Shown here: one piece after another, positions 1-64,000 of the stretch | Layout: each line of letters opens with the position of its first letter | How positions within the stretch are numbered: the stretch's first letter is position 1 | Virus record (IMG/VR): IMGVR_UViG_3300021185_003284 | Coordinates: 32,001 to 96,000 of that record | Direction: 5' to 3' (one strand) | Origin: a virus | DNA: 64,000 nucleotides | Position numbers and translations under genes: made by a program | Notes under the pieces: generated by a model | Database searches by the model: none | What the model was told of the DNA's origin: nothing | The model's input: the letters and a program-made list of their open reading frames with translations, nothing else

Positions 1-726
1 CTTAATAATCAAGATTCATTTGATCTATTAGCACACGTATTAGATGTAGCAGATGTATTTGTTAAGTACATAGAAGATACATTTAGTTCTGGTTTTGCAT
101 TAGTACCTAGTGCTGTTTACAATGCAATAACAATGAACAATTGGACAGATGAAGACTTACCTGATATGGGAGATGGATCATTTAGTTTAGATTTATCAAA
201 TGGAGATGTTAATTTAGCTTATAAATCTGCTCTATGGGGGGATGCTAACTTATCTCACGGAACAGTACAAGATAATGCAACAGGATCAGGAGTTACTTAT
301 TCTATAGCTAACTCTTCACCATTAACTTCTAAATCAATGACTCAATATGCAGTATCAGATTCTACAGTAGAAGCTACATTAGTTACTGAGATAAAAGACA
401 ATGGTAATGTTCATGTTGAATTTGAAATTTTATCTGATGATACAGCAGCATTACAATTAAAAGTTAATTACGATAGTTCAAGATTACAATTTAAAGAAGT
501 AATATTTGACACAGGTGATACTACTACTAACTTTGGTAACTCAGATTACTCTACAGTTAATATGGGTAGTATAATCCAAAATGGAGGAGCTATACCAGTC
601 AATTCAACAATGAAAATTGTATTTGAACCATTAGAAACAATAACATCCGCTGCAGGATTGGTAAGTATAAGAAATACTGATGCAGCAAGCACAGAAGGAT
701 TACAACAACATTTAAATATACAATAA
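1..726 (+). CDS. Partial (5'-truncated) surface protein with cohesin-like C-terminal domain and possible dockerin-like segment
   Basis: Frame of ORF 133..726 is open back to base 1 (LNNQDSFDLLAHVL...); C-terminal 'ALQLKVNYDSSRLQFKEV' resembles cohesin 'a.qf.l.YD...L.f'. Confidence 0.55.
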   Translation, partial: LNNQDSFDLLAHVLDVADVFVKYIEDTFSSGFALVPSAVYNAITMNNWTDEDLPDMGDGSFSLDLSNGDVNLAYKSALWGDANLSHGTVQDNATGSGVTYSIANSSPLTSKSMTQYAVSDSTVEATLVTEIKDNGNVHVEFEILSDDTAALQLKVNYDSSRLQFKEVIFDTGDTTTNFGNSDYSTVNMGSIIQNGGAIPVNSTMKIVFEPLETITSAAGLVSIRNTDAASTEGLQQHLNIQ

Positions 727-1088
727 TGAAGAAACTTACTTACTTACTATTCGCCATACTTGCAGTATCATGTATGAAAGACGAAGAAATGTTTATCGAT
801 GCTCCCGTTGATTCTCAGTTAGAGATATTAGATATAGAAGGATTAAAATTTCAAAGCAGCGATATAACAGATGGTTCATTATGGAACTTTAAAACATTAA
901 CAGAGGGAAAATATACTCTAGAAATTAGAAATCATTTTAAAACATTAATATCAAAAAATAAATTCAACGCTGAAATCGGAGATAATGTATCTAAATTTTA
1001 TACTAAAGCGCTCCTAGACGGTGACTATACAATAGTCATATTGAATGGACAGGACGTCATCCATGAGAGGAAATTAACAATTCGTTAA
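726..1088 (+). CDS. Lipoprotein with small Ig-like/beta-sandwich domain
   Basis: Signal peptide with lipobox LAVSC; 'L.dG.Y.i.i' beta-sandwich motif. Confidence 0.6.
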   Translation: MKKLTYLLFAILAVSCMKDEEMFIDAPVDSQLEILDIEGLKFQSSDITDGSLWNFKTLTEGKYTLEIRNHFKTLISKNKFNAEIGDNVSKFYTKALLDGDYTIVILNGQDVIHERKLTIR

Positions 1089-1634
1089 ATGAGAAAAGCA
1101 ATTATCGCAGTAATAGGTTTCGTAATGGTTGGGTGTGCAAACCCTTCCTTGGAAAGAGGATTTGAATCCTTAAGTGAATCATTAGCAGAGTTAGATGCAG
1201 CTTTTATAGCATTAGACATCGAACAAATGCAAAATGATATAGCATCTGCACAAGACGCAGTAGACCAAATGACATTAGACATGGAAGCTACTGAAGCAAT
1301 GTTGCAGGAAATGGCAGACAATCTAGCATGGGGTGACGATTTCGACACTACTGTTCTAGGTCAACTAACAGCCATGGAGCAGATCGTACTTAACATAACT
1401 GTTAGGCTACAGGAAACTCTCACAGTTGTAGAAAATATGGCAACAACAGAACAAGTTCAAGCTTTATTAGCTCAAGTACAAGATGCAGGAGATAAAGTAA
1501 AGCAACTTGTAGCTATAGCTGACTACGACTATGATGGAGTTATTAACGCATTAGATCAATGCCCAGATACTCCAATAGAAGAAATAAACGAAGTAGATGG
1601 AAACGGATGTAGTCCATCTCAATTATCTAATTAA
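1089..1634 (+). CDS. Coiled-coil lipoprotein with C-terminal thrombospondin type-3-like Ca-binding repeat
   Basis: Lipobox MVGC; heptad-rich middle; DYDYDGVINALDQCPDTP...VDGNGC. Confidence 0.7.
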   Translation: MRKAIIAVIGFVMVGCANPSLERGFESLSESLAELDAAFIALDIEQMQNDIASAQDAVDQMTLDMEATEAMLQEMADNLAWGDDFDTTVLGQLTAMEQIVLNITVRLQETLTVVENMATTEQVQALLAQVQDAGDKVKQLVAIADYDYDGVINALDQCPDTPIEEINEVDGNGCSPSQLSN

Positions 1635-1635
1635 A

Positions 1636-1935
1636 ATGAGTAAAGAAAAAAAAGAAGGATTCTTTTCAAACGTCAGAAATCAATTAATAGCAGGAGCTGG
1701 AGTAGTGTTAACTACCTTAGGTACTGTATTTACTGATAAGATCGAAGAGTTATTCGGAGTAGAAGATGATACAGCAATTGAAGTCGTTCAAGAACAAAAT
1801 GTAAATGTTGAAGGACCCTCGATTACTATCAATATTCCGGAACAACAAAAAGATACTGTAGTTAAAAAAGTTTACGTTAAACCTAAACCTAAATTAACAG
1901 ATACAGAAAAACGTAAGAAAGAAATCGACTGGTAA
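1636..1935 (+). CDS. Hypothetical membrane-anchored protein
   Basis: ATG at 1636 directly after previous stop; single hydrophobic segment. Confidence 0.6.
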   Translation: MSKEKKEGFFSNVRNQLIAGAGVVLTTLGTVFTDKIEELFGVEDDTAIEVVQEQNVNVEGPSITINIPEQQKDTVVKKVYVKPKPKLTDTEKRKKEIDW

Positions 1936-2027
1936 GAAACAAAAAAGAAGGGCCTGAATGTCGCAAATCCAGACCCCTCACATAGTTTCGAAAGAACTTG
2001 ATTGGTAACCTTTAAAATTAACTAACT

Positions 2028-2252
2028 ATGAATGTAATTAACTTTTTCGCAAGCCCCTTCATCTTAATGTATGAAGAAATCTTCGAGCAGCCAACTTTAT
2101 TATGGAAAATTTGGCAAACTCTTTTGCTAGTATGGGTATCTAGCTTATTTTTATTGTTTATTGTAGGCTGGTCTAGCTTAGTATTTGAACTAATTACTAA
2201 CCCATCATCATTCGACAACGCAACATTCGGGGTATTCGATACCCTTGGGTAA
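2028..2252 (+). CDS. Small membrane protein
   Basis: ORF with long hydrophobic helix, overlaps next gene. Confidence 0.55.
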   Translation: MNVINFFASPFILMYEEIFEQPTLLWKIWQTLLLVWVSSLFLLFIVGWSSLVFELITNPSSFDNATFGVFDTLG

Positions 2253-2964
2253 GTATATTAGTGTATTATTCGTAATATTCGGATTTGCACTAGTAAATGG
2301 ACAAGTCGTCGGAAAGACTACGACTGAGAATTATCAAGCGGAATTTGAGAGACAAGCCTCGTTATACTCAATTCCCGAATACTTTGGTGATCCAGTACCA
2401 GTAGCACTTCTAGACGTAGGTTTAACAGATGACATATTGCTACAGTATCCTGAACTAGGAGACTATCGTGTAGGCTTAGGTCTAACAAATATTACTGTAG
2501 CTTTTTTAGATGAAACTTTTAGATTTGAATTTGTAGAAACTAAAGATGAGATAAAGGACCGTATGATTGTACAGTTCAAAGCATCTCAGAAAGGATTTAC
2601 TGCTAATGAAATAGAGATAAGAGGAAAGATAACTCTTGCTCGATATTTTGCTTATGTAGAGATCTATGACTTTTCTATATCTGAAGATGAATCAATCAAT
2701 TTAAAAGACGGAGTGAAAAATACTCTTGTGACCAGACTTGGGCTCCAAGTTAAAATGGTCGATGCTCAAACCGGTCTATATATGACTGGTTCGGGATTAG
2801 GACTCGCTACAACTACTAGAGAGGTGACCATACTTAATGATCAAAATTTATCAGAAGTATCTTTCAATCAATCATCGATTGGGGTATCAACACGTAAAGC
2901 ATTAGAGACAGCAGTTGCTAAGATCGTTAAAAGGATGATAAGAAAGAAAATATTTGATCACTAA
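2245..2964 (+). CDS. CsgG/HfaB-like (curli assembly-type) exported protein
   Basis: Signal peptide; 'RFEFVE', 'LGLQVKMVDAQTG', 'RKALETAVAKIV' match the CsgG/TolB-N fold pattern. Confidence 0.65.
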   Translation: MGKYISVLFVIFGFALVNGQVVGKTTTENYQAEFERQASLYSIPEYFGDPVPVALLDVGLTDDILLQYPELGDYRVGLGLTNITVAFLDETFRFEFVETKDEIKDRMIVQFKASQKGFTANEIEIRGKITLARYFAYVEIYDFSISEDESINLKDGVKNTLVTRLGLQVKMVDAQTGLYMTGSGLGLATTTREVTILNDQNLSEVSFNQSSIGVSTRKALETAVAKIVKRMIRKKIFDH

Positions 2965-4825
2965 TTCAAGTGTTATGAGATGGTTACTATTCATAGTAAT
3001 TGCTGCGATGGGGATGTTCAAGGGTCATTCACAGGCCCTTGTTCAAACCTATACTGACAGATGTACAGGAGAAGTCAAAGTAATGACTGTACAGATGAAC
3101 AGCTCTACTGTGGTGGCTTATTATAATAGATCTAGAGTCTTTACAGCGGCTGAGTTTACTAACGGTACTTTAATAACATGGTTAGAAGAAACTTATTCAT
3201 GGTGGCAAGCATTATCACCTTGTTCAACAAATAATGCTACGTCTAATACAACTCAACAGACGACTCAAAACGCTACAACAAACGCTACTAATGCAGCATC
3301 TAATGCTACTAGTAATGCTACTAGTAATGCAACATCAAGTGCTGCTGGAACAACAGGTACAACTGGGACTACCGGAACAACTAATACAGGTAGTACTAAT
3401 ACAGGTAGTACTAATACAGGTACAACTAATACAAACACATCAAATGGAAATACAGGATCAACAGGATCTTCAAGCTCAGGAAGCTCAGGATCATCAACAG
3501 GAAATGGATCAAGCAGTGGTAGTTCAGGAAGCTCCTCTGGATCAAGCAGTTCAGGAAGCAGCGAAGGAAACTCTAGTGGATCAAGCTCAGGAGGGGATTC
3601 AGGCAGTTCTTCAAATGATAACTCAGGAGGAAGTGATTCCGGCAACAGTGGAGGAGGAGACTCTTCTGGCGATAGCAGCTCAGGAGGGAGTGAAGATTCA
3701 GGTGGGTCTGATAGCTCGGGTGATAACAGTGATTCGTCAGATTCAGATAACTCTTCTGGGGATGGAGATAGCAGCGATGGTGATTCGTCAGGAGGAGAAG
3801 AAAGTGATTCAGGAAGCGAAACAGAAGAAAATTCAGACGATTCAAAAAATGAGGAAAGTAAGGATGAAAAGTCTGACGAAAAGTCTGAAGAAAAATCTGA
3901 AGAAAAAGAAAAAGAAGAAGAAGTAGAAGAAGATAAGAAAGAAGAAAAGGAAGAGGAAAAAGAAGAGGAAAAGAAAGAAGAGGAAGAAGAAGAAAAGAAA
4001 GAAGATAAAGAAGAAGAAGAGGAAGAAGAAAAAAAGGAAGATAGTAAAGAAGAGGAAGAGGAAGAAGAAGAGGAGAAAGAAAAAACTTTAGCTCCTCCAA
4101 TTGTTACAGCTAACTTGGTAACAATGCAAATGATAGATGGAGCACTAACTAATGCTGCATCTTTTGGTTACTCTCAATCTTCATTAACAGGAGAAGATAC
4201 ATATGCAGCTAATGCAATGCTCTGGTCTAATCTTAAACAGTATAGTATTAACTTATCAAAGAGTCATGTATTCTTTAAATACGACAAACCAGTAGATTAT
4301 TATATTGATAATCCTATGACTGGAGGAAAAGATAAGCTAGGTACTCATATGGAGAGAGGATCTATAATGAAAGTACAATCTATATCAGCAGGATATATGA
4401 GAATGTTTTCAACTCATATTGCAACAGCAGGTATTAGTGATGTATATATGGGACAGAAAGATAATAAATGGAAAGGATTTGTAGGTGGATGGGCATTAAC
4501 TGGAATGTCAATATTCCCAGAAGGGAGTAAACCTATTTTAGTAGCAGCAGTTACAGTATTTGGTACTAAACCTTTTAATTTTAAAAAATGGGATAGATTA
4601 ACTGTTTCACCTATGCTTGCTTATTCTATGACTCCTATAACATTTGATATTAACCTAATGTATCCACAAGGTAATTATCATGGTACATGGATAGCAGGTA
4701 GTAACTTTGATTTTAATTTAACTCAAAGATTTAAAGCTAACATAGGAGGAACTTTAATTGGAAATACTGGACCAGGAGTACCACTTTCATGGGCAATCAC
4801 AGTAGGCTCTAGATTCCAATTCTAG
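2954..4825 (+). CDS. Exported protein with T/N/S/G-rich and E/K-rich low-complexity stalk and putative C-terminal outer-membrane beta-barrel
   Basis: Signal peptide (likely start ATG 2975); long low-complexity tracts; amphipathic beta strands ending in terminal Phe (GSRFQF). Confidence 0.6.
   Translation: MITNSSVMRWLLFIVIAAMGMFKGHSQALVQTYTDRCTGEVKVMTVQMNSSTVVAYYNRSRVFTAAEFTNGTLITWLEETYSWWQALSPCSTNNATSNTTQQTTQNATTNATNAASNATSNATSNATSSAAGTTGTTGTTGTTNTGSTNTGSTNTGTTNTNTSNGNTGSTGSSSSGSSGSSTGNGSSSGSSGSSSGSSSSGSSEGNSSGSSSGGDSGSSSNDNSGGSDSGNSGGGDSSGDSSSGGSEDSGGSDSSGDNSDSSDSDNSSGDGDSSDGDSSGGEESDSGSETEENSDDSKNEESKDEKSDEKSEEKSEEKEKEEEVEEDKKEEKEEEKEEEKKEEEEEEKKEDKEEEEEEEKKEDSKEEEEEEEEEKEKTLAPPIVTANLVTMQMIDGALTNAASFGYSQSSLTGEDTYAANAMLWSNLKQYSINLSKSHVFFKYDKPVDYYIDNPMTGGKDKLGTHMERGSIMKVQSISAGYMRMFSTHIATAGISDVYMGQKDNKWKGFVGGWALTGMSIFPEGSKPILVAAVTVFGTKPFNFKKWDRLTVSPMLAYSMTPITFDINLMYPQGNYHGTWIAGSNFDFNLTQRFKANIGGTLIGNTGPGVPLSWAITVGSRFQF
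3230..4085 (+). repeat. Low-complexity coding repeats (NAT, TGST, SSG/DSSG, poly-E/K)
   Basis: Direct reading; purine-only GAA/AAA tract ~3895-4083. Confidence 0.9.
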
Positions 4826-4873
4826 AAACTATTTATATTAAATAACGTTACACTAAAAACAGTTTTCATTATT

Positions 4874-5128
4874 ATGAACTATATAAAACGTAAATGGATG
4901 AGCTTTAGAGACATATTTAAAGACGAAAACGATATCAATGAAAAATCAGTAGTTGGTTTCGCAGCTTTCATAATCATGGTAATATTTGCATTTGCAGATT
5001 TAATTACTGGATATGTAGGCAAAGATTTAGTTATCAATGAGTACATATACAACTCATTTGTATGGATTGTATTAGGTGCTTTTGGTATTGCAGAAGCAGG
5101 AAAAGCTTTTGGACAAAGAAATAAATAA
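4874..5128 (+). CDS. Putative holin (two TM helices)
   Basis: Small 2-TM protein directly upstream of a DUF5675-like gene and spanin-like pair. Confidence 0.45.
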   Translation: MNYIKRKWMSFRDIFKDENDINEKSVVGFAAFIIMVIFAFADLITGYVGKDLVINEYIYNSFVWIVLGAFGIAEAGKAFGQRNK

Positions 5129-5131
5129 ATT

Positions 5132-5611
5132 ATGAAATTAGAAGTATTAAGATTCAGCTCACAGAGCGATTCTACACTCGGGTTATTATTCGATGTAACT
5201 AATGGTAGAAAGTTTTTATGTTTCACTATAGAAGATGAAGCAAGAGAAACTAAAGTAAAAGGAGAAACTAGAATACCTCAAGGTACGTATAAACTTAATT
5301 TACGTAAAGAAGGAGGATATCATAACAGATATGTTAAGAAGTACGGTTCAATGCATAAAGGTATGATTCATGTACAAGATGTACCGAATTTTACTTACAT
5401 ACTATGGCATACCGGTAATACTGACGAACATACAATGGGATGTTTACTATTCGGAGATACATCTCAGCAAAATATTTCTAAATCAGGATTTATAGGAGCT
5501 TCTACTGAAGCTTACAAAAGAGTTTACCCATCTATAGCAGAAGCTATTGAAAGAGATGGAGAAGCAGAAGTAACATATATTGACTTTGACGAAGGAATTA
5601 TCCACGGATAG
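5132..5611 (+). CDS. DUF5675-family protein (putative peptidoglycan-acting enzyme)
   Basis: Motifs STLG, CFTIED, ETRIPQGTY, ILWHTGN..HTMGCLL. Confidence 0.75.
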   Translation: MKLEVLRFSSQSDSTLGLLFDVTNGRKFLCFTIEDEARETKVKGETRIPQGTYKLNLRKEGGYHNRYVKKYGSMHKGMIHVQDVPNFTYILWHTGNTDEHTMGCLLFGDTSQQNISKSGFIGASTEAYKRVYPSIAEAIERDGEAEVTYIDFDEGIIHG

Positions 5612-5647
5612 TTGCTCGTCTGAGAAATATTTATTATATTGTATTAT

Positions 5648-6010
5648 ATGAAAGTAAAAGGTTTACAAGGATACCTACTGTTCGCTATATTAGGCGGGTT
5701 CGTAGCTTGGATGATATGGGGTCAACCTAAGATAAGTGTTGACATAGAGTCTTATGAATTAAAGATTCAGCTACTAGAACAGAGAATCGATTCTATAAAT
5801 ACTCAGAATAATGCTTTAAAATTAGAAGCTGATTCATTATATTTAAGAATAACCTCTTACGATCAAGAGATAAAGAAATTAAATTCTAGAATTTATGTTA
5901 TTAAGAAACAAACAGAGCAAAAAATTAATGCTGTTGATAGTATGTTTGATGATGAGCTTCAACAGTTTTTCGCAAACCGCTACAGACAGCATAAAGATTC
6001 AATTAACTAA
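5648..6010 (+). CDS. Membrane-anchored coiled-coil protein (i-spanin-like)
   Basis: N-terminal TM then coiled coil; overlaps next gene; lysis context. Confidence 0.45.
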   Translation: MKVKGLQGYLLFAILGGFVAWMIWGQPKISVDIESYELKIQLLEQRIDSINTQNNALKLEADSLYLRITSYDQEIKKLNSRIYVIKKQTEQKINAVDSMFDDELQQFFANRYRQHKDSIN

Positions 6011-6323
6011 GCCTATAGCTAAGTTAGTTATTAAAGACTTAATTCAGTTTGATGGACTATCAACTGAAATGCTTACTATGCAGTCTATTCTTACTGAGAC
6101 TAATAATAAGCTACTCACTCAGAACCAATTAGTTGTTAATTTAGAGCTACAAAATAACAATTTACAATCAGTTATCTCAGGTCTGAATAAGAAATATGAT
6201 GTTCAAACTAATCTTTCCAAGGATTTGGAAATAGCTTTAAAGAGACAAAAGAGACAATCTACTATTTATAAAATAGGAGCGGGTATCGGTGCAGCAGCTA
6301 CTCTTTTATTGCTAGTACAATGA
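5895..6323 (+). CDS. Exported coiled-coil protein with C-terminal hydrophobic tail (spanin-like partner)
   Basis: Overlaps previous gene; signal-like N-terminus; coiled coil. Confidence 0.4.
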   Translation: MLLRNKQSKKLMLLIVCLMMSFNSFSQTATDSIKIQLTKPIAKLVIKDLIQFDGLSTEMLTMQSILTETNNKLLTQNQLVVNLELQNNNLQSVISGLNKKYDVQTNLSKDLEIALKRQKRQSTIYKIGAGIGAAATLLLLVQ

Positions 6324-7438
6324 TAAAAAGATTTAAACAGAACATATTCCCAAGTATTATAGCAATTTCAGCATTGTCTGTTAGTGCTTCAGCTGCTTTC
6401 TATTCAGTTAGCGGACTATCTAAACTATTTGCAGGAGCTACATTTGAAGTAATTATAATGGCTGGTTCATTAGAGGTAGCAAAGTTAGTAATTGCATCTC
6501 TTTTATACCAATACTGGAATACAATTAATAAGCTTCTTAGAACGTATCTCACTATAGCTGCAGTAGTATTGGTACTCATTACTAGTATGGGTATATACGG
6601 CTTTTTAAGTGCAGCATATCAAGATACTTACAGACAGTTAACAGTTAAGAATAATCAAGTAGCATTTCTAGAACAAAAGACAGATTTTTATGGAAAGGAT
6701 GTGGCAAGGTATGATCAGGAACTTGAAAGAATCTCTAATAACATTTCTACTCTATCTGGTGCGAAAGCGACCTCGATTCAAGTACGAGACACGACATCAT
6801 CTACAGGCTTTCGATCAACAGTTAGTACTGCCGAACTTAGATTATCCCAAAGTCGTATTAATGTTGAAGAGGAAAATAGAGCATCTGTTCAATTAAAAAG
6901 AGAACAAGTAGCTGATAGTCTTCAGAAATACCAATTAGAAATATTAGATTTAGAGAATAATACAGATCTAGCAGGAGAGTTAGGACCACTAGAATACCTT
7001 TCTGGATTAACTGGCACTCCAATGGATAAGATTATTAATATACTACTCCTTGTAATTATATTTGTATTTGATCCTTTAGCTATTTCATTAGTAATAGCAG
7101 CAAACTTTGCCTTCGATCAAGCTAATAGAAAAAACTTATATGATGAATATGAGGATGAGGTTGAAGATGACTTATGGGATAGTAACGATAGTCCTAAAGA
7201 ATCAGAAGATACTTTACTGAACTACGATGAAGAAGATGAGAAAAGAATGGACGTTATAGGACGTAACGGTAATGATGGAGAACATTATGATGAGGATCCT
7301 AAAGACTGGAAAGTTGTAGACGGAGATCCAGTACCACAAAAGATACTACAAAAAGGACCAAGTGAACACAGAGTACTTTACAGTGATGGTTCTGAAAGAA
7401 AGGTTAGTAAAGACGACAACATTATCAAATATCTGTAG
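6320..7438 (+). CDS. Multi-TM coiled-coil membrane protein
   Basis: Three N-terminal TMs, coiled coil, TM with 'IFVFDPLAI', acidic tail. Confidence 0.7.
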   Translation: MIKRFKQNIFPSIIAISALSVSASAAFYSVSGLSKLFAGATFEVIIMAGSLEVAKLVIASLLYQYWNTINKLLRTYLTIAAVVLVLITSMGIYGFLSAAYQDTYRQLTVKNNQVAFLEQKTDFYGKDVARYDQELERISNNISTLSGAKATSIQVRDTTSSTGFRSTVSTAELRLSQSRINVEEENRASVQLKREQVADSLQKYQLEILDLENNTDLAGELGPLEYLSGLTGTPMDKIINILLLVIIFVFDPLAISLVIAANFAFDQANRKNLYDEYEDEVEDDLWDSNDSPKESEDTLLNYDEEDEKRMDVIGRNGNDGEHYDEDPKDWKVVDGDPVPQKILQKGPSEHRVLYSDGSERKVSKDDNIIKYL

Positions 7439-7493
7439 GTATTCTGATTTTTTCTTCGTATATTGTATAGATATACAAACTTAAATAATAGTT

Positions 7494-7712
7494 ATGGCAC
7501 AGCATAGAGTTATAAAAATGCTCACAAAGACCTATGAGGCTCAAAGAGAAAAGGCACTAATGACTTTCGACTTATTAATAGACCATCCTGCTGGTATAGG
7601 AGATCATTCAACTTCTGATTTCTATAAGAATGCTGAAGAAGCAGCAGTGGCATTAGCTGAAAGTGAAGACGTTTTAGAAACCCTTAAAAGACATTTTGGA
7701 AAGTATGAGTAG
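7494..7712 (+). CDS. Hypothetical phage protein
   Basis: ORF behind early promoter; 'PAGIGDH' motif. Confidence 0.65.
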   Translation: MAQHRVIKMLTKTYEAQREKALMTFDLLIDHPAGIGDHSTSDFYKNAEEAAVALAESEDVLETLKRHFGKYE

Positions 7713-8082
7713 TAGAGAAATTAGCGATGCAATGAGTGGGAAAAGAACCACAGCAATTGAGATACTTAGAGATGAGTACCCAACAATTTATAATGCTTAC
7801 AAAGAAGTAGTTGACGAACAGTTTGAACTATTTGCTAAGAAGCATCTTGATTACGGAATGCATAATGTAAGTGCTGGTACGAATTTAGATACACCAGATG
7901 AAATCGAATTTGCAATGACAGGATTATGGTACAGACTTTCAGATAAAATTAATAGATGGAAGAATATGATCATATCAGGCCGTAAAGCTCAAAATGAAAC
8001 TCTAATAGATACTTTTCAAGATGTTACTAACTATGGTATTATAGCGCAGTTAGTACAGAGAGGTCTCTGGAAAAACGATTAA
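7696..8082 (+). CDS. Nucleotide modification-associated domain 1 (DUF1599-like) protein
   Basis: KKHLDYG..N, RLSDKINR, ETLIDTFQDVTNYGII. Confidence 0.75.
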   Translation: MESMSSREISDAMSGKRTTAIEILRDEYPTIYNAYKEVVDEQFELFAKKHLDYGMHNVSAGTNLDTPDEIEFAMTGLWYRLSDKINRWKNMIISGRKAQNETLIDTFQDVTNYGIIAQLVQRGLWKND

Positions 8083-9024
8083 ATGCCGAAAAGAATATAT
8101 CCTGATTCTGAAAAGAAGAAGACTAATCCTTTAGTTAAAGAAGTTTGGGAGAGTAAAATTAAACAATCTCCTTCTAAGAATAAACATATTTCATATAGTT
8201 CACTTAGTACATATAATAAATGTCCTAAGAAATGGGAGCTAATGTATTTGAGAAATGAAATACCATTTACTCAGAACATTTATACTTGCTTCGGTACAGC
8301 TATGCATGAAACATTACAAACTTACTTAGAAACTTTATACTACGATAAGGTAAAGACAGCTAATGATATAAACATTAATCAATTGCTTTATGATAATATG
8401 ATTAAGTCATATAAATCTGGCAAAGCAATAAATGGACATACTCACTTCTCTTCAGCAGAAGAGTTACAAGAATTCTGGTTAGACGGAAAACATATTCTAG
8501 AGTTTATCAAGAAGAAAAGAGCTGCATACTTTAGTACTAAGACAGCTAAATTGGCTGGGATAGAGACACTCTTATACCAGGAGATACGTCCTGGAGTAAT
8601 GTTTAAAGGACTAGTAGATTTGATCTTCTACCATCCAAATACTGATAGATGGACTGTTATGGACATAAAGACTTCTACTAGAGGTTGGAATGATGCTTAC
8701 AAGAAGAATCCTAATCTAACTGCTCAAGTTATTCTATATAGAGAGTTTTTTGCTAAGCAGTTTAAAATTGATCCTAGTAAAATAGATGTTGAGTTTTTTA
8801 TCGTTAAGAGAAGAGTACCTGCAGAAGCAGAGTTTGCTACTCAACAGAGAAGAGTTCAAGAATTTACTCCTGCATCTGGACCTAGAAAGACAAAACAAGT
8901 TATTGAATCTATGAACAAATTTATATCAGATGTATTAGATAGCGATAACAACTATATAGATAAGGAATACTCTTGTACTTCTCCTTTAGGTAAGTGCAAT
9001 GAATGTAAAGATTATGTAAATTAA
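8083..9024 (+). CDS. PD-(D/E)XK nuclease (RecB/Cas4-like)
   Basis: ISYSSLSTYNKCP, GTAMHE, GLVDL...VMDIKTS, Q..LY, C-terminal Cys cluster. Confidence 0.85.
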   Translation: MPKRIYPDSEKKKTNPLVKEVWESKIKQSPSKNKHISYSSLSTYNKCPKKWELMYLRNEIPFTQNIYTCFGTAMHETLQTYLETLYYDKVKTANDININQLLYDNMIKSYKSGKAINGHTHFSSAEELQEFWLDGKHILEFIKKKRAAYFSTKTAKLAGIETLLYQEIRPGVMFKGLVDLIFYHPNTDRWTVMDIKTSTRGWNDAYKKNPNLTAQVILYREFFAKQFKIDPSKIDVEFFIVKRRVPAEAEFATQQRRVQEFTPASGPRKTKQVIESMNKFISDVLDSDNNYIDKEYSCTSPLGKCNECKDYVN

Positions 9025-9060
9025 GCCTATTTATATATAAATATATAATTATATACTGTT

Positions 9061-9249
9061 ATGATAAAAGACGAAAAGCTTACCTCGGTTAAAATCACAC
9101 AACCTCTTTTTGACGAATTTAAAATGGCTGCCCTCAAAGACAACTTTTCTTTTAAAAAGCTTGCAGATCGGGCAATTTTTCTCTATCTTACTGATAAGGA
9201 GTTTAAGAAGCAAATACACAAAATAAATTCAATCAATATAAAAAGTTAA
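9061..9249 (+). CDS. Small putative DNA-binding protein (ribbon-helix-helix-like)
   Basis: 'LTSVKI...LFDEFK' pattern; follows TATTTATA motif. Confidence 0.5.
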   Translation: MIKDEKLTSVKITQPLFDEFKMAALKDNFSFKKLADRAIFLYLTDKEFKKQIHKINSINIKS

Positions 9250-10697
9250 TGGAAGAAAAATTAGGTTATATACCAAAGGATAAAAGAAAGAAGATACTAC
9301 TTTTATCTGATGATATCAGAATGCACTCAGGAGTTGCTACTATGTCGAGAGAGATTGTAGTAAAAACTGCTCATCACTTTAATTGGTTTCAATTAGGAGC
9401 AGCTTTAAAGCATCCAGAAGCAGGTAAGACATTTGATCTATCAGAAGATATAAATAAAAGAAGAGGTCTTAAAGATGCGGATATTAAAGTTCAACCTTAC
9501 AATGGATATGGAGATGCATTGAAAATACGTCAGCTACTCTTTACTGAAAAGCCAGATGCTATTTTTATATTTACTGACCCTAGATATTGGATATGGTTAT
9601 TTGAAATAGAAAGAGAGATAAGAAGTAAGATTCCTATTTTTTGGTTAAACATATGGGATGAGTATCCTGCTCCTATGTACAACAAACAGTATTATAATTC
9701 TGTTGATACTCTTATGGGTATATCTAAACAGACAGTTAATATTAATAAACTAGTATTAGGAGAAGAAGCTAAAGATAAGGTTATAGAGTATGTTCCTCAC
9801 GGAATAGATGAAGAGGCATTCTATCCTATTACTAAAGAACATCCATCTTGGGATAACTTTTCTAACTTTAGAAAAGACTTATTCGGAGAAAAAGAGATCG
9901 AGTATGTAGTTTTCTTTAACTCCAGAAATATTCAAAGGAAGCACCCAGGTGATACTATATTAGCTTATAAATACTTCTGTGATAAGATAGGACCTGAAAA
10001 AGCTAAGAAATGTGCTTTAGTAATGAAAGGAGAGATAAGTTCACCTCATGGTACAGATCTAAGAGCAGTAAGAGATGCTATATGTGATACAGAGTATGTT
10101 AATGTATTCTTTAACGAAGAGAGATTAACTCCAGAACAAATGAATATGTTATATAACGTAGCAGATGTTAATGTTTTAATGAGCTCTAATGAAGGATGGG
10201 GATTATCTTTAACTGAATCAATGATGTCAGGTACTATGATTATTCCTAACACTACTGGAGGTATGCAAGACCAATCTAGGTTCGAAGATGAAAATGGGAA
10301 GTGGATAGACTTTGATTCTGATTTTCCTTCTAACCATAGAGGTAAGTATAAAAAATGTGGAGAGTGGTCATTACCAGTCTTTCCTTCTAACTTAGCTCTT
10401 ATGGGGTCTCCTTTAACTCCTTATATATTTGACGATAGATGTAACTCAGAAGACGTAGCAGATAGAATGCTAGAGGCATATGAATTAGGTCAGGATGAAA
10501 GAAATAGAAGAGGCCTTAAAGGACGTGAGTGGGCTATGTCGGATGAAGCTAGTATGACAGCTGAGAAGATGGGCGATAGAATTATCGAAGTTATGGATAA
10601 AGGGTTTGATAGCTTTACTCCTAGAAGTGAATTCGATATTATTAAAGTAGAAAATTATGTTAAACCAAAAGTTACCCATAACTTGTTAGATTATTAA
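9249..10697 (+). CDS. Glycosyltransferase, GT-B/GT4-like
   Basis: SGVA, VPHGID, RNIQRK, EGWGLSLTESM motifs. Confidence 0.9.
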   Translation: MEEKLGYIPKDKRKKILLLSDDIRMHSGVATMSREIVVKTAHHFNWFQLGAALKHPEAGKTFDLSEDINKRRGLKDADIKVQPYNGYGDALKIRQLLFTEKPDAIFIFTDPRYWIWLFEIEREIRSKIPIFWLNIWDEYPAPMYNKQYYNSVDTLMGISKQTVNINKLVLGEEAKDKVIEYVPHGIDEEAFYPITKEHPSWDNFSNFRKDLFGEKEIEYVVFFNSRNIQRKHPGDTILAYKYFCDKIGPEKAKKCALVMKGEISSPHGTDLRAVRDAICDTEYVNVFFNEERLTPEQMNMLYNVADVNVLMSSNEGWGLSLTESMMSGTMIIPNTTGGMQDQSRFEDENGKWIDFDSDFPSNHRGKYKKCGEWSLPVFPSNLALMGSPLTPYIFDDRCNSEDVADRMLEAYELGQDERNRRGLKGREWAMSDEASMTAEKMGDRIIEVMDKGFDSFTPRSEFDIIKVENYVKPKVTHNLLDY

Positions 10698-10698
10698 T

Positions 10699-11958
10699 AT
10701 GAGTAAACCGTTATTTATTATAAGCGCTCCTGTAGATACCTATTCAGGATATGGAGCAAGATCAAGAGATATAGTTGATGCTATCATTGCAACAGATAGA
10801 TATGATGTAAAAATATTATCTCAACGATGGGGTAATACTAGATTTGGATATTTAGCTGATCATAAACGTCAAGATATGATTAAACTAATACTACCTCATG
10901 TAGTAAAGAAACCAGATTATTGGATGCAGATTACAGTACCTAATGAGTTTACTCCTGCAGGTAAATATAATATAGGTTGTACTGCTGGGATGGAAAATAC
11001 ATTAGTAGCCCCTCAATGGATTGAAGGTGTAAACAGAATGGACGTAGTATGGACATCATCAGAACATTCTAAGTTAGTATTTGAAGCAACTGCATATGAT
11101 ACTGAAGATAAGAAAACTAAAACGAAAGGACAGTTAAAATGTACTACACCTATAGAGGTAATATTTGAAGGAGTAGATACTACAAAGTACCTACCATCTC
11201 CAGGTGATAAGTTAGATTTATCTGATATACAAGAGCAGTTCTGTTATCTACTTGTTGGTCATTGGATGCAAGGAGACTTTGGAGAGGACAGAAAGAATGT
11301 AGGGTATACAATTAAAACTTTCTTAGAAACATTTAAAAATAAACCTAAGCAACCAGCATTAATATTAAAGACTTCTTTAGTTAATACATCTATATTAGAT
11401 AGAGATAGGTTACTACAGAGAATAGATGATATTAGAAAAACTGTAAAAGGTAAGTTACCCAACATTTATTTACTGCATGGAGAGCTTTCTGATGATAATA
11501 TAAACAATTTATATAATCACTCTAAGGTTAAAGTAATGGTAAGCCATACAAAAGGTGAAGGCTTTGGAAGACCTCTCTTAGAGTTTACTACTACAGGTAA
11601 ACCAGTTATAGCTTCCGGATGGTCAGGACAGGTAGACTTTTTAGATAAAGATAAAAGTATATTAATAGGAGGAACATTAGAGAATGTACATCAGTCGGCT
11701 ACGGTTAAAGATATGATACTTAAAGATGCGAAATGGTTTAAACCTAATGATGGAGAAACAGCTAGAGCATATAAAGAAACTTTTAAGCATTATAAGAAAT
11801 ACTTAATACCTGCTAAACAACAAAGAGCTAGAACTAATAAAGAGTTTACTCTAAATCATATGTTTACTTTAGTAGACAATAGACTAAAAGAATTACTTCC
11901 TGAGTTTCCTCAAGAGGTAGAATTGAAATTACCTGAATTAGAATTACCTAAATTATAG
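10699..11958 (+). CDS. Glycosyltransferase, GT-B/GT4-like
   Basis: SGYG, DRKN, KGEGFGRPLLE motifs. Confidence 0.9.
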   Translation: MSKPLFIISAPVDTYSGYGARSRDIVDAIIATDRYDVKILSQRWGNTRFGYLADHKRQDMIKLILPHVVKKPDYWMQITVPNEFTPAGKYNIGCTAGMENTLVAPQWIEGVNRMDVVWTSSEHSKLVFEATAYDTEDKKTKTKGQLKCTTPIEVIFEGVDTTKYLPSPGDKLDLSDIQEQFCYLLVGHWMQGDFGEDRKNVGYTIKTFLETFKNKPKQPALILKTSLVNTSILDRDRLLQRIDDIRKTVKGKLPNIYLLHGELSDDNINNLYNHSKVKVMVSHTKGEGFGRPLLEFTTTGKPVIASGWSGQVDFLDKDKSILIGGTLENVHQSATVKDMILKDAKWFKPNDGETARAYKETFKHYKKYLIPAKQQRARTNKEFTLNHMFTLVDNRLKELLPEFPQEVELKLPELELPKL

Positions 11959-11960
11959 TT

Positions 11961-12419
11961 ATGAATATAGAAAAAGATCAATTAGTAGAAGGTCCATTCG
12001 GGAGTAATGCTTGTTATGAGCAAAACTTCGAACAAGATGGACAACAGATAACAACTTGGTTATGTTTCGGAAGTGGGTTTACAACTTCAACTTTAATGAC
12101 AGAAGGATCTAAACCTGTAAAAGATTTAACTGAAACATCTCCTGAATTATATAAAGACTTAATGCATACTGATAAGAACGGTAGAGTTTGGTTCCCTGCT
12201 ACTATTACTCTTCCGGAAAAAGGAATGGTGTTTGTGGACGGTAAAACAACTAAAGACTGGAAATGGTCATCAGTAAATGCGATCAAGTTGACAGAAGAAG
12301 AACTTAGTAGCGGTAAGTTCCCTAAAGGACAAGAGTGGAAGATGGATATGGCAAACGCTAAGTTATATGATCAAAGAGACTTTATGGATGCTTTAGAAAC
12401 TATAGGGTTCTATAATTAG
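11961..12419 (+). CDS. Hypothetical protein
   Basis: ORF in operon, no recognisable motif. Confidence 0.7.
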   Translation: MNIEKDQLVEGPFGSNACYEQNFEQDGQQITTWLCFGSGFTTSTLMTEGSKPVKDLTETSPELYKDLMHTDKNGRVWFPATITLPEKGMVFVDGKTTKDWKWSSVNAIKLTEEELSSGKFPKGQEWKMDMANAKLYDQRDFMDALETIGFYN

Positions 12420-12422
12420 AAT

Positions 12423-13034
12423 ATGAAAATAAGTTATGCTATTACAGTTTGTAATGAGGTTAAAGAGATTAAGAAACTCATTTCTATTCTTCTTGAAAGT
12501 AAAAGAGAAGATGATGAAGTAGTAGTACTCTTTGATAAACAGAACGGTACGGCTGAGGTCTGGTCTTATTTACAAGACCAAGATGTAATATGTGAAGCTA
12601 AGTCTTTTAAGAATCATTTTGCAGACTGGAAGAACTACTTAACAGGTATGTGCTCAGGAGATTATATCTTTCAAATAGATGCAGATGAATTTCCTCACAA
12701 GTCACTCTTAACTGCTCTTCCAGTCATCTTAGGATCAAATCCTGATAACGAAGTATATTTAGTTCCTAGAGTTAATACTGTAAATGGTTTAACAGAAGAG
12801 CATAGAGCTAAATGGAATTGGAGAGTAGATGAGAACGGATGGGTAAACTATCCAGACTATCAATGGAGATTATGGAAGAATAAATCAGAGATTAAATGGG
12901 TAAATAAAGTACATGAAGTATTAGAAGGTTTTAAAACTTATGCTCCATTACCTCCTAAAGAAGAATTATCTTTATATCATCCAAAAGAGATAAAAAGACA
13001 AGAGAAACAAAATGCTTATTACGACACACTATGA
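12423..13034 (+). CDS. Glycosyltransferase family 2
   Basis: ITVCNE, FQIDADE (DXD), YPDYQ.R, VHE. Confidence 0.9.
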   Translation: MKISYAITVCNEVKEIKKLISILLESKREDDEVVVLFDKQNGTAEVWSYLQDQDVICEAKSFKNHFADWKNYLTGMCSGDYIFQIDADEFPHKSLLTALPVILGSNPDNEVYLVPRVNTVNGLTEEHRAKWNWRVDENGWVNYPDYQWRLWKNKSEIKWVNKVHEVLEGFKTYAPLPPKEELSLYHPKEIKRQEKQNAYYDTL

Positions 13035-13459
13035 TATATTGGTTTACAGGACAGCCTTGTGCAGGTAAGACAACATTAGCAGATTTATTAAAGAAAGAAA
13101 AGCCTGGTGCTTTTAGAATCGATGGTGACGATATGAGAGAGTTATTTTCTAATAAAGATTATTCTGCTAAAGGTAGAATAGATAATGTAGGAACAGCTCA
13201 ACGTATTGCTCACTACCTACACAATCAAGGTAGAGATGTAATTGTATCATTAGTATCTCCTTATGTTGATCAAAGAGAAGAATTTAAAACTCTCTTAGGT
13301 GATAATATAAAAGAGATATATGTACATACAACAGAACCAAGAGAAAGAGATCATTTTAAAGCTATAGCTTATACTCCACCTCTTGAGAACTATATAGATA
13401 TTGACACAACAAAAGATTCAATCAATGAATCATTCGAAAAAATATTAAATGAAATATAG
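13031..13459 (+). CDS. cysC: Adenylylsulfate (APS) kinase
   Basis: WFTGQPCAGKTT P-loop, IDGDDMR, IVSLVSPY. Confidence 0.85.
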   Translation: MIYWFTGQPCAGKTTLADLLKKEKPGAFRIDGDDMRELFSNKDYSAKGRIDNVGTAQRIAHYLHNQGRDVIVSLVSPYVDQREEFKTLLGDNIKEIYVHTTEPRERDHFKAIAYTPPLENYIDIDTTKDSINESFEKILNEI

Positions 13460-13799
13460 TTTATTTATAGGTAGATGGCAACCATGGCATTCAGGCCACA
13501 GATGGTTAATAGATCAAAGATTAAAAGAAGGTAAAAAAGTTTGGATAGCAATTAGAGATGTAGAACCAAACGAAAAACAACCTTGGACTCCTCAAGAAGT
13601 TTTAATGAATCTCTCTAATGAATTAGCAGATCTTTTAGAAGAGGGCAGTATAAAAATTACAATAGTACCTGATATAGAATCTATCAATTACGGTAGAGGT
13701 GTAGGGTATGAAATTATAGAACATGTACCTCCTCAGAATGTTGAAGAAATATCAGCTACAAAGATTAGAGAACAAATGAGGAAAGATGGCAAGTTATAA
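13449..13799 (+). CDS. HxGH nucleotidyltransferase (cytidylyltransferase-like; possible minimal ATP sulfurylase)
   Basis: GRWQPWHSGH and ISATKIR motifs; adjacent to cysC. Confidence 0.75.
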   Translation: MKYSLFIGRWQPWHSGHRWLIDQRLKEGKKVWIAIRDVEPNEKQPWTPQEVLMNLSNELADLLEEGSIKITIVPDIESINYGRGVGYEIIEHVPPQNVEEISATKIREQMRKDGKL

Positions 13800-13983
13800 A
13801 AGTACTTTAATAAAGACTCTCATATGGAGAGTAATAGCAACTAGTATAACTTTTCTAGTCGGCTGGGTAGTTTCAGGTAATTGGAGATTTGGTTTAGTTA
13901 TAGGAAGTATAGATACAGTTTTAAAGACTATAGGTTACTTTAGTTTTGAAAGACTCTGGATTAAATATAAAGGTAATGATTAA
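13786..13983 (+). CDS. DUF2061-like small membrane protein
   Basis: 'KTLIWRVIAT...YFSFERLW'. Confidence 0.7.
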   Translation: MASYKSTLIKTLIWRVIATSITFLVGWVVSGNWRFGLVIGSIDTVLKTIGYFSFERLWIKYKGND

Positions 13984-14134
13984 AATAAATGTTAAGGTCG
14001 GCGATACTATTATGGTAGGTCGATTTAAGAATAAGAGAGTAAAAGTTAAGAGTATAGAATATGATGAATTTGGTATGCCAATGATAAATGGTAAACCCGG
14101 ATGTAATTTTAGGTTAGTACCTAACCCAAGATAA
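13976..14134 (+). CDS. Small hypothetical protein
   Basis: MIKINVKVGDTIMVGRFKNK; ATG overlapping previous stop region. Confidence 0.6.
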   Translation: MIKINVKVGDTIMVGRFKNKRVKVKSIEYDEFGMPMINGKPGCNFRLVPNPR

Positions 14135-14154
14135 ATTACAACCTATTTATATAC

Positions 14155-14697
14155 ATGGCAATGATACAAACTTTAGAGACAAACCAGCAATACGTAGGAA
14201 AAACAGTCGTATTAGGTTGCATTAACTATTCGATTACAGATTTACTACTCACTAACATGAATAGCGGTAATCTTGTAAAGAGAGATGTAGACTTTTACCT
14301 TCCTGTCAATACTCAAGGTTGGCAAAAATGGTACGATAGTCATATATCGTTACAAAATGATACTGGAGTAAAATCATCATTCATTAAAAAGAAAGACATA
14401 TACAGTATTGACTATAGTGATACAGGAAATATAGGAATAGCTATAGTAGAAGCACCAGATGTTGATTATGCTATTAAACTTATTAATAAAATAACTCCCA
14501 GCATTAAAGAATCTGGATTAATAATTGTTCCCTATAAACCTCTACACAGAATTCAATTTGTATCAAAAATAAATTCTGAATTTGATGCACAATATCTTGT
14601 CCATCTGGAAAATTATTCTTATATTAATTTTATCAAAGGTAAGGTACCTTTAAATAAGAATAAAAAGATTAGCAGGAGTAGATCGATACTCACTTAA
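14155..14697 (+). CDS. Hypothetical protein, possibly degenerate Rossmann methyltransferase fold
   Basis: VVLGC near N-terminus and 'IKESGLII' near C-terminus. Confidence 0.4.
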   Translation: MAMIQTLETNQQYVGKTVVLGCINYSITDLLLTNMNSGNLVKRDVDFYLPVNTQGWQKWYDSHISLQNDTGVKSSFIKKKDIYSIDYSDTGNIGIAIVEAPDVDYAIKLINKITPSIKESGLIIVPYKPLHRIQFVSKINSEFDAQYLVHLENYSYINFIKGKVPLNKNKKISRSRSILT

Positions 14698-14716
14698 ATT
14701 TACAGGTTAAAAAGTT

Positions 14717-15547
14717 ATGAAAAGAAAAGTAGGAGTTATAGGTAATGGTTTCGTAGGTGAAGCTATTTCATTTGCATTTTCCCCAACTACAGACTTAAGA
14801 GTATACGATATTGATCCTTTAAGGTCAACTCATACGAAAGAAGAAATAGACGAATGTGAGTTTATATTTGTCTGTGTTCCTACTCCGATGTTTAGAGACG
14901 GTACTCAAGATTTAAGTTATATAGAAAAAGTATTTGAAGATGCAGTAGACGGGCCTGTATACATAATAAAATCTACGGTTCTACCCGGTACTACTAACAC
15001 CTTATGTAGTAAGTTCCCAACATTAAGTATTATATTTAATCCTGAATTTCTTACTGAGAGAACCGCTAAGTTAGATATGCTTACTCAAGCTAGAATTATA
15101 CTAGGAGGTAGGAAAGATCTTACTATGCGAACTAAAGAGCTTTATGAAGAGAGGTTTATGAATAGACATATTATAGAAACTGACTCTGCAACAGCTGAAT
15201 TAACTAAATATATGAACAATACTTATTTTGCTACTAAAGTTAGTATAATGAATGAGTTCAAAAGACTATCAGATAAATTAGGAACCAATTGGCCAGATGC
15301 TTTATATGGTTTCGCTTCTGATCATAGAATAGGAGACAGTCATTTGCATGTTCCTGGACCAGACGGTAAGCATGGCTACGGAGGTACTTGTTTTCCTAAA
15401 GATGTAAACGCATTAATTAAGTTAGGTAATAAATTAGATACTCCTATGCATACTATAGAGGCAGGATGGAAAACTAACTTAGAAGTAAGACCAGAAAAAG
15501 ATTGGGAATCAAAATTAGGAAGAGCAGTTAGCGATGATAAAAAATAG
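14717..15547 (+). CDS. UDP-glucose/GDP-mannose dehydrogenase family protein
   Basis: GVIGNGFVG, FVCVPTP, IKSTVLPGT, NPEFL, GYGGTCFPKD. Confidence 0.9.
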   Translation: MKRKVGVIGNGFVGEAISFAFSPTTDLRVYDIDPLRSTHTKEEIDECEFIFVCVPTPMFRDGTQDLSYIEKVFEDAVDGPVYIIKSTVLPGTTNTLCSKFPTLSIIFNPEFLTERTAKLDMLTQARIILGGRKDLTMRTKELYEERFMNRHIIETDSATAELTKYMNNTYFATKVSIMNEFKRLSDKLGTNWPDALYGFASDHRIGDSHLHVPGPDGKHGYGGTCFPKDVNALIKLGNKLDTPMHTIEAGWKTNLEVRPEKDWESKLGRAVSDDKK

Positions 15548-16223
15548 TTTTAGAGAAGATATAGAATTTCTTTATACCAGATTAAGCAATAAAGATAAGT
15601 TTAGCTTCAGCAAATATGCTGATGGTGAATTTGCTATATTGGCAAATCAGAATATTACTAACGTTGACAATTGGACTTTCGATAACACTAAGCATGATTA
15701 TGTTAGAGACCAATTAATAGAATCATTTAAATTTAATGATCCAGATTACTACGTAGGAGTTAGTTGTGTATGCTGTCAACCTGTTAATCATGTTATGTGG
15801 ATGAGAGAACAATCACAACAAGATAAGTTAACTTGGGCAAATATATTTGTTAACAGCAATTATCCATATTTTGTAGATAAGTTTATACCTGAATTTAGTA
15901 ATCATAAAGTAATACTATTTGCTAGAGATGATGCAAGGTATACAGAATTACCATTTGCTGTAGATCAATTCGTACCTATCACATCAGAAGCAATGATAGA
16001 TAACTTTGAGTTAGTAAACGAATTTCCAGTAGAAAGCTATAAAGATTACTTATTTCTATTTTGTGCTGGTCCACTAGGTAATATGTTAGCAGCTAAATTC
16101 TGGGAGAAAAATAAAACTAATACTTATCTTGATATAGGATCTACACTCAATCCTTATTTAACTGAAACTAATAGAAGCTATCTAAGAGGAGGAGCTACAG
16201 AATTAAAAACTTGCATATGGTAG
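15534..16223 (+). CDS. Putative GT-D-fold (DUF1792-like) glycosyltransferase
   Basis: FSKYADGE, LFCAGP, LDIGS motifs. Confidence 0.6.
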   Translation: MIKNSFREDIEFLYTRLSNKDKFSFSKYADGEFAILANQNITNVDNWTFDNTKHDYVRDQLIESFKFNDPDYYVGVSCVCCQPVNHVMWMREQSQQDKLTWANIFVNSNYPYFVDKFIPEFSNHKVILFARDDARYTELPFAVDQFVPITSEAMIDNFELVNEFPVESYKDYLFLFCAGPLGNMLAAKFWEKNKTNTYLDIGSTLNPYLTETNRSYLRGGATELKTCIW

Positions 16224-17224
16224 TAGGTAAAGAATTATTAATATGTTTTGGAACTAGACCTGAATGGTTAAAAGTTAAGCCATTACTTAAGGAGATAAGT
16301 AACTACAAATTGTTATTTACTGGTCAACATAAAGACTTATTAAAAGATATTAAAGTAGATTATAGAATCGAAATAGGAGATCAAACTAATAGATTAGATC
16401 AAATCATAAGCGATTGCTTAACCCAGTTCCCAGAAGGAGACTTCGATGTATTAGTTCATGGAGATACTGTATCAGCATTTGCTTGTGCTTTAGCAGCATT
16501 TAGTAGAAAATTAAAGATTATACATTTAGAGGCTGGCTTAAGGTCTTATGACTTAAAGCAACCTTATCCTGAAGAAGGATATAGACAGATGATATCTAGA
16601 ATAGCTGATATAAACTTTCCACCGACTTCTATTTCAGCACAGAATTTATTCAATGAAAAGACAGATGGAATGTCATATGTAGTTGGTAATTCAGTATTAG
16701 ATAATCTTATTGAATATAAAGATGATTGTGAGTATACTGATAAAGTATTAGTTACATTACATAGATGGGAGAATCACCATTGGATGGATGAATGGTTTAC
16801 AGAACTAAATAAAGTAGCTGAGAAGTATTCAAATATTGAATTTACTATTCCTCTTCATCATAACCCAGCTGTAAGAAAACATAAACATTTACTAACAAAT
16901 GTTAATATAGTTCCAGCATTACCTCATGATGAAATGTTAAAGCTTATGTCTAAATGTAAGTTTATTATTTCTGATAGTGGGGGCTTACAAGAAGAAGGAG
17001 CATTTTTAAATAAGAAAGTAATTGTATGTAGAGACGTAACTGAAAGACCAGAAGGTATTTATACAGGTCACTTAACATTATGTAAGACTCCTTCTGATTT
17101 AATGGACATAGTAGACAGAATAAATAGAGATTATATTATAAAAAAAGACTCACCTTACGGTAAAGGTGATACAGCTAAAAGAGTTAAACGAATATTATAT
17201 GGCGAAGATAACAGTAATACTTAA
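16217..17224 (+). CDS. wecB: UDP-N-acetylglucosamine 2-epimerase (non-hydrolysing)
   Basis: GTRPE, TGQH, HGDT, HLEAGLRS, PEE, SDSGGLQEE, TERPEG. Confidence 0.92.
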   Translation: MVVGKELLICFGTRPEWLKVKPLLKEISNYKLLFTGQHKDLLKDIKVDYRIEIGDQTNRLDQIISDCLTQFPEGDFDVLVHGDTVSAFACALAAFSRKLKIIHLEAGLRSYDLKQPYPEEGYRQMISRIADINFPPTSISAQNLFNEKTDGMSYVVGNSVLDNLIEYKDDCEYTDKVLVTLHRWENHHWMDEWFTELNKVAEKYSNIEFTIPLHHNPAVRKHKHLLTNVNIVPALPHDEMLKLMSKCKFIISDSGGLQEEGAFLNKKVIVCRDVTERPEGIYTGHLTLCKTPSDLMDIVDRINRDYIIKKDSPYGKGDTAKRVKRILYGEDNSNT

Positions 17225-17924
17225 TTGCTATAAAAGAGCAGAGTACCTTAAAGAGCAGATAGAAGCTGTAACAGGTCAATCAATTCCACCAGAGGATATA
17301 ATGATTTGGTCTAATAAACCTGAAGAAGGTCAGCAATTTAATCTAGATGAATTAGGAGTAAAGGTAGCTTATAGCAATACTAATTTAAAGTTTCATGCTA
17401 GGTTTGCATATGGCTTACTTGCTAAATCTGAGTATGTAGCATTCTTTGATGACGATACAATACCAGGTAAAGATTGGTTTAAGAATTGCCTTGCTTGTAT
17501 GAAACATGGAAATTATATTTTAGGAACTTCAGGAGTAAGGTTAGAAAGTGAGAATTATGACCCTAATAAAAAGGTAGGATGGAATGGAGTTCTAAGCAAT
17601 AAGTTGGAATTAGTTGATTTAGTAGGACATGCCTGGTTTATGAAAAGAGATACGTTAAAGTACCTTTGGCAAGAAGATCCTATTTCATGGGAGAACGGAG
17701 AAGATATACAACTTTCAGCTTTTGCTTATTTACATGGAGGTATTGAAACAGCAGTACCACCGCATCCTGAAGGTAAAGAACACTTATGGGGTAGCATAAA
17801 TGGGTATAAAAAAGGAAATGACCAAAATGCTTCTCATTGGAAGAGCAATCATGCTCCTTTACGTAACGAAATTTGTAGTAAACTATCTGATAAAGGGTAT
17901 AAAAGAGTAATGAAAAGAAAATGA
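17199..17924 (+). CDS. Glycosyltransferase, GT-A/GT2-like
   Basis: ITVILNCYKR, FFDDD, GEDI. Confidence 0.8.
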   Translation: MAKITVILNCYKRAEYLKEQIEAVTGQSIPPEDIMIWSNKPEEGQQFNLDELGVKVAYSNTNLKFHARFAYGLLAKSEYVAFFDDDTIPGKDWFKNCLACMKHGNYILGTSGVRLESENYDPNKKVGWNGVLSNKLELVDLVGHAWFMKRDTLKYLWQEDPISWENGEDIQLSAFAYLHGGIETAVPPHPEGKEHLWGSINGYKKGNDQNASHWKSNHAPLRNEICSKLSDKGYKRVMKRK

Positions 17925-18769
17925 AAAAAATACTAGTAACAGGAGGAGCAGGCTTTGTAGGATCTAATTTAATTAAGTTACTATTAGAAAAAGGTCATAA
18001 GGTAACTTCTTTAGATAATTATGATTCCGGAACAATGAAGAATCATCACCAAGGAGCAGATTATATTCCCGGTGATATAGAATTGATTAATACTTTAGAT
18101 AAGGACTTTGATATAATTTATCACTGTGCAGCTTTATCTAGAATACAACCTTCATTCAATAACCCAGATGAGACTTATAGAGTTAATACCTTAGGTACTC
18201 AGAAAGTATGTGAGTTTGCTAGAAAGAATGGTATAAAGGTAGTTTATGCTGGTTCATCCTCAAAGCATCATGATCCATATCAATCTCCTTATGCTGCTTG
18301 TAAGTATATGGGTGAAGAAGTATGTAAGATGTATAAGAAGACTTACGGTATGGACATAGAGATAGCTAGATTTTATAACGTATACGGTCCAGGAGAGATA
18401 GTTTACGGTGATTGGGCAGCAGTAATAGGAATATGGAGACGTCAATCAGAAGCTAAAGAACCTATAACTATAGTTGGTGATGGAGAACAAAAGAGAGATT
18501 TTACTCATGTCGAAGATATAGTAGAAGGTTTATTTAGAATAGGATTTAAATTAGAAGTGCATGAAGATGCATGGGAGTTAGGAACAGGTATTAATTACTC
18601 TATTAATGATGTTTACTTAATGTTTAAAGAAAAGTTTGGAACAGACTATAAATACATTCCAGATCAAAATGGTAATTATAGAGAAACGTTAAGAGAAAAT
18701 AATGATGCTTTATTAAGATTAGGTTGGAAACCTGAAGATAAATTACTATCTTATATCAATAGCTTATGA
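17921..18769 (+). CDS. NAD-dependent sugar epimerase/dehydratase (extended SDR)
   Basis: GGAGFVG, YAACK (YxxxK), RFYNVYGP, RDFTHV. Confidence 0.92.
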   Translation: MKKILVTGGAGFVGSNLIKLLLEKGHKVTSLDNYDSGTMKNHHQGADYIPGDIELINTLDKDFDIIYHCAALSRIQPSFNNPDETYRVNTLGTQKVCEFARKNGIKVVYAGSSSKHHDPYQSPYAACKYMGEEVCKMYKKTYGMDIEIARFYNVYGPGEIVYGDWAAVIGIWRRQSEAKEPITIVGDGEQKRDFTHVEDIVEGLFRIGFKLEVHEDAWELGTGINYSINDVYLMFKEKFGTDYKYIPDQNGNYRETLRENNDALLRLGWKPEDKLLSYINSL

Positions 18770-19515
18770 AACTAGTAGTATACACAGCACTGTTTGCAGA
18801 TGAATCACTACCTTTAGAAGAGGTAGGAAGATTCTTTCCGTTTACTCATGAAAGAGGAGATGTTAAGTATATAGCTTTTACAAACAGAGAAGATTTAAAA
18901 TCAGATTTCTGGGATGTTAAAGTTTTAAAGAAAGATAAAGACAAGTCTTTTAGAATGATGTCAAGATTTCTTAAATGGAATCCATCTAAAGCTAAGTTAC
19001 CGAAACATACTCATAGTCTCTGGATGGACTCTCAATGTTATTTTAAATTTGAACCAAAGGCTATTGTAGATCATTATTTAAAAGATAACAAACATACAGC
19101 TATCCATCACCATACAGATCTAAGAAGTATATATGTAGAAGGAATGGTTACATCGTATGCTTATATGAATGATAAACCTTCTATAGTAAACAGACAGTTA
19201 GAAAGGTATCATGAGAATGGAATGCCATATCAATACGATCATTTCGAAACTGGAGTACTAATTAGAAAAAATAATAAAGACGCAAATGAATTTTCAAAAG
19301 AAGTTTATACTGAGCTTACAACTGATAGTATTAGAGATCAGATATCAACTCCATATATTGTTTGGAATAGAAGAGAAAAAGGAGACAAAGGAATACTAAC
19401 TATAACAGAATCTTTTACAGCACACAAAGGTCAGTTACCTTTAGAGAAATCTAAAATATTTTTTACTGAACCTAAGCCAAGTGATAAGTTAAAAGAGGAT
19501 TTAACAAAAAGATAA
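18766..19515 (+). CDS. DUF616-like glycosyltransferase
   Basis: VVYTA, SLWMDS, RDQIS motifs. Confidence 0.65.
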   Translation: MKLVVYTALFADESLPLEEVGRFFPFTHERGDVKYIAFTNREDLKSDFWDVKVLKKDKDKSFRMMSRFLKWNPSKAKLPKHTHSLWMDSQCYFKFEPKAIVDHYLKDNKHTAIHHHTDLRSIYVEGMVTSYAYMNDKPSIVNRQLERYHENGMPYQYDHFETGVLIRKNNKDANEFSKEVYTELTTDSIRDQISTPYIVWNRREKGDKGILTITESFTAHKGQLPLEKSKIFFTEPKPSDKLKEDLTKR

Positions 19516-19516
19516 T

Positions 19517-19690
19517 ATGAAAAAGTATATTGTAGAATTTAACTTATTAGATGGTACATCTGAAGAAATAGAGTTTGTAACTGACAAAATTGATTGGAGT
19601 ATAGAGCAATGGGGACGCAATAGAGCAGTAAGAAGTTACCAAATAATTCAAGAAGGTTCATCAAATACTAAAAGAATGTTATTAGACTAA
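19517..19690 (+). CDS. Small hypothetical protein (57 aa, not in ORF track)
   Basis: Hand translation MKKYIVEFNLLDG...KRMLLD*; fills the intergenic gap. Confidence 0.6.
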   Translation: MKKYIVEFNLLDGTSEEIEFVTDKIDWSIEQWGRNRAVRSYQIIQEGSSNTKRMLLD

Positions 19691-19703
19691 CTATTTATTA
19701 AAT

Positions 19704-20081
19704 ATGAAACAGCTAGAAAAGTATATAAGAAACGTATTAAGTGAGTCAGCAAAGATTAATTTTGCTGGACATAAGTTTGTGCTTAAGGTAGATACCAACG
19801 AAGATCCACAGAAGAAAGGTGTCAAAGTTCAATTTCTACCAACAGAGTTTGGTACTCTAACTAAAACTCAACAAGATGATATAGCAATTGAGCTTGAATC
19901 TAGATTGGAGAAAGGGTTAGCAAGCTTTGATATGAGAGTAGAAAGAGATAGAAATCTCAAAGACAAGACTATAATTGGCTTTTTCATCTACATTGAATAT
20001 TTTGATAGAATAATCAGAAAAGCATTATCAGGACAGAATCCAACGACTGATGACCCTGTAGACGGACCAGCCGAAGTTTAA
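19704..20081 (+). CDS. Hypothetical late protein
   Basis: Follows TATTTATT motif. Confidence 0.7.
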   Translation: MKQLEKYIRNVLSESAKINFAGHKFVLKVDTNEDPQKKGVKVQFLPTEFGTLTKTQQDDIAIELESRLEKGLASFDMRVERDRNLKDKTIIGFFIYIEYFDRIIRKALSGQNPTTDDPVDGPAEV

Positions 20082-20096
20082 AAACTAACGCAAAAT

Positions 20097-20504
20097 ATGG
20101 TGTCACCGAACAAGAAGATTAGAGAAGTTCTCTTCTCATTACATCCATTATCTTATCGTATCAAGAAGAAAGGTCTTGATAAAGAATCTATGAATAAAAA
20201 ACTATTTACTGGAATTATTACTCAGTTAAAGAAGATTGAGGACAGGAGAGACTTTATGGCTGAAGAGATAGGAATGGATATGACTACTTACGAAGATCAA
20301 TTCTTTAATGTTATAGAAGATCTAATGAAGATGTCATTTAATAAATCTCAGTTAGGATTAATACAATTATATCTCTACACTCTTTCACCAGATAAAGAAT
20401 GGGATGGAACTATAGTTGTTGAAGTAGGAGAATCAAAAGAAGAGAAAGTAGTAAAATTTAAAACACCTGAAGAGGTTTGGAAAGTAGTTACTGAGTTCTC
20501 ATAA
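20097..20504 (+). CDS. Hypothetical protein
   Basis: ORF in operon. Confidence 0.7.
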   Translation: MVSPNKKIREVLFSLHPLSYRIKKKGLDKESMNKKLFTGIITQLKKIEDRRDFMAEEIGMDMTTYEDQFFNVIEDLMKMSFNKSQLGLIQLYLYTLSPDKEWDGTIVVEVGESKEEKVVKFKTPEEVWKVVTEFS

Positions 20505-20513
20505 TAATAAGTT

Positions 20514-21734
20514 ATGGATTTAGATTTTTATAATGAGCATGGATATCTCCATATCGAAAATGCTATCCCAAAAGAGTATATAGAAATTGCAAGAGAAAAA
20601 GGCATGCCTTTAGTCAAATGGTCTAGAGAAAATGTTAATAAACCTGCACTAGCTGGCCCACCTACATTAAATCTACATGTAGGATGTGCTGGAGCATATG
20701 AAGGAGAGTTAATGAACCTTTATACTTCTAAAATCTCATATGATTTAGTTACCACTATTTTACAGAAAAAAGATATATTTTTATTTAATGATCAAATGGT
20801 CTATAAGTTTCCAAATGATAACTTTACATTTGCTCCTCATTACGATAATCAATATGGAGCTGAAAATAAGGATGGTAAAATGCATACTGTTAATATGAGT
20901 TGGGTACTAGATGACTTTACAGATGATAACGGAACATTAGAACTTCAAAGCTTAAAAACAAAAGAGTGGCATAGAGTCTATCCTAAAGCAGGAGATATTA
21001 TAGCCATAAACGGAAACTGTATACATAGATCAGGTCCTAATACTTCTGATAAACCTAGAGGACTATATGCTTGTGTGTATTCTGAAGGACAGATAAACTT
21101 ACAAAATTACTATAAGGAACCTTTTCTACTTAAAGATACAGATACACAGCACCTTCATCATCTATCTAATGGCATACCAATACAACAATTTAGAGGATTT
21201 GAGGAGTACTTTACTAAATTTTTAGAACTAAATAAATTTGATAGGATATTAGAATTAGGAACTTCAAGAGGAGGTTTAACATATTTCCTCTCTACTATAT
21301 TTGACGGACCTATTATTACAGTTGATAACGTAACTAAGCTAATAGACCAAAAAGTATATAGTGTAGCACGAGTAATGGAAGCAGATCATATGAGCTTTCA
21401 AACTCAGCAGTTCTTACATAAAGAGTTTATTTCTAAAGAAGGAAAGACATTAGTACTTTGTGATGGAGGTGACAAACCTTCTATCTTTAATGCTTATGCT
21501 ACTTTAATAAAGGAGGGAGACTTTATAGGAGTGCATGATTTCTTTGTATCAAAGGAAGAATATGAAAAACAAAACGCTTGGAACTGGATGGAATGCTCAG
21601 AAGATCAAATAAAAAACGTGATACGTGAGTATAAACTAGAAAAGACTGATACTTATTTACTCAACATCGTTTGGGGTATGTATAAGAAGAACTCTAAGAA
21701 AGTAGATCTACCAACTTATTCATCTATAATATGA
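20514..21734 (+). CDS. Fusion of PhyH-like 2OG-Fe(II) dioxygenase and class I SAM methyltransferase-like domain
   Basis: HYD...H.S..N.S...R in N-half; ILELGTSRGG, LCDGG, VHD in C-half. Confidence 0.8.
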   Translation: MDLDFYNEHGYLHIENAIPKEYIEIAREKGMPLVKWSRENVNKPALAGPPTLNLHVGCAGAYEGELMNLYTSKISYDLVTTILQKKDIFLFNDQMVYKFPNDNFTFAPHYDNQYGAENKDGKMHTVNMSWVLDDFTDDNGTLELQSLKTKEWHRVYPKAGDIIAINGNCIHRSGPNTSDKPRGLYACVYSEGQINLQNYYKEPFLLKDTDTQHLHHLSNGIPIQQFRGFEEYFTKFLELNKFDRILELGTSRGGLTYFLSTIFDGPIITVDNVTKLIDQKVYSVARVMEADHMSFQTQQFLHKEFISKEGKTLVLCDGGDKPSIFNAYATLIKEGDFIGVHDFFVSKEEYEKQNAWNWMECSEDQIKNVIREYKLEKTDTYLLNIVWGMYKKNSKKVDLPTYSSII

Positions 21735-21808
21735 AAATATACATTAAATTAGTTGGAATCCTGGATCTTTATTCTTATCTTTATATCTAATTAAAACGGT
21801 TATACTAT

Positions 21809-22207
21809 ATGCAAAAATTAAAAATGATTCCATGCCCTAAATGTGGCAACGATTTCCCAGAACTTAGAAAGACATTATACAACTATCATGTATGTGTTGA
21901 TTGCTCGACTACTAAACCTGTCGTAGGTATTACTACAGTAGAAGGAACAGGCGATCATACCTATAATGATATTATTATAATGGATCAAGATAGAGCTTTG
22001 GCTATTGAAAGAGCAGCTAATGAAGCTATGGGTAAGAAAGCAATTGATGTAGAAGTTTTAGACTTTGATAAAGAGCCTATGAATGATAACGAAGTTACTC
22101 AATCAATTAAAGATCAAACTAAAAACATACTAGAAGGAGAAGAGGAACAATATGATATGTTGGATCCTGATAAAGAACCTGAAGGTATAGAAGGAATAGA
22201 TTATTAA
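21809..22207 (+). CDS. C4 zinc-finger (TraR/DksA-like) protein with acidic tail
   Basis: CPKC..PELR..CVDC. Confidence 0.55.
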   Translation: MQKLKMIPCPKCGNDFPELRKTLYNYHVCVDCSTTKPVVGITTVEGTGDHTYNDIIIMDQDRALAIERAANEAMGKKAIDVEVLDFDKEPMNDNEVTQSIKDQTKNILEGEEEQYDMLDPDKEPEGIEGIDY

Positions 22208-22836
22208 TGGCAAGACCGTCTAAAATAGTTACTAAAGAAGATATTCTTAGAGCACAACAGAATACTCGTTCTAATATGGCAGCAGCCAGATATCTACATA
22301 TATCTTATAACCACTATAAGAAGTATGCTAAGATGTTTAAAAATGACGAAGGAGTAACTCTGTTGGAAGCTCATAAGAATCAAGAAGGGAAAGGTATCCC
22401 TAAATTTGCTGTAGCTGGTATAGATAATGTACCCTTAATGGATGTACTGGAAGGAAGAGTTCCTATAGAACATTTCGATTCCAGAAAAATTAAGGCTAGA
22501 TTATTAAGTGAAGGTAAGTTAGTTGAGGTATGTACTAGATGTAAATTCTCTGAAAGAAGAATTGTAGATCAAAAAATACCTGTTATCTTAAGTTTTAAAG
22601 ACGGAAATAAAAAAAATTGGCATTTAGAGAATTTAGAGTTTCTCTGTTACAATTGTTCTTTTCTCTATGCAGCATCACCTATCGAGGAGAAACGTGCAGA
22701 GGCAATGGAAGACTACGTAAAAACTAAAAGAGATGAGCCGGATTGGGAACTAGATGAACACCATAAGGAACATTTAAGAGAGTTAGGGCTATTAGACGAA
22801 TCTAACCCCGGAGATGAATTTATCTCTAGATTATAA
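22207..22836 (+). CDS. HNH-like zinc-binding protein
   Basis: CTRC...DGNKKNWHLENLEFLCYNC. Confidence 0.65.
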   Translation: MARPSKIVTKEDILRAQQNTRSNMAAARYLHISYNHYKKYAKMFKNDEGVTLLEAHKNQEGKGIPKFAVAGIDNVPLMDVLEGRVPIEHFDSRKIKARLLSEGKLVEVCTRCKFSERRIVDQKIPVILSFKDGNKKNWHLENLEFLCYNCSFLYAASPIEEKRAEAMEDYVKTKRDEPDWELDEHHKEHLRELGLLDESNPGDEFISRL

Positions 22837-22849
22837 ACTATTTATAACC

Positions 22850-22999
22850 ATGGCCAAAAAAGAAAAGAATAAATTTTCAACATGGAAAAAGAAAAAACCT
22901 TTAGAAAGAAAGGTTGCTGACGATCTAGTCAAGCAGTCTGAGAAAAATGAAAAGCTCAGAGAAAAAAGTATAGGAACTAGTTTCTTAGACTTATTTTAA
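22850..22999 (+). CDS. Small basic protein
   Basis: ATG just after TATTTATA motif. Confidence 0.5.
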   Translation: MAKKEKNKFSTWKKKKPLERKVADDLVKQSEKNEKLREKSIGTSFLDLF

Positions 23000-23013
23000 C
23001 TTAAAACTATTTT

Positions 23014-23607
23014 ATGAAAAACTTATTATTAACTATAGTTGTGTCTTTAGCCAGCACCGTTGTGATGGCATTTAGTTTAGCAACAAGAGGAGAAGTAAAG
23101 AGTGCAATAGAATTAGAACCAGAGAGGCCCTTGGCCTTAATTAACATCACCCCAGAAATCACAGCTCCAAAAATAGAGCTCATAATTAAAAATCACAGTA
23201 AGTTTCTAGAAGACATCGGAATGAGAGAGTCTTCCGGAAACTATAAAGCAGTCAATCAATTCGGATATTTAGGTAAGTATCAGTTCGGAAGAAGAACTCT
23301 TGATGCATTAGGATATGATAATGTATCTAATAGAGAGTTTTTATCTAATGGATCTATCCAAGAAGAAGCTATGTATGCTCTACTTACTCATAATAGAAAG
23401 ATACTTAGAAGACAGATAAGCAAATACGTAGGACAAACAATAGCAGGTGTATACATTACAGAGTCAGGTCTGTTAGCAGCAGCTCATTTAGCTGGTCCAG
23501 GTAATGTTAAAAAGTTCCTTAGAAAAGGTTATGAATTTAAAGATGGTAACGGTACTACAATGACATCTTATATGACAAAGTTTAGTAACTATAGGTTGGA
23601 ATTCTGA
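23014..23607 (+). CDS. Lysozyme-like/lytic transglycosylase with N-terminal signal anchor
   Basis: RESSGNY..VN..GYLGKYQF, LAAAHLAG. Confidence 0.75.
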   Translation: MKNLLLTIVVSLASTVVMAFSLATRGEVKSAIELEPERPLALINITPEITAPKIELIIKNHSKFLEDIGMRESSGNYKAVNQFGYLGKYQFGRRTLDALGYDNVSNREFLSNGSIQEEAMYALLTHNRKILRRQISKYVGQTIAGVYITESGLLAAAHLAGPGNVKKFLRKGYEFKDGNGTTMTSYMTKFSNYRLEF

Positions 23608-23656
23608 TATAATTTTCTTATATTAAGGTATAATTAATTAATAAAAAATAAAGGTT

Positions 23657-23959
23657 ATGACAAAAGCGAAACGCCACTACGAATCTTGGTCAATTGATGA
23701 AGCAAGATTATTTATGAATTACTATTTAGCTAATATTACTAGAAAAGATTATAGTCTAGTATTAGATAATTTTTCAAAGGAAGTTGATAGAACTTATGAT
23801 GCTATTGCATTTAGAGTAAAAGAAGTTTTGAGTATATTAACTGATGGAGATCAAGGTCTTAAAAAAGATAAATGGACAAAAGAATTTATCTATGTTGTTG
23901 ATGAAAAGCTAAATGAAGGCTCTATTTCTAAAGCTAAAATGATAATGTTGTTTGAATAA
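23657..23959 (+). CDS. Hypothetical early protein
   Basis: Behind early promoter and AAAGGTTATG leader. Confidence 0.7.
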   Translation: MTKAKRHYESWSIDEARLFMNYYLANITRKDYSLVLDNFSKEVDRTYDAIAFRVKEVLSILTDGDQGLKKDKWTKEFIYVVDEKLNEGSISKAKMIMLFE

Positions 23960-24294
23960 TGGGTAGAGAAAAAGCAGGACATACTGAGAAAATCAGGTTC
24001 GACTTTCCTACTGAAGCAGTATTGGAAGTTAATATTAAAGGTAATTGGTATAGAGTCACTTCACAAGACTTTAGATCTTTTGACGGTAAAAGAAGATATT
24101 CTAAACCTACTCGTCAACCAGGCCTTGGCATGAAAGATATGCACGAGATAGAATTTATTACTGTTGATTATACTGATGAACCTCTTTACATGTTTGGTAC
24201 TAATATTCAGGTACTAGATAGAGAGATGAATGAAAAGATAGTCAATAGTCCTTATTACGAAAAAGTAACTAAAGTATCAGGATCAAGAACATGA
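23959..24294 (+). CDS. Hypothetical protein
   Basis: Translationally coupled ORF. Confidence 0.7.
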   Translation: MGREKAGHTEKIRFDFPTEAVLEVNIKGNWYRVTSQDFRSFDGKRRYSKPTRQPGLGMKDMHEIEFITVDYTDEPLYMFGTNIQVLDREMNEKIVNSPYYEKVTKVSGSRT

Positions 24295-24587
24295 TAAAAT
24301 TACATTTTGAAAATACTAATGAATTTGAAGGTTTATTTAAATCTAAAAAATTAGCAGTCACTCAGGGCATTGTCCAAGGTATAGAAGAAGCTATGAAAAG
24401 AAATGTTAAGAGTGCTGATTTATTTCAACTCTCTTTTGGAGACTCAGATATGATGTATGAACTTTCACTACCTAGATCTCAATGGGTTGTTGCATTAGAG
24501 TCTTGTCTAGAACATTACCATGAATTACAATTAGCAGATGATGCTATAGATACGTGGAAACTTCTAGAAGCAGCTAAAGTCTGGTAA
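24291..24587 (+). CDS. Hypothetical protein
   Basis: Translationally coupled ORF. Confidence 0.7.
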   Translation: MIKLHFENTNEFEGLFKSKKLAVTQGIVQGIEEAMKRNVKSADLFQLSFGDSDMMYELSLPRSQWVVALESCLEHYHELQLADDAIDTWKLLEAAKVW

Positions 24588-24625
24588 ATAAAGTTAAACT
24601 TTTCCGGAAATAACTATGTAAATAG

Positions 24626-24688
24626 TTGCCTAGGAACTTAATTATTCATATATTAAGGTATAATTAAAAAGGTAAAATAAAGGTTATG
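24626..24688 (+). promoter_or_regulatory. Early promoter cassette
   Basis: TTG 24626, TATATTAA 24649, same leader. Confidence 0.85.
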
Positions 24689-25429
24689 ACAAATATTAAA
24701 ACAGTTAAAATGAAGGACATGAAGTTTGATCCTTCTCTATTCCGTCCAATGAAATCAGGACGTATAATCGATGCTCACTTCTCTTCTCAGAAAGGTTTGA
24801 TGAAAGGTACTAACTATGCAATCGTAGGTGATCCAGGTATTGGTAAAACTACTGTTATGTTAGATATGTTAGCTGACTTACAGAATAAAGGTAAGAAAGT
24901 TTTATTTATTTCTGGTGAAATGAATCAGATTGATATGTACGGTTACGTAAAAAGATACCCTAAGTTTGGTGAACTTCCAATATTATTTATGGGTGACCAT
25001 ACTGAAGATAATAACTTAGAAGTTATTGAAAATATCTTATCAGAAGGTTGGGATGTTGTACTTATAGATTCTATGGCAGAGGTTCAAAATGCTGTTGTAG
25101 ATACTCATAAAGGATGGATGTCATCTAAAAAAGCTGAGACTGAATTATTGAACTTATTTGAAAAGCATAATTTAGGTCAGAATGATTCTAATACTAATAC
25201 TTCTTTCTTAGTTATTCAACAAGTTACTAAAGGTGGTGAGTTTGCTGGATCGAATAGATTTAAGCATATGATGACTGGAATGGCTCATATGAAATGGACT
25301 AAAGAAGGTGATAGAACTTTCTTCTTCTCAAAAAACAGAAGAGGTGGTGATATGTCTGTAAGAATGTTTAGCTTGCAGAATAGAAATAGAATCGGATGGT
25401 TAGGAACTGTTGCAGTAGGTCAAGAATAA
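24686..25429 (+). CDS. RecA-superfamily ATPase (RadA/Sms-like ATPase domain only)
   Basis: GDPGIGKTT, FISGE, VLIDS, VTKGGEFAG, KNR.G. Confidence 0.8.
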   Translation: MTNIKTVKMKDMKFDPSLFRPMKSGRIIDAHFSSQKGLMKGTNYAIVGDPGIGKTTVMLDMLADLQNKGKKVLFISGEMNQIDMYGYVKRYPKFGELPILFMGDHTEDNNLEVIENILSEGWDVVLIDSMAEVQNAVVDTHKGWMSSKKAETELLNLFEKHNLGQNDSNTNTSFLVIQQVTKGGEFAGSNRFKHMMTGMAHMKWTKEGDRTFFFSKNRRGGDMSVRMFSLQNRNRIGWLGTVAVGQE

Positions 25430-25515
25430 AGTTACTTAAATAGTTGCCTCACAAAGATAAAATTCGTATATTGTAAATATAAATTAATAATTAATAATTA
25501 AATAAAAATCAGGTT

Positions 25516-26361
25516 ATGTCAGATATTATGTTCAATTTTAAGCAAGATGAAACTTACATGAGTAAGGAAGATCTTAGGAATGAATGCCCTTTAGCATTCG
25601 CTAGTGCACCAACTAACCCTAATGTTAGTGGTAAATACTTATTCGTTAATACAGAAACTATTGTAGACGATTTAGATAAGTTAGGATGGAAACCAGTTCA
25701 AGCTGCTCAAAGAAAAGCTAGAGGTAATGCAGGTACTATTTTTAGTAAGCATATGGTTGCATTCCAGAATCCAGATATTAAGATTAAAGGTGAAGGCGGA
25801 GATGATGCTTGGCCTAGAATTATTATGACGAACAGTCATGATGGTATGCAAGCGTTTAAGTTTAGCGTTGGTATATTTAGAATGGTTTGTTCTAATGGTT
25901 TAGTAGTTGCAGATGAGCAATTTAGTGACTTTAAGATTAAGCATAAAGGTTATACCTTTGGTGAACTTAGAGAAGTAGTTAATCAAGCTGTAGCTGATCT
26001 TCCTAATAGAGTCCAAGTATTAAACGATATGAAAGATAGAGTTCTTACTCAAGAAGAAAAGAATAAATTAGCTTTAGATGCTATGTTAATTAGAGCTAAT
26101 ATTACTCCTGGTTCTGAAAAAGCAAAAGAGTTTAATTATGATGCTGAGACTATTGAAGATATTCTTGATCCTAAAAGAGATGAAGATAAAGGAGATGATC
26201 TTTGGAGAGTATTTAATGTAGTACAAGAAAAGATTACTCAAGGAGATTTCCATGCTGCATTAACAGGTGCAAAAGTAAGAAAAGTTCGTAAAATTAAATC
26301 TTTCGAAAAGGACTTGAAAGTTAATAAGGAACTATTTAAATTAGCGACTAATTTAATTTAG
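25516..26361 (+). CDS. DUF932/DUF945-family protein
   Basis: KHMV.F, NSHDG, FRMVCSNGL, LWRVFNVVQE. Confidence 0.85.
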   Translation: MSDIMFNFKQDETYMSKEDLRNECPLAFASAPTNPNVSGKYLFVNTETIVDDLDKLGWKPVQAAQRKARGNAGTIFSKHMVAFQNPDIKIKGEGGDDAWPRIIMTNSHDGMQAFKFSVGIFRMVCSNGLVVADEQFSDFKIKHKGYTFGELREVVNQAVADLPNRVQVLNDMKDRVLTQEEKNKLALDAMLIRANITPGSEKAKEFNYDAETIEDILDPKRDEDKGDDLWRVFNVVQEKITQGDFHAALTGAKVRKVRKIKSFEKDLKVNKELFKLATNLI

Positions 26362-26414
26362 AAACATTCTAAATAAAAGTTGGTTATTAACTCTTAAAAG
26401 ACTATATTGTATAT

Positions 26415-27140
26415 ATGAATGTAGCAGTATTAGTAGAAATTATAAAAGAGACGGACAAAAATTGGCGATTCATATTTGAGTCGCCTTTGTACGATAAGAT
26501 AGATTTCGTCTCTGGCCAGCTTGTTCAATTAGCGATCCAGGATCCTATTGAGGCAGGCTACTACCATAAAAGAAATTATTCAGTAGCATCTTGGCCAGAT
26601 GGTACAAACAGGTTTGAACTTATCATAACCTACATACCTGGAGGTTTATTCTCTGAGTTTTTATTTAAGGAAGCAAAGATAGGAGATGAATTTCTCTACA
26701 GAGGTCCATTAGGAGTATTTACTTTACCGAACTTACAGAAACTAGATAGAGATATATACTTTGTGAGTACTGGTTCCGGAATAAGTCCTTTTAGATCCAT
26801 AATGGGTTGGATAGGAGAAAATCCTGATAAGATAGAAACTAAGAAGCTTAAATTATTCTTTGGTACACGAACTGAAAAGGAAATACTTTATAGAGATGAA
26901 ATGGAGGCTTTAGAAAAGAAGCTTCCTAACTTTGAATTCATTCCAACATTATCTCAAGAACAATGGGACGGTAAAACAGGATATGTCCATGACCACTACC
27001 TTAAACTAATAGATGAGATGGATGAAAAACCTTTAGTATACTATTGTGGATGGGATAAAATGATTAGAGAAGGAAGAAGCCATCTAGATGCTAGAGGATT
27101 TGAAATGACTAAAGATATCAGAGTAGAAATATTTGGATAA
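26415..27140 (+). CDS. Ferredoxin-NADP reductase-like FAD/NAD(P) oxidoreductase
   Basis: RNYSVAS, GGLFSEFL, GPLG.F, TGSGISP, YYCG, C-terminal EIFG. Confidence 0.9.
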   Translation: MNVAVLVEIIKETDKNWRFIFESPLYDKIDFVSGQLVQLAIQDPIEAGYYHKRNYSVASWPDGTNRFELIITYIPGGLFSEFLFKEAKIGDEFLYRGPLGVFTLPNLQKLDRDIYFVSTGSGISPFRSIMGWIGENPDKIETKKLKLFFGTRTEKEILYRDEMEALEKKLPNFEFIPTLSQEQWDGKTGYVHDHYLKLIDEMDEKPLVYYCGWDKMIREGRSHLDARGFEMTKDIRVEIFG

Positions 27141-27586
27141 TGGAAGGACCAATGGCAGCTTTAGACCTTCTTAACGAAAAGGCATTTCAGCATATAAAAA
27201 ATAACGTCGTCACTCAATTAACTTGTAGAAAAATTGGTCTTACGTTTTGTGCTTTGACCGATATTTATAAAGGACAAGAGGTATTCCTACCTTGGGATGG
27301 ACCAACAAGGGAATACAGCTTTATTGTAGATAGGATCGAAGAACTCCACGGAAACGTATTTGGTACCCTACTACGATACTTTGACAATCATTCTTATTTA
27401 GAAAAGGGTGTTGTTAATTTTAAATTAGTGCACGGTGTTAACTTTATAGTGGCACAACCTGAATGTATTTTATCCCCCGATGGAGAGGGTGGCAACTTAG
27501 AGTCAGGAACTATAAAGGCTAGATGGGATATTATTGCTACAACAGAGCTTTCACTCTATGAAGCAAGAAGTAGACCACTTTTGTAA
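27140..27586 (+). CDS. Degenerate SET-domain-like protein
   Basis: 'G..F.ALTDIYKGQEVF' and 'N....IKARWDI...EL..Y'; canonical NHS motif absent. Confidence 0.45.
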   Translation: MEGPMAALDLLNEKAFQHIKNNVVTQLTCRKIGLTFCALTDIYKGQEVFLPWDGPTREYSFIVDRIEELHGNVFGTLLRYFDNHSYLEKGVVNFKLVHGVNFIVAQPECILSPDGEGGNLESGTIKARWDIIATTELSLYEARSRPLL

Positions 27587-27612
27587 TACTATGCGTAATT
27601 GATAATTAACAA

Positions 27613-27620
27613 TATTTATA
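27613..27620 (+). promoter_or_regulatory. Putative late promoter TATTTATA upstream of the ATP-grasp/Hint gene
   Basis: Same motif precedes structural/lysis genes (4830, 47154, 49957, 58028). Confidence 0.6.
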
Positions 27621-27646
27621 ATAAACACTAATAAAACCCAAAAAGA

Positions 27647-29881
27647 ATGAAAGGTACATTATTTTCAGCTGACTTTGTAAAAGACGGAAACGGCGATAGT
27701 AAACTAATCGAAATCAACACTGATACAGCTTGTATCGCAGGATTAGCTTCTAACATCGACTTTACTGATCTTTACTCAGTTTTAGCTACAAACACAATCA
27801 CAGACCTACAGGTAATCTATAAAGAATTTCAAGAGCCAATCTTAGATAGACTTAAAGCTCAGAAACCTGAGGGAGTAACAATCACCGAACATAAGGAAAT
27901 ACACTCTTCTATATATCCAACTTCTATAGCAGACGATGCTACTAAGTTTATATTGAGATTAGCTTATGACGAAAATGCATTATTAGATGCCATTTACGCT
28001 AAAAATGATGCAAACTTACATGGTTTGTTCGGAGCACAAGGACCAGCATCAGCATCACTTGTAGTATCTGCTAAACAGTCAGCAGATTCCTCTAACCTTA
28101 ATTACGTATTAAACGGACCAACAGAACCAGATTTTGCTGTTAAGCCTAAAGTTCCTACTAAATCAGGAATTGACTTTTATAAGCTAGGAGGTTCAACAGG
28201 ATCTATTGAAGACAGGATAAACGAATTTACTGCTTCTATTGATTCAGGCGTTAATGTAATTACAAACTACGTTAGTGATGCAACAGATACAGCTAAGTCA
28301 GTAAGATCATATCAAATCGTATATGGAGCTGATTTAGATATCACTTGGTTAGGTGCTTATACTCTTGATGCTTTATTTACTCATACTTTAAGTTTAGTAT
28401 ACGATGATAATAAAGTAGTTAATAAATTAGCTAACAAGCATTACTATGAATTTGCTACTAATGACATCTCAGATAACGAAGGTGTTTATTATGAGGCTAA
28501 AATTAAGAAAGAAGATGGTAACTACGATGTAGCGGAAGATGCAGTAATAGGTACATTATATGATTCTTATTATGTAAGTGGATCGCCGATGACTGATAAC
28601 AGTCTTATATTAGACTCATGGTCTTTTGCTGGAGATACTCTACCTTCTGGTTCATATAGTACATCATCATCTTTACAGTCAAACACTTCAGTCACAATGG
28701 GAGATAATTCATTAAGAAGAATTACTCTTGATGACGGACAAACAGTACTATTAGGAGGAGCTAACAGAGCATTAGTACATGATAATGTTAATAATGAAAC
28801 TTCTTACTTAAGAGCTAGAGATATTAAAGCTGGATTCAAATTATTTGATGAAAACGGAGCTAGTAAAGGAGTTACTGCACATGATATAATCATATTAGAT
28901 AACGACTCAGATTCTAAAATTATAGAATTAGGAGTAGAGGATGTAGATAACTATGTTGTAAGTGGGTCTAATACTATTATTCACAACGCACCTTGTTTCA
29001 TTGCCGGAACTAAAGTTAATATGGAAGACGGTTCAATGAAGAATATTGAAGACGTTAAAGAAGGAGATCAAGTATGTTGTTGGGACTTTGAAATAAATGG
29101 TTTCTCAAATGAGAAAGTATTAATAACTACTGAAACAGAAGATCAGAAAGTAGTACAGATAACATTTAAATGCTTCGGTAATGATCTAGATATATATGCA
29201 ACTCCAGACCATCCATTCTTTGTAGAAGGTGGTAAAGGTTGGGCATGTCAAGATCCAGAATTACTTAAAGAAAAGACTGGAATGGAAGCTGCTCTATTAG
29301 ATGCAGGAGATAGTATACTGACAGGTAAGGAAGGAGAAACTTCTATTGTTACAGGAATTACTTCTTGTGACTGGACAGCGACAGTATATAACTTAGATAA
29401 CGTATTCAAATATAATAACTACTTTATATATGGAATGTTAGTACACAACAGATTTATCTTTTCTTGTCATACTTATGATAGTAAAGTAGAAATGGCTGAT
29501 GGTACTCACAAAGCTATAGGAGAAGTAAAAGTTGGAGATAAAGTAAAATCTATCAAAGACGGAATCGTAACAGAAGGTACTGTTACTGATCATTTAATTC
29601 ACGTTACTAACGATGTAATGAGAACAATCAAAACTACTAATGGATATACAGAAATCAATCACCCAATCTTAGTTGACGGTGAGTGGGTAGCTGCTAAAGA
29701 ATTAGGAGAAGTAGAAAGTGTATTTGTTGATAACTTCTATAACTTAGAAATTGACGGAAACATTTCTGAAAGTGATCATAACTATATCGTTGACGGAATG
29801 GTATCATCAGGATTAGGAGACAGCAAAGAGCTTAATGCTAAATATCAGAGACAACCTAAACAATTAACTAAACACTTATAA
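27647..29881 (+). CDS. Circularly permuted ATP-grasp-like domain fused to three tandem Hint (intein-like) domains
   Basis: N-term SADF...G..KLIEINT and FAVKP; Hint1 G279-N447 (ends IIHN), Hint2 C450-N601 (CFIAGT, TPDHPF, LVHN), Hint3 from C607 (CHTYDS, NHPI, ends GMVSSG). Confidence 0.85.
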   Translation: MKGTLFSADFVKDGNGDSKLIEINTDTACIAGLASNIDFTDLYSVLATNTITDLQVIYKEFQEPILDRLKAQKPEGVTITEHKEIHSSIYPTSIADDATKFILRLAYDENALLDAIYAKNDANLHGLFGAQGPASASLVVSAKQSADSSNLNYVLNGPTEPDFAVKPKVPTKSGIDFYKLGGSTGSIEDRINEFTASIDSGVNVITNYVSDATDTAKSVRSYQIVYGADLDITWLGAYTLDALFTHTLSLVYDDNKVVNKLANKHYYEFATNDISDNEGVYYEAKIKKEDGNYDVAEDAVIGTLYDSYYVSGSPMTDNSLILDSWSFAGDTLPSGSYSTSSSLQSNTSVTMGDNSLRRITLDDGQTVLLGGANRALVHDNVNNETSYLRARDIKAGFKLFDENGASKGVTAHDIIILDNDSDSKIIELGVEDVDNYVVSGSNTIIHNAPCFIAGTKVNMEDGSMKNIEDVKEGDQVCCWDFEINGFSNEKVLITTETEDQKVVQITFKCFGNDLDIYATPDHPFFVEGGKGWACQDPELLKEKTGMEAALLDAGDSILTGKEGETSIVTGITSCDWTATVYNLDNVFKYNNYFIYGMLVHNRFIFSCHTYDSKVEMADGTHKAIGEVKVGDKVKSIKDGIVTEGTVTDHLIHVTNDVMRTIKTTNGYTEINHPILVDGEWVAAKELGEVESVFVDNFYNLEIDGNISESDHNYIVDGMVSSGLGDSKELNAKYQRQPKQLTKHL

Positions 29882-29883
29882 TC

Positions 29884-30021
29884 ATGCCAGAAATATATAA
29901 AACAATCTCACTAGCAGATTACGGAAACAGAAATGCAACGGCTTTGACTGCTGACGAACAAACAGATGTAAGAGCAACTGTTACTAAGTTCATCGAACTT
30001 TTCAAAGCAGAACATTTATAA
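29884..30021 (+). CDS. 45-aa small protein (not in ORF track)
   Basis: Hand translation MPEIYKTISLADYGNRNATALTADEQTDVRATVTKFIELFKAEHL*; starts 2 nt after the Hint gene stop and ends 9 nt before the next ATG. Confidence 0.75.
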   Translation: MPEIYKTISLADYGNRNATALTADEQTDVRATVTKFIELFKAEHL

Positions 30022-30030
30022 GATAGTTAA

Positions 30031-30573
30031 ATGATCTTAGAGCAAAAGGTTTTATTGACTCCTAAGGAGTGTCAAGATGTAATAGCATCATGTAAAGACA
30101 TTTGGTACCCATCATTATTGGGTAAGGAGGAATATAAACCTAAGCTTAGAAATAGTTTCGTACATATTAAGAAACCAAGAAAAGGAGAGGCCTTGTATGA
30201 ATACATACAAAGAGGCCTTTCCCTTGTTTCTGAAGAGCTCGTATCTGAAGAACCTTTACTTATTCAGATATTAAAATACAAAAAAGGAGGATTTATCTAC
30301 AAGCATAAAGATGACGTTACCTCTTCATTAAATGGTTTAGTTCAAGCACGTTACTACTTTATTATTCTTCTTAATGATGATTTTGAAGGAGGAGATTTTC
30401 TAGCATATGATAATAAAGATACTGTGTATAAATTAGATAGGAAACAAGGTAACATACTTATAGGAGATCCGACTATGTTTCATGAAGTTACTAAAGTTAC
30501 AAAAGGTACAAGATATAGCCTAATATGTTTTATTACACCAGACCTTCTTAAACCTAATAATACTATAATTTAA
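30031..30573 (+). CDS. 2OG-Fe(II) oxygenase (prolyl 4-hydroxylase-like)
   Basis: KY..G....HKD, LNDDFEGG, HEV..V..G.RYSL. Confidence 0.9.
   Translation: MILEQKVLLTPKECQDVIASCKDIWYPSLLGKEEYKPKLRNSFVHIKKPRKGEALYEYIQRGLSLVSEELVSEEPLLIQILKYKKGGFIYKHKDDVTSSLNGLVQARYYFIILLNDDFEGGDFLAYDNKDTVYKLDRKQGNILIGDPTMFHEVTKVTKGTRYSLICFITPDLLKPNNTII
30182..30229 (+). terminator. Strong intragenic hairpin followed by a T-rich tract (possible attenuator)
   Basis: GGAGAGGCC/GGCCTTTCC plus TTGTATG/CATACAA stems, AATA loop, then CTTGTTT. Confidence 0.45.
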
Positions 30574-31121
30574 TGAAACCTAATTTTAAACATTATGGTT
30601 CTATAAATGTAGCTCCTTTTCTTTCTGCTTTGGAAGCTATCAAACCTCAAGACTGGAGTAAATATACCTACCGTCAAGACTTATTTCCTATGCATAACAA
30701 AACTCAAACTATACCAGTACTATATGATACAGACTACGAAATAGGAGTAAGTAAAAAATCATCTTTTTACAAAATATTTGAAAGTTCAATAGAGCATGCA
30801 ACTAAAAAGATATCTGAGTTAACCAAATCTAACTGCTCTATAATAAGATTTATTATTACTAACCTTCCAGCTAATACAGTAGTCGATGAGCATAGAGATA
30901 AAGCAAATAGTTTTAAACTTTATAATAGAGTACATATACCTTTAATTACTAATGATAAAGTTCTTTTCACAGTAGGAGAAGAAACAATCAATATGCCTGT
31001 AGGAGAAATGTATGAAATAAACAACAATGATCAACTTCATGGAGTAGTAAATAGCAGTAACCAAGACAGGCTACATATTATTTTAGATTGGTATGATTAT
31101 ACTAAAAGAACAGCCATATGA
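30573..31121 (+). CDS. Aspartyl/asparaginyl beta-hydroxylase-like 2OG-Fe(II) oxygenase
   Basis: HRD, RVHIPLITN, GEMYEINN, H.V.N....RLHIILD. Confidence 0.85.
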   Translation: MKPNFKHYGSINVAPFLSALEAIKPQDWSKYTYRQDLFPMHNKTQTIPVLYDTDYEIGVSKKSSFYKIFESSIEHATKKISELTKSNCSIIRFIITNLPANTVVDEHRDKANSFKLYNRVHIPLITNDKVLFTVGEETINMPVGEMYEINNNDQLHGVVNSSNQDRLHIILDWYDYTKRTAI

Positions 31122-31609
31122 AAAATATACTAATAATAGCATTACCAAGATCAGGAGGAACTTCTATTATGCATCAGTTAGCTGAAAAGCATAATTTAAA
31201 AGCAAGATTTGAACCTGAATTAACTCAATGGCCAGTAGCACCTAAAGACGACGTTACCAAAGTTATTGTTGATAGATTCAGTATGGTAGATATTTTTTCT
31301 ATAGCTGAAAATTACGATAATATTATATTGCATAGCAGACATGATATAGAATCTACAGCAGAATCTTTAGCTACAATGCTTCATCACTGGGGAGATGAAA
31401 GTCATGCTGAGAAACCATGGCATGCTGATTTACTCAAAGAAGTACCGCAGTGGTATTTAGAGCAAACTAACCATAGAATAGTACATTGTCAATTACTAAT
31501 GCATGTATTAAGTGACGAACTTAAAGTACCTATTCAATATTATGAAGATCTATTTGACCTTAATTCAAAAGAAAGATTAAGAAAAGATTTAGATAGAACA
31601 CTGTTATGA
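31118..31609 (+). CDS. Sulfotransferase-like (P-loop) protein
   Basis: IALPRSGGTSI (PAPS 5'-phosphosulfate-binding loop), FEP, YYEDLF. Confidence 0.7.
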   Translation: MKNILIIALPRSGGTSIMHQLAEKHNLKARFEPELTQWPVAPKDDVTKVIVDRFSMVDIFSIAENYDNIILHSRHDIESTAESLATMLHHWGDESHAEKPWHADLLKEVPQWYLEQTNHRIVHCQLLMHVLSDELKVPIQYYEDLFDLNSKERLRKDLDRTLL

Positions 31610-32322
31610 TAAAAATTATATGGACATACGATAAAAATGTATTTCACGATGAGGGTACCATTAAAAATAATAAAGCTTACTATAAAAGATCTATTATAGA
31701 TGCTAAAATATTTGGACATCCAACAGAAATGTACTCTAATGATAGAGATTTTGAACACCTAGTAGATACTTTTCATTATGTAGATACACCAGTAATGTTC
31801 TGGGATGAATTTAAATCATTTCCTCTTCATGATAATAAAAGTGATTTTCTACTATCAGATGGTGATATAATTTGGCACCAAGGCTTCAAAGTAAATAAAA
31901 ATGTTGATGTTTTAATTGATAGTTATGAAGACTTTAATTGGAAATCACTTTACGAAATAGATGTTAATACATTATCTTATTTAGAAATTAATAAGGTTAT
32001 TCCGGAATGGGATGGTAAGAAGAGAGCAGCCTTTTGTACAGGTATACTAAGCTTCAATAATAAAGAATATCAAGCACTTTATTTAGATAGGTATATAAAA
32101 TTTAAAGCATTTGTAGAAAGGTATAGGAATATGCTAGACGTCAGTAAATGTACAGCAATAGGAGCACAGTACCTATTAGCTACTATAGCAGATGTTAAAG
32201 GATATTCTCATTACGCTTACTCTAACAAAGTGAGAGAGAATAATGGCATCTACACACACTACTCAGGCAAGAAGAAACATACCGATAGTTTTCTTCCTCT
32301 TACTAAAAAACATCTACTTTAG
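31606..32322 (+). CDS. Putative GT-A fold nucleotide-diphospho-sugar transferase
   Basis: LSDGDII (DXD), CTGIL, AQYLL, YTHYSG.KK. Confidence 0.55.
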   Translation: MIKIIWTYDKNVFHDEGTIKNNKAYYKRSIIDAKIFGHPTEMYSNDRDFEHLVDTFHYVDTPVMFWDEFKSFPLHDNKSDFLLSDGDIIWHQGFKVNKNVDVLIDSYEDFNWKSLYEIDVNTLSYLEINKVIPEWDGKKRAAFCTGILSFNNKEYQALYLDRYIKFKAFVERYRNMLDVSKCTAIGAQYLLATIADVKGYSHYAYSNKVRENNGIYTHYSGKKKHTDSFLPLTKKHLL

Positions 32323-32567
32323 CTTGTTTTTCTGCTATATTCTTCTTATATTGATAGTTCACTAATATAATATAAAACATATGGAAAGCTACTTTATTTT
32401 AAAATCAAAACTAAATTTTAAACTTCAACAAACTGTAGTCGATGGGGGTGGAATACGCCTAGGAGGGTATAACTATATCCAACTAAGCTCAAAACCTAGA
32501 GGTCGATCTATTAAACACAACTTAATTGGCTCAGACTCTGGAGATCGATTTGTAATTTACAATTAAA

Positions 32568-32825
32568 ATGAGAAAGTTTTTAAGGTCTTTAGTTAAAGAA
32601 AGAAAACTTAAACCGGTAGAAAGATTAGGAAATAGGTTGGGCTATATGGGGACTGGATTTATAATGATGTCTCCTTACCTACTTCCTTATGATAATATGG
32701 GTGCCTATACTTATTTAGCAGGAGCATTATTATCTCTTCCTCAGGTTTGGTTAGCTAAACAATGGAACTTAGTTATTGTTAATTTTAATTTACTTATAGG
32801 TTATGGTGCGTATCTTTTTTATTAG
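32568..32825 (+). CDS. Small membrane protein
   Basis: Three hydrophobic segments. Confidence 0.65.
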   Translation: MRKFLRSLVKERKLKPVERLGNRLGYMGTGFIMMSPYLLPYDNMGAYTYLAGALLSLPQVWLAKQWNLVIVNFNLLIGYGAYLFY

Positions 32826-33240
32826 CCTTTTATTATTTCTATCTAATCTAGAGAAGAAAGCTCATAAGGCTATCGCCAAAGAGTATGAAGTTGATCTAGT
32901 AATACTTGACGTATTAGAAGAAGGTTATTTAGATGGAACACTCTACTCTGTCTTAACTGATAAAGGCCCTAAGGGATATGCTTTCATAGGTAGTTCCAAG
33001 TCTAGATACGATGATTTTGAATATCTAGCTCTATTAGATAGTAATTTTGCAATAGTAAAAGTAAAGGTTTTGATCTATAGAGAAAACTATGGAGGTGAAA
33101 TAGGAAGCACAAGATGGTTGAGACAATTCATAGGTTTGAAAGAACCAATTGATAGAGTTTCAGCTATAAGTGGAGCAACAATCTCAGTGAACTCTATACA
33201 CTATTCAGTAAATAAGTTACTGAGAAATATAGGGAAATAG
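32803..33240 (+). CDS. FMN-binding domain protein (RnfG/NqrC-like)
   Basis: YRENYGGEI...WLRQF.G, AISGATIS flavinylation motif. Confidence 0.8.
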   Translation: MVRIFFISLLLFLSNLEKKAHKAIAKEYEVDLVILDVLEEGYLDGTLYSVLTDKGPKGYAFIGSSKSRYDDFEYLALLDSNFAIVKVKVLIYRENYGGEIGSTRWLRQFIGLKEPIDRVSAISGATISVNSIHYSVNKLLRNIGK

Positions 33241-33303
33241 TTGCCTCCCCGAAGGATTATTCTTATATTTAAGTATAATTAAAAAGGTAAAATAAAGGTT
33301 ATG
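33241..33303 (+). promoter_or_regulatory. Early promoter cassette (TTG-N20-TATATTTA) with conserved leader
   Basis: Representative of ~18 copies; leader TATAATTAAAAAGGTAAAATAAAGGTTATG is identical at three sites. Confidence 0.85.
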
Positions 33304-34110
33304 ACAAAAATTGAAATTATTGACGAGATTATTGCTAAAAAGCAAGAACTATTATCTAAAGCTAAGAAGAAAGCTCTTAAGGTTAGAGATGATAGAAGAG
33401 ATTCTTATTTCTCTGTTATTCAAAAATACTTCGGTGGTGAATTAAATACTGAATACTCTAGTGATGCTTATATTCTTAAGCCTAAATACGATGGAGATTC
33501 TAGTTTTGAGATCTTAAGACCTCATGAAGATTATTCTTATGATAAAGAGTTAGGTACTATTAGAATTGAAAGACCTTGGTCTTGGAGAGAAGAGAAAGGT
33601 GAAAAGGCTTCTATGAGAATTTCTACTTATAGTACTTCTGCTGGAGGTCCTTGGGAGTTAGAAAGATTTGCCGTTCTAGGTAAAGTTGCTTCTGTTATTC
33701 AAGACTTTCAAGATGATATTATTGCTGAGATGGATAGTAAAACTGATTCTTATAAGGATGAGTATGATACTAAGTACCAAGAAGTAAGAACTTTAGAAGC
33801 TGATATTCAGAAACTTAGAGATGAAAAGAATAACTCTTACTTAGATACTGCTGAGAAGCTTTTAGAATCTAAAAAAGGTTTAAAGTTTGACGGTCAGAAG
33901 AAAGGTTCTATGGATTTAAGATGGGATTGGACTTTGAGAGGTATATCATCTGCTAAAATAATTAGCAAGACTGCCTCTGGTAAGTCAGCTGATGTTGAAA
34001 TTGCTACCTACGGAGAAACTCCTAGAGTTTATGAAAAGGTAAGAATGACTAATGTAGAGAATCTACTTTGGCAATATAGAGATTATGTATTAACTGCTGA
34101 TAGTAAGTAA
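33301..34110 (+). CDS. Hypothetical early protein
   Basis: Behind repeated promoter cassette. Confidence 0.75.
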   Translation: MTKIEIIDEIIAKKQELLSKAKKKALKVRDDRRDSYFSVIQKYFGGELNTEYSSDAYILKPKYDGDSSFEILRPHEDYSYDKELGTIRIERPWSWREEKGEKASMRISTYSTSAGGPWELERFAVLGKVASVIQDFQDDIIAEMDSKTDSYKDEYDTKYQEVRTLEADIQKLRDEKNNSYLDTAEKLLESKKGLKFDGQKKGSMDLRWDWTLRGISSAKIISKTASGKSADVEIATYGETPRVYEKVRMTNVENLLWQYRDYVLTADSK

Positions 34111-34111
34111 T

Positions 34112-34513
34112 ATGGCTCTATGGAACTATAACGGTGAGATAGTCTACTCTGACGGTGCCCTATCCATTTCGAATCCTGAGAGTGGATGGGCTACTCGCCA
34201 CTATTATAAAGTACCCTTTACTAATGTAGGTAAAGGTGGGTTAGTAAATTTACCTACCGGTAGATTTCATACTCCTTCTTGGATAGAGGTTCACGAAAAA
34301 GCTACCTTAGATGATATCTTAGTAGATAAGAAACCTTTTGAAGAGCTATTCGTAGAAGAGAGAAACGATCAAAAGTGGTCATTTAAGTCTGCTTCAAGCG
34401 ATAAAGAATATACTGTTAGATATAATGCAGCTGGTAACTTAAGCTGTGATTGCTGGGGGTATATAGGTCATAAGAAGTGTAAGCATATAAAAGAAGTTAA
34501 AGATGGACTGTAG
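34112..34513 (+). CDS. SWIM zinc-finger protein
   Basis: Y.V....LSCDCWG...CKHI. Confidence 0.75.
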   Translation: MALWNYNGEIVYSDGALSISNPESGWATRHYYKVPFTNVGKGGLVNLPTGRFHTPSWIEVHEKATLDDILVDKKPFEELFVEERNDQKWSFKSASSDKEYTVRYNAAGNLSCDCWGYIGHKKCKHIKEVKDGL

Positions 34514-34739
34514 TAAATGTTGTAACGAGATTAATCCTTTGAGATTAAAAGCATTACCAGGAACTAAGACCTGTGTAAACTGCTCTAGTACTTCTAGATG
34601 GTACGTTAGAAATATTATATCTGGGAAGACTGAGTATGCTGAAACTGAAGTAATAAAAGATCCTAATGTAGCTAAAGAGATAGCTGCTATGGATGTAAGA
34701 ACTGGTTGGGGTTCCAACCTTCATAAAGTAAATAGATAA
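34503..34739 (+). CDS. TraR/DksA C4-type zinc-finger protein
   Basis: CSKC..EI...RLKALPGTKTCVNC. Confidence 0.8.
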   Translation: MDCSKCCNEINPLRLKALPGTKTCVNCSSTSRWYVRNIISGKTEYAETEVIKDPNVAKEIAAMDVRTGWGSNLHKVNR

Positions 34740-34743
34740 TAAT

Positions 34744-34908
34744 ATGATTGAAATAATAAAACATACATTAGGAATTTGTGGAGAGCATTGGCATCCAAAC
34801 GTCATAACCTTGTTGGCCGGCTCTCCCATCTTTCTTACTGCTGTACATTACATTAAATGTAAATGTGGTGGATGGTTTAAACATAAAGATAATTGTGAGA
34901 ATCAATAG
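34744..34908 (+). CDS. Small His/Cys-rich protein (54 aa, not in ORF track)
   Basis: Hand translation MIEIIKHTLGICGEHWHPN...CKCGGWFKHKDNCENQ*. Confidence 0.55.
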   Translation: MIEIIKHTLGICGEHWHPNVITLLAGSPIFLTAVHYIKCKCGGWFKHKDNCENQ

Positions 34909-36196
34909 ATACATAATACTCGGACTTCTTATAATAGGATGTCAGAAGGAACCTATGGAACCTATTGCTCCAGTACAACCCTGTAACTGTGAGTTAGTAG
35001 TAGATGTACAGATACCTTCTGCTACTGATTGTGAAACAGATTACCTTCATTGGGATATTCCTTTTGTTGATACTGCTAAGAAGTTAAATGTTAACTTACC
35101 TAGATTTGGACAATTTACTTTATGGTCTGCATTTGGTAATTTTAATAATAACGATACGTCTGATTATGTAATCGTAACAGAAGGAGGAACTAATATAGAA
35201 AATCCTCCTAGGGGTGAAGTAGTTATAGTAGTAGATGATGTTATAGTAATAGCAATACCAAGTCCTCAACTAAAAACTAGGAAGGTAGTTACAGAAGATC
35301 TAAATCAAGATGGTATAGATGATATAATTCTATTTGGAACAGGACCTGATACTGCACAATCATCAGGAGATATTACTACTGTGATCTATATGTATGCTTC
35401 TGGTAGCTATAGGGTACAGGAAATAGGAAGCATCAGCGGATATTACCATACAGGAGCGTATGGAGTAACAAATGGAAATGCAGAGATTTTAGAGATTAAC
35501 TCTCAAGCTTTTACTAATGGTAGTAACGGGTATGTTAACCTTTTACAATCTAGCGGAACTAGTGAAGTATGGACTAATAGTGATTCTAACATAACTACTC
35601 ATCATGTAGCTCGAACTTTTCATAGTGAATTATATGATTTCGATAAAGATGGAATTCTAGATTTAATACTAGGTGGGCACGAATGGGAAGAAGATTGGAT
35701 GGCTACTTCATTACGTAAAGTAGTATGGCAGACTCATATACTTAGAGGATTAGGTCCAGGACAGTTCGATGTAGATAACCCAATTATACTCCCTCAGATA
35801 TTAAACTGGGGTGTAATTACAGACTTTGATATCTACGATATTGATCGAGATGGTAATGTAGAAATTATTATTACTAGAACTACTGGAAGAGATGGAGTAC
35901 AATTTGAATTAGTAGATAATGAATACTACGATGGTATTAAAGTTCAAATACTTAAAGGAGAAGGATTTAATTGGTATCAAGACCAGGCATTAGAGTCTCC
36001 TAACATAATAGGCTTAGGGACATTTATATGGCCTCATAAGAGTACGATCTATGATGTAAACGGAGATTGTTTACTAGATATAATTCCGGAAAGCGATAAG
36101 CTTAACGCAGCTAGCTTTGTAGACTTTAACTCTGTGAGAGGTATATACTATGAACAGCAGGATAACGGACAGTTTAACTTAAAATATAAGAATTAA
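34895..36196 (+). CDS. FG-GAP/VCBS repeat beta-propeller lipoprotein
   Basis: Probable GTG start with lipobox LIIGC; DLNQDGIDDII, DFDKDGILDLI, DIDRDGNVEII, DVNGDCLLDII. Confidence 0.8.
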   Translation: MRINRYIILGLLIIGCQKEPMEPIAPVQPCNCELVVDVQIPSATDCETDYLHWDIPFVDTAKKLNVNLPRFGQFTLWSAFGNFNNNDTSDYVIVTEGGTNIENPPRGEVVIVVDDVIVIAIPSPQLKTRKVVTEDLNQDGIDDIILFGTGPDTAQSSGDITTVIYMYASGSYRVQEIGSISGYYHTGAYGVTNGNAEILEINSQAFTNGSNGYVNLLQSSGTSEVWTNSDSNITTHHVARTFHSELYDFDKDGILDLILGGHEWEEDWMATSLRKVVWQTHILRGLGPGQFDVDNPIILPQILNWGVITDFDIYDIDRDGNVEIIITRTTGRDGVQFELVDNEYYDGIKVQILKGEGFNWYQDQALESPNIIGLGTFIWPHKSTIYDVNGDCLLDIIPESDKLNAASFVDFNSVRGIYYEQQDNGQFNLKYKN

Positions 36197-36381
36197 TGAC
36201 ACTAGGATTATATATAATAATAGGAGTAATATGGGCAGCATGGTTAGAGTATTATACAACAAATCAAATAGATGGCTTTCTAGGACGACCTTGGGTATGG
36301 CGAGAACGATTATTTCATTCTTTACTATGGCCAATAAGTCTAGGAACATTCATATGGGAATTTTTAAAGGGCATATCATGA
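36196..36381 (+). CDS. Small membrane protein
   Basis: Coupled ORF, hydrophobic, LLWP motif. Confidence 0.6.
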   Translation: MTLGLYIIIGVIWAAWLEYYTTNQIDGFLGRPWVWRERLFHSLLWPISLGTFIWEFLKGIS

Positions 36382-36596
36382 TAAATTCATTTACTACATA
36401 TAAGAAAGCTTTAAAGGTAGTAGATTCATGTGAGAATCATACTCAGTTAGATGGAGCTAAGAACTACATTAATAACTTCTTTAAATTCTATTCAGTAAAC
36501 ACTAAAGATGTTTTTACAGCAGATGATAGCATACATAGAATGTACCAGAGGTTACTAATTAAACACGCAGAGAAAAGCGTACTACTAGAAGTATGA
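36378..36596 (+). CDS. Hypothetical protein
   Basis: ATG overlapping previous stop (MINSFTTYKK...). Confidence 0.6.
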   Translation: MINSFTTYKKALKVVDSCENHTQLDGAKNYINNFFKFYSVNTKDVFTADDSIHRMYQRLLIKHAEKSVLLEV

Positions 36597-36961
36597 AAGA
36601 TTTAAATTGGTATTATATACTATTAGGAGCACTTGTAACTATAGTTGCTCAAATTGGAGCTTGGTTTCAACATAACTTACAGTTTAAGTATCCTGAGTAC
36701 GATGAGAAATGGTGGGGTATGTATGCTTTATCTGTTCCTCTAACTTATGTATTTATTCTTGCGACTAAGTACAATGTTGAAGGATATGGAGGAAGTATCT
36801 GGGGAGCTAGATTTGTAGGCTTTGCTATAGGAATGATTATATATGCTATTATGATCCAAATATTCTTTCAGGAGAAGTTTACTATGAAGATAGCATTTCA
36901 ATTATTACTTTGTTTTGCAGTATTATTTGTACAGGCTTTCTGGAAAGAGTCAGTAAAATAA
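36593..36961 (+). CDS. Four-TM small membrane protein (SMR/EamA-like)
   Basis: Four hydrophobic helices in 122 aa. Confidence 0.55.
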   Translation: MKDLNWYYILLGALVTIVAQIGAWFQHNLQFKYPEYDEKWWGMYALSVPLTYVFILATKYNVEGYGGSIWGARFVGFAIGMIIYAIMIQIFFQEKFTMKIAFQLLLCFAVLFVQAFWKESVK

Positions 36962-37060
36962 CTTAGTAACTAGTAGGTTCTTATTGTTATTTTTCATATC
37001 TTTAAGTATTAAAGAAAGAGAGATATACTCTCTTTATAATTAATTTAATTTATTTCTACT

Positions 37061-37201
37061 ATGATTCAACCTATCTATCACACCGACGACAACATTAAAA
37101 AAACTATTCAATCTCTATTAGAATCTAATTCGATTACACCCGAATTCGCCGACGATATTTACAACTTAGTATATAATAAAAATTTAACCGACCAAGAATA
37201 A
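37061..37201 (+). CDS. Small hypothetical protein (46 aa, not in ORF track)
   Basis: Hand translation MIQPIYHTDDN...LTDQE*; behind promoter at 36974. Confidence 0.45.
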   Translation: MIQPIYHTDDNIKKTIQSLLESNSITPEFADDIYNLVYNKNLTDQE

Positions 37202-37224
37202 ATTAAAAATAACTTGGGGAGGAG

Positions 37225-37287
37225 TTGCCTCCCTGAGTATTTCTTCTTATATTTAAGTATAATTAAAAAGGTAAAATAAAGGTTATG
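37225..37287 (+). promoter_or_regulatory. Early promoter cassette
   Basis: TTG 37225, TATATTTA 37248; near-identical to the 33241 copy. Confidence 0.85.
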
Positions 37288-37473
37288 ATACAGATTAAAG
37301 ATTTAAAAGTAGGTCAGATCTTCCAGATGGAAGGCTTAACAGAGAATGGTGATACAGTTCAAGCTGATTGTACCCTTCACGCTTATAACGGAATGAATAA
37401 GTACGTTGTTGAATCAGATGGTATTACGATATTATTCGATGGAGAGGATGTAGTAACTAAAGTATATAAGTAA
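37285..37473 (+). CDS. Small early protein
   Basis: Behind repeated promoter cassette. Confidence 0.7.
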   Translation: MIQIKDLKVGQIFQMEGLTENGDTVQADCTLHAYNGMNKYVVESDGITILFDGEDVVTKVYK

Positions 37474-37712
37474 TGGCTAGAGATAAAAAAAGATATTCAG
37501 TACAGATAGATTTGTACATTCATGCAGACAATGATTATATGGCTCGTAAAAAAGCTCATGAGTATGCTGAAGAGATAGATGCTAAGCATGTTAATGCTAG
37601 AGCTAATGTAATAGAGATAGGTGAGCAACCATTTGCTTCACTTTCATATAGAAAACTAGATGATAAATCTAGACCTATCGAGAAAGAAAAAGATGAACCG
37701 CTACCATTTTAG
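37473..37712 (+). CDS. Hypothetical protein
   Basis: Coupled ORF. Confidence 0.7.
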   Translation: MARDKKRYSVQIDLYIHADNDYMARKKAHEYAEEIDAKHVNARANVIEIGEQPFASLSYRKLDDKSRPIEKEKDEPLPF

Positions 37713-37719
37713 TAGCAAC

Positions 37720-37730
37720 GTTCTTTAACA
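37720..37730 (+). promoter_or_regulatory. boxA-like antitermination site
   Basis: GTTCTTTAACA vs E. coli rrn boxA GCTCTTTAACA; directly upstream of the RNA region. Confidence 0.55.
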
Positions 37731-37733
37731 TAT

Positions 37734-38015
37734 TGGAGGAAAGTGTTGGATCTGAAAGATTGATCCGTTAAAGAGAGGCCGACGCGATGAGATGATATCA
37801 AGAGCTCGCTAGAAGTTGAAAGCTTAGTACTGACTACCGCCGGTTATAGAGGGAAAGGAAAAGGAACTAAAGACTGAGGCTCGACATTGGGAGTGTAAAT
37901 TTTGATCACTTTAAAAGGGGAAGAAAATAAGCTGTGTGAAGACAGCGAGGTACCAAGTCCATTCCGGGCGAAACTATTTTCACAGAGAGGATACCTAACA
38001 CCCACCCTAACTCCA
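37734..38015 (+). ncRNA. Candidate ~280-nt structured non-coding RNA of unknown class
   Basis: Higher GC than flanks; end-to-end pairings TGGAG/CTCCA and GTGTTGG/CTAACAC; internal stems GGATC/GATCC, GAAAATA/TATTTTC, GCTGT/ACAGC; between boxA and tRNA. Confidence 0.55.
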
Positions 38016-38021
38016 TCTTAT

Positions 38022-38094
38022 AGCGCTGTAGAGCAGTGGCCAGCTCGTTGGGCTCATAACCCAAAGGTCGGAGGTTCGAATCCTCCCAGCGCAA
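38022..38094 (+). tRNA. tRNA-Met(CAT), initiator type; CCA not encoded
   Basis: Cloverleaf with GCGCTG/CAGCGC acceptor and 1:72 mismatch; anticodon arm TTGGG-CTCATAA-CCCAA with three G-C pairs; GGTTCGAATCC T-arm. Confidence 0.95.
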
Positions 38095-38111
38095 CTAAAT
38101 TAATAAAGGTT

Positions 38112-38345
38112 ATGAAATATTTAAGTAAAGATTATGTAATGCAAGAGATTATTGATACTGTACATATGATGCAGCTTAATAATGAAAAGACTCCTGACTT
38201 AGAACCAACGTATATGGATGCGTTAATTGAATGGTTCTTTATAGATTGGAATGAGATTGCTGATCGAGATACAGACTTTCAAGGATGCTTATTAGAGTTT
38301 TTAAGAACTGAGTTTAAAACTGAGACTATAAAACATGCCCTCTAA
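38112..38345 (+). CDS. Hypothetical protein
   Basis: ATG in AATAAAGGTTATG leader; the upstream part of track ORF 37902 overlaps the tRNA. Confidence 0.7.
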   Translation: MKYLSKDYVMQEIIDTVHMMQLNNEKTPDLEPTYMDALIEWFFIDWNEIADRDTDFQGCLLEFLRTEFKTETIKHAL

Positions 38346-38550
38346 AATTATACCAATCGTAGTAGTCTACACAAAAGGTAAAGGCTTCAAAAAGTATATG
38401 AAAGTCTTCCGGAATGTAAGGTACATAGATCAAGTTAATAGCTCCAGATCAAAGCTTCTTGATAAAGATATTGTTGTACATGATTTAGGATGGGGGGAGT
38501 ACTTTATAGAAAAGTATATGAAGAAGCATAAAATAACTAAGTATGCGTAG
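38335..38550 (+). CDS. Hypothetical protein
   Basis: Coupled ORF. Confidence 0.6.
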   Translation: MPSKIIPIVVVYTKGKGFKKYMKVFRNVRYIDQVNSSRSKLLDKDIVVHDLGWGEYFIEKYMKKHKITKYA

Positions 38551-38698
38551 AGCATGGAGATTATGGGCGAGAGCTTTGGGAGAAAAGATAGGTCCAACAA
38601 GTGAAGCAGATAAAATAGCTATACTGAGAACATTAATTATACTCCAGGCAGTAATATGTAATGCTTTGATTGTAGCTAATATTATAAAAAACTGGTAA
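38543..38698 (+). CDS. Small membrane protein (51 aa, not in ORF track)
   Basis: Hand translation MRRAWRLWARALGEKIG...IVANIIKNW*. Confidence 0.65.
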   Translation: MRRAWRLWARALGEKIGPTSEADKIAILRTLIILQAVICNALIVANIIKNW

Positions 38699-38773
38699 AA
38701 TAACTATGTAACTAGTTGCTCGTCTGATATATTATTCATATATTAAGGTATAATATTAAAACAAATAAAGGTT

Positions 38774-39283
38774 ATGGTAAATTTTAAAAGATCAAGTACA
38801 AGTATTAAGGGTTATGGTTCTGAGTTAGCTAAGGGCGAGAAGAACGATTGTTTCGTTAGAGCTTTAGCATCAGCTACAGAAGTTAATTATGACGTTGCTC
38901 ATAAATTCACTAAAGATTATTTCGGAAGAGCAAACGGTAAGGGTGTATACTTTACTGGCGCTACAATAAATCCTCTTGAAGATAAAGGTTTAAGTATAGG
39001 TAATAAAGACTTTGACTTTAAAGTTCTTAACAAGATGAGAATTACTAATGGGTATAAGTTATATGGAGAGATGGTTTACCGTCAGAAGACTGTTAAGTCA
39101 TTCATTAAAGATAATCCTAAAGGGACTTATATTGTTGGAGTAGCAGGTCATGCCTTTACTATAAAGGATGGTACGTTGATTGATAATGCTGATGAGAAGT
39201 TTAGACCTACTAGAAAAGTAACTAGTGTATTCCAATTGAAGTCTAAAAGAACGGAAGCTAAGCAATTAAGTTTGTTTGCATAA
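38774..39283 (+). CDS. Hypothetical early protein with NDC.VRA / H motif (possible papain-like fold)
   Basis: KNDCFVRALA ... GHAFTIKDG. Confidence 0.6.
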   Translation: MVNFKRSSTSIKGYGSELAKGEKNDCFVRALASATEVNYDVAHKFTKDYFGRANGKGVYFTGATINPLEDKGLSIGNKDFDFKVLNKMRITNGYKLYGEMVYRQKTVKSFIKDNPKGTYIVGVAGHAFTIKDGTLIDNADEKFRPTRKVTSVFQLKSKRTEAKQLSLFA

Positions 39284-39293
39284 TAAGCATGGC

Positions 39294-39345
39294 GAGGGGG
39301 TGAGGGGGCGTTTCTCTCTCTCCTCCGAAGGAGCCACGCGCGAAT
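39294..39345 (+). repeat. GC-rich structured repeat, copy 1
   Basis: GAGGGGG-CGTTT-CTCTCTC..CTCC-GAA-GGAG..ACGCGC; second copy at 40103. Confidence 0.75.
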
Positions 39346-39358
39346 TTAAAAAAGTAAT

Positions 39359-39535
39359 ATGAAGAAAAAGAAGAAATATACTATGTTAGATGCAAGGACT
39401 AAGGAGTGGGATACTACTCTACATCAAGGAAGGACTAAGCGTCAAGTAGAGAATAACTATAAAGTCATTGGGTTGACTATAGTCTCAGTCATAGTAGTAG
39501 CTTTATTTTATCTTATAATAAGTTTATTTGTATGA
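39359..39535 (+). CDS. Small membrane-anchored protein (58 aa, not in ORF track)
   Basis: MKKKKKYTML...C-terminal TM; stop overlaps next ATG. Confidence 0.55.
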   Translation: MKKKKKYTMLDARTKEWDTTLHQGRTKRQVENNYKVIGLTIVSVIVVALFYLIISLFV

Positions 39536-40080
39536 GTAACTTAGCATTCTATCCTATATTAACTCCAAGAGAGATCGTAGAAGAAGGAGCCTTTGGTGGT
39601 TGTTACTTCGGATTGCCTATAGAGGAGTATAGTAATTATGAGTATAGTGAGTTATTTGATTATCATTTTAAGGGCTTAGATACAAGCTTATACTTAGGAG
39701 AGACATATAAACCTCGTATGAATAAGTACAAGATAAGATCGGGTATGGATTATGAGTATTGGAAGGAGATGAATTGGATGCATGAGAGAGATCCATATGG
39801 TTGGTTTGAATGGTATTGTAAGTATAGTATGGGCATCAGAGGAGAGGACGATGATAGGCAGATAAGAAGATGGCAAGACTTTGCAGGTACTAATGGTAGA
39901 TGGCGTAATAGATTATATAAGAGAATAGAACAAGAAGATGATTGGAGTATATCACCAAGGATACAACAGTCATTACTACATTGGGGTTACAAAGCCAATG
40001 AAGAAGATTATAGTATGTATAAACAATTTAAATTAGTTAAAGATGAAGATAGACTTATCACTCAAAGGATGGGGCTTTGA
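39532..40080 (+). CDS. Conserved hypothetical protein (GAFGG / DPYGWFEWYC / DDRQIRRW motifs)
   Basis: Trp-rich conserved-looking motif set. Confidence 0.75.
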   Translation: MSNLAFYPILTPREIVEEGAFGGCYFGLPIEEYSNYEYSELFDYHFKGLDTSLYLGETYKPRMNKYKIRSGMDYEYWKEMNWMHERDPYGWFEWYCKYSMGIRGEDDDRQIRRWQDFAGTNGRWRNRLYKRIEQEDDWSISPRIQQSLLHWGYKANEEDYSMYKQFKLVKDEDRLITQRMGL

Positions 40081-40102
40081 TATGGCTGCTTTAAAAAAGA
40101 GT

Positions 40103-40153
40103 GAGAGGGGGAGGGCGTTTCTCTCCTCATCGAACGAAGTGAGCACGCGCAAT
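40103..40153 (+). repeat. GC-rich structured repeat, copy 2
   Basis: GGGGAGGG-CGTTT-CTCTCCTC..CGAA.TGAGC-ACGCGC. Confidence 0.75.
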
Positions 40154-40600
40154 ATTGACAAAACATCCAACCAATCCTACCAATGGGACCATTATAGCGG
40201 ATTACCGGGTACTGGGGCATATAAATAAGGTACTAGCATAGCTAGTCTCTGAGGTAGTGTACGGCTTTGCCTTTACATAGATATATGTTTACATAGATCC
40301 TCTAAGAGAGAAGTGCTATGATATGCATACCCATAGGAGACTAACGTCTAATACCATTGAAGCCTATTAATAATAACTAGTGTATATATTCATATATAGA
40401 TATACTTATAGATTCATATAAAGATATATAGCCTGTATAGAATAAACATAGGCAGGTGTGTGTAATTTAGATGGGTAAGATCAGTCCTGCATGTGCCCCT
40501 TACCTTTTTTTTCTCTCTATAGGCAAAAATAACCCACCAAACAGTTGCTTATATGAGATATTCTTCTTATATTAAGGTATAATATTAAAAAATAAAGGTT

Positions 40601-40846
40601 ATGGATTTAAGTAAATTATCAATTTCAGAGTTAAGAGAGTTAAGAACTAATGTCAATCAATGGATAGATATTAAAGGGCAGACCAATGCCATGTCTTATA
40701 CTATAGGACAAGAAGTTACCGTTGACCATAAGAAGCTTAGAGGTCAGATATGTGAGGTAGTTAAGATCAATAGAACTAAAGTAGTGGTTAATGCACCATC
40801 AATGGGTAGGGTATCAGTACCAATGTCCATGATAGAGGCTGCTTAA
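40601..40846 (+). CDS. Small early protein with SH3/KOW-like C-terminus
   Basis: IGQEVTV...G....VVKINRTKVVV; behind promoter cassette. Confidence 0.65.
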   Translation: MDLSKLSISELRELRTNVNQWIDIKGQTNAMSYTIGQEVTVDHKKLRGQICEVVKINRTKVVVNAPSMGRVSVPMSMIEAA

Positions 40847-40858
40847 TATAATCTATCT

Positions 40859-41050
40859 ATGGCAAATAAGATATATACAATCATTGGCCTTATAGTAGTA
40901 TGTACTATAGGGCTAATACTTATACAAGGCCTTATATGGCTGGGTGTTAATACTCTATGGCTATTACTCACCTACCCTCTATATTGTCTTATAGGAGTAA
41001 CTTGTCTTACCTTCCTAACACTCCTTATACCAAATAAACAAACTAAATAG
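40859..41050 (+). CDS. Small membrane protein
   Basis: Two hydrophobic helices. Confidence 0.5.
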   Translation: MANKIYTIIGLIVVCTIGLILIQGLIWLGVNTLWLLLTYPLYCLIGVTCLTFLTLLIPNKQTK

Positions 41051-41361
41051 TTGGACAGGTAGAAAATAGTCTGTCTTGAATACCCTTCCGGAATATTAGA
41101 CCAAATTGCCGGCCAATTGCCTGTACGCTGCACTCAAGGTGATATAACACTGACAGTATAGTTCCCTAAGGGGTTGGTAGTCTGCAAGATTCTTCCATAC
41201 TTATCTGCATAAATCTGATCAAATTTGAGTATATAGGTTATATATAAATATATATGTATATATTAGATTAGAACATTAGAGTTATTATGTGATACCATAC
41301 GAATAAACAAAAACCTATTAGCCCTATCCATGTTAATGGTACTACCAATCTATATAGAGCA

Positions 41362-41517
41362 CTATATACGATCTGTTTCATCCTTTCCACCATAGTCATC
41401 ATAGTAAAATAAGTATACAGCTCCTATTATAAGGCATATAGTAAGAATGATCATTGGGACCACTGGGAGATTTACTAAACCTACTTCGTCAAAGCTTTGA
41501 TTACCTGTTAAATTCAT
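41362..41517 (-). CDS. Small membrane protein (51 aa, not in ORF track)
   Basis: MNLTGNQSFDEVG...PMIILTICLIIGAVYLFY...*. Confidence 0.5.
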   Translation of the reverse strand: MNLTGNQSFDEVGLVNLPVVPMIILTICLIIGAVYLFYYDDYGGKDETDRI

Positions 41518-41520
41518 TAT

Positions 41521-41679
41521 TTACATTCTATTAACAACTGTTTCGTACGCTTTTTGATAAATCTCTAGTAATTCAGTGGGAGAACCTTTACTATTCTTTA
41601 TTTTAGTGACTTCTTTATATAATTCATCTTTAGCGCCATGGGAGATGGCAGAATAAACGATATCTTCTATAGTCTTCAT
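41521..41679 (-). CDS. Small hypothetical protein (52 aa, not in ORF track)
   Basis: MKTIEDIVYSAISHG...; behind minus-strand promoter 41731-41701. Confidence 0.6.
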   Translation of the reverse strand: MKTIEDIVYSAISHGAKDELYKEVTKIKNSKGSPTELLEIYQKAYETVVNRM

Positions 41680-41700
41680 ACGTTACCTTTGTTATATACT

Positions 41701-41731
41701 ACAATATAAGAACTTTTTATCTACTTTCCAA
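41701..41731 (-). promoter_or_regulatory. Early-type promoter, minus strand
   Basis: TTG-N20-TATATTGT on the minus strand. Confidence 0.75.
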
Positions 41732-42581
41732 CAGTACTTGGGGAAATTTTTTGGAAAATTTTCGCGATATAGGGGGTTGATTGTACAAAGCCCTCTTCCT
41801 TATGTGTTTTTATTGCTCTTATAAACTTATCAGCTATAATTTTTAACATTAAAGCAGGAGAATGTGCACCGTCCCTTGCAACTAACACTTTTTTACAGTT
41901 TTCTTCGTACCAATTCTTATCTATATCGGCTATTTCGAGAGGAGAGTTCTCCACAGTGGTCATAGCTTTGTAATATCCGGTTGGATCGTATGGAAATTCA
42001 CATAAATGGTAGAAAGGCACGTCTTTACCTTTAAGAAACCCTACCATAGCGTTGACATTTTTAGTATGGTTATAATCTACATACCAATCTTCTACTAAAG
42101 CTCCTCTTATATGCCAATTTGTGTAGGGTATAGCTTCTTGTGTATGTGTCCATTGAGGAGAATATTGGTGAACTTCACCATCTTTTGTAAAATAATCATA
42201 CCTAGATACAATATCTTGGAAATAAAACACGTTCTGCACGTTAAAATACTCAAAATACTTAATAAGATTAAAGTAGGCTGATTCAGAACCATAACCGCCC
42301 ATACCTAAGTTAACGATTTCGTTGCCTGTATATTGCGATACAAGGTATGGCCAGGTGTTTTCCCAATACTGTCCTGCACCGTATGTATGGCTACATCCTA
42401 AAAAAAGGTCTACTTTTTTGTTTTTATCGGGTATCATTTCAAAATTCATACGAAATCCAGCAGAGTTAAACAAATACTCTAAAGGTTTATCTACATACGG
42501 TTGAAATAACTCGGGCCATTTTCGATAATGCTTATAAAATACTTCCTTTTTACAAGTATTATACCATTCAAGTTTTACCAT
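41721..42581 (-). CDS. SGNH/GDSL hydrolase-like protein (paralogue B)
   Basis: FNSAGFR, FLGCSHTYG, NLGMGG, RDGAH. Confidence 0.7.
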   Translation of the reverse strand: MVKLEWYNTCKKEVFYKHYRKWPELFQPYVDKPLEYLFNSAGFRMNFEMIPDKNKKVDLFLGCSHTYGAGQYWENTWPYLVSQYTGNEIVNLGMGGYGSESAYFNLIKYFEYFNVQNVFYFQDIVSRYDYFTKDGEVHQYSPQWTHTQEAIPYTNWHIRGALVEDWYVDYNHTKNVNAMVGFLKGKDVPFYHLCEFPYDPTGYYKAMTTVENSPLEIADIDKNWYEENCKKVLVARDGAHSPALMLKIIADKFIRAIKTHKEEGFVQSTPYIAKIFQKISPSTVGK

Positions 42582-43438
42582 TGTTGCAGTGGATCTTGGG
42601 GATTTTTTTTTGGAAAAATTTTATCTATGTAGGGAATCGGTTCAATATACCCTTTTTCATGTGTATTAAGGAGGTGAACCATGTCGGTTCCTATTTGATT
42701 CATGTCTTCCACACTCATATGTGCTCCATCTCTTGGTAAAGTATAGTCACTATAGGGGAAATCTCCATCAATAGACATAATTTTTGGTCCATTAGGTGAA
42801 TCTCTATCATATTCTATGTATCTTCTATATGTTCTAGTGGGGAAAGTATGTTTATAGTATAAGTTAGCTCCTCTACTCTGCGCGAGATATGCTATTGCGT
42901 GTATAAACTGCAAATGATTGAGGTATATGGACCTATCATCTACAGCAACATGTTGTAGGTAGTCTTCGGTAAAGGGTTGCTGCATTTTCCATGCTTCTGG
43001 CCATAACGGGTTAAATGTACGGTGTGTAAAGTACTCGTCAAAGTAGCTGTATCGAGGAACAATAGGTGCAAACATAAATACGTTGCGTACTTTGTAGTGA
43101 TCTATGTATTGAAGTAGTGAGTAATAATGGGTACCTGTACCAGTTGAAGGCATTCCTAAGTTAACAGATGTGTTACCTGTATAGTTTGAGACTATACTTG
43201 TCCAAACCTCTTCTTCATAGTGCCCAATACCGAAAGTATGGCTGCATCCAAGGAATATATCAACTTCTTTTTCTTTTCTCCTATGAAATTCAAAATTTGA
43301 TCTAAATCCATCCGAATTTACATTGTAGCTAAGTGGTTTATCCACGTATCTTTGAAATACTTTAGGAAAGTTTTCATAATGATAAGGGAATATATCAGGA
43401 AATTCAGAGTCATGCCATTCTCTTACCACCATCTCCAA
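42575..43438 (-). CDS. SGNH/GDSL hydrolase-like protein (paralogue A)
   Basis: NSDGFR, FLGCSHTFG, NLGMP, RDGAH. Confidence 0.7.
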   Translation of the reverse strand: MEMVVREWHDSEFPDIFPYHYENFPKVFQRYVDKPLSYNVNSDGFRSNFEFHRRKEKEVDIFLGCSHTFGIGHYEEEVWTSIVSNYTGNTSVNLGMPSTGTGTHYYSLLQYIDHYKVRNVFMFAPIVPRYSYFDEYFTHRTFNPLWPEAWKMQQPFTEDYLQHVAVDDRSIYLNHLQFIHAIAYLAQSRGANLYYKHTFPTRTYRRYIEYDRDSPNGPKIMSIDGDFPYSDYTLPRDGAHMSVEDMNQIGTDMVHLLNTHEKGYIEPIPYIDKIFPKKNPQDPLQQW

Positions 43439-43572
43439 GTAATTTTTGCTATACCAAGGTATATATTAAGTTCTACCCAATCATTCTCTTCATCTATCAC
43501 TACATCTCCTTTACCGTAGTAAGTAAATCCCACTAGAAATTCACTAGCTAATAATTCTACTCTAAAGTCCAT
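43423..43572 (-). CDS. Small hypothetical protein (49 aa, not in ORF track)
   Basis: MDFRVELLASEF...ITWRWW*; behind minus-strand promoter 43618-43588. Confidence 0.6.
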   Translation of the reverse strand: MDFRVELLASEFLVGFTYYGKGDVVIDEENDWVELNIYLGIAKITWRWW

Positions 43573-43587
43573 TTTACTGCTTTTATA

Positions 43588-43618
43588 TAAATATAAGAAA
43601 AGTTAATTTAGAAAGCAA
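43588..43618 (-). promoter_or_regulatory. Early-type promoter for minus-strand island
   Basis: TTG-N20-TATATTTA on the minus strand. Confidence 0.75.
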
Positions 43619-43640
43619 GTAGGTAATGATATTTATTGGT

Positions 43641-44084
43641 ATGCAACCATTAGATAAAAATACATTGTTTTCTATATTTGAAGTAGGTGATGAAGAGATC
43701 TACAAAGAGCATGGTGTAGAAGATCAGCTAAAAAATCCTTTCGTGCTAATGGGAATGGTTCTAAAGGGATTAGAGAATTACAGTATAATGGATATGATGT
43801 ACTTAAAGAGACATCCAGAAGACTATAAGAACGTAAGAGCGTTAACAAAGTATAAGTATTATATTAAGTTGTATACGTACTTAGAGAGAATAGACAGTCT
43901 TAACTTTGATAAAATATATAAGGTTGCTGATTCTTTCGGAAGAGATGAAACGTATGTAGGGTTAGAGAACCTTTTAAGGTACTTTGAAAAGATAGAGCAT
44001 TATGAAAACTGTGCTGTTATAAAGAGGTATCAAGATTTATTGATAGAGTCTTATGTTTCTGAAGATACTGTAGAAAGTTACTAA
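43641..44084 (+). CDS. Hypothetical protein with UvrB/UvrC-like C-terminal motif
   Basis: 'YFEKIEHYENCAVIK'; ATG just after TATTTATT. Confidence 0.6.
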   Translation: MQPLDKNTLFSIFEVGDEEIYKEHGVEDQLKNPFVLMGMVLKGLENYSIMDMMYLKRHPEDYKNVRALTKYKYYIKLYTYLERIDSLNFDKIYKVADSFGRDETYVGLENLLRYFEKIEHYENCAVIKRYQDLLIESYVSEDTVESY

Positions 44085-44146
44085 GATAGTTGCCTCCCTG
44101 ACAAAGATTTCTTATATTTAAGTATAAATAAGAAACAATAAAGGTT

Positions 44147-44635
44147 ATGAGAATGAAAAGATTAACTATAGAGGAGTCGGCGACTCTAATCAAAGCCGAT
44201 CATAATACCTCAGATCACGAGAAAACTGGATATACGATAACACCTAGTGTAGATGCTCAGAAGAGATCCGAAGGATGGGAAGACGTTACGTACTATACTA
44301 GTGTAAAGAAGATGAACCAGAAGCCTACATACGATATAGAGGCACAATGGATATACGTACTTACTAATACTTCGATGCCTGGCCTATGTAAGATTGGTTT
44401 TACTAAGAACACTCCGGAGGAGAGATGTAAGGAGATAAATAGTGCTACCGGTGTACCTGTAGATTATGAAGTAGCTTATTCCGTACCGGTGTTTAATGGC
44501 CATGATGTAGAGCAATTAATACATTTCCATTTATCTGAAGTTAGAGTTAATAAGAGAAAAGAGTTCTTTACAATATCATTAGATGAAGTAAAGCCTATTA
44601 TAGATGCTATAAGTCAACCATATAAAATGTTATAA
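44147..44635 (+). CDS. GIY-YIG family (T5orf172-like) protein
   Basis: WIYVLTN..MPGLCKIGFT, ER..EI..ATGVP, E..IH, KEFF. Confidence 0.85.
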   Translation: MRMKRLTIEESATLIKADHNTSDHEKTGYTITPSVDAQKRSEGWEDVTYYTSVKKMNQKPTYDIEAQWIYVLTNTSMPGLCKIGFTKNTPEERCKEINSATGVPVDYEVAYSVPVFNGHDVEQLIHFHLSEVRVNKRKEFFTISLDEVKPIIDAISQPYKML

Positions 44636-44636
44636 A

Positions 44637-45263
44637 ATGAAAGAAATAAAAATCGCGGTGCAACTTCGCGCGTTTCGCGCGGCGGCCGTAACTTTTTTAA
44701 TTGTATTATTAACCTCGTGCTCGCCCGATGAGCTCTCTCCCGACACTTGCCCCGGCGGTTGTGATGGACAGATGCTTTGGAACTATGAGAAGGATGCAAA
44801 TGGATATTACCATGTACCTTTAGATTGGACGGGTGAGTACTTACCTTACTTTTTTGTCGATGTAACAGCTTCCGAAGTTGATCCATATTGGCAGTATAAT
44901 GAAGAGTCAGTTGTAGAAGCTAGATTCGATAGTAATACCTCATGGAGAATAGGTGACAACCTAGTGATATCTGTTCCCTACTACACTCCTTTTGGTAATT
45001 ATACCTCTACAGGTCTTCCTTTACCGGCAGGGTGGACAGACGTTAATTTAACTCAATATGAAGGAGAGCTTATTAATATAGCTCAACCTACGGGTATAAG
45101 ATTTTCTAAGAAGAACGGTAGATTAATGTCAAGACGTTACTTAGGTCCATTTATTCCAGAAATGATAGGTGATACTATCACGGTAAATATGAGAATATTA
45201 TGGGATGCAGGTGATAATTCTATAGTAAAAGATCACTACGAACAAAAATTTATTGTAGAATAG
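44637..45263 (+). CDS. Lipoprotein
   Basis: Lipobox LTSC. Confidence 0.7.
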   Translation: MKEIKIAVQLRAFRAAAVTFLIVLLTSCSPDELSPDTCPGGCDGQMLWNYEKDANGYYHVPLDWTGEYLPYFFVDVTASEVDPYWQYNEESVVEARFDSNTSWRIGDNLVISVPYYTPFGNYTSTGLPLPAGWTDVNLTQYEGELINIAQPTGIRFSKKNGRLMSRRYLGPFIPEMIGDTITVNMRILWDAGDNSIVKDHYEQKFIVE

Positions 45264-45415
45264 TTGCTTATACGAATTATATTTAATATCTTCAATATAT
45301 AATTAATAAGATATTAATATAGATAATAAATAATATAATATATAATAATAAAAATATATATATACTTATATAAATATATAATATAATTAATAATAAATAA
45401 ATAAAAGGTTACACT

Positions 45416-46150
45416 ATGTTAGAAGCAGAACAAATTCAAAAGAATTACGAGAAACATCTTAAAATTATCGAAACTTATTTAAGTGAAGAGCGTGTTACTC
45501 AAGTTAAAGCTATGTTAAACCATATGGAAGAGGTCTACATAATGGCTCCTGCTAGTGGTAAGACTTGGTACCATAATGCTTTTGCTGGTGGATATGTTGA
45601 TCATGTTAATAGAGTGGTACAATATGCTATTGAACAATCTAGACTTTATGAAAAGATGGGAGGTACTTTAGACTATACTGATGAACAGTTAGTATTTTCT
45701 GCACTATTCCACGACTTAGGTAAAATAGGAGATGGAGATGCTCCAAACTATATACCTCAGACTGACAAATGGAGACAGGATAAACTATCAGAAATGTATA
45801 CTTTTAATCCTGACCTGCAATTTATGTTGATTCCAGACAGGTCTCTTTTTATACTCCAGAAGTTTGGCATTAAAGTAGACCAGAAAGAGTTTCTAGGCAT
45901 TAGATGTCATGATGGAGTATTCGATAAAGCTAATGAAGCATACTTCTTCAGCAATGTTGAATCATCTAGGCAAAAGACTGCTTTAGTATCCGTACTTCAC
46001 TCAGCAGATTTCTTAGCCTCTAAGGTTGAATACGATATGTGGAAAAATAAAGGTGGATCAACAATACCAACTACTAAAAAAACAAAAGCATCAACAGGCA
46101 GAAGAGTGAACTCCTCAGAAGGCCTGAGTAAAATGCTTAAAAACTTATAA
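45416..46150 (+). CDS. HD-domain phosphohydrolase
   Basis: APAS..YH....GG..DH, LFHDLGKIG, HDG, LHSAD. Confidence 0.88.
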   Translation: MLEAEQIQKNYEKHLKIIETYLSEERVTQVKAMLNHMEEVYIMAPASGKTWYHNAFAGGYVDHVNRVVQYAIEQSRLYEKMGGTLDYTDEQLVFSALFHDLGKIGDGDAPNYIPQTDKWRQDKLSEMYTFNPDLQFMLIPDRSLFILQKFGIKVDQKEFLGIRCHDGVFDKANEAYFFSNVESSRQKTALVSVLHSADFLASKVEYDMWKNKGGSTIPTTKKTKASTGRRVNSSEGLSKMLKNL

Positions 46151-46151
46151 T

Positions 46152-46472
46152 ATGGCACAATTTTTTACTCTTACTAACATAATAATTACTGTTTTAGTTG
46201 CTTTATTGGCAACTTCTGTTTATATTATTAATAACTTACTTACGAAAGTAGAAAAGTACGAAGATGTAACGGTTGATCAAACAAGTTATCTTCAAAGAAT
46301 CTCCGATTTAATTAGAGATTCGAAAATGCACCTAAGAAAGCTAGACGAAAAAGGGGTCTTTGCAAGCGATGACGAGGTCGGTTATTTTTTTAATAAACTA
46401 AAAGAAATACAGAGCGAGCTTGACAATTACATGCTCCCCGAAAATTATGGCAAGGAAGAAAGCAAAAGCTAA
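46152..46472 (+). CDS. Membrane-anchored hypothetical protein
   Basis: N-terminal TM, 'F.SDDEVGYFF'. Confidence 0.7.
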   Translation: MAQFFTLTNIIITVLVALLATSVYIINNLLTKVEKYEDVTVDQTSYLQRISDLIRDSKMHLRKLDEKGVFASDDEVGYFFNKLKEIQSELDNYMLPENYGKEESKS

Positions 46473-47151
46473 CTACTTTACAACAGAGACAGAACAATAT
46501 ATAGTTAAATACAATACTTCAACAGATTCAGAATATAGAAATTCTATATTTACTGAACATATTTATCTACCATTCTACAAGTTAGCAGAGAACATTATAC
46601 ATACATTTAAGTTTTACTACACCGATGTTGAAAAGATAGAGGATCTCAAACATGAGATAGTATCTGTCTTACTGGAAGAAAAGATTATGAAATTTGACCC
46701 TACTAATGGAGCAAAGGCATACTCTTATTTTGGTACGATAGTTAAACGTTGGTTAATAAACTACAACAATAAGAATTATAAGAAGTTAAAACAGATAGGA
46801 TCTTGGGATGACGTAGCAGACGGTTATGTACCTGAACAAAGAGACCTAAATACTGTAGGAATAACCTTAGCTCAATTTATTGACCGTTGGGTAGGCAGCT
46901 GTTATGAAGAGTTAGATGAGATGTTTAAGAAAGATCACGAAAAAAGAATCGCTGATGCTGTTTTAACATTATTCAGAACTCGAAACGATCTAGAGATATT
47001 TAAGAAAAAAGCTCTCTACATATACATTAGAGAGATGACTGATTGCGATACCCCTAACCTCACGAGAGTTATTACTAAACTTAAATTTAACTTTAAAGAA
47101 AAGTACCAAAAACTTTATGATGAAGGATTAATCTCAAATAAAGTGTTATAA
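46447..47151 (+). CDS. Putative phage sigma factor (T4 gp55-like late sigma)
   Basis: NYF.., KLAENII, 'KFDP..GAKAYSYFGTIVKRWLI' resembles sigma region 2. Confidence 0.65.
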   Translation: MARKKAKANYFTTETEQYIVKYNTSTDSEYRNSIFTEHIYLPFYKLAENIIHTFKFYYTDVEKIEDLKHEIVSVLLEEKIMKFDPTNGAKAYSYFGTIVKRWLINYNNKNYKKLKQIGSWDDVADGYVPEQRDLNTVGITLAQFIDRWVGSCYEELDEMFKKDHEKRIADAVLTLFRTRNDLEIFKKKALYIYIREMTDCDTPNLTRVITKLKFNFKEKYQKLYDEGLISNKVL

Positions 47152-47153
47152 TC

Positions 47154-47161
47154 TATTTATA
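47154..47161 (+). promoter_or_regulatory. Putative late promoter TATTTATA
   Basis: Starts the baseplate operon. Confidence 0.65.
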
Positions 47162-47178
47162 TAAAAGTATATAATACT

Positions 47179-47556
47179 ATGAGTTTAGATAAAGAAATAT
47201 TTAAAGGTAAAACTCTATCAGATCTATTTGGAGAAATTTATGATAACTCCAAAGAAACTAAAGGACAGGTAAAAGCACTTATAGGAGAATTAAAACCTCT
47301 TATTGAGAATATCGGAGACGCTACTCTAATAGTACCTATGATTAAAGAGTACATGGAGATTGGTGTTAAGAATGACGATGCTCTTATTAAACTAGCAACT
47401 ATCATTCAACGTATAGAAAGTGCACAAGCAAAAGGAGAAAGCGGAGAGTTTGACTTCTCTGAGTTACAGGATTTATTAGAGGAGCAAGAAGCTCTAGAGA
47501 ATGAGATAGAAGAAGTACCAACTAAAAAAGAAGAAGAAACAGACAAAGATGTTTAA
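47179..47556 (+). CDS. Hypothetical late protein (helical)
   Basis: First gene after TATTTATA motif at 47154. Confidence 0.7.
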   Translation: MSLDKEIFKGKTLSDLFGEIYDNSKETKGQVKALIGELKPLIENIGDATLIVPMIKEYMEIGVKNDDALIKLATIIQRIESAQAKGESGEFDFSELQDLLEEQEALENEIEEVPTKKEEETDKDV

Positions 47557-48694
47557 ATCATTCGGAAACGCTTCGGCAGGTAGCGGTGGAGGAAACGGAA
47601 CATCATCAAATAGCTCTATATTTGCTAGAGTAGTAGATGTTATTCAAGATTCATTTCATCCTGAATATGAAGATAAAGGATCTTCAAACGCACTGTACGG
47701 ACTATTTTACAGAGAACTACACGTACCGACTCTAGAGGATGGAGAACAACCTCTTAAGTTCGCCTACTGTGGTATATCCGAATTTAAAAAGATACCCTTA
47801 AAGAATGAGATAGTTAGAGTAGAAAAACTTCCCTCTGACGAACGTACACCACAGGATCCAACTAAAACTAAGATGTACTGGACAGCTATAGTAGGAGTAT
47901 GGAACTCTCCTCATCACAATGCTGCTCCAGACACACTACAGTCAGGTGAAGGATCATCTGTAGATCTAGGTGAATACTTTGTTGAAAAAGAGAACGTACC
48001 ACCTATTCAAGCCTTTCCAGGAGACGTATTAATGGAAAGTAGATTTGGGTCTACACTTAGACTAGGAGGTACTAAATACGATACTAATATATTTACAGAC
48101 GACAGTAATGACGGAATTCCATATGTTATACTTTCAAACGGACAAAAAGAACCAGAGGACGGAGTAACACCTGTTATAGAAGATATCAATGATGATCCAA
48201 ACTCACTATATATGGGAGCAGATCATAAGTTTGAACTTACTCAAGCAAACGATAAACGTGACGCATGGGATTCCGAACCAGATAAAGCAGATGCATTTAA
48301 AGGTAATCAAGTAATTCTTAATGGAGGGAGACTGTTCTTCAATGCTAAAGAAGAAGGAATATTTTTATCTGCAGTTGAAGGTATAGGTTTAAACGGAAAG
48401 GTAGTAGGAATAGATGGAGAAGAGTACGTAGCACTAGACGCTACAAAGGTATACTTAGGTACAGATGCATTTAAAGAGATAGAGCCTGTGCTCTTAGGTC
48501 AAACTTCGATAGACTGGTTAGATGATTTTATATCTCAATTCGAAACCCTTTGTAAGAGTATAGCTACATCACCACCTGCACCTCCTGCATTCGTAGCAAA
48601 GCAGATAGCTACAGCAAATTCAATAGTACCGGTAATACCGCAGTTAAAGAGTTTATTAAAACAACTATTATCTAAAAAAGTATACACAGAATAA
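47549..48694 (+). CDS. Baseplate hub/spike protein (gp5/VgrG-like)
   Basis: N-terminal OB-like 'ARVVDVI', 'P..NE.V', 'GDVLMESRFGSTLRLG', C-terminal 'EPVLLG'; baseplate context. Confidence 0.6.
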   Translation: MFKSFGNASAGSGGGNGTSSNSSIFARVVDVIQDSFHPEYEDKGSSNALYGLFYRELHVPTLEDGEQPLKFAYCGISEFKKIPLKNEIVRVEKLPSDERTPQDPTKTKMYWTAIVGVWNSPHHNAAPDTLQSGEGSSVDLGEYFVEKENVPPIQAFPGDVLMESRFGSTLRLGGTKYDTNIFTDDSNDGIPYVILSNGQKEPEDGVTPVIEDINDDPNSLYMGADHKFELTQANDKRDAWDSEPDKADAFKGNQVILNGGRLFFNAKEEGIFLSAVEGIGLNGKVVGIDGEEYVALDATKVYLGTDAFKEIEPVLLGQTSIDWLDDFISQFETLCKSIATSPPAPPAFVAKQIATANSIVPVIPQLKSLLKQLLSKKVYTE

Positions 48695-49950
48695 TGCCAT
48701 ACGTTAATATACCCGATTCCGGACTTCATGGTACCATCGCTAAAATAGTTGGCAAGATGATGGGTGGGGTAATGTCAAAGGTAATACAGAACTCTACCAA
48801 CATAACTAATTCACTCAATAGAAAAGGATGCCCGACAGGGCCGGAGACAGATAGGTTAAGAAAGAAACTAAATCAAAATCAAAAATCTCTCCAACAAGTA
48901 CAGAGCCGTATATCAAAATTTAAAGCTATACCCGGTAAATTAAAACCACCATTAGGGGGACTAAAAGCAGCTTTAAAAATTATACTTACTTTACCAATTC
49001 CACAAGGTATAGGTATTCCACCAGGACCTGCTGGGGGTCTTATTATTGGTTTACCAATAAACATTACAACTAAGTATGCAGATACTATGCATCTACTAAA
49101 GGAGTTTATTAAGCAAATTGACGAAATTATAGTAGCTATAGAAGCAGTATTAGATACTCCATCAGCATCATTAAAGAGTTTACAACGTAACTTAGGATCA
49201 GCAGACACAGCCGTTAAATGCTGTGAAATAGAAGCAGCACTACAAAAACAACTCGACAATGGAGATTTAACTCAAACAGATATAGACGATCTTGGACTTT
49301 CAGATGATGACGGAGACTTAATCTTCTCCTCTCTAGGACCTAAGCTTCTTGCTTCTGTATCCAATAAAGGATTAACTAACAGTAGTAAAGATAGTTTAAA
49401 ATCTAAAAGTGATTTAAACAAAAAAGGAAAATGGTTACTTAAGAACCCAATATCTTCAAACGCTGACGGTGGGGATATTATATATCTTGTGAATGACCAA
49501 GTTAAGTATAATAATGTAGAGTACATATGCATTAAAGGGCATACCTCTTCATTAGAAAATATACCCCCTACAGCTGAATTCTGGAGTACATTAGATTCTG
49601 CTGTAAATAAAGGGGTAAGCGACCTTCTATCTGGAATTAGAAAGATAGAGGATAGCAATATTAATTCTAATACCAAAGACCTTATTAAAGGCCTATTAGA
49701 TAATTTTGCTAATATAGGGGAAGGTAAAGCAGGTATTAATTCTAAGTTCTTTCATACAGGCCCTGATGGTATTGTATATGAATTAAGAATAAAGAATGAT
49801 CCACAAGCACCACCTATTGCCCCTAGACGATACGCAGTAGCAATAAATCCTGACGGAGCAGAGATGTTTGTCGGTGATAAATCCTTTGCTTCTGACGTAG
49901 AAGTATTATTAAATGAAATAAAATTTAGAATAGACAACCAACTTTCATAA
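48694..49950 (+). CDS. Virion structural protein with small carbohydrate-binding-like insert
   Basis: 'Y.VNDQVKYNNVEYICIKGHTS....PP....W'; structural operon. Confidence 0.55.
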   Translation: MPYVNIPDSGLHGTIAKIVGKMMGGVMSKVIQNSTNITNSLNRKGCPTGPETDRLRKKLNQNQKSLQQVQSRISKFKAIPGKLKPPLGGLKAALKIILTLPIPQGIGIPPGPAGGLIIGLPINITTKYADTMHLLKEFIKQIDEIIVAIEAVLDTPSASLKSLQRNLGSADTAVKCCEIEAALQKQLDNGDLTQTDIDDLGLSDDDGDLIFSSLGPKLLASVSNKGLTNSSKDSLKSKSDLNKKGKWLLKNPISSNADGGDIIYLVNDQVKYNNVEYICIKGHTSSLENIPPTAEFWSTLDSAVNKGVSDLLSGIRKIEDSNINSNTKDLIKGLLDNFANIGEGKAGINSKFFHTGPDGIVYELRIKNDPQAPPIAPRRYAVAINPDGAEMFVGDKSFASDVEVLLNEIKFRIDNQLS

Positions 49951-49967
49951 ACAAACTATTTATATAT

Positions 49968-50393
49968 ATGAAACTCGATCAATTACGTACAATAATAAGA
50001 GAAGAAGTTAAGTCTGCTGTTAAAGAAGAGTTGCAAGATATGCTTAATGAAGCAGTTAAAGCAGCATCTACACCAACAAAACAGACTCCAACAACATACT
50101 CTCCAGTTACACAGAAGGACATAAGCAAGACGTGGTCGACTGGAAAGATTAATCAAGGTACAGTTCCTTTAGAAGAGATGATAAATCAAACTAAATCCGA
50201 AATGACCAATGAAGATTACAAAACAATAATTAATGCTAATTCTACATCAGCACCAAACTTTGCACAAAGACAGGCTACAGGTGGAGGAGGAGCAGGATTA
50301 GACTTAAGCACAATACCTGGATTCGATCCTAATAAAGCAAAAGCAATTTTAGCTAAAGCTAATGAATCATCCAAGCAAAGAGCAGGAGCATAA
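49968..50393 (+). CDS. Hypothetical late protein
   Basis: Behind TATTTATA. Confidence 0.7.
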   Translation: MKLDQLRTIIREEVKSAVKEELQDMLNEAVKAASTPTKQTPTTYSPVTQKDISKTWSTGKINQGTVPLEEMINQTKSEMTNEDYKTIINANSTSAPNFAQRQATGGGGAGLDLSTIPGFDPNKAKAILAKANESSKQRAGA

Positions 50394-50396
50394 GAT

Positions 50397-50807
50397 ATGG
50401 CATTCGAAGTTAAAAAAATAGATCCATTAGACCTACAGCCTAGAAAAGCTGTCGGTGTGCAGTTGCCATTTTCTGGTAAAAGTGTATTTAATGTAAACTA
50501 CACTACAGAAGCGGCAATTAAGACTAATTTGATCAATTACTTTTTAACAGGTAGAGGCGAAAGATTTTTAAATGTTAATTTTGGTAACTCACTTCAGAAA
50601 CTAGTCTTTGACCAGTTAACTGAGAATAAAGTAAAAGAGATAGATGCACTAGTTAAGGCAGATCTAGCATTCTATTTTCCTAGGGTAGAACCAGTAGAAA
50701 TTAACACACTTGGAATACCGGATAACAATACTGTTCAATTCTCTATGAGGTATAAGGTAAAAAATACCAACATAGAAGATGAGGTGGTAATTAATTTTGA
50801 ACAATAA
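50397..50807 (+). CDS. Baseplate wedge protein, gp25/GPW-like
   Basis: IKTNLINYFLT.RGER...FG..L...VF, FPRV. Confidence 0.85.
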   Translation: MAFEVKKIDPLDLQPRKAVGVQLPFSGKSVFNVNYTTEAAIKTNLINYFLTGRGERFLNVNFGNSLQKLVFDQLTENKVKEIDALVKADLAFYFPRVEPVEINTLGIPDNNTVQFSMRYKVKNTNIEDEVVINFEQ

Positions 50808-52627
50808 TGGCTGAACAAAGAGACATAAAATATGTAAACAGAGAGTTCGGTGACTTTAAAGAACAGTTAGTAGAGTTTGCGAAAAGCTATTTTCCAGACA
50901 GCTATAATGACTTTAATGAAACAGCCCCTGGAATGATGTTTATTGAAATGGCATCATACGTTGGTGATGTACTCTCTTTTTATCAAGACACACAATTACA
51001 AGAAACATTTCTTCAACACGCTCAGAACCCTGCTAATCTATATTCTTTAGCATACATGATGGGCTATAATCCTAGAGTGACTTCAGCTGCTACTGCTGAT
51101 ATATTAGTAGAGCAAAAAGTACAAGCACTTTCTGGAAGCAGCTATACACCCGATTGGGACCAAGCTATCAAAGTACATGAAAACAGTACTATTAAATCCA
51201 CCTCAGAAGGAAACTCTTCTTTTATAATACAGGATACCGTAGACTTTAAATTTTCTAGTTCTTATGATCCTACAGATATTAAAATATCATCAGTAGATGA
51301 TAGTAATAATCCTGCAGAATATATATTAAGTAAGAAGGTTACAGCAATGTCAGGCGTAATAAACACTACTACATCTACATTTGCTTCAGCAGAGAAATTT
51401 GCAACAGTAAACATAACAGATACTAACATAATTAAAGTATTAGATGTTACCGACAGTGACGGTAAAACATGGACAGAAGTTCCTTTCTTAGGACAGGACA
51501 CAGTATTTGATGAACAACAAAACACATCTACTGATAACGCTTTAGTTCCATCTTTAATGCAACTAAAAAAAGTACCTAGAAGATTCGTAACAAGGTTTAC
51601 CTCTAAAGGGGTTATGCAAATACAGTTTGGAGCAGGAATAATTGGCTCATCAGACGACCAGTTTCTTCCAGACCCACAAAATATAAAGAAGTTCGGAGAC
51701 AAACAAGCAGTTGAACAAATCGATAGAGCATTTGATCCATCTAACTTCTTATTTACTAGAACATATGGTTTAGCACCAAGTAATACAACATTAACTATAA
51801 GATACCTTACTGGCGGTGGAGTAGAGTCTAATGCACCTGCCAATTCAATAACTGAAAAAGATGTAGTTACCACCACAGCAACTGATTCAACTTTCCTTGA
51901 CACATTAACGTTTAACAACGAGAAACCTGCATCCGGAGGTAAAGATGGAGATACAGTAGAAGAGTTGAGACAAAATTCTCTTAAGTCATTTAGTGAACAA
52001 AAGAGAGCTGTTACTACATCTGATTATACAGTTAGAGCATTATCTCTACCACCTCAGTTTGGTTCTGTAGCAAAAGCATTTGTAACTCGAGAGTTTAATC
52101 AAAATAGTATTAAATCTCCTCTCGACAGTAATCCTTTAGCACTAGCACTTTATATATTAGCGTATGACAATAGTGGAAAACTAATTACTGCATCGACTTC
52201 TTTAAAGAATAACTTAAAAAAGTATCTCACTGAGTATATGATGATAACAGATGCGATTGATATTAAAGATGCATTTATTATAAACGTAGAAGTAAAATTT
52301 GAAGTTCTCACATTACCTAATTATGCATCAAGAGACGTACTTTTAAACTGTACTAATAAACTAAAAGATTATTTTAAGACAAGTAAGAGAGATATAAATG
52401 GTCCTATCAATACATCTAATGTATTTACAGTACTTGACTCTGTAAAAGGTGTACAGACAGTTAAGTCAGTAGACATATTCAATAAAGCAGGAGGTAATTA
52501 CTCAGGTTTCGGATATGATGTAGAAGGAGCAACCAAAGGAGGAGTAGTTTATCCTTCTTATGACCCTTGTATTTTTGAAATTAAATATCCCGATATAGAT
52601 ATATCAGGGAGAGTAACAACAACATAA
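50807..52627 (+). CDS. Baseplate wedge protein, T4 gp6/baseplate J-like
   Basis: YNDFNE..PG.MFIE..SYVGDVLSFY.D.Q..E, GG.D..T.EE.R, Q.RAVT..DY. Confidence 0.88.
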   Translation: MAEQRDIKYVNREFGDFKEQLVEFAKSYFPDSYNDFNETAPGMMFIEMASYVGDVLSFYQDTQLQETFLQHAQNPANLYSLAYMMGYNPRVTSAATADILVEQKVQALSGSSYTPDWDQAIKVHENSTIKSTSEGNSSFIIQDTVDFKFSSSYDPTDIKISSVDDSNNPAEYILSKKVTAMSGVINTTTSTFASAEKFATVNITDTNIIKVLDVTDSDGKTWTEVPFLGQDTVFDEQQNTSTDNALVPSLMQLKKVPRRFVTRFTSKGVMQIQFGAGIIGSSDDQFLPDPQNIKKFGDKQAVEQIDRAFDPSNFLFTRTYGLAPSNTTLTIRYLTGGGVESNAPANSITEKDVVTTTATDSTFLDTLTFNNEKPASGGKDGDTVEELRQNSLKSFSEQKRAVTTSDYTVRALSLPPQFGSVAKAFVTREFNQNSIKSPLDSNPLALALYILAYDNSGKLITASTSLKNNLKKYLTEYMMITDAIDIKDAFIINVEVKFEVLTLPNYASRDVLLNCTNKLKDYFKTSKRDINGPINTSNVFTVLDSVKGVQTVKSVDIFNKAGGNYSGFGYDVEGATKGGVVYPSYDPCIFEIKYPDIDISGRVTTT

Positions 52628-52628
52628 T

Positions 52629-53678
52629 ATGGCATTATTTAGAATATACCCCGAAAAAGATTCTCATATTTGGTCTGAACCAAATGTGGCAGGATTGTAC
52701 GGTAATGCCGGTAAAGATCCAATATTAGAAATAGGAGGATATCCCGACGTTAATTTAACAGGAAGGACAAACAGAACTCTAATACAGTTTAGACAATCGG
52801 ATATTACAAGCAGTATAAATAATAAAGTAACAGGAGGATTTAGCGCAAGCCTACACCTATCCTTAGCTTCAGCTTCTGAAATACCGGACACCTTCACTAT
52901 TAACTCTTATCCCCTATCTTCCTCCTGGACTAACGGTACAGGTCAAAGAACAGACAGTCCGCCTAATCTAGGAGGCTGTAGCTGGAAATATAAAGACGAT
53001 TCAACAACAGAGTGGACTACACCTGGAGCAGATTATTTACCTACACCTACTACAAGTCAAGTTTTTGACTTAACATCTACATACGATATTAACATGGATG
53101 TTACGGAAGCCATAGAAGGAATGTACAGCGGTTCCTTAAGTAACAATGGGCTTCTTCTTAAAATTGAAGATACATATGAAAATTACACAACTGCCAGTGT
53201 AAACCTTAAGTACTATGGATCAGATACACATACTATTTTCCCTCCTTATTTAGAACTTAAATGGGACGATACTGTATATAGTAGTTCTTTAACTGAATTA
53301 AATACCGACGTAGCAGTTATAAAAATTAAGAATCACAAACCAGAATACGTAGACTCAGATAAAGTTAGATTTAGAATTTCTGCCAGACCTAAATACCCAG
53401 CAAGAACATTCACTACATCTTCTATATACTTAACTGAATATAAACTTCCTATTAACTCCTATTGGGGCATACAGGACGACTTTAGTCAGGAAATGATAGT
53501 AGAATTTGATACAACATACACTAAGATTAGCGCCGACAATGTAAGTAGTTACTTTGACATTTATATGGATTCACTTCAACCGGAAAGACATTATAAATTA
53601 TTAGTTAAAACTACTTTAAATGGAAGCACTGTTGTCTTAGACAATAATAACATTTTTAAAGTAGTTAAGAATGGCTAA
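52629..53678 (+). CDS. Virion protein with DNRLRE-like domain
   Basis: D..I, RTLIQF, W..GTG, DVT, NNGLLLK, PYLELKW. Confidence 0.6.
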   Translation: MALFRIYPEKDSHIWSEPNVAGLYGNAGKDPILEIGGYPDVNLTGRTNRTLIQFRQSDITSSINNKVTGGFSASLHLSLASASEIPDTFTINSYPLSSSWTNGTGQRTDSPPNLGGCSWKYKDDSTTEWTTPGADYLPTPTTSQVFDLTSTYDINMDVTEAIEGMYSGSLSNNGLLLKIEDTYENYTTASVNLKYYGSDTHTIFPPYLELKWDDTVYSSSLTELNTDVAVIKIKNHKPEYVDSDKVRFRISARPKYPARTFTTSSIYLTEYKLPINSYWGIQDDFSQEMIVEFDTTYTKISADNVSSYFDIYMDSLQPERHYKLLVKTTLNGSTVVLDNNNIFKVVKNG

Positions 53679-54012
53679 GGAAATTTCAATTAAAAAAACT
53701 GTATACCAGAAAGATACCTTTGGTAAGGTGATCGATAGGTCTTTTAAGTCTTTTGTTCAACCAACAGCAGAAGACCAACAAGTTACTCTTGAACAATTCT
53801 TTAGCGATTACGACAGTCTTTTCTTAGAAATACCAGCAGAAGGAGATATACAATCACATACATATCTAATTAATAAAAGCTCAGAACTAGTAGATTTTGA
53901 AAAAGATACAACAGATATACAGCCTCTACTGGACGAAATTACACAGCTCAGAAATCAAATACTTGATTATCAAGAACAGTTAATTGAAGCTAATAAACCA
54001 GACATTGAATAG
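53671..54012 (+). CDS. Hypothetical structural protein
   Basis: Structural operon, C-terminal coiled coil. Confidence 0.7.
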   Translation: MAKEISIKKTVYQKDTFGKVIDRSFKSFVQPTAEDQQVTLEQFFSDYDSLFLEIPAEGDIQSHTYLINKSSELVDFEKDTTDIQPLLDEITQLRNQILDYQEQLIEANKPDIE

Positions 54013-57000
54013 TGGCAGAGTTTAAATACAACATAGAACAGTTAGAGCTAAGTAGTTTAGCACAGTCTTCAAAGATTACTTTGAAAGACGGCAAACTTAT
54101 TGGTACATTCGAGGTAGACAATGTATTTAATATCAATCAATCTAGAGTAGGAATAGGTGTATACTCTATTGATAATACGCTACTCGATTATATACCAAAT
54201 TATAAAGGGTACACATTTGGCCTTAACGCACAGATAGACGGAGATAGAGGAGCTTCTGTACTTACTATAGATCCTGAACAGGATATAAAAAAGTTAAAAT
54301 ACGATACAGGTGATGTAAGATTAGTATATAACTTCACTAATAATCTTTTTTCTGAAAACCAAGAAGGCGGAGAATTTTTTGTACAAGAAATTTCTAGTGA
54401 TAAAACAGAGTTAAAGTTATTAAGCTTATCGTTAGAAAGAGAACAGATATTAAATTACGTTAAAAGCTTAAAATCTAAGCTAAATGATAGTTCTTACTTT
54501 TCTCAATTTAGAGTTGACTTCGGTAACAACAGTAATAACGTAGGTATTAATGTAGATACGTTAGAAACTAATGAGGGCTTAGTAGTATTAGTAAAATTAT
54601 ATTCCCCCTTATTAGACACAGTTTCTATAAAGGATAGTTTAACCATACAGGAAATAGTTAGCGATAGCTTACTATACGAAATTACAGCTATCCCTTTTGT
54701 AGATACATTAGAAATACCATATATAAAAGGTCCTAACTTTTCTCTTGAGGAAGTAGATAAAGTAAATGAACCCACACAATTTTTAAACTATAACGAATTA
54801 TTTTCATATCCAGTTTCCGGTTCATATTATGAACTCTTCTCTCTCTTTAATAACGCTGGAGCAGAAATTGCTATTAATCATGAAGATTACGCTGACTTTA
54901 TACATTTCTCTTCTGCCGAAGAAAGATTGCGTAACTTCCAATATAAGCTTCAGCTACTAGAAAGCTATGAAACTTCGTTAAATACAATATCAGCATCAAA
55001 TGCCACTGGAAACGGAAATTCAATCCAAACTGAAGTCTCCGGCAGTAACACATACTACGAAGGTTTAATTAGAGGGTTAGTAGATAATTTTGACCATTAC
55101 GATAGATACCTTTATTATTCATCAGGATCAGAAGCATGGCCCAAGAGTACCTCAAAACGACCTTATGACAACTACTCTACAACCTCTTCAACAAGTATAA
55201 CTTGGTTTAATCAGCAACTAGTAACAGCATCAAACTTTGATGTAAGTAACTTTGATTTATTAGCTAACTCTATTCCTACCTTTATAAGAGAAGGAAAAGA
55301 AAACGAACCGTACTTGATGTTTATTCATATGATTGCTCAACATTTTGACAATTTATGGATATACTTTAAAGCAGTAGGGGATAAGTATGATGCTGATAAC
55401 AGACTTAATTTTGGAGTCAGTAAAGATATAGTTAGGGAGGTAGTAGAATCATTTGGTATAAACTTATATAATAGTAATCAAAACGCTGACAATTTATTCT
55501 CTATGTTTCTAGGTGCTACACCTGAAACTGGAAGTGAGAATATTAATACAATGTCTATAGCAACATCTGCATCCTTCAATAATGGATCAACAGATTTAGA
55601 ATACTTACAACCAGTCCCTAAGAGCGATTATGAAAAGGAAGTATATAAGCGAATATACCATAACTTACCCCACTTAGTAAAAACTAAAGGTACTGAAAGA
55701 GGGTTAAGAGCATTAATAAATTGCTTCGGTATACCGGAAAGTATATTAAGCATTAAGACATTTGGAGGTTCATTAATAGACGAACCAATGTTCGGAGCTA
55801 ATAATCCACATACCTCTAGTTTATATATTTCAAACAGTGTAAATTATAGAAGCGGCTCTACAAAGATAAGAACAGACAATACAGGGAGCTATACCTCAGG
55901 AAGTACTCTATCTCAGTTCGTATCTATAGAGCAGAGAAATAAAATATATACTGACGATACCCATAATGTAGAGGTTGGATTTGATATTTCTCATGGTACT
56001 AATGAACATATTATTCGTAAGATATCTAGTAGCTACGACATCGATTCTTATATTGGAGATCCAAGAAGAAGGTACGAAGAGGGTTACCCTGAATTAGATG
56101 CTCTAAGAGAAAAAGTAATCAATGACGGAATCGATTGGGACGACATTACTAACCGATGGGAATCAGGCTCTTGGGCTTGGGAAGATGAATTAGCATTTAC
56201 TAAGTCTCCTAAGTCTTTTGTTAGACTATTAAAGTTTTTTGACAGTTCTATCTTTAAGATTATTAAGGACTTCGTTCCTGCAAGAGGAAAGGTAGATACA
56301 GGTATAATAATCAAATCGAATAATTTAGGTAGAAGCAAAGCTAAACAAGTAGAGGTATCTTTTACAAATGAAATACATACAGCCTCAATACTAACCAACA
56401 CAGTTACTGGAAGCATTGGTGGAATATATGACTCTTCTGGGAGCTTCGACTACACTACTAATTACAACGCACATGTAATGACCCCTCTTGGCCCTGCCAG
56501 TAGAAACATTACTGATGAATCTCCAATGTTTAACGGAGAATTAAGTGGCTCGTTAATAGTAGCTACGGATGGAGAAGTAGGAAGTAAGAATCCATTTCTT
56601 GATTTAGCACAACCATTAATTGAGTTAGATATTACAGTATTTAACTTCTCACTACCGCCTCCACCGGCCTGTGTTATTGCTCTTACAGGAAGCTATATAG
56701 GTGAAGCTTATACTATAGGTGTAGTTGATGAAGCAGATTACGACGAAACAGTTGCTATAACCTATCCATTAGCAGTTGCTAATATTACAAGTTCTTATAA
56801 CTTTGCTCACGATTTCGACGTATATGAATTCTTTACTATTGAAGCAAACGCAACATATAGTGATACATACTATGACGGAACCTTCGGAGCATACGGTGCG
56901 AACTTTACAGGATGGTATGATAAGAATGATGGAACCGGTAATTTAATATCAACTAATAACCCACTTACTATTTATAGGTATACAGACGAACTGTACGGAA

Positions 57001-57035
57001 ACGAGTTTTATGCTAAATTTGAAAATCATATCTAA
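54012..57035 (+). CDS. Large baseplate/tail protein (contains P2 gpI/gp7-like 'K.KGT' segment)
   Basis: 'LVKTKGTERGLRALINCFG'; baseplate context. Confidence 0.6.
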   Translation: MAEFKYNIEQLELSSLAQSSKITLKDGKLIGTFEVDNVFNINQSRVGIGVYSIDNTLLDYIPNYKGYTFGLNAQIDGDRGASVLTIDPEQDIKKLKYDTGDVRLVYNFTNNLFSENQEGGEFFVQEISSDKTELKLLSLSLEREQILNYVKSLKSKLNDSSYFSQFRVDFGNNSNNVGINVDTLETNEGLVVLVKLYSPLLDTVSIKDSLTIQEIVSDSLLYEITAIPFVDTLEIPYIKGPNFSLEEVDKVNEPTQFLNYNELFSYPVSGSYYELFSLFNNAGAEIAINHEDYADFIHFSSAEERLRNFQYKLQLLESYETSLNTISASNATGNGNSIQTEVSGSNTYYEGLIRGLVDNFDHYDRYLYYSSGSEAWPKSTSKRPYDNYSTTSSTSITWFNQQLVTASNFDVSNFDLLANSIPTFIREGKENEPYLMFIHMIAQHFDNLWIYFKAVGDKYDADNRLNFGVSKDIVREVVESFGINLYNSNQNADNLFSMFLGATPETGSENINTMSIATSASFNNGSTDLEYLQPVPKSDYEKEVYKRIYHNLPHLVKTKGTERGLRALINCFGIPESILSIKTFGGSLIDEPMFGANNPHTSSLYISNSVNYRSGSTKIRTDNTGSYTSGSTLSQFVSIEQRNKIYTDDTHNVEVGFDISHGTNEHIIRKISSSYDIDSYIGDPRRRYEEGYPELDALREKVINDGIDWDDITNRWESGSWAWEDELAFTKSPKSFVRLLKFFDSSIFKIIKDFVPARGKVDTGIIIKSNNLGRSKAKQVEVSFTNEIHTASILTNTVTGSIGGIYDSSGSFDYTTNYNAHVMTPLGPASRNITDESPMFNGELSGSLIVATDGEVGSKNPFLDLAQPLIELDITVFNFSLPPPPACVIALTGSYIGEAYTIGVVDEADYDETVAITYPLAVANITSSYNFAHDFDVYEFFTIEANATYSDTYYDGTFGAYGANFTGWYDKNDGTGNLISTNNPLTIYRYTDELYGNEFYAKFENHI

Positions 57036-58009
57036 TGAATTTAGAAGAGTTTATTAATACAAATCCTAATTTTTATGGAAATGGAAATGCTAATTTATTT
57101 TATAGCTCTAGTATTTCCGGTTCAGACGATATACCTGTTGCTCCTTTTGTAATACAGGGACTTTCAATACCTAACACAGACCTAAATTCAAATAATTTAG
57201 TATCTCCTTTAAAAGAGGTAACAAAGTTTAAATTTGACTTTGGTGGATCAAGAATAGAAGCTACAATAACCGGTAGGCAGAAAAAAAATGACTATACATA
57301 CTTTTCTATTGAACCTATAACAGTTGGAACATTACCAGATGAAAACACAGTCGGATCCAGAATTGAAGACGATTCAGAATTTGTATTTAATCCTTACTTT
57401 GAGAGCGGCTACTTTAATAACGATTATAATCCACTACAGGGTAATTCAACTTTACTTTTAAGAAATTCATCTACTATGGTAGTAGATAGACAAGCATCTC
57501 AAATTACACCCGGTAACTTAGATGCACTAATAGCAGGAACTGCAGAAAGAGCAGAAATAGTAGACAGTTTTAATACAACAGCAGGATTAATCTCAGGTAG
57601 ACACGTAGGAAGCAAAACAACATCCGGAGGAGCAAAAGTAGACATATCAGCAGTATCTTCTTCGAAAGAGAGTTTTACAAGAGCAGTCATTGCAAATCAA
57701 GGTAAGAATATTGAACCAGCAGTAGTTTTTAAATCTTTTGAAGGAAGTGAACACCCTCAAGATGCAATTACTTCTACTATTAAAGGTTTAGCTGAAAGAG
57801 AAAAGATCAATATATTTTTTAAAGAATTTAGAGCAACTATTTCAGGTATACTACAGTACCCAAACTTCCCTGCTGTAGGAAGCACGGTATTTTTAAATAA
57901 AGAAGATTCAAAAGAATTAAGAAAAGCAGCAACAGCAAAAGTATATTCAATTCAAACTGACCAGGTATTTATTACAAATGAATCCGGATTGGTTACATCA
58001 ATTGAGTAA
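57035..58009 (+). CDS. Hypothetical structural protein
   Basis: Coupled ORF in structural operon. Confidence 0.65.
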   Translation: MNLEEFINTNPNFYGNGNANLFYSSSISGSDDIPVAPFVIQGLSIPNTDLNSNNLVSPLKEVTKFKFDFGGSRIEATITGRQKKNDYTYFSIEPITVGTLPDENTVGSRIEDDSEFVFNPYFESGYFNNDYNPLQGNSTLLLRNSSTMVVDRQASQITPGNLDALIAGTAERAEIVDSFNTTAGLISGRHVGSKTTSGGAKVDISAVSSSKESFTRAVIANQGKNIEPAVVFKSFEGSEHPQDAITSTIKGLAEREKINIFFKEFRATISGILQYPNFPAVGSTVFLNKEDSKELRKAATAKVYSIQTDQVFITNESGLVTSIE

Positions 58010-58053
58010 TAAACTATAATTAACATATATTTATATAAAACACAAATAATAAA

Positions 58054-58710
58054 ATGGGATACTTAGACAATTCGATCGTCACGGTGGATGCGATCCTTAC
58101 AAAAAAAGGTAGAGAACTGTTAGCTAGAGGGGACGGTTCTTTCAAAATCACTCAATTTGCATTAGCGGACGACGAGATAGATTACACCTTATACAATCCA
58201 TCACATCCCTCAGGTTCTGCACTCTACGGAGAAGCTATCGAAAACATGCCGTTATTAGAAGCATTTCCTGATGAGACACAAATTATGAAGTATAAGCTTA
58301 CTACACTACCAAGAGGTACATCAAAACTTCCGGTATTAGATTTAGGTGTTACTTCAATTACTTTAAGACAAGGAGCTTCAATAGCAATTACCCCTCAAAC
58401 GTTAAACTATTTAGGAGCTACTTCTATTTTCGAAACACAAGGATACACAGCAACTATAGCTGATGTAAGAACGCTTAACACCTTTACAGCAGTTGGTATT
58501 AACACAGAAGACGCAACTAGGCTAAATGAATCAGTAACAATTGGTACGAATGTATCTAAGACAGTACTTGGTACATCTATTAACTTAGTAGCAACATCAG
58601 TTAATACTTTATTTGGATCAAATACTCAACTGCAGACAACTATCACCATTATAGGTAGAGGTTCCGGAGCAAGATTAACGATTCCAGTAAACATCACTAA
58701 AACTAACTAA
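58054..58710 (+). CDS. Virion structural protein (tail-collar-like N-terminus)
   Basis: DAILTKKGRELLA...ITQFALAD. Confidence 0.6.
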   Translation: MGYLDNSIVTVDAILTKKGRELLARGDGSFKITQFALADDEIDYTLYNPSHPSGSALYGEAIENMPLLEAFPDETQIMKYKLTTLPRGTSKLPVLDLGVTSITLRQGASIAITPQTLNYLGATSIFETQGYTATIADVRTLNTFTAVGINTEDATRLNESVTIGTNVSKTVLGTSINLVATSVNTLFGSNTQLQTTITIIGRGSGARLTIPVNITKTN

Positions 58711-58712
58711 TT

Positions 58713-59738
58713 ATGTCATATAAAAGATTTGATGCAGAAGATTTAGTAGTTAGTGCAGAGTCAGTAACTACTCCAGTATGGTCAGGTAATACTACAACTT
58801 TAAGTACATTTTTTACTTCGTCTACCCAGGTAGGTGGTACTTCGGCTGATTATTACTACGATATATACCAAACATCCTCTACAGATACTTCTGGTAGAGT
58901 TCAATTTAGTGTTGCATATGGAGATAAACACGGAAGTGGTTCTCTATATTACAATACATCTGTAGTAGGAAAGTCACCTTCTTCTACAATATACGGTCAG
59001 TACAGAAACCTAGTATTAGGTGATGAAGAATCTGACTTTACTTTCGGTACAGACACTTCTGAACATTTTTACGTTATAGCTATTGATAGAGCGAGATATA
59101 AAGAAAAGCTTCTACCAGGTAGTTTCACATTAGAAATGAAACAATCAGGATCAGGAGAACATTTATCATTAACTGATAATAGTAAAATTATAACAACCAC
59201 TACATTTACAGATGCAGGTAGAGTTTATGACCTTGTAACAGGATCATTAGGTTCTCTTTCACCTGGTAAGAAAAACGATAGTGGTTATACAGACGGATCA
59301 GGTTCATACGGAAAACTTCTTCCAGATATTGGAATAATTTTATTAAACGGAAAAGCATTAGATGCTTCTGTTACAGCTGGAGGATTAAATTTAGGTATTA
59401 ACAGATCAGCTAATACTGCATCTCTTAATAATAGAAAGCTGTATGACGTTCTGGACTTTAGCGGAAGCTTTAGAATTCAATCTGAAGAGACTATTACTTC
59501 TAACTTTGTATTCGTTAGAGCTAGAAATAGTGAATTTAATTACTCTACTAACCCGTCCCTTATAACAGGTTCAGGAGAATTGAGACATAACGTAATGATT
59601 AACACACCCCAAGCATTTGTTACATCTGTTGGGCTGTATAACGATAATAATGATTTGTTAGCAGTAGCTAAACTTTCTAGACCTTTAATGAAGGACTTTA
59701 CAAAGGAAAGCTTAGTGCGAATCAAATTGGATTACTAG
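58713..59738 (+). CDS. Virion structural protein (tail-collar-like C-terminus)
   Basis: EFNYSTNP...VTSVGLYNDNNDLLAVAKLSRP..K. Confidence 0.6.
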   Translation: MSYKRFDAEDLVVSAESVTTPVWSGNTTTLSTFFTSSTQVGGTSADYYYDIYQTSSTDTSGRVQFSVAYGDKHGSGSLYYNTSVVGKSPSSTIYGQYRNLVLGDEESDFTFGTDTSEHFYVIAIDRARYKEKLLPGSFTLEMKQSGSGEHLSLTDNSKIITTTTFTDAGRVYDLVTGSLGSLSPGKKNDSGYTDGSGSYGKLLPDIGIILLNGKALDASVTAGGLNLGINRSANTASLNNRKLYDVLDFSGSFRIQSEETITSNFVFVRARNSEFNYSTNPSLITGSGELRHNVMINTPQAFVTSVGLYNDNNDLLAVAKLSRPLMKDFTKESLVRIKLDY

Positions 59739-59746
59739 ATAGATGA

Positions 59747-60796
59747 ATGAGTGCATTCAAGAAACTAAACCGTCAAGATGTATATGTCACGGACTATACT
59801 GCTAAAAAACAGTGGTATGCTTCCGGGAGTACTCTTAATGATTATGGTCTAGAGGTTTTAAGAGGGTTTTCAGGTTCTACACCCGGTTACCCATACCCCC
59901 TAGATTATAGAAATAATAGATACCAGAAGTTAACCTTCGATAGTGTCTACCATAATTATTACAGCGGTAGCAATACTCTTGGAGTATTTTCAGGGTCTTA
60001 CGATCTTTCACTTCAGACTACTTTAACTCTAACAGGTTCAAGAAGCAGCAGTAAAGAAGTAGGGGTAATATCTATTCCTAGAAGTGCATACGGTACTCAT
60101 ATAGAACCGGGCTCATTTGTTTTGAAAGCATTTTATGAAGACGGTAGAGGTGCAGCAACAAATGATGATAGGTATTGGATAGGAGATGGAGATTATGCAA
60201 GAGCAGATAATTTTGCAGATCAATATGTTGAGGATTTAGAACATTGGTACGGGACTATTCCTATCGACTTAGACGACTATATTAGTGATGAAGGAGATTA
60301 TGTAATAGAAACAGGTAGTGAGTACTTAGTAAGAGATGAGAGTATTCTTTTTGAAAGACATGAAGTAGTAGACGATAAAGAAGGAAGATTAGTATTATCA
60401 GGATCAACTCTTTCTTACACTAAAAACCAAAGGGTAGTAGGAGATATAATTTATAACCAAGGACAGGTTATAATAACAGATGACATAGCAGCAAGATATT
60501 ATTCAACTTATGCTCGACCTATTGTGCACTGGAAATCAAACCTACCTATTTATACATATAATGTTCACTGTACCGTTAAGGAGTCTGAGTTGAATTACTC
60601 TTTTAATCCTTCATCGTTAACAGGATCAGAAAATACAGTAAGAGATAATATCACAGGTAGTGAATTTAGACCTTACATAACAACCGTAGGGCTGTACAAT
60701 GAAGCAGATGAGTTAATAGCAGTTGCTAAAACTAACAGACCTATACCAAAATCGGAAAATGTTGATATGACATTTGTCGTAAAAATAGATATATAA
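59747..60796 (+). CDS. Virion structural protein, paralogue of 58713
   Basis: ELNYSFNP...ITTVGLYNEADELIAVAKTNRP..K. Confidence 0.6.
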   Translation: MSAFKKLNRQDVYVTDYTAKKQWYASGSTLNDYGLEVLRGFSGSTPGYPYPLDYRNNRYQKLTFDSVYHNYYSGSNTLGVFSGSYDLSLQTTLTLTGSRSSSKEVGVISIPRSAYGTHIEPGSFVLKAFYEDGRGAATNDDRYWIGDGDYARADNFADQYVEDLEHWYGTIPIDLDDYISDEGDYVIETGSEYLVRDESILFERHEVVDDKEGRLVLSGSTLSYTKNQRVVGDIIYNQGQVIITDDIAARYYSTYARPIVHWKSNLPIYTYNVHCTVKESELNYSFNPSSLTGSENTVRDNITGSEFRPYITTVGLYNEADELIAVAKTNRPIPKSENVDMTFVVKIDI

Positions 60797-61455
60797 TGGC
60801 AATAAACTTTAGAGCAGAGAAAGGACAAGCACTTACGTATTCAGAGTTAGACGTTAACTTTGGTTCGTACTTTAGATCAGCGTCAACAAACGGTCAAACG
60901 CTTACTTTATACTACCCTAGTAGTTCTCAAGTACCTGTTAATAGCGGATCAGTAGAAATTGCCCTAATAAAAGGATTACAGAACGCAGGTGTAAATAAAA
61001 GACTAACAGTATATTCTGGTTCTTCAGCTGTATCATCAAGCCAAGGATTAATTTTAGACGACAATCATAACTTAGGAATAGGAGTAGATGAAAGTTCTGA
61101 CTTACCTTTATCTTACAAGTTAATGGTTTCAGGATCAATTAAAGCTTCAGGTACTGTAATACAGGGATCAGACATTAGATTAAAAGAAGATATACAGCCT
61201 ATAGATAATGCCCTTAGTAGAATAGATAATATAGACGGAGTATACTTTACATATAAGGATACTAAAGAAAAGAGCATAGGTGTAATAGCACAAGATATTC
61301 AAAAAATTCTTCCAGAAGTTGTTTCTGAAGATAATAAAGGCTATCTTGGTGTTAATTATAGTGGTATAGTTCCTGTTTTAATAGAAGCAGTTCGAGAACA
61401 AAATAGTATAATTAAAGATCTTGAGGATAGAATCTCTGATTTAGAAAACAAATAA
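60796..61455 (+). CDS. Short tail fibre/spike with S74 intramolecular chaperone domain
   Basis: SDIRLKEDI, GVIAQD...PEVV, VNYSG...LIEAVRE. Confidence 0.85.
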   Translation: MAINFRAEKGQALTYSELDVNFGSYFRSASTNGQTLTLYYPSSSQVPVNSGSVEIALIKGLQNAGVNKRLTVYSGSSAVSSSQGLILDDNHNLGIGVDESSDLPLSYKLMVSGSIKASGTVIQGSDIRLKEDIQPIDNALSRIDNIDGVYFTYKDTKEKSIGVIAQDIQKILPEVVSEDNKGYLGVNYSGIVPVLIEAVREQNSIIKDLEDRISDLENK

Positions 61456-61456
61456 G

Positions 61457-63169
61457 ATGCCAGATAGTAAAATTACATTAAGGTCGGTAACAGGAAGTGC
61501 TTTAACGCATGCACAGATGGATCAGAACTTTATGGAACTGTTCTATACTGCATCAAAAGTAAATTCCCGATTAAGATTATTCAGATCACAATCCGACGAG
61601 CCGTATGTTGAAATAGAATTACCAACTCCTAAAGCTAAGCAATATGCAATACAGCTTAAACAAGGTACAGGTAGTTTAGCACAAGAAATAGACTTTACAG
61701 GGTCGAATCAATTCATGTTTGATTACGATAACGATGTATTTACTATTACAGGTTCAACCTACCACCAAGGAGATATGGTTGTTGACGGTAGAATGACTGC
61801 TAAGGTATTTCAATCTCAAACTATTATATCATCTACATCTACAGGTTCAACCTCATTTGGTGACACTTCAGATGACTTTCATATAAGAACAGGTTCACAT
61901 AGAGTATTAGGAGATTCTGATATCAACGGAGTATTAAGCATAACAGGTTGGTCAGATGTATCTTCATCATTAGGGCACCTATATAATTTTAGCTCTTCAC
62001 TAGACAACTATTATGCCACCGATGCAGACTTAGAAGCATCTAGATCACTAGATAGCGGATCAGCACACAACGACAGAGTAGCAAGACATGCTCTTTTATC
62101 TAGCTCAGCTCATAGTCAAAGAAGCACACTCTACCAGTATAATTCTTCCTCTATAATTGAACTATCAGGATCCTCACATGTACAGAGAGTGCATATGCTT
62201 AACTCTATGTCATACCATGACAGTATAGTTTCACAATCAGCATCAGGTTCTCTAGCACAAATAAGTGCATCATCACATGCTCAAAGAGTAGCAATTAGCT
62301 CCTCTGCGCACACTGCATACCTTAAAAATACTACAGACACCTTTACAGGCACTCTAACTGTTGCAGGTGATATTGACTCTAATGATATAACAATAGATAC
62401 ATGGGGATCAGTTTCTGCTTCACTAGCATCAATTTCATCATCAGCAAGTGGGAGTCAACTTAATATAGCTAATAATGCTAACAATAGATTAGTAACTGCT
62501 CAAGGAACAGATTACTTAAATGCTGAATCAAATTTAACTTTTGACGGAACTCACTTAACTATTGGTGATACAGCAATAACTAATTACTCCCATACTACTC
62601 ACGCTACTTTAGCATCTCTTATAGGTGGAACAAATTCAGGTTCCTTATTTGAAGCTTATACAGGTGGACACTTAGTAATGGGTATTAGAGATAACTCAAC
62701 TGACGGACATGATAGTTTCGCAGTTGTATCTGGAGATGGCGGGTATTATTCCGGTAACCAGTATACTAAACTTGCCTTTAGAGTTTCCGGTTCAGGAGAC
62801 ACAACAGTAGGAGGAACTCTTACTACAGAAGGAAGTTTAGCAGTAACAGGAGACATTACCGCAACAGGGGATGTTACAGCATACCATTCTTCAGATGAAA
62901 GATTAAAAGATAATATTAAACTAATTCCATCGGCAATCGATAAACTATCTAAAATAGGAGGTTACTCTTTTGACTGGAATGATAACTCGAACAATACAGG
63001 CCATGACATTGGAGTAATTGCTCAAGAAATAGAACAAGTACTTCCTGAAATTGTCATTGAAAGAGACAATGGATACAAGGCAGTACGTTATGAAAAAATT
63101 GTCCCGTTATTAATTGAAGCTATTAAAGAGCAGCAGTTACAGATAGAGGAGCTAAAAAGCAAACTCTAG
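61457..63169 (+). CDS. Tail fibre with S74 intramolecular chaperone domain
   Basis: SSDERLKDNI, GVIAQEIEQVLPE, VRYEK..PLLIEAIKE. Confidence 0.88.
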   Translation: MPDSKITLRSVTGSALTHAQMDQNFMELFYTASKVNSRLRLFRSQSDEPYVEIELPTPKAKQYAIQLKQGTGSLAQEIDFTGSNQFMFDYDNDVFTITGSTYHQGDMVVDGRMTAKVFQSQTIISSTSTGSTSFGDTSDDFHIRTGSHRVLGDSDINGVLSITGWSDVSSSLGHLYNFSSSLDNYYATDADLEASRSLDSGSAHNDRVARHALLSSSAHSQRSTLYQYNSSSIIELSGSSHVQRVHMLNSMSYHDSIVSQSASGSLAQISASSHAQRVAISSSAHTAYLKNTTDTFTGTLTVAGDIDSNDITIDTWGSVSASLASISSSASGSQLNIANNANNRLVTAQGTDYLNAESNLTFDGTHLTIGDTAITNYSHTTHATLASLIGGTNSGSLFEAYTGGHLVMGIRDNSTDGHDSFAVVSGDGGYYSGNQYTKLAFRVSGSGDTTVGGTLTTEGSLAVTGDITATGDVTAYHSSDERLKDNIKLIPSAIDKLSKIGGYSFDWNDNSNNTGHDIGVIAQEIEQVLPEIVIERDNGYKAVRYEKIVPLLIEAIKEQQLQIEELKSKL

Positions 63170-63182
63170 GGACTAACCTAAT

Positions 63183-63674
63183 ATGGAAAAAATGCCAACA
63201 CAACCTACTTGGACTCACCAAGGGAGGTTAATCACTGATATTTCAGATATGCCAGAAGGAACCTATGGGTTTATCTATGAGGTAGTTTATAAACCTGAGG
63301 ATATTCGTTACATAGGTAAAAAAGTACTTTACTTTGAACGTAACAAACGTTTAGGAAAAAGAGCTTTAGAGGAGTTGAGATTAGAAAGAAAGGCTAAAGG
63401 AATAGGTGGTCGTACCCCCCTTAAACAAAAAGTAATAACAGAATCTGATTGGAGAGACTATTTTGGTTCCCAAAAAGAGATAGTAGCATTAGCAAAAAAA
63501 GATAAGACTCAGGATAATTGGGAGAAGAGAATACTTGAGTATGTTCCTAATAAAAAGCTATTAACCTATTATGAGACAAAGCACCTATTTATTAATAACG
63601 TATTAGAGGACGATTACAGTTCTCATATAAATGATAATATACTAGGTAAGTTTTACAGAAAAGACTTTAAATAA
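63183..63674 (+). CDS. GIY-YIG-like protein
   Basis: YGFIY....RYIGKK, ESDW..Y.GS, N.NI.G. Confidence 0.7.
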   Translation: MEKMPTQPTWTHQGRLITDISDMPEGTYGFIYEVVYKPEDIRYIGKKVLYFERNKRLGKRALEELRLERKAKGIGGRTPLKQKVITESDWRDYFGSQKEIVALAKKDKTQDNWEKRILEYVPNKKLLTYYETKHLFINNVLEDDYSSHINDNILGKFYRKDFK

Positions 63675-63976
63675 TGAAACTGATAGAAATTTTAACAGAA
63701 GAGAATAGATATAACGCCGACGGTTACGACGAAGGTGATATCAAGCTCATGGGAGATATGATTCTTCCTACTGATAAAATGGTAGTATTGCAAGCAGAAG
63801 AAGATACGTATAACAGAGGACTATTAGTAACTAGTAATAAAGATAAAAGTTACGATGTAGCCTATTGGGCAGACGACAAAACTAAACCTTATCCTATAGG
63901 AATAGAAATAGACGGTAAGGAAGTATCAAAAGATGCTAAAATTATTAAGTTTATGTTTCACCCAGAAATGAAATAA
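63674..63976 (+). CDS. Hypothetical protein
   Basis: Coupled ORF. Confidence 0.65.
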   Translation: MKLIEILTEENRYNADGYDEGDIKLMGDMILPTDKMVVLQAEEDTYNRGLLVTSNKDKSYDVAYWADDKTKPYPIGIEIDGKEVSKDAKIIKFMFHPEMK

Positions 63977-64000
63977 ATTATGATTAGACTAAAAGAAATT

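Follow-up and report, generated by a model that had tools for sequence, protein, structure and literature searches.

Positions 37734-38015 of the window, the whole 64,000-nucleotide stretch of DNA analysed here, hold a real and intricately folded structured-RNA gene, whose product arranges about 14 helices and a loop-to-strand pseudoknot in two domains under one terminal helix, and whose fold is kept through compensatory substitutions. The family is previously uncatalogued and absent from Rfam. The RNA travels with a boxA-like site ahead of it as a movable module, usually followed by an initiator tRNA. The window belongs to a 113-kb IMG/VR contig from an uncultured marine myovirus, for which the nearest cultured phage is Flavobacterium phage vB_FspM_immuto (the baseplate wedge protein is 56% identical).

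The original prediction was of a structured non-coding RNA, about 280 nt long and without an assigned class, that a boxA-like site precedes and an initiator tRNA follows, in a stretch richer in GC than its flanks and without a credible open reading frame (ORF). This proposal stands, on the strength of many compensatory changes among homologues and of the lack of any Rfam match. About 310 bases without a credible ORF lie between the end of a 79-aa gene (stop codon at 37712) and the tRNA-Met (38022). A conserved reading frame was sought among the RNA homologues and none was found, the longest open frames differing in strand, frame and content and not being kept from one copy to another. The GC content of the stretch reaches 0.43-0.48, as against 0.25-0.35 (about 33%) in the flanks. 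In turn, the predicted folding energy is no better than that of shuffled sequence in the two copies considered, the minimum free energy (MFE) z-score being +1.0 in the window copy and +1.95 in one homologue. Thermodynamics alone therefore gives the region no support, and the case rests on covariation.

Homologues were sought through the 79-aa protein encoded upstream, which has many relatives; 35 of them were aligned and the alignment was used to retrieve genomic neighbourhoods. In these (80 IMG/VR loci and 80 metagenome loci), the RNA was searched for with nhmmer and then with a covariance model, R1. It was found in six of the 160, on marine metagenome contigs and with 61-96% identity, giving a set of five distinct full-length sequences (window included) and two partial ones (Table 1). 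The 79-aa gene next to the RNA has some 40 more homologues in ENA/Logan contigs. When R1 was run over the whole records of some 85 related IMG/VR entries, including complete genomes of 160-177 kb, the contig of L058, the most divergent copy, was the sole match, and the weak local matches fell in coding sequence; a complete record of 160,410 bp, which appears to be the genome of phage immuto, was found by this search to lack a copy. A motif scan of IMG/VR recovered only the L058 contig, and two domain-motif scans of the same database yielded chance matches and that same contig. As for rejected candidates, the 27 IMG/VR matches to two RNase-P-like motifs were all due to chance, as was the single match of a GTDB genome scan, in a Clostridia MAG. 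Likewise, blastn and tblastn searches against GenBank phages returned no match for the RNA, for its 6-kb surroundings or for the 79-aa neighbour. The family is thus limited to a narrow lineage of uncultured marine myoviruses: it is real but narrow.

Table 1. The RNA gene, its structural elements and its neighbours in the window, followed by the copies found in other contigs (positions of the copies are those of their own contigs).
Feature	Position	Strand	Remarks
Stem-loop and promoter-like cassette	37212..37263	+	Hairpin 37212-37238, TATAAT 37258-37263
Small hairpin (GCTACC...GGTAGC-type)	37700..37716	+	Over the stop codon of the 79-aa gene
boxA-like element GTTCTTTAACA	37720..37730	+	11/11 match to the BoxA consensus GYTCTTTAANA
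Structured non-coding RNA gene	37734..38015	+	282 nt; terminal helix H1 closes both ends
H1, terminal helix	37734-38/38011-15	+	GGAG/CUCC becomes GCAG/CUGC in one homologue
Domain 1	37742..37888	+	Closed by H2
H2	37742-47/37883-88	+	Four different fully paired versions
H3, hairpin	37748-52/37762-66	+	Three or four paired versions; followed by invariant GUUAAA
H7	37777-79/37879-81	+	Little or no covariation
H5	37780-83/37815-18	+	Three or four paired versions
H4	37784-87/37806-09	+	Three or four paired versions
H4b	37788-90/37798-800	+	Same arm as H5 and H4
H13	37829-32/37841-44	+	Weak; little or no covariation
Domain 2	37889..38007	+	H8a, H9, H8b, H10, H11 and H12
H8a	37889-91/38005-07	+	Invariant
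H9, hairpin	37892-95/37907-10	+	Three or four paired versions among five sequences
H8b	37917-19/38001-03	+	Weak; mismatched in 2/5 sequences
H10, hairpin	37931-34/37943-46	+	GCTG/CAGC; three or four paired versions among five sequences
PK1, pseudoknot	37935..37984	+	Whole H10 loop (37935-42, UGUGAAGA) with strand 37977-84 (UUUUCACA)
H11	37948-54/37989-96	+	Three or four paired versions among five sequences
H12, hairpin	37957-60/37966-69	+	GTCC/GGGC; three or four paired versions among five sequences
Initiator-type tRNA-Met, anticodon CAT	38022..38095	+	ARAGORN and Rfam tRNA, 66.7 bits
Homologue L129	2762-3043		96% identical; followed by tRNA-Met
Homologue L130	2762-3047		83% identical; followed by tRNA-Met
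Homologue L132	777-1062		75% identical; followed by tRNA-Met
Homologue L058/L188	L058:1891-2223		61% identical; without tRNA
Homologues L138 and L133			Partial copies, cut by contig ends

Among the helices of domain 1, H2, for instance, is found in four compensated states (AGUGUU/GACAUU, AGUGCA/UGCAUU, AGAGUU/GACUUU and AGAGCU/GGCUUU). The arm formed by H5, H4 and H4b carries two conserved 5-nt bulges, and the centre of the domain is a purine-rich stretch with little or no covariation, to which no pairing was assigned. Besides GUUAAA, the blocks GAAGAAA, CGAAA and AGAGAG are invariant and unpaired. In domain 2, the pseudoknot PK1 occurs as UGUGAAGA/UUUUCACA, UGUGAAAA/UUUUCACA, UGUGAUA/UAUCACG and UGUGAUA/UAUCACA, each of them fully paired. 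PK1 covaries though it is absent from the covariance model, so that the alignment had not been fitted to it.

The covariation was measured in two ways. The first used the alignment A6, which was fitted to the R1 structure; one of its rows is short and spurious, and L058, whose H3 is enlarged by some 35 inserted nt, is out of register in its 5′ part. In A6, 94.9% of cells pair, a value that none of 500 shuffles attained (82.2% in shuffles); when the partners are slid, 32-47% of cells pair. In the same alignment both sides have changed in 28 of 67 pairs, against 12.4 in shuffles. Furthermore, in strands curated by hand, whose registers involve some choice, 99.1% of 342 cells pair, compared with 35-43% when slid. 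The covariation check among homologues thus pointed to a conserved structure, although, with only five distinct full-length sequences to compare, H7, H8a, H8b and H13 show little or no covariation.

Not all of the folding details initially put forward share in this support. Out of four long-range helices proposed from the single sequence, two were wrong, whereas the proposals of a terminal helix and of a pair of hairpins hold in principle. The outer helix H1 is kept, one homologue bearing a compensating change, and the GCTG/CAGC and GTCC/GGGC hairpins (H10 and H12) covary strongly. In contrast, the inner helix drawn between 37743-49 and 37995-38001 is unsupported and competes with the better supported H2, and the GAAAATA/TATTTTC pairing (37923-29/37975-81), thought to close a multi-branch domain, gives way in the same manner to PK1. 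Tested together, the two rejected helices pair in 76.5% of cells versus 73.9% in shuffles, with 73 of 500 shuffles as good.

The boxA-like site announced just before the RNA is indeed present there. The element matches the published BoxA consensus, GYTCTTTAANA (10.1101/091223), at 11 of 11 positions, including the critical C at position 4, this consensus being gamma-proteobacterial and the likely host a flavobacterium. A perfect match is found in six of the seven copies of the RNA, reading GTTCTTTAACA in the window and either GTTCTTTAAAA or GTTCTTTAACA in five homologues; the exception is L133 (GATCTTTGAAT). Since chance alone would give one such match in 64 kb, the evidence for the element is its conserved position. 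L132 and L058 have it despite unrelated sequence upstream, and its spacing to H1 ranges from 6 to 16 nt among the copies (in the window, 3 nt part it from the RNA). Perfect matches in unrelated contexts, together with this variable spacing, therefore assign the boxA-like site to the RNA module, of which it would be a linear signal lying outside the fold.

Some particularities of this stretch in individual relatives are worth recording. L133 carries two boxA-like sites before the RNA, one at 1748-1756 (GTTCTTTAG), where a 95-aa ORF ends, and a degenerate one nearer the RNA, at 1803-1811 (GATCTTTGA). In L132, a 58-aa cysteine-rich ORF (CC...CxxC; L132:595-771) is inserted between the 79-aa gene and the RNA, and its stop codon is the TAA within the boxA-like site. 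The window retains only the last codons of an ORF of this type (AAC GTT CTT TAA), as if the ORF had been deleted.

In the window, 22 nt separate the start of the RNA from the stop of the gene before it, which leaves no room for a promoter of its own. Upstream of that gene, a cassette spanning 37212-37284 combines a terminator-like hairpin with promoter-like hexamers; a second copy lies at 38697-38773 (80% column identity), and more copies occur in related contigs. The order of the repeated intergenic cassette is hairpin, TATAAT and then AAATAAAGGTTATG. The RNA unit is therefore flanked by two stem-loop/promoter cassettes, at 37212-37263 and at about 38697-38773, the first of which probably starts the transcription unit holding the RNA, its promoter role being read from the sequence. 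The L058 module sits directly behind a cassette-like promoter. L129, L130 and L138 share the small hairpin that covers the stop of the 79-aa gene and ends 3 nt short of the boxA-like site; L132, L133 and L058, whose upstream context differs, lack it, and it probably lies outside the RNA module.

Relatives differ in how the 62-aa, 77-aa and 79-aa genes are ordered about the RNA, which fits the plastic early region of a T4-type phage. This reordering looks like the modular shuffling associated with PeSL (promoter-early stem-loop) cassettes of T4-type phages, which the cassette at 37212-37263 resembles and which were reportedly described by Arbiol et al. in 2010 as flanking shuffled modules. In both cases repeated stem-loop/promoter cassettes bound the unit and gene order is shuffled, the comparison concerning the setting of the RNA and not the RNA itself. 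Other elements of the contig (C1) deserve mention: a GC-rich element, GCATGG(A)CGAGGGGGTGAGGGGGCG...CCGAAGGAGCCACGCGCG, has copies in the window at 39284-39358 (the 39294 copy) and at 40103, and a third one at C1:24131-24431, about 7.6 kb before the window start. At C1:24250-24440, the GC-rich element is followed by a stretch free of ORFs that closes with a hairpin and a T-run and may encode a further small RNA.

The tRNA downstream of the RNA is, as foreseen, of the initiator type: A1 does not pair with A72, the bottom of the anticodon stem is made of three consecutive G-C pairs (GGG/CCC), and in the Rfam alignment its first pair is non-standard (A/A) and UUGGG...CCCAA surrounds the CAU. As side observations, the A1/A72 mismatch stands against C1/A72 in E. 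coli tRNA-fMet, and the gene encodes no 3′ CCA. The closing helix of the RNA ends 6 nt before the tRNA in the window, and the tRNA starts 6-14 nt past that helix in four copies (window, L129, L130 and L132). The geometry that would allow tRNA 5′ processing to release the RNA, as first suggested for the window, is hence conserved in these four.

Such proximity raises the question of whether the RNA has a separate life at all, and the strongest competing account is that of a cis-acting leader which would guide the processing, folding or level of the downstream initiator tRNA. An initiator-type tRNA-Met adjoins four of the five copies with a known 3′ side, which argues for this reading. However, L058 keeps the whole fold without a tRNA directly downstream or within 2.5 kb on either side, and related phages have the tRNA-Met without the RNA. 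Moreover, the linker between both genes differs in length and sequence between copies, and the RNA is set apart as a separate unit by a terminal helix of its own. The L058 copy, in particular, implies that the RNA is a module of its own, the tRNA link being frequent but not obligatory, and we regard a leader of this kind as unlikely. The GGUUAU of the RNA is complementary over six bases to the tRNA anticodon arm; this contact was also considered and rejected, being within chance expectation and not kept in L058.

A more ambitious idea, which we put forward as a long shot, is that of a new functional class cooperating with the phage initiator tRNA, either catalytic or binding the ribosome or an initiation factor, and steering initiation or the supply of tRNA-fMet to the phage. 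For an RNA cooperating in this way, the rRNA-style BoxA leader would reflect a need for chaperoned co-transcriptional folding.

Other tRNA-related sequences were encountered in the course of the work. In a related phage contig (L004:3420-3560), a tRNA-like sequence, GTCCCGTAGAGCAGT...GGTTCGAGTCCTGCCGGGA, has about 60 extra bases after the anticodon-arm region; ARAGORN makes no call on it, and an intron or some other disruption of a tRNA may account for it. Apart from the tRNA-Met, the contig that holds the window has a single tRNA, a tRNA-Ala located outside the window (C1:1123-1197) and likewise preceded by about 140 ORF-free, GC-enriched bases (feature C1:981-1197).

The comparison with known RNAs agrees with the early impression that no class could be assigned. 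At the gathering score, Rfam 15 reports only the tRNA in the window, and at E<=10, in three divergent copies, nothing overlaps the RNA consistently. The families without a match to any of these three copies include ROOL, GOLLD, raiA, manA, RNase P, tmRNA, the self-cleaving ribozymes and the riboswitches.

Pseudoknotted structured RNAs of such a size are rare, and they have repeatedly proved to be ribozymes, riboswitches or molecular machines. A new ribozyme, for instance one cutting itself at its 5′ or 3′ end or carrying out some other catalysis, would agree with the compact pseudoknotted core and its four invariant unpaired blocks, and some processing of the 5′ end would be needed wherever BoxA is transcribed. 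Nevertheless, no known self-cleaving class and no RNase P model came up in the E<=10 search, the hammerhead-like and RNase-P-like motifs are short and lack the helices that each would require, and we deem catalysis decidedly improbable. Each of these resemblances was pursued and rejected. RNase P RNA came to mind through GGAGGAAAG near the 5′ end and ACAGAGAG near the 3′ end, added to a length near that of the smallest bacterial forms and to the adjacent tRNA; however, no model matches at E<=10. Nor do the helices backed by covariation include a P4 pairing of the 5′ block (GGAAAG-type) with the 3′ block (ACAGA-type), the 5′ block pairing instead with 37883-88 in H2, and an RNase-P-like pairing of this block with the 3′ region has no covariation support. 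The GAUGAG/CGAAA look-alikes of the hammerhead have an incomplete core and no Rfam match.

Self-assembly into an RNA-only multimer can be considered as well. Multimers of this kind have been reported for ROOL, GOLLD and raiA, with cryo-EM of ROOL and GOLLD (10.1101/2024.12.08.627333). The RNA of the window is, like these two, an ornate phage-borne RNA adjacent to a tRNA. Against such an assembly, it is two to three times smaller than ROOL and GOLLD, Rfam gives no match to these two or to raiA, and no loop palindrome suited to a kissing contact is conserved across the homologues; we judge it very improbable.

Equally little probability falls to a riboswitch or protein-binding leader controlling a downstream protein gene. 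In its favour, the next gene, found past the tRNA in the window and directly after the RNA in L058, belongs in both cases to one small family of 71-77 aa proteins, with weak similarity (33% over 33 residues). In L132 and L133, however, the gene of that family lies upstream of the RNA. Furthermore, the tRNA stands between the RNA and any gene in four copies, and no expression platform, whether a terminator or a sequestered ribosome site, is present, the 3′ end being paired with the 5′ end. Finally, that the RNA should be a functionless spacer or the remnant of a decayed gene, as its ordinary MFE and narrow distribution might hint, is scarcely credible in the face of many two-sided compensatory changes in a fixed register that the slid-partner controls fail to reproduce, of GC enrichment within an AT-rich genome and of invariant unpaired blocks that persist at 61% overall identity.

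Among the RNAs already described, the closest in kind are rnaC and rnaD of T4 (species 1, of 139 nt, and species 2, of 119 nt, located where the T4 tRNA cluster ends), ROOL (about 580 nt) and GOLLD (about 800 nt): all of them, like the 282-nt RNA described here, are phage RNAs beside tRNA genes to which no role has been assigned. The T4 RNAs share with it a T4-type phage, a plastic early region and an adjoining tRNA gene, whereas the window RNA is twice as long, lies upstream and not downstream of the tRNA and has a boxA-like leader. ROOL and GOLLD are likewise elaborately folded, occur in phages or prophages and are often found beside tRNA genes. Homology to rnaC and rnaD was considered and rejected, neither cmsearch nor blastn against GenBank phages giving a sequence or structure match; in the T4 region that encodes them (NC_000866 70908-71171), R1 with the cmsearch filters off scored at most 4.8 bits, with E>1.

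In turn, the BoxA/Nus leader of rRNA operons resembles the module in layout, the 11/11 site of the phage lying a short way before a long untranslated structured RNA and a tRNA; it differs in that here the arrangement is phage-borne and stands before a non-ribosomal RNA. Antitermination by BoxA and Nus factors also occurs at suhB and at CRISPR arrays. The NusB:S10 network has been reported as conserved in Bacteroidota (PMC13753749).

With these elements in hand, we lean on balance towards reading 37734-38015 as the gene of a stable structured non-coding RNA of a new family, transcribed with the help of Nus-type antitermination, processed at its 3′ end through the tRNA and acting in trans. The RNA would be transcribed as an untranslated stretch inside an early transcription unit, or heading one. 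By analogy with the rRNA operons, BoxA in the nascent transcript would recruit the host NusB/S10, which may shield RNA polymerase from Rho-dependent termination over some 380 untranslated bases, and the Nus-type complex could aid co-transcriptional folding. The cut of RNase P at the tRNA 5′ end would then set the 3′ end of the RNA, 6 nt past H1, leaving a short tail, and the terminal helix would protect both ends. More speculatively, once released, the RNA might act in trans in the infected cell, most likely by binding a protein or serving as a decoy; in this it would resemble the stable T4 RNAs rnaC and rnaD.

The immediate impact of these observations is limited by the narrow distribution of the family and by the absence of a cultured host. 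What is new is an RNA family outside Rfam, tied to a phage-encoded initiator tRNA and preceded by a match to the antitermination signal of rRNA operons. Among the phage RNAs linked to tRNAs, a little-understood group that dates back to rnaC and rnaD of T4, it is a well-defined and testable addition. Furthermore, the perfect BoxA match suggests that phages borrow the host machinery for the transcription and folding of rRNA for the benefit of their own stable RNAs.
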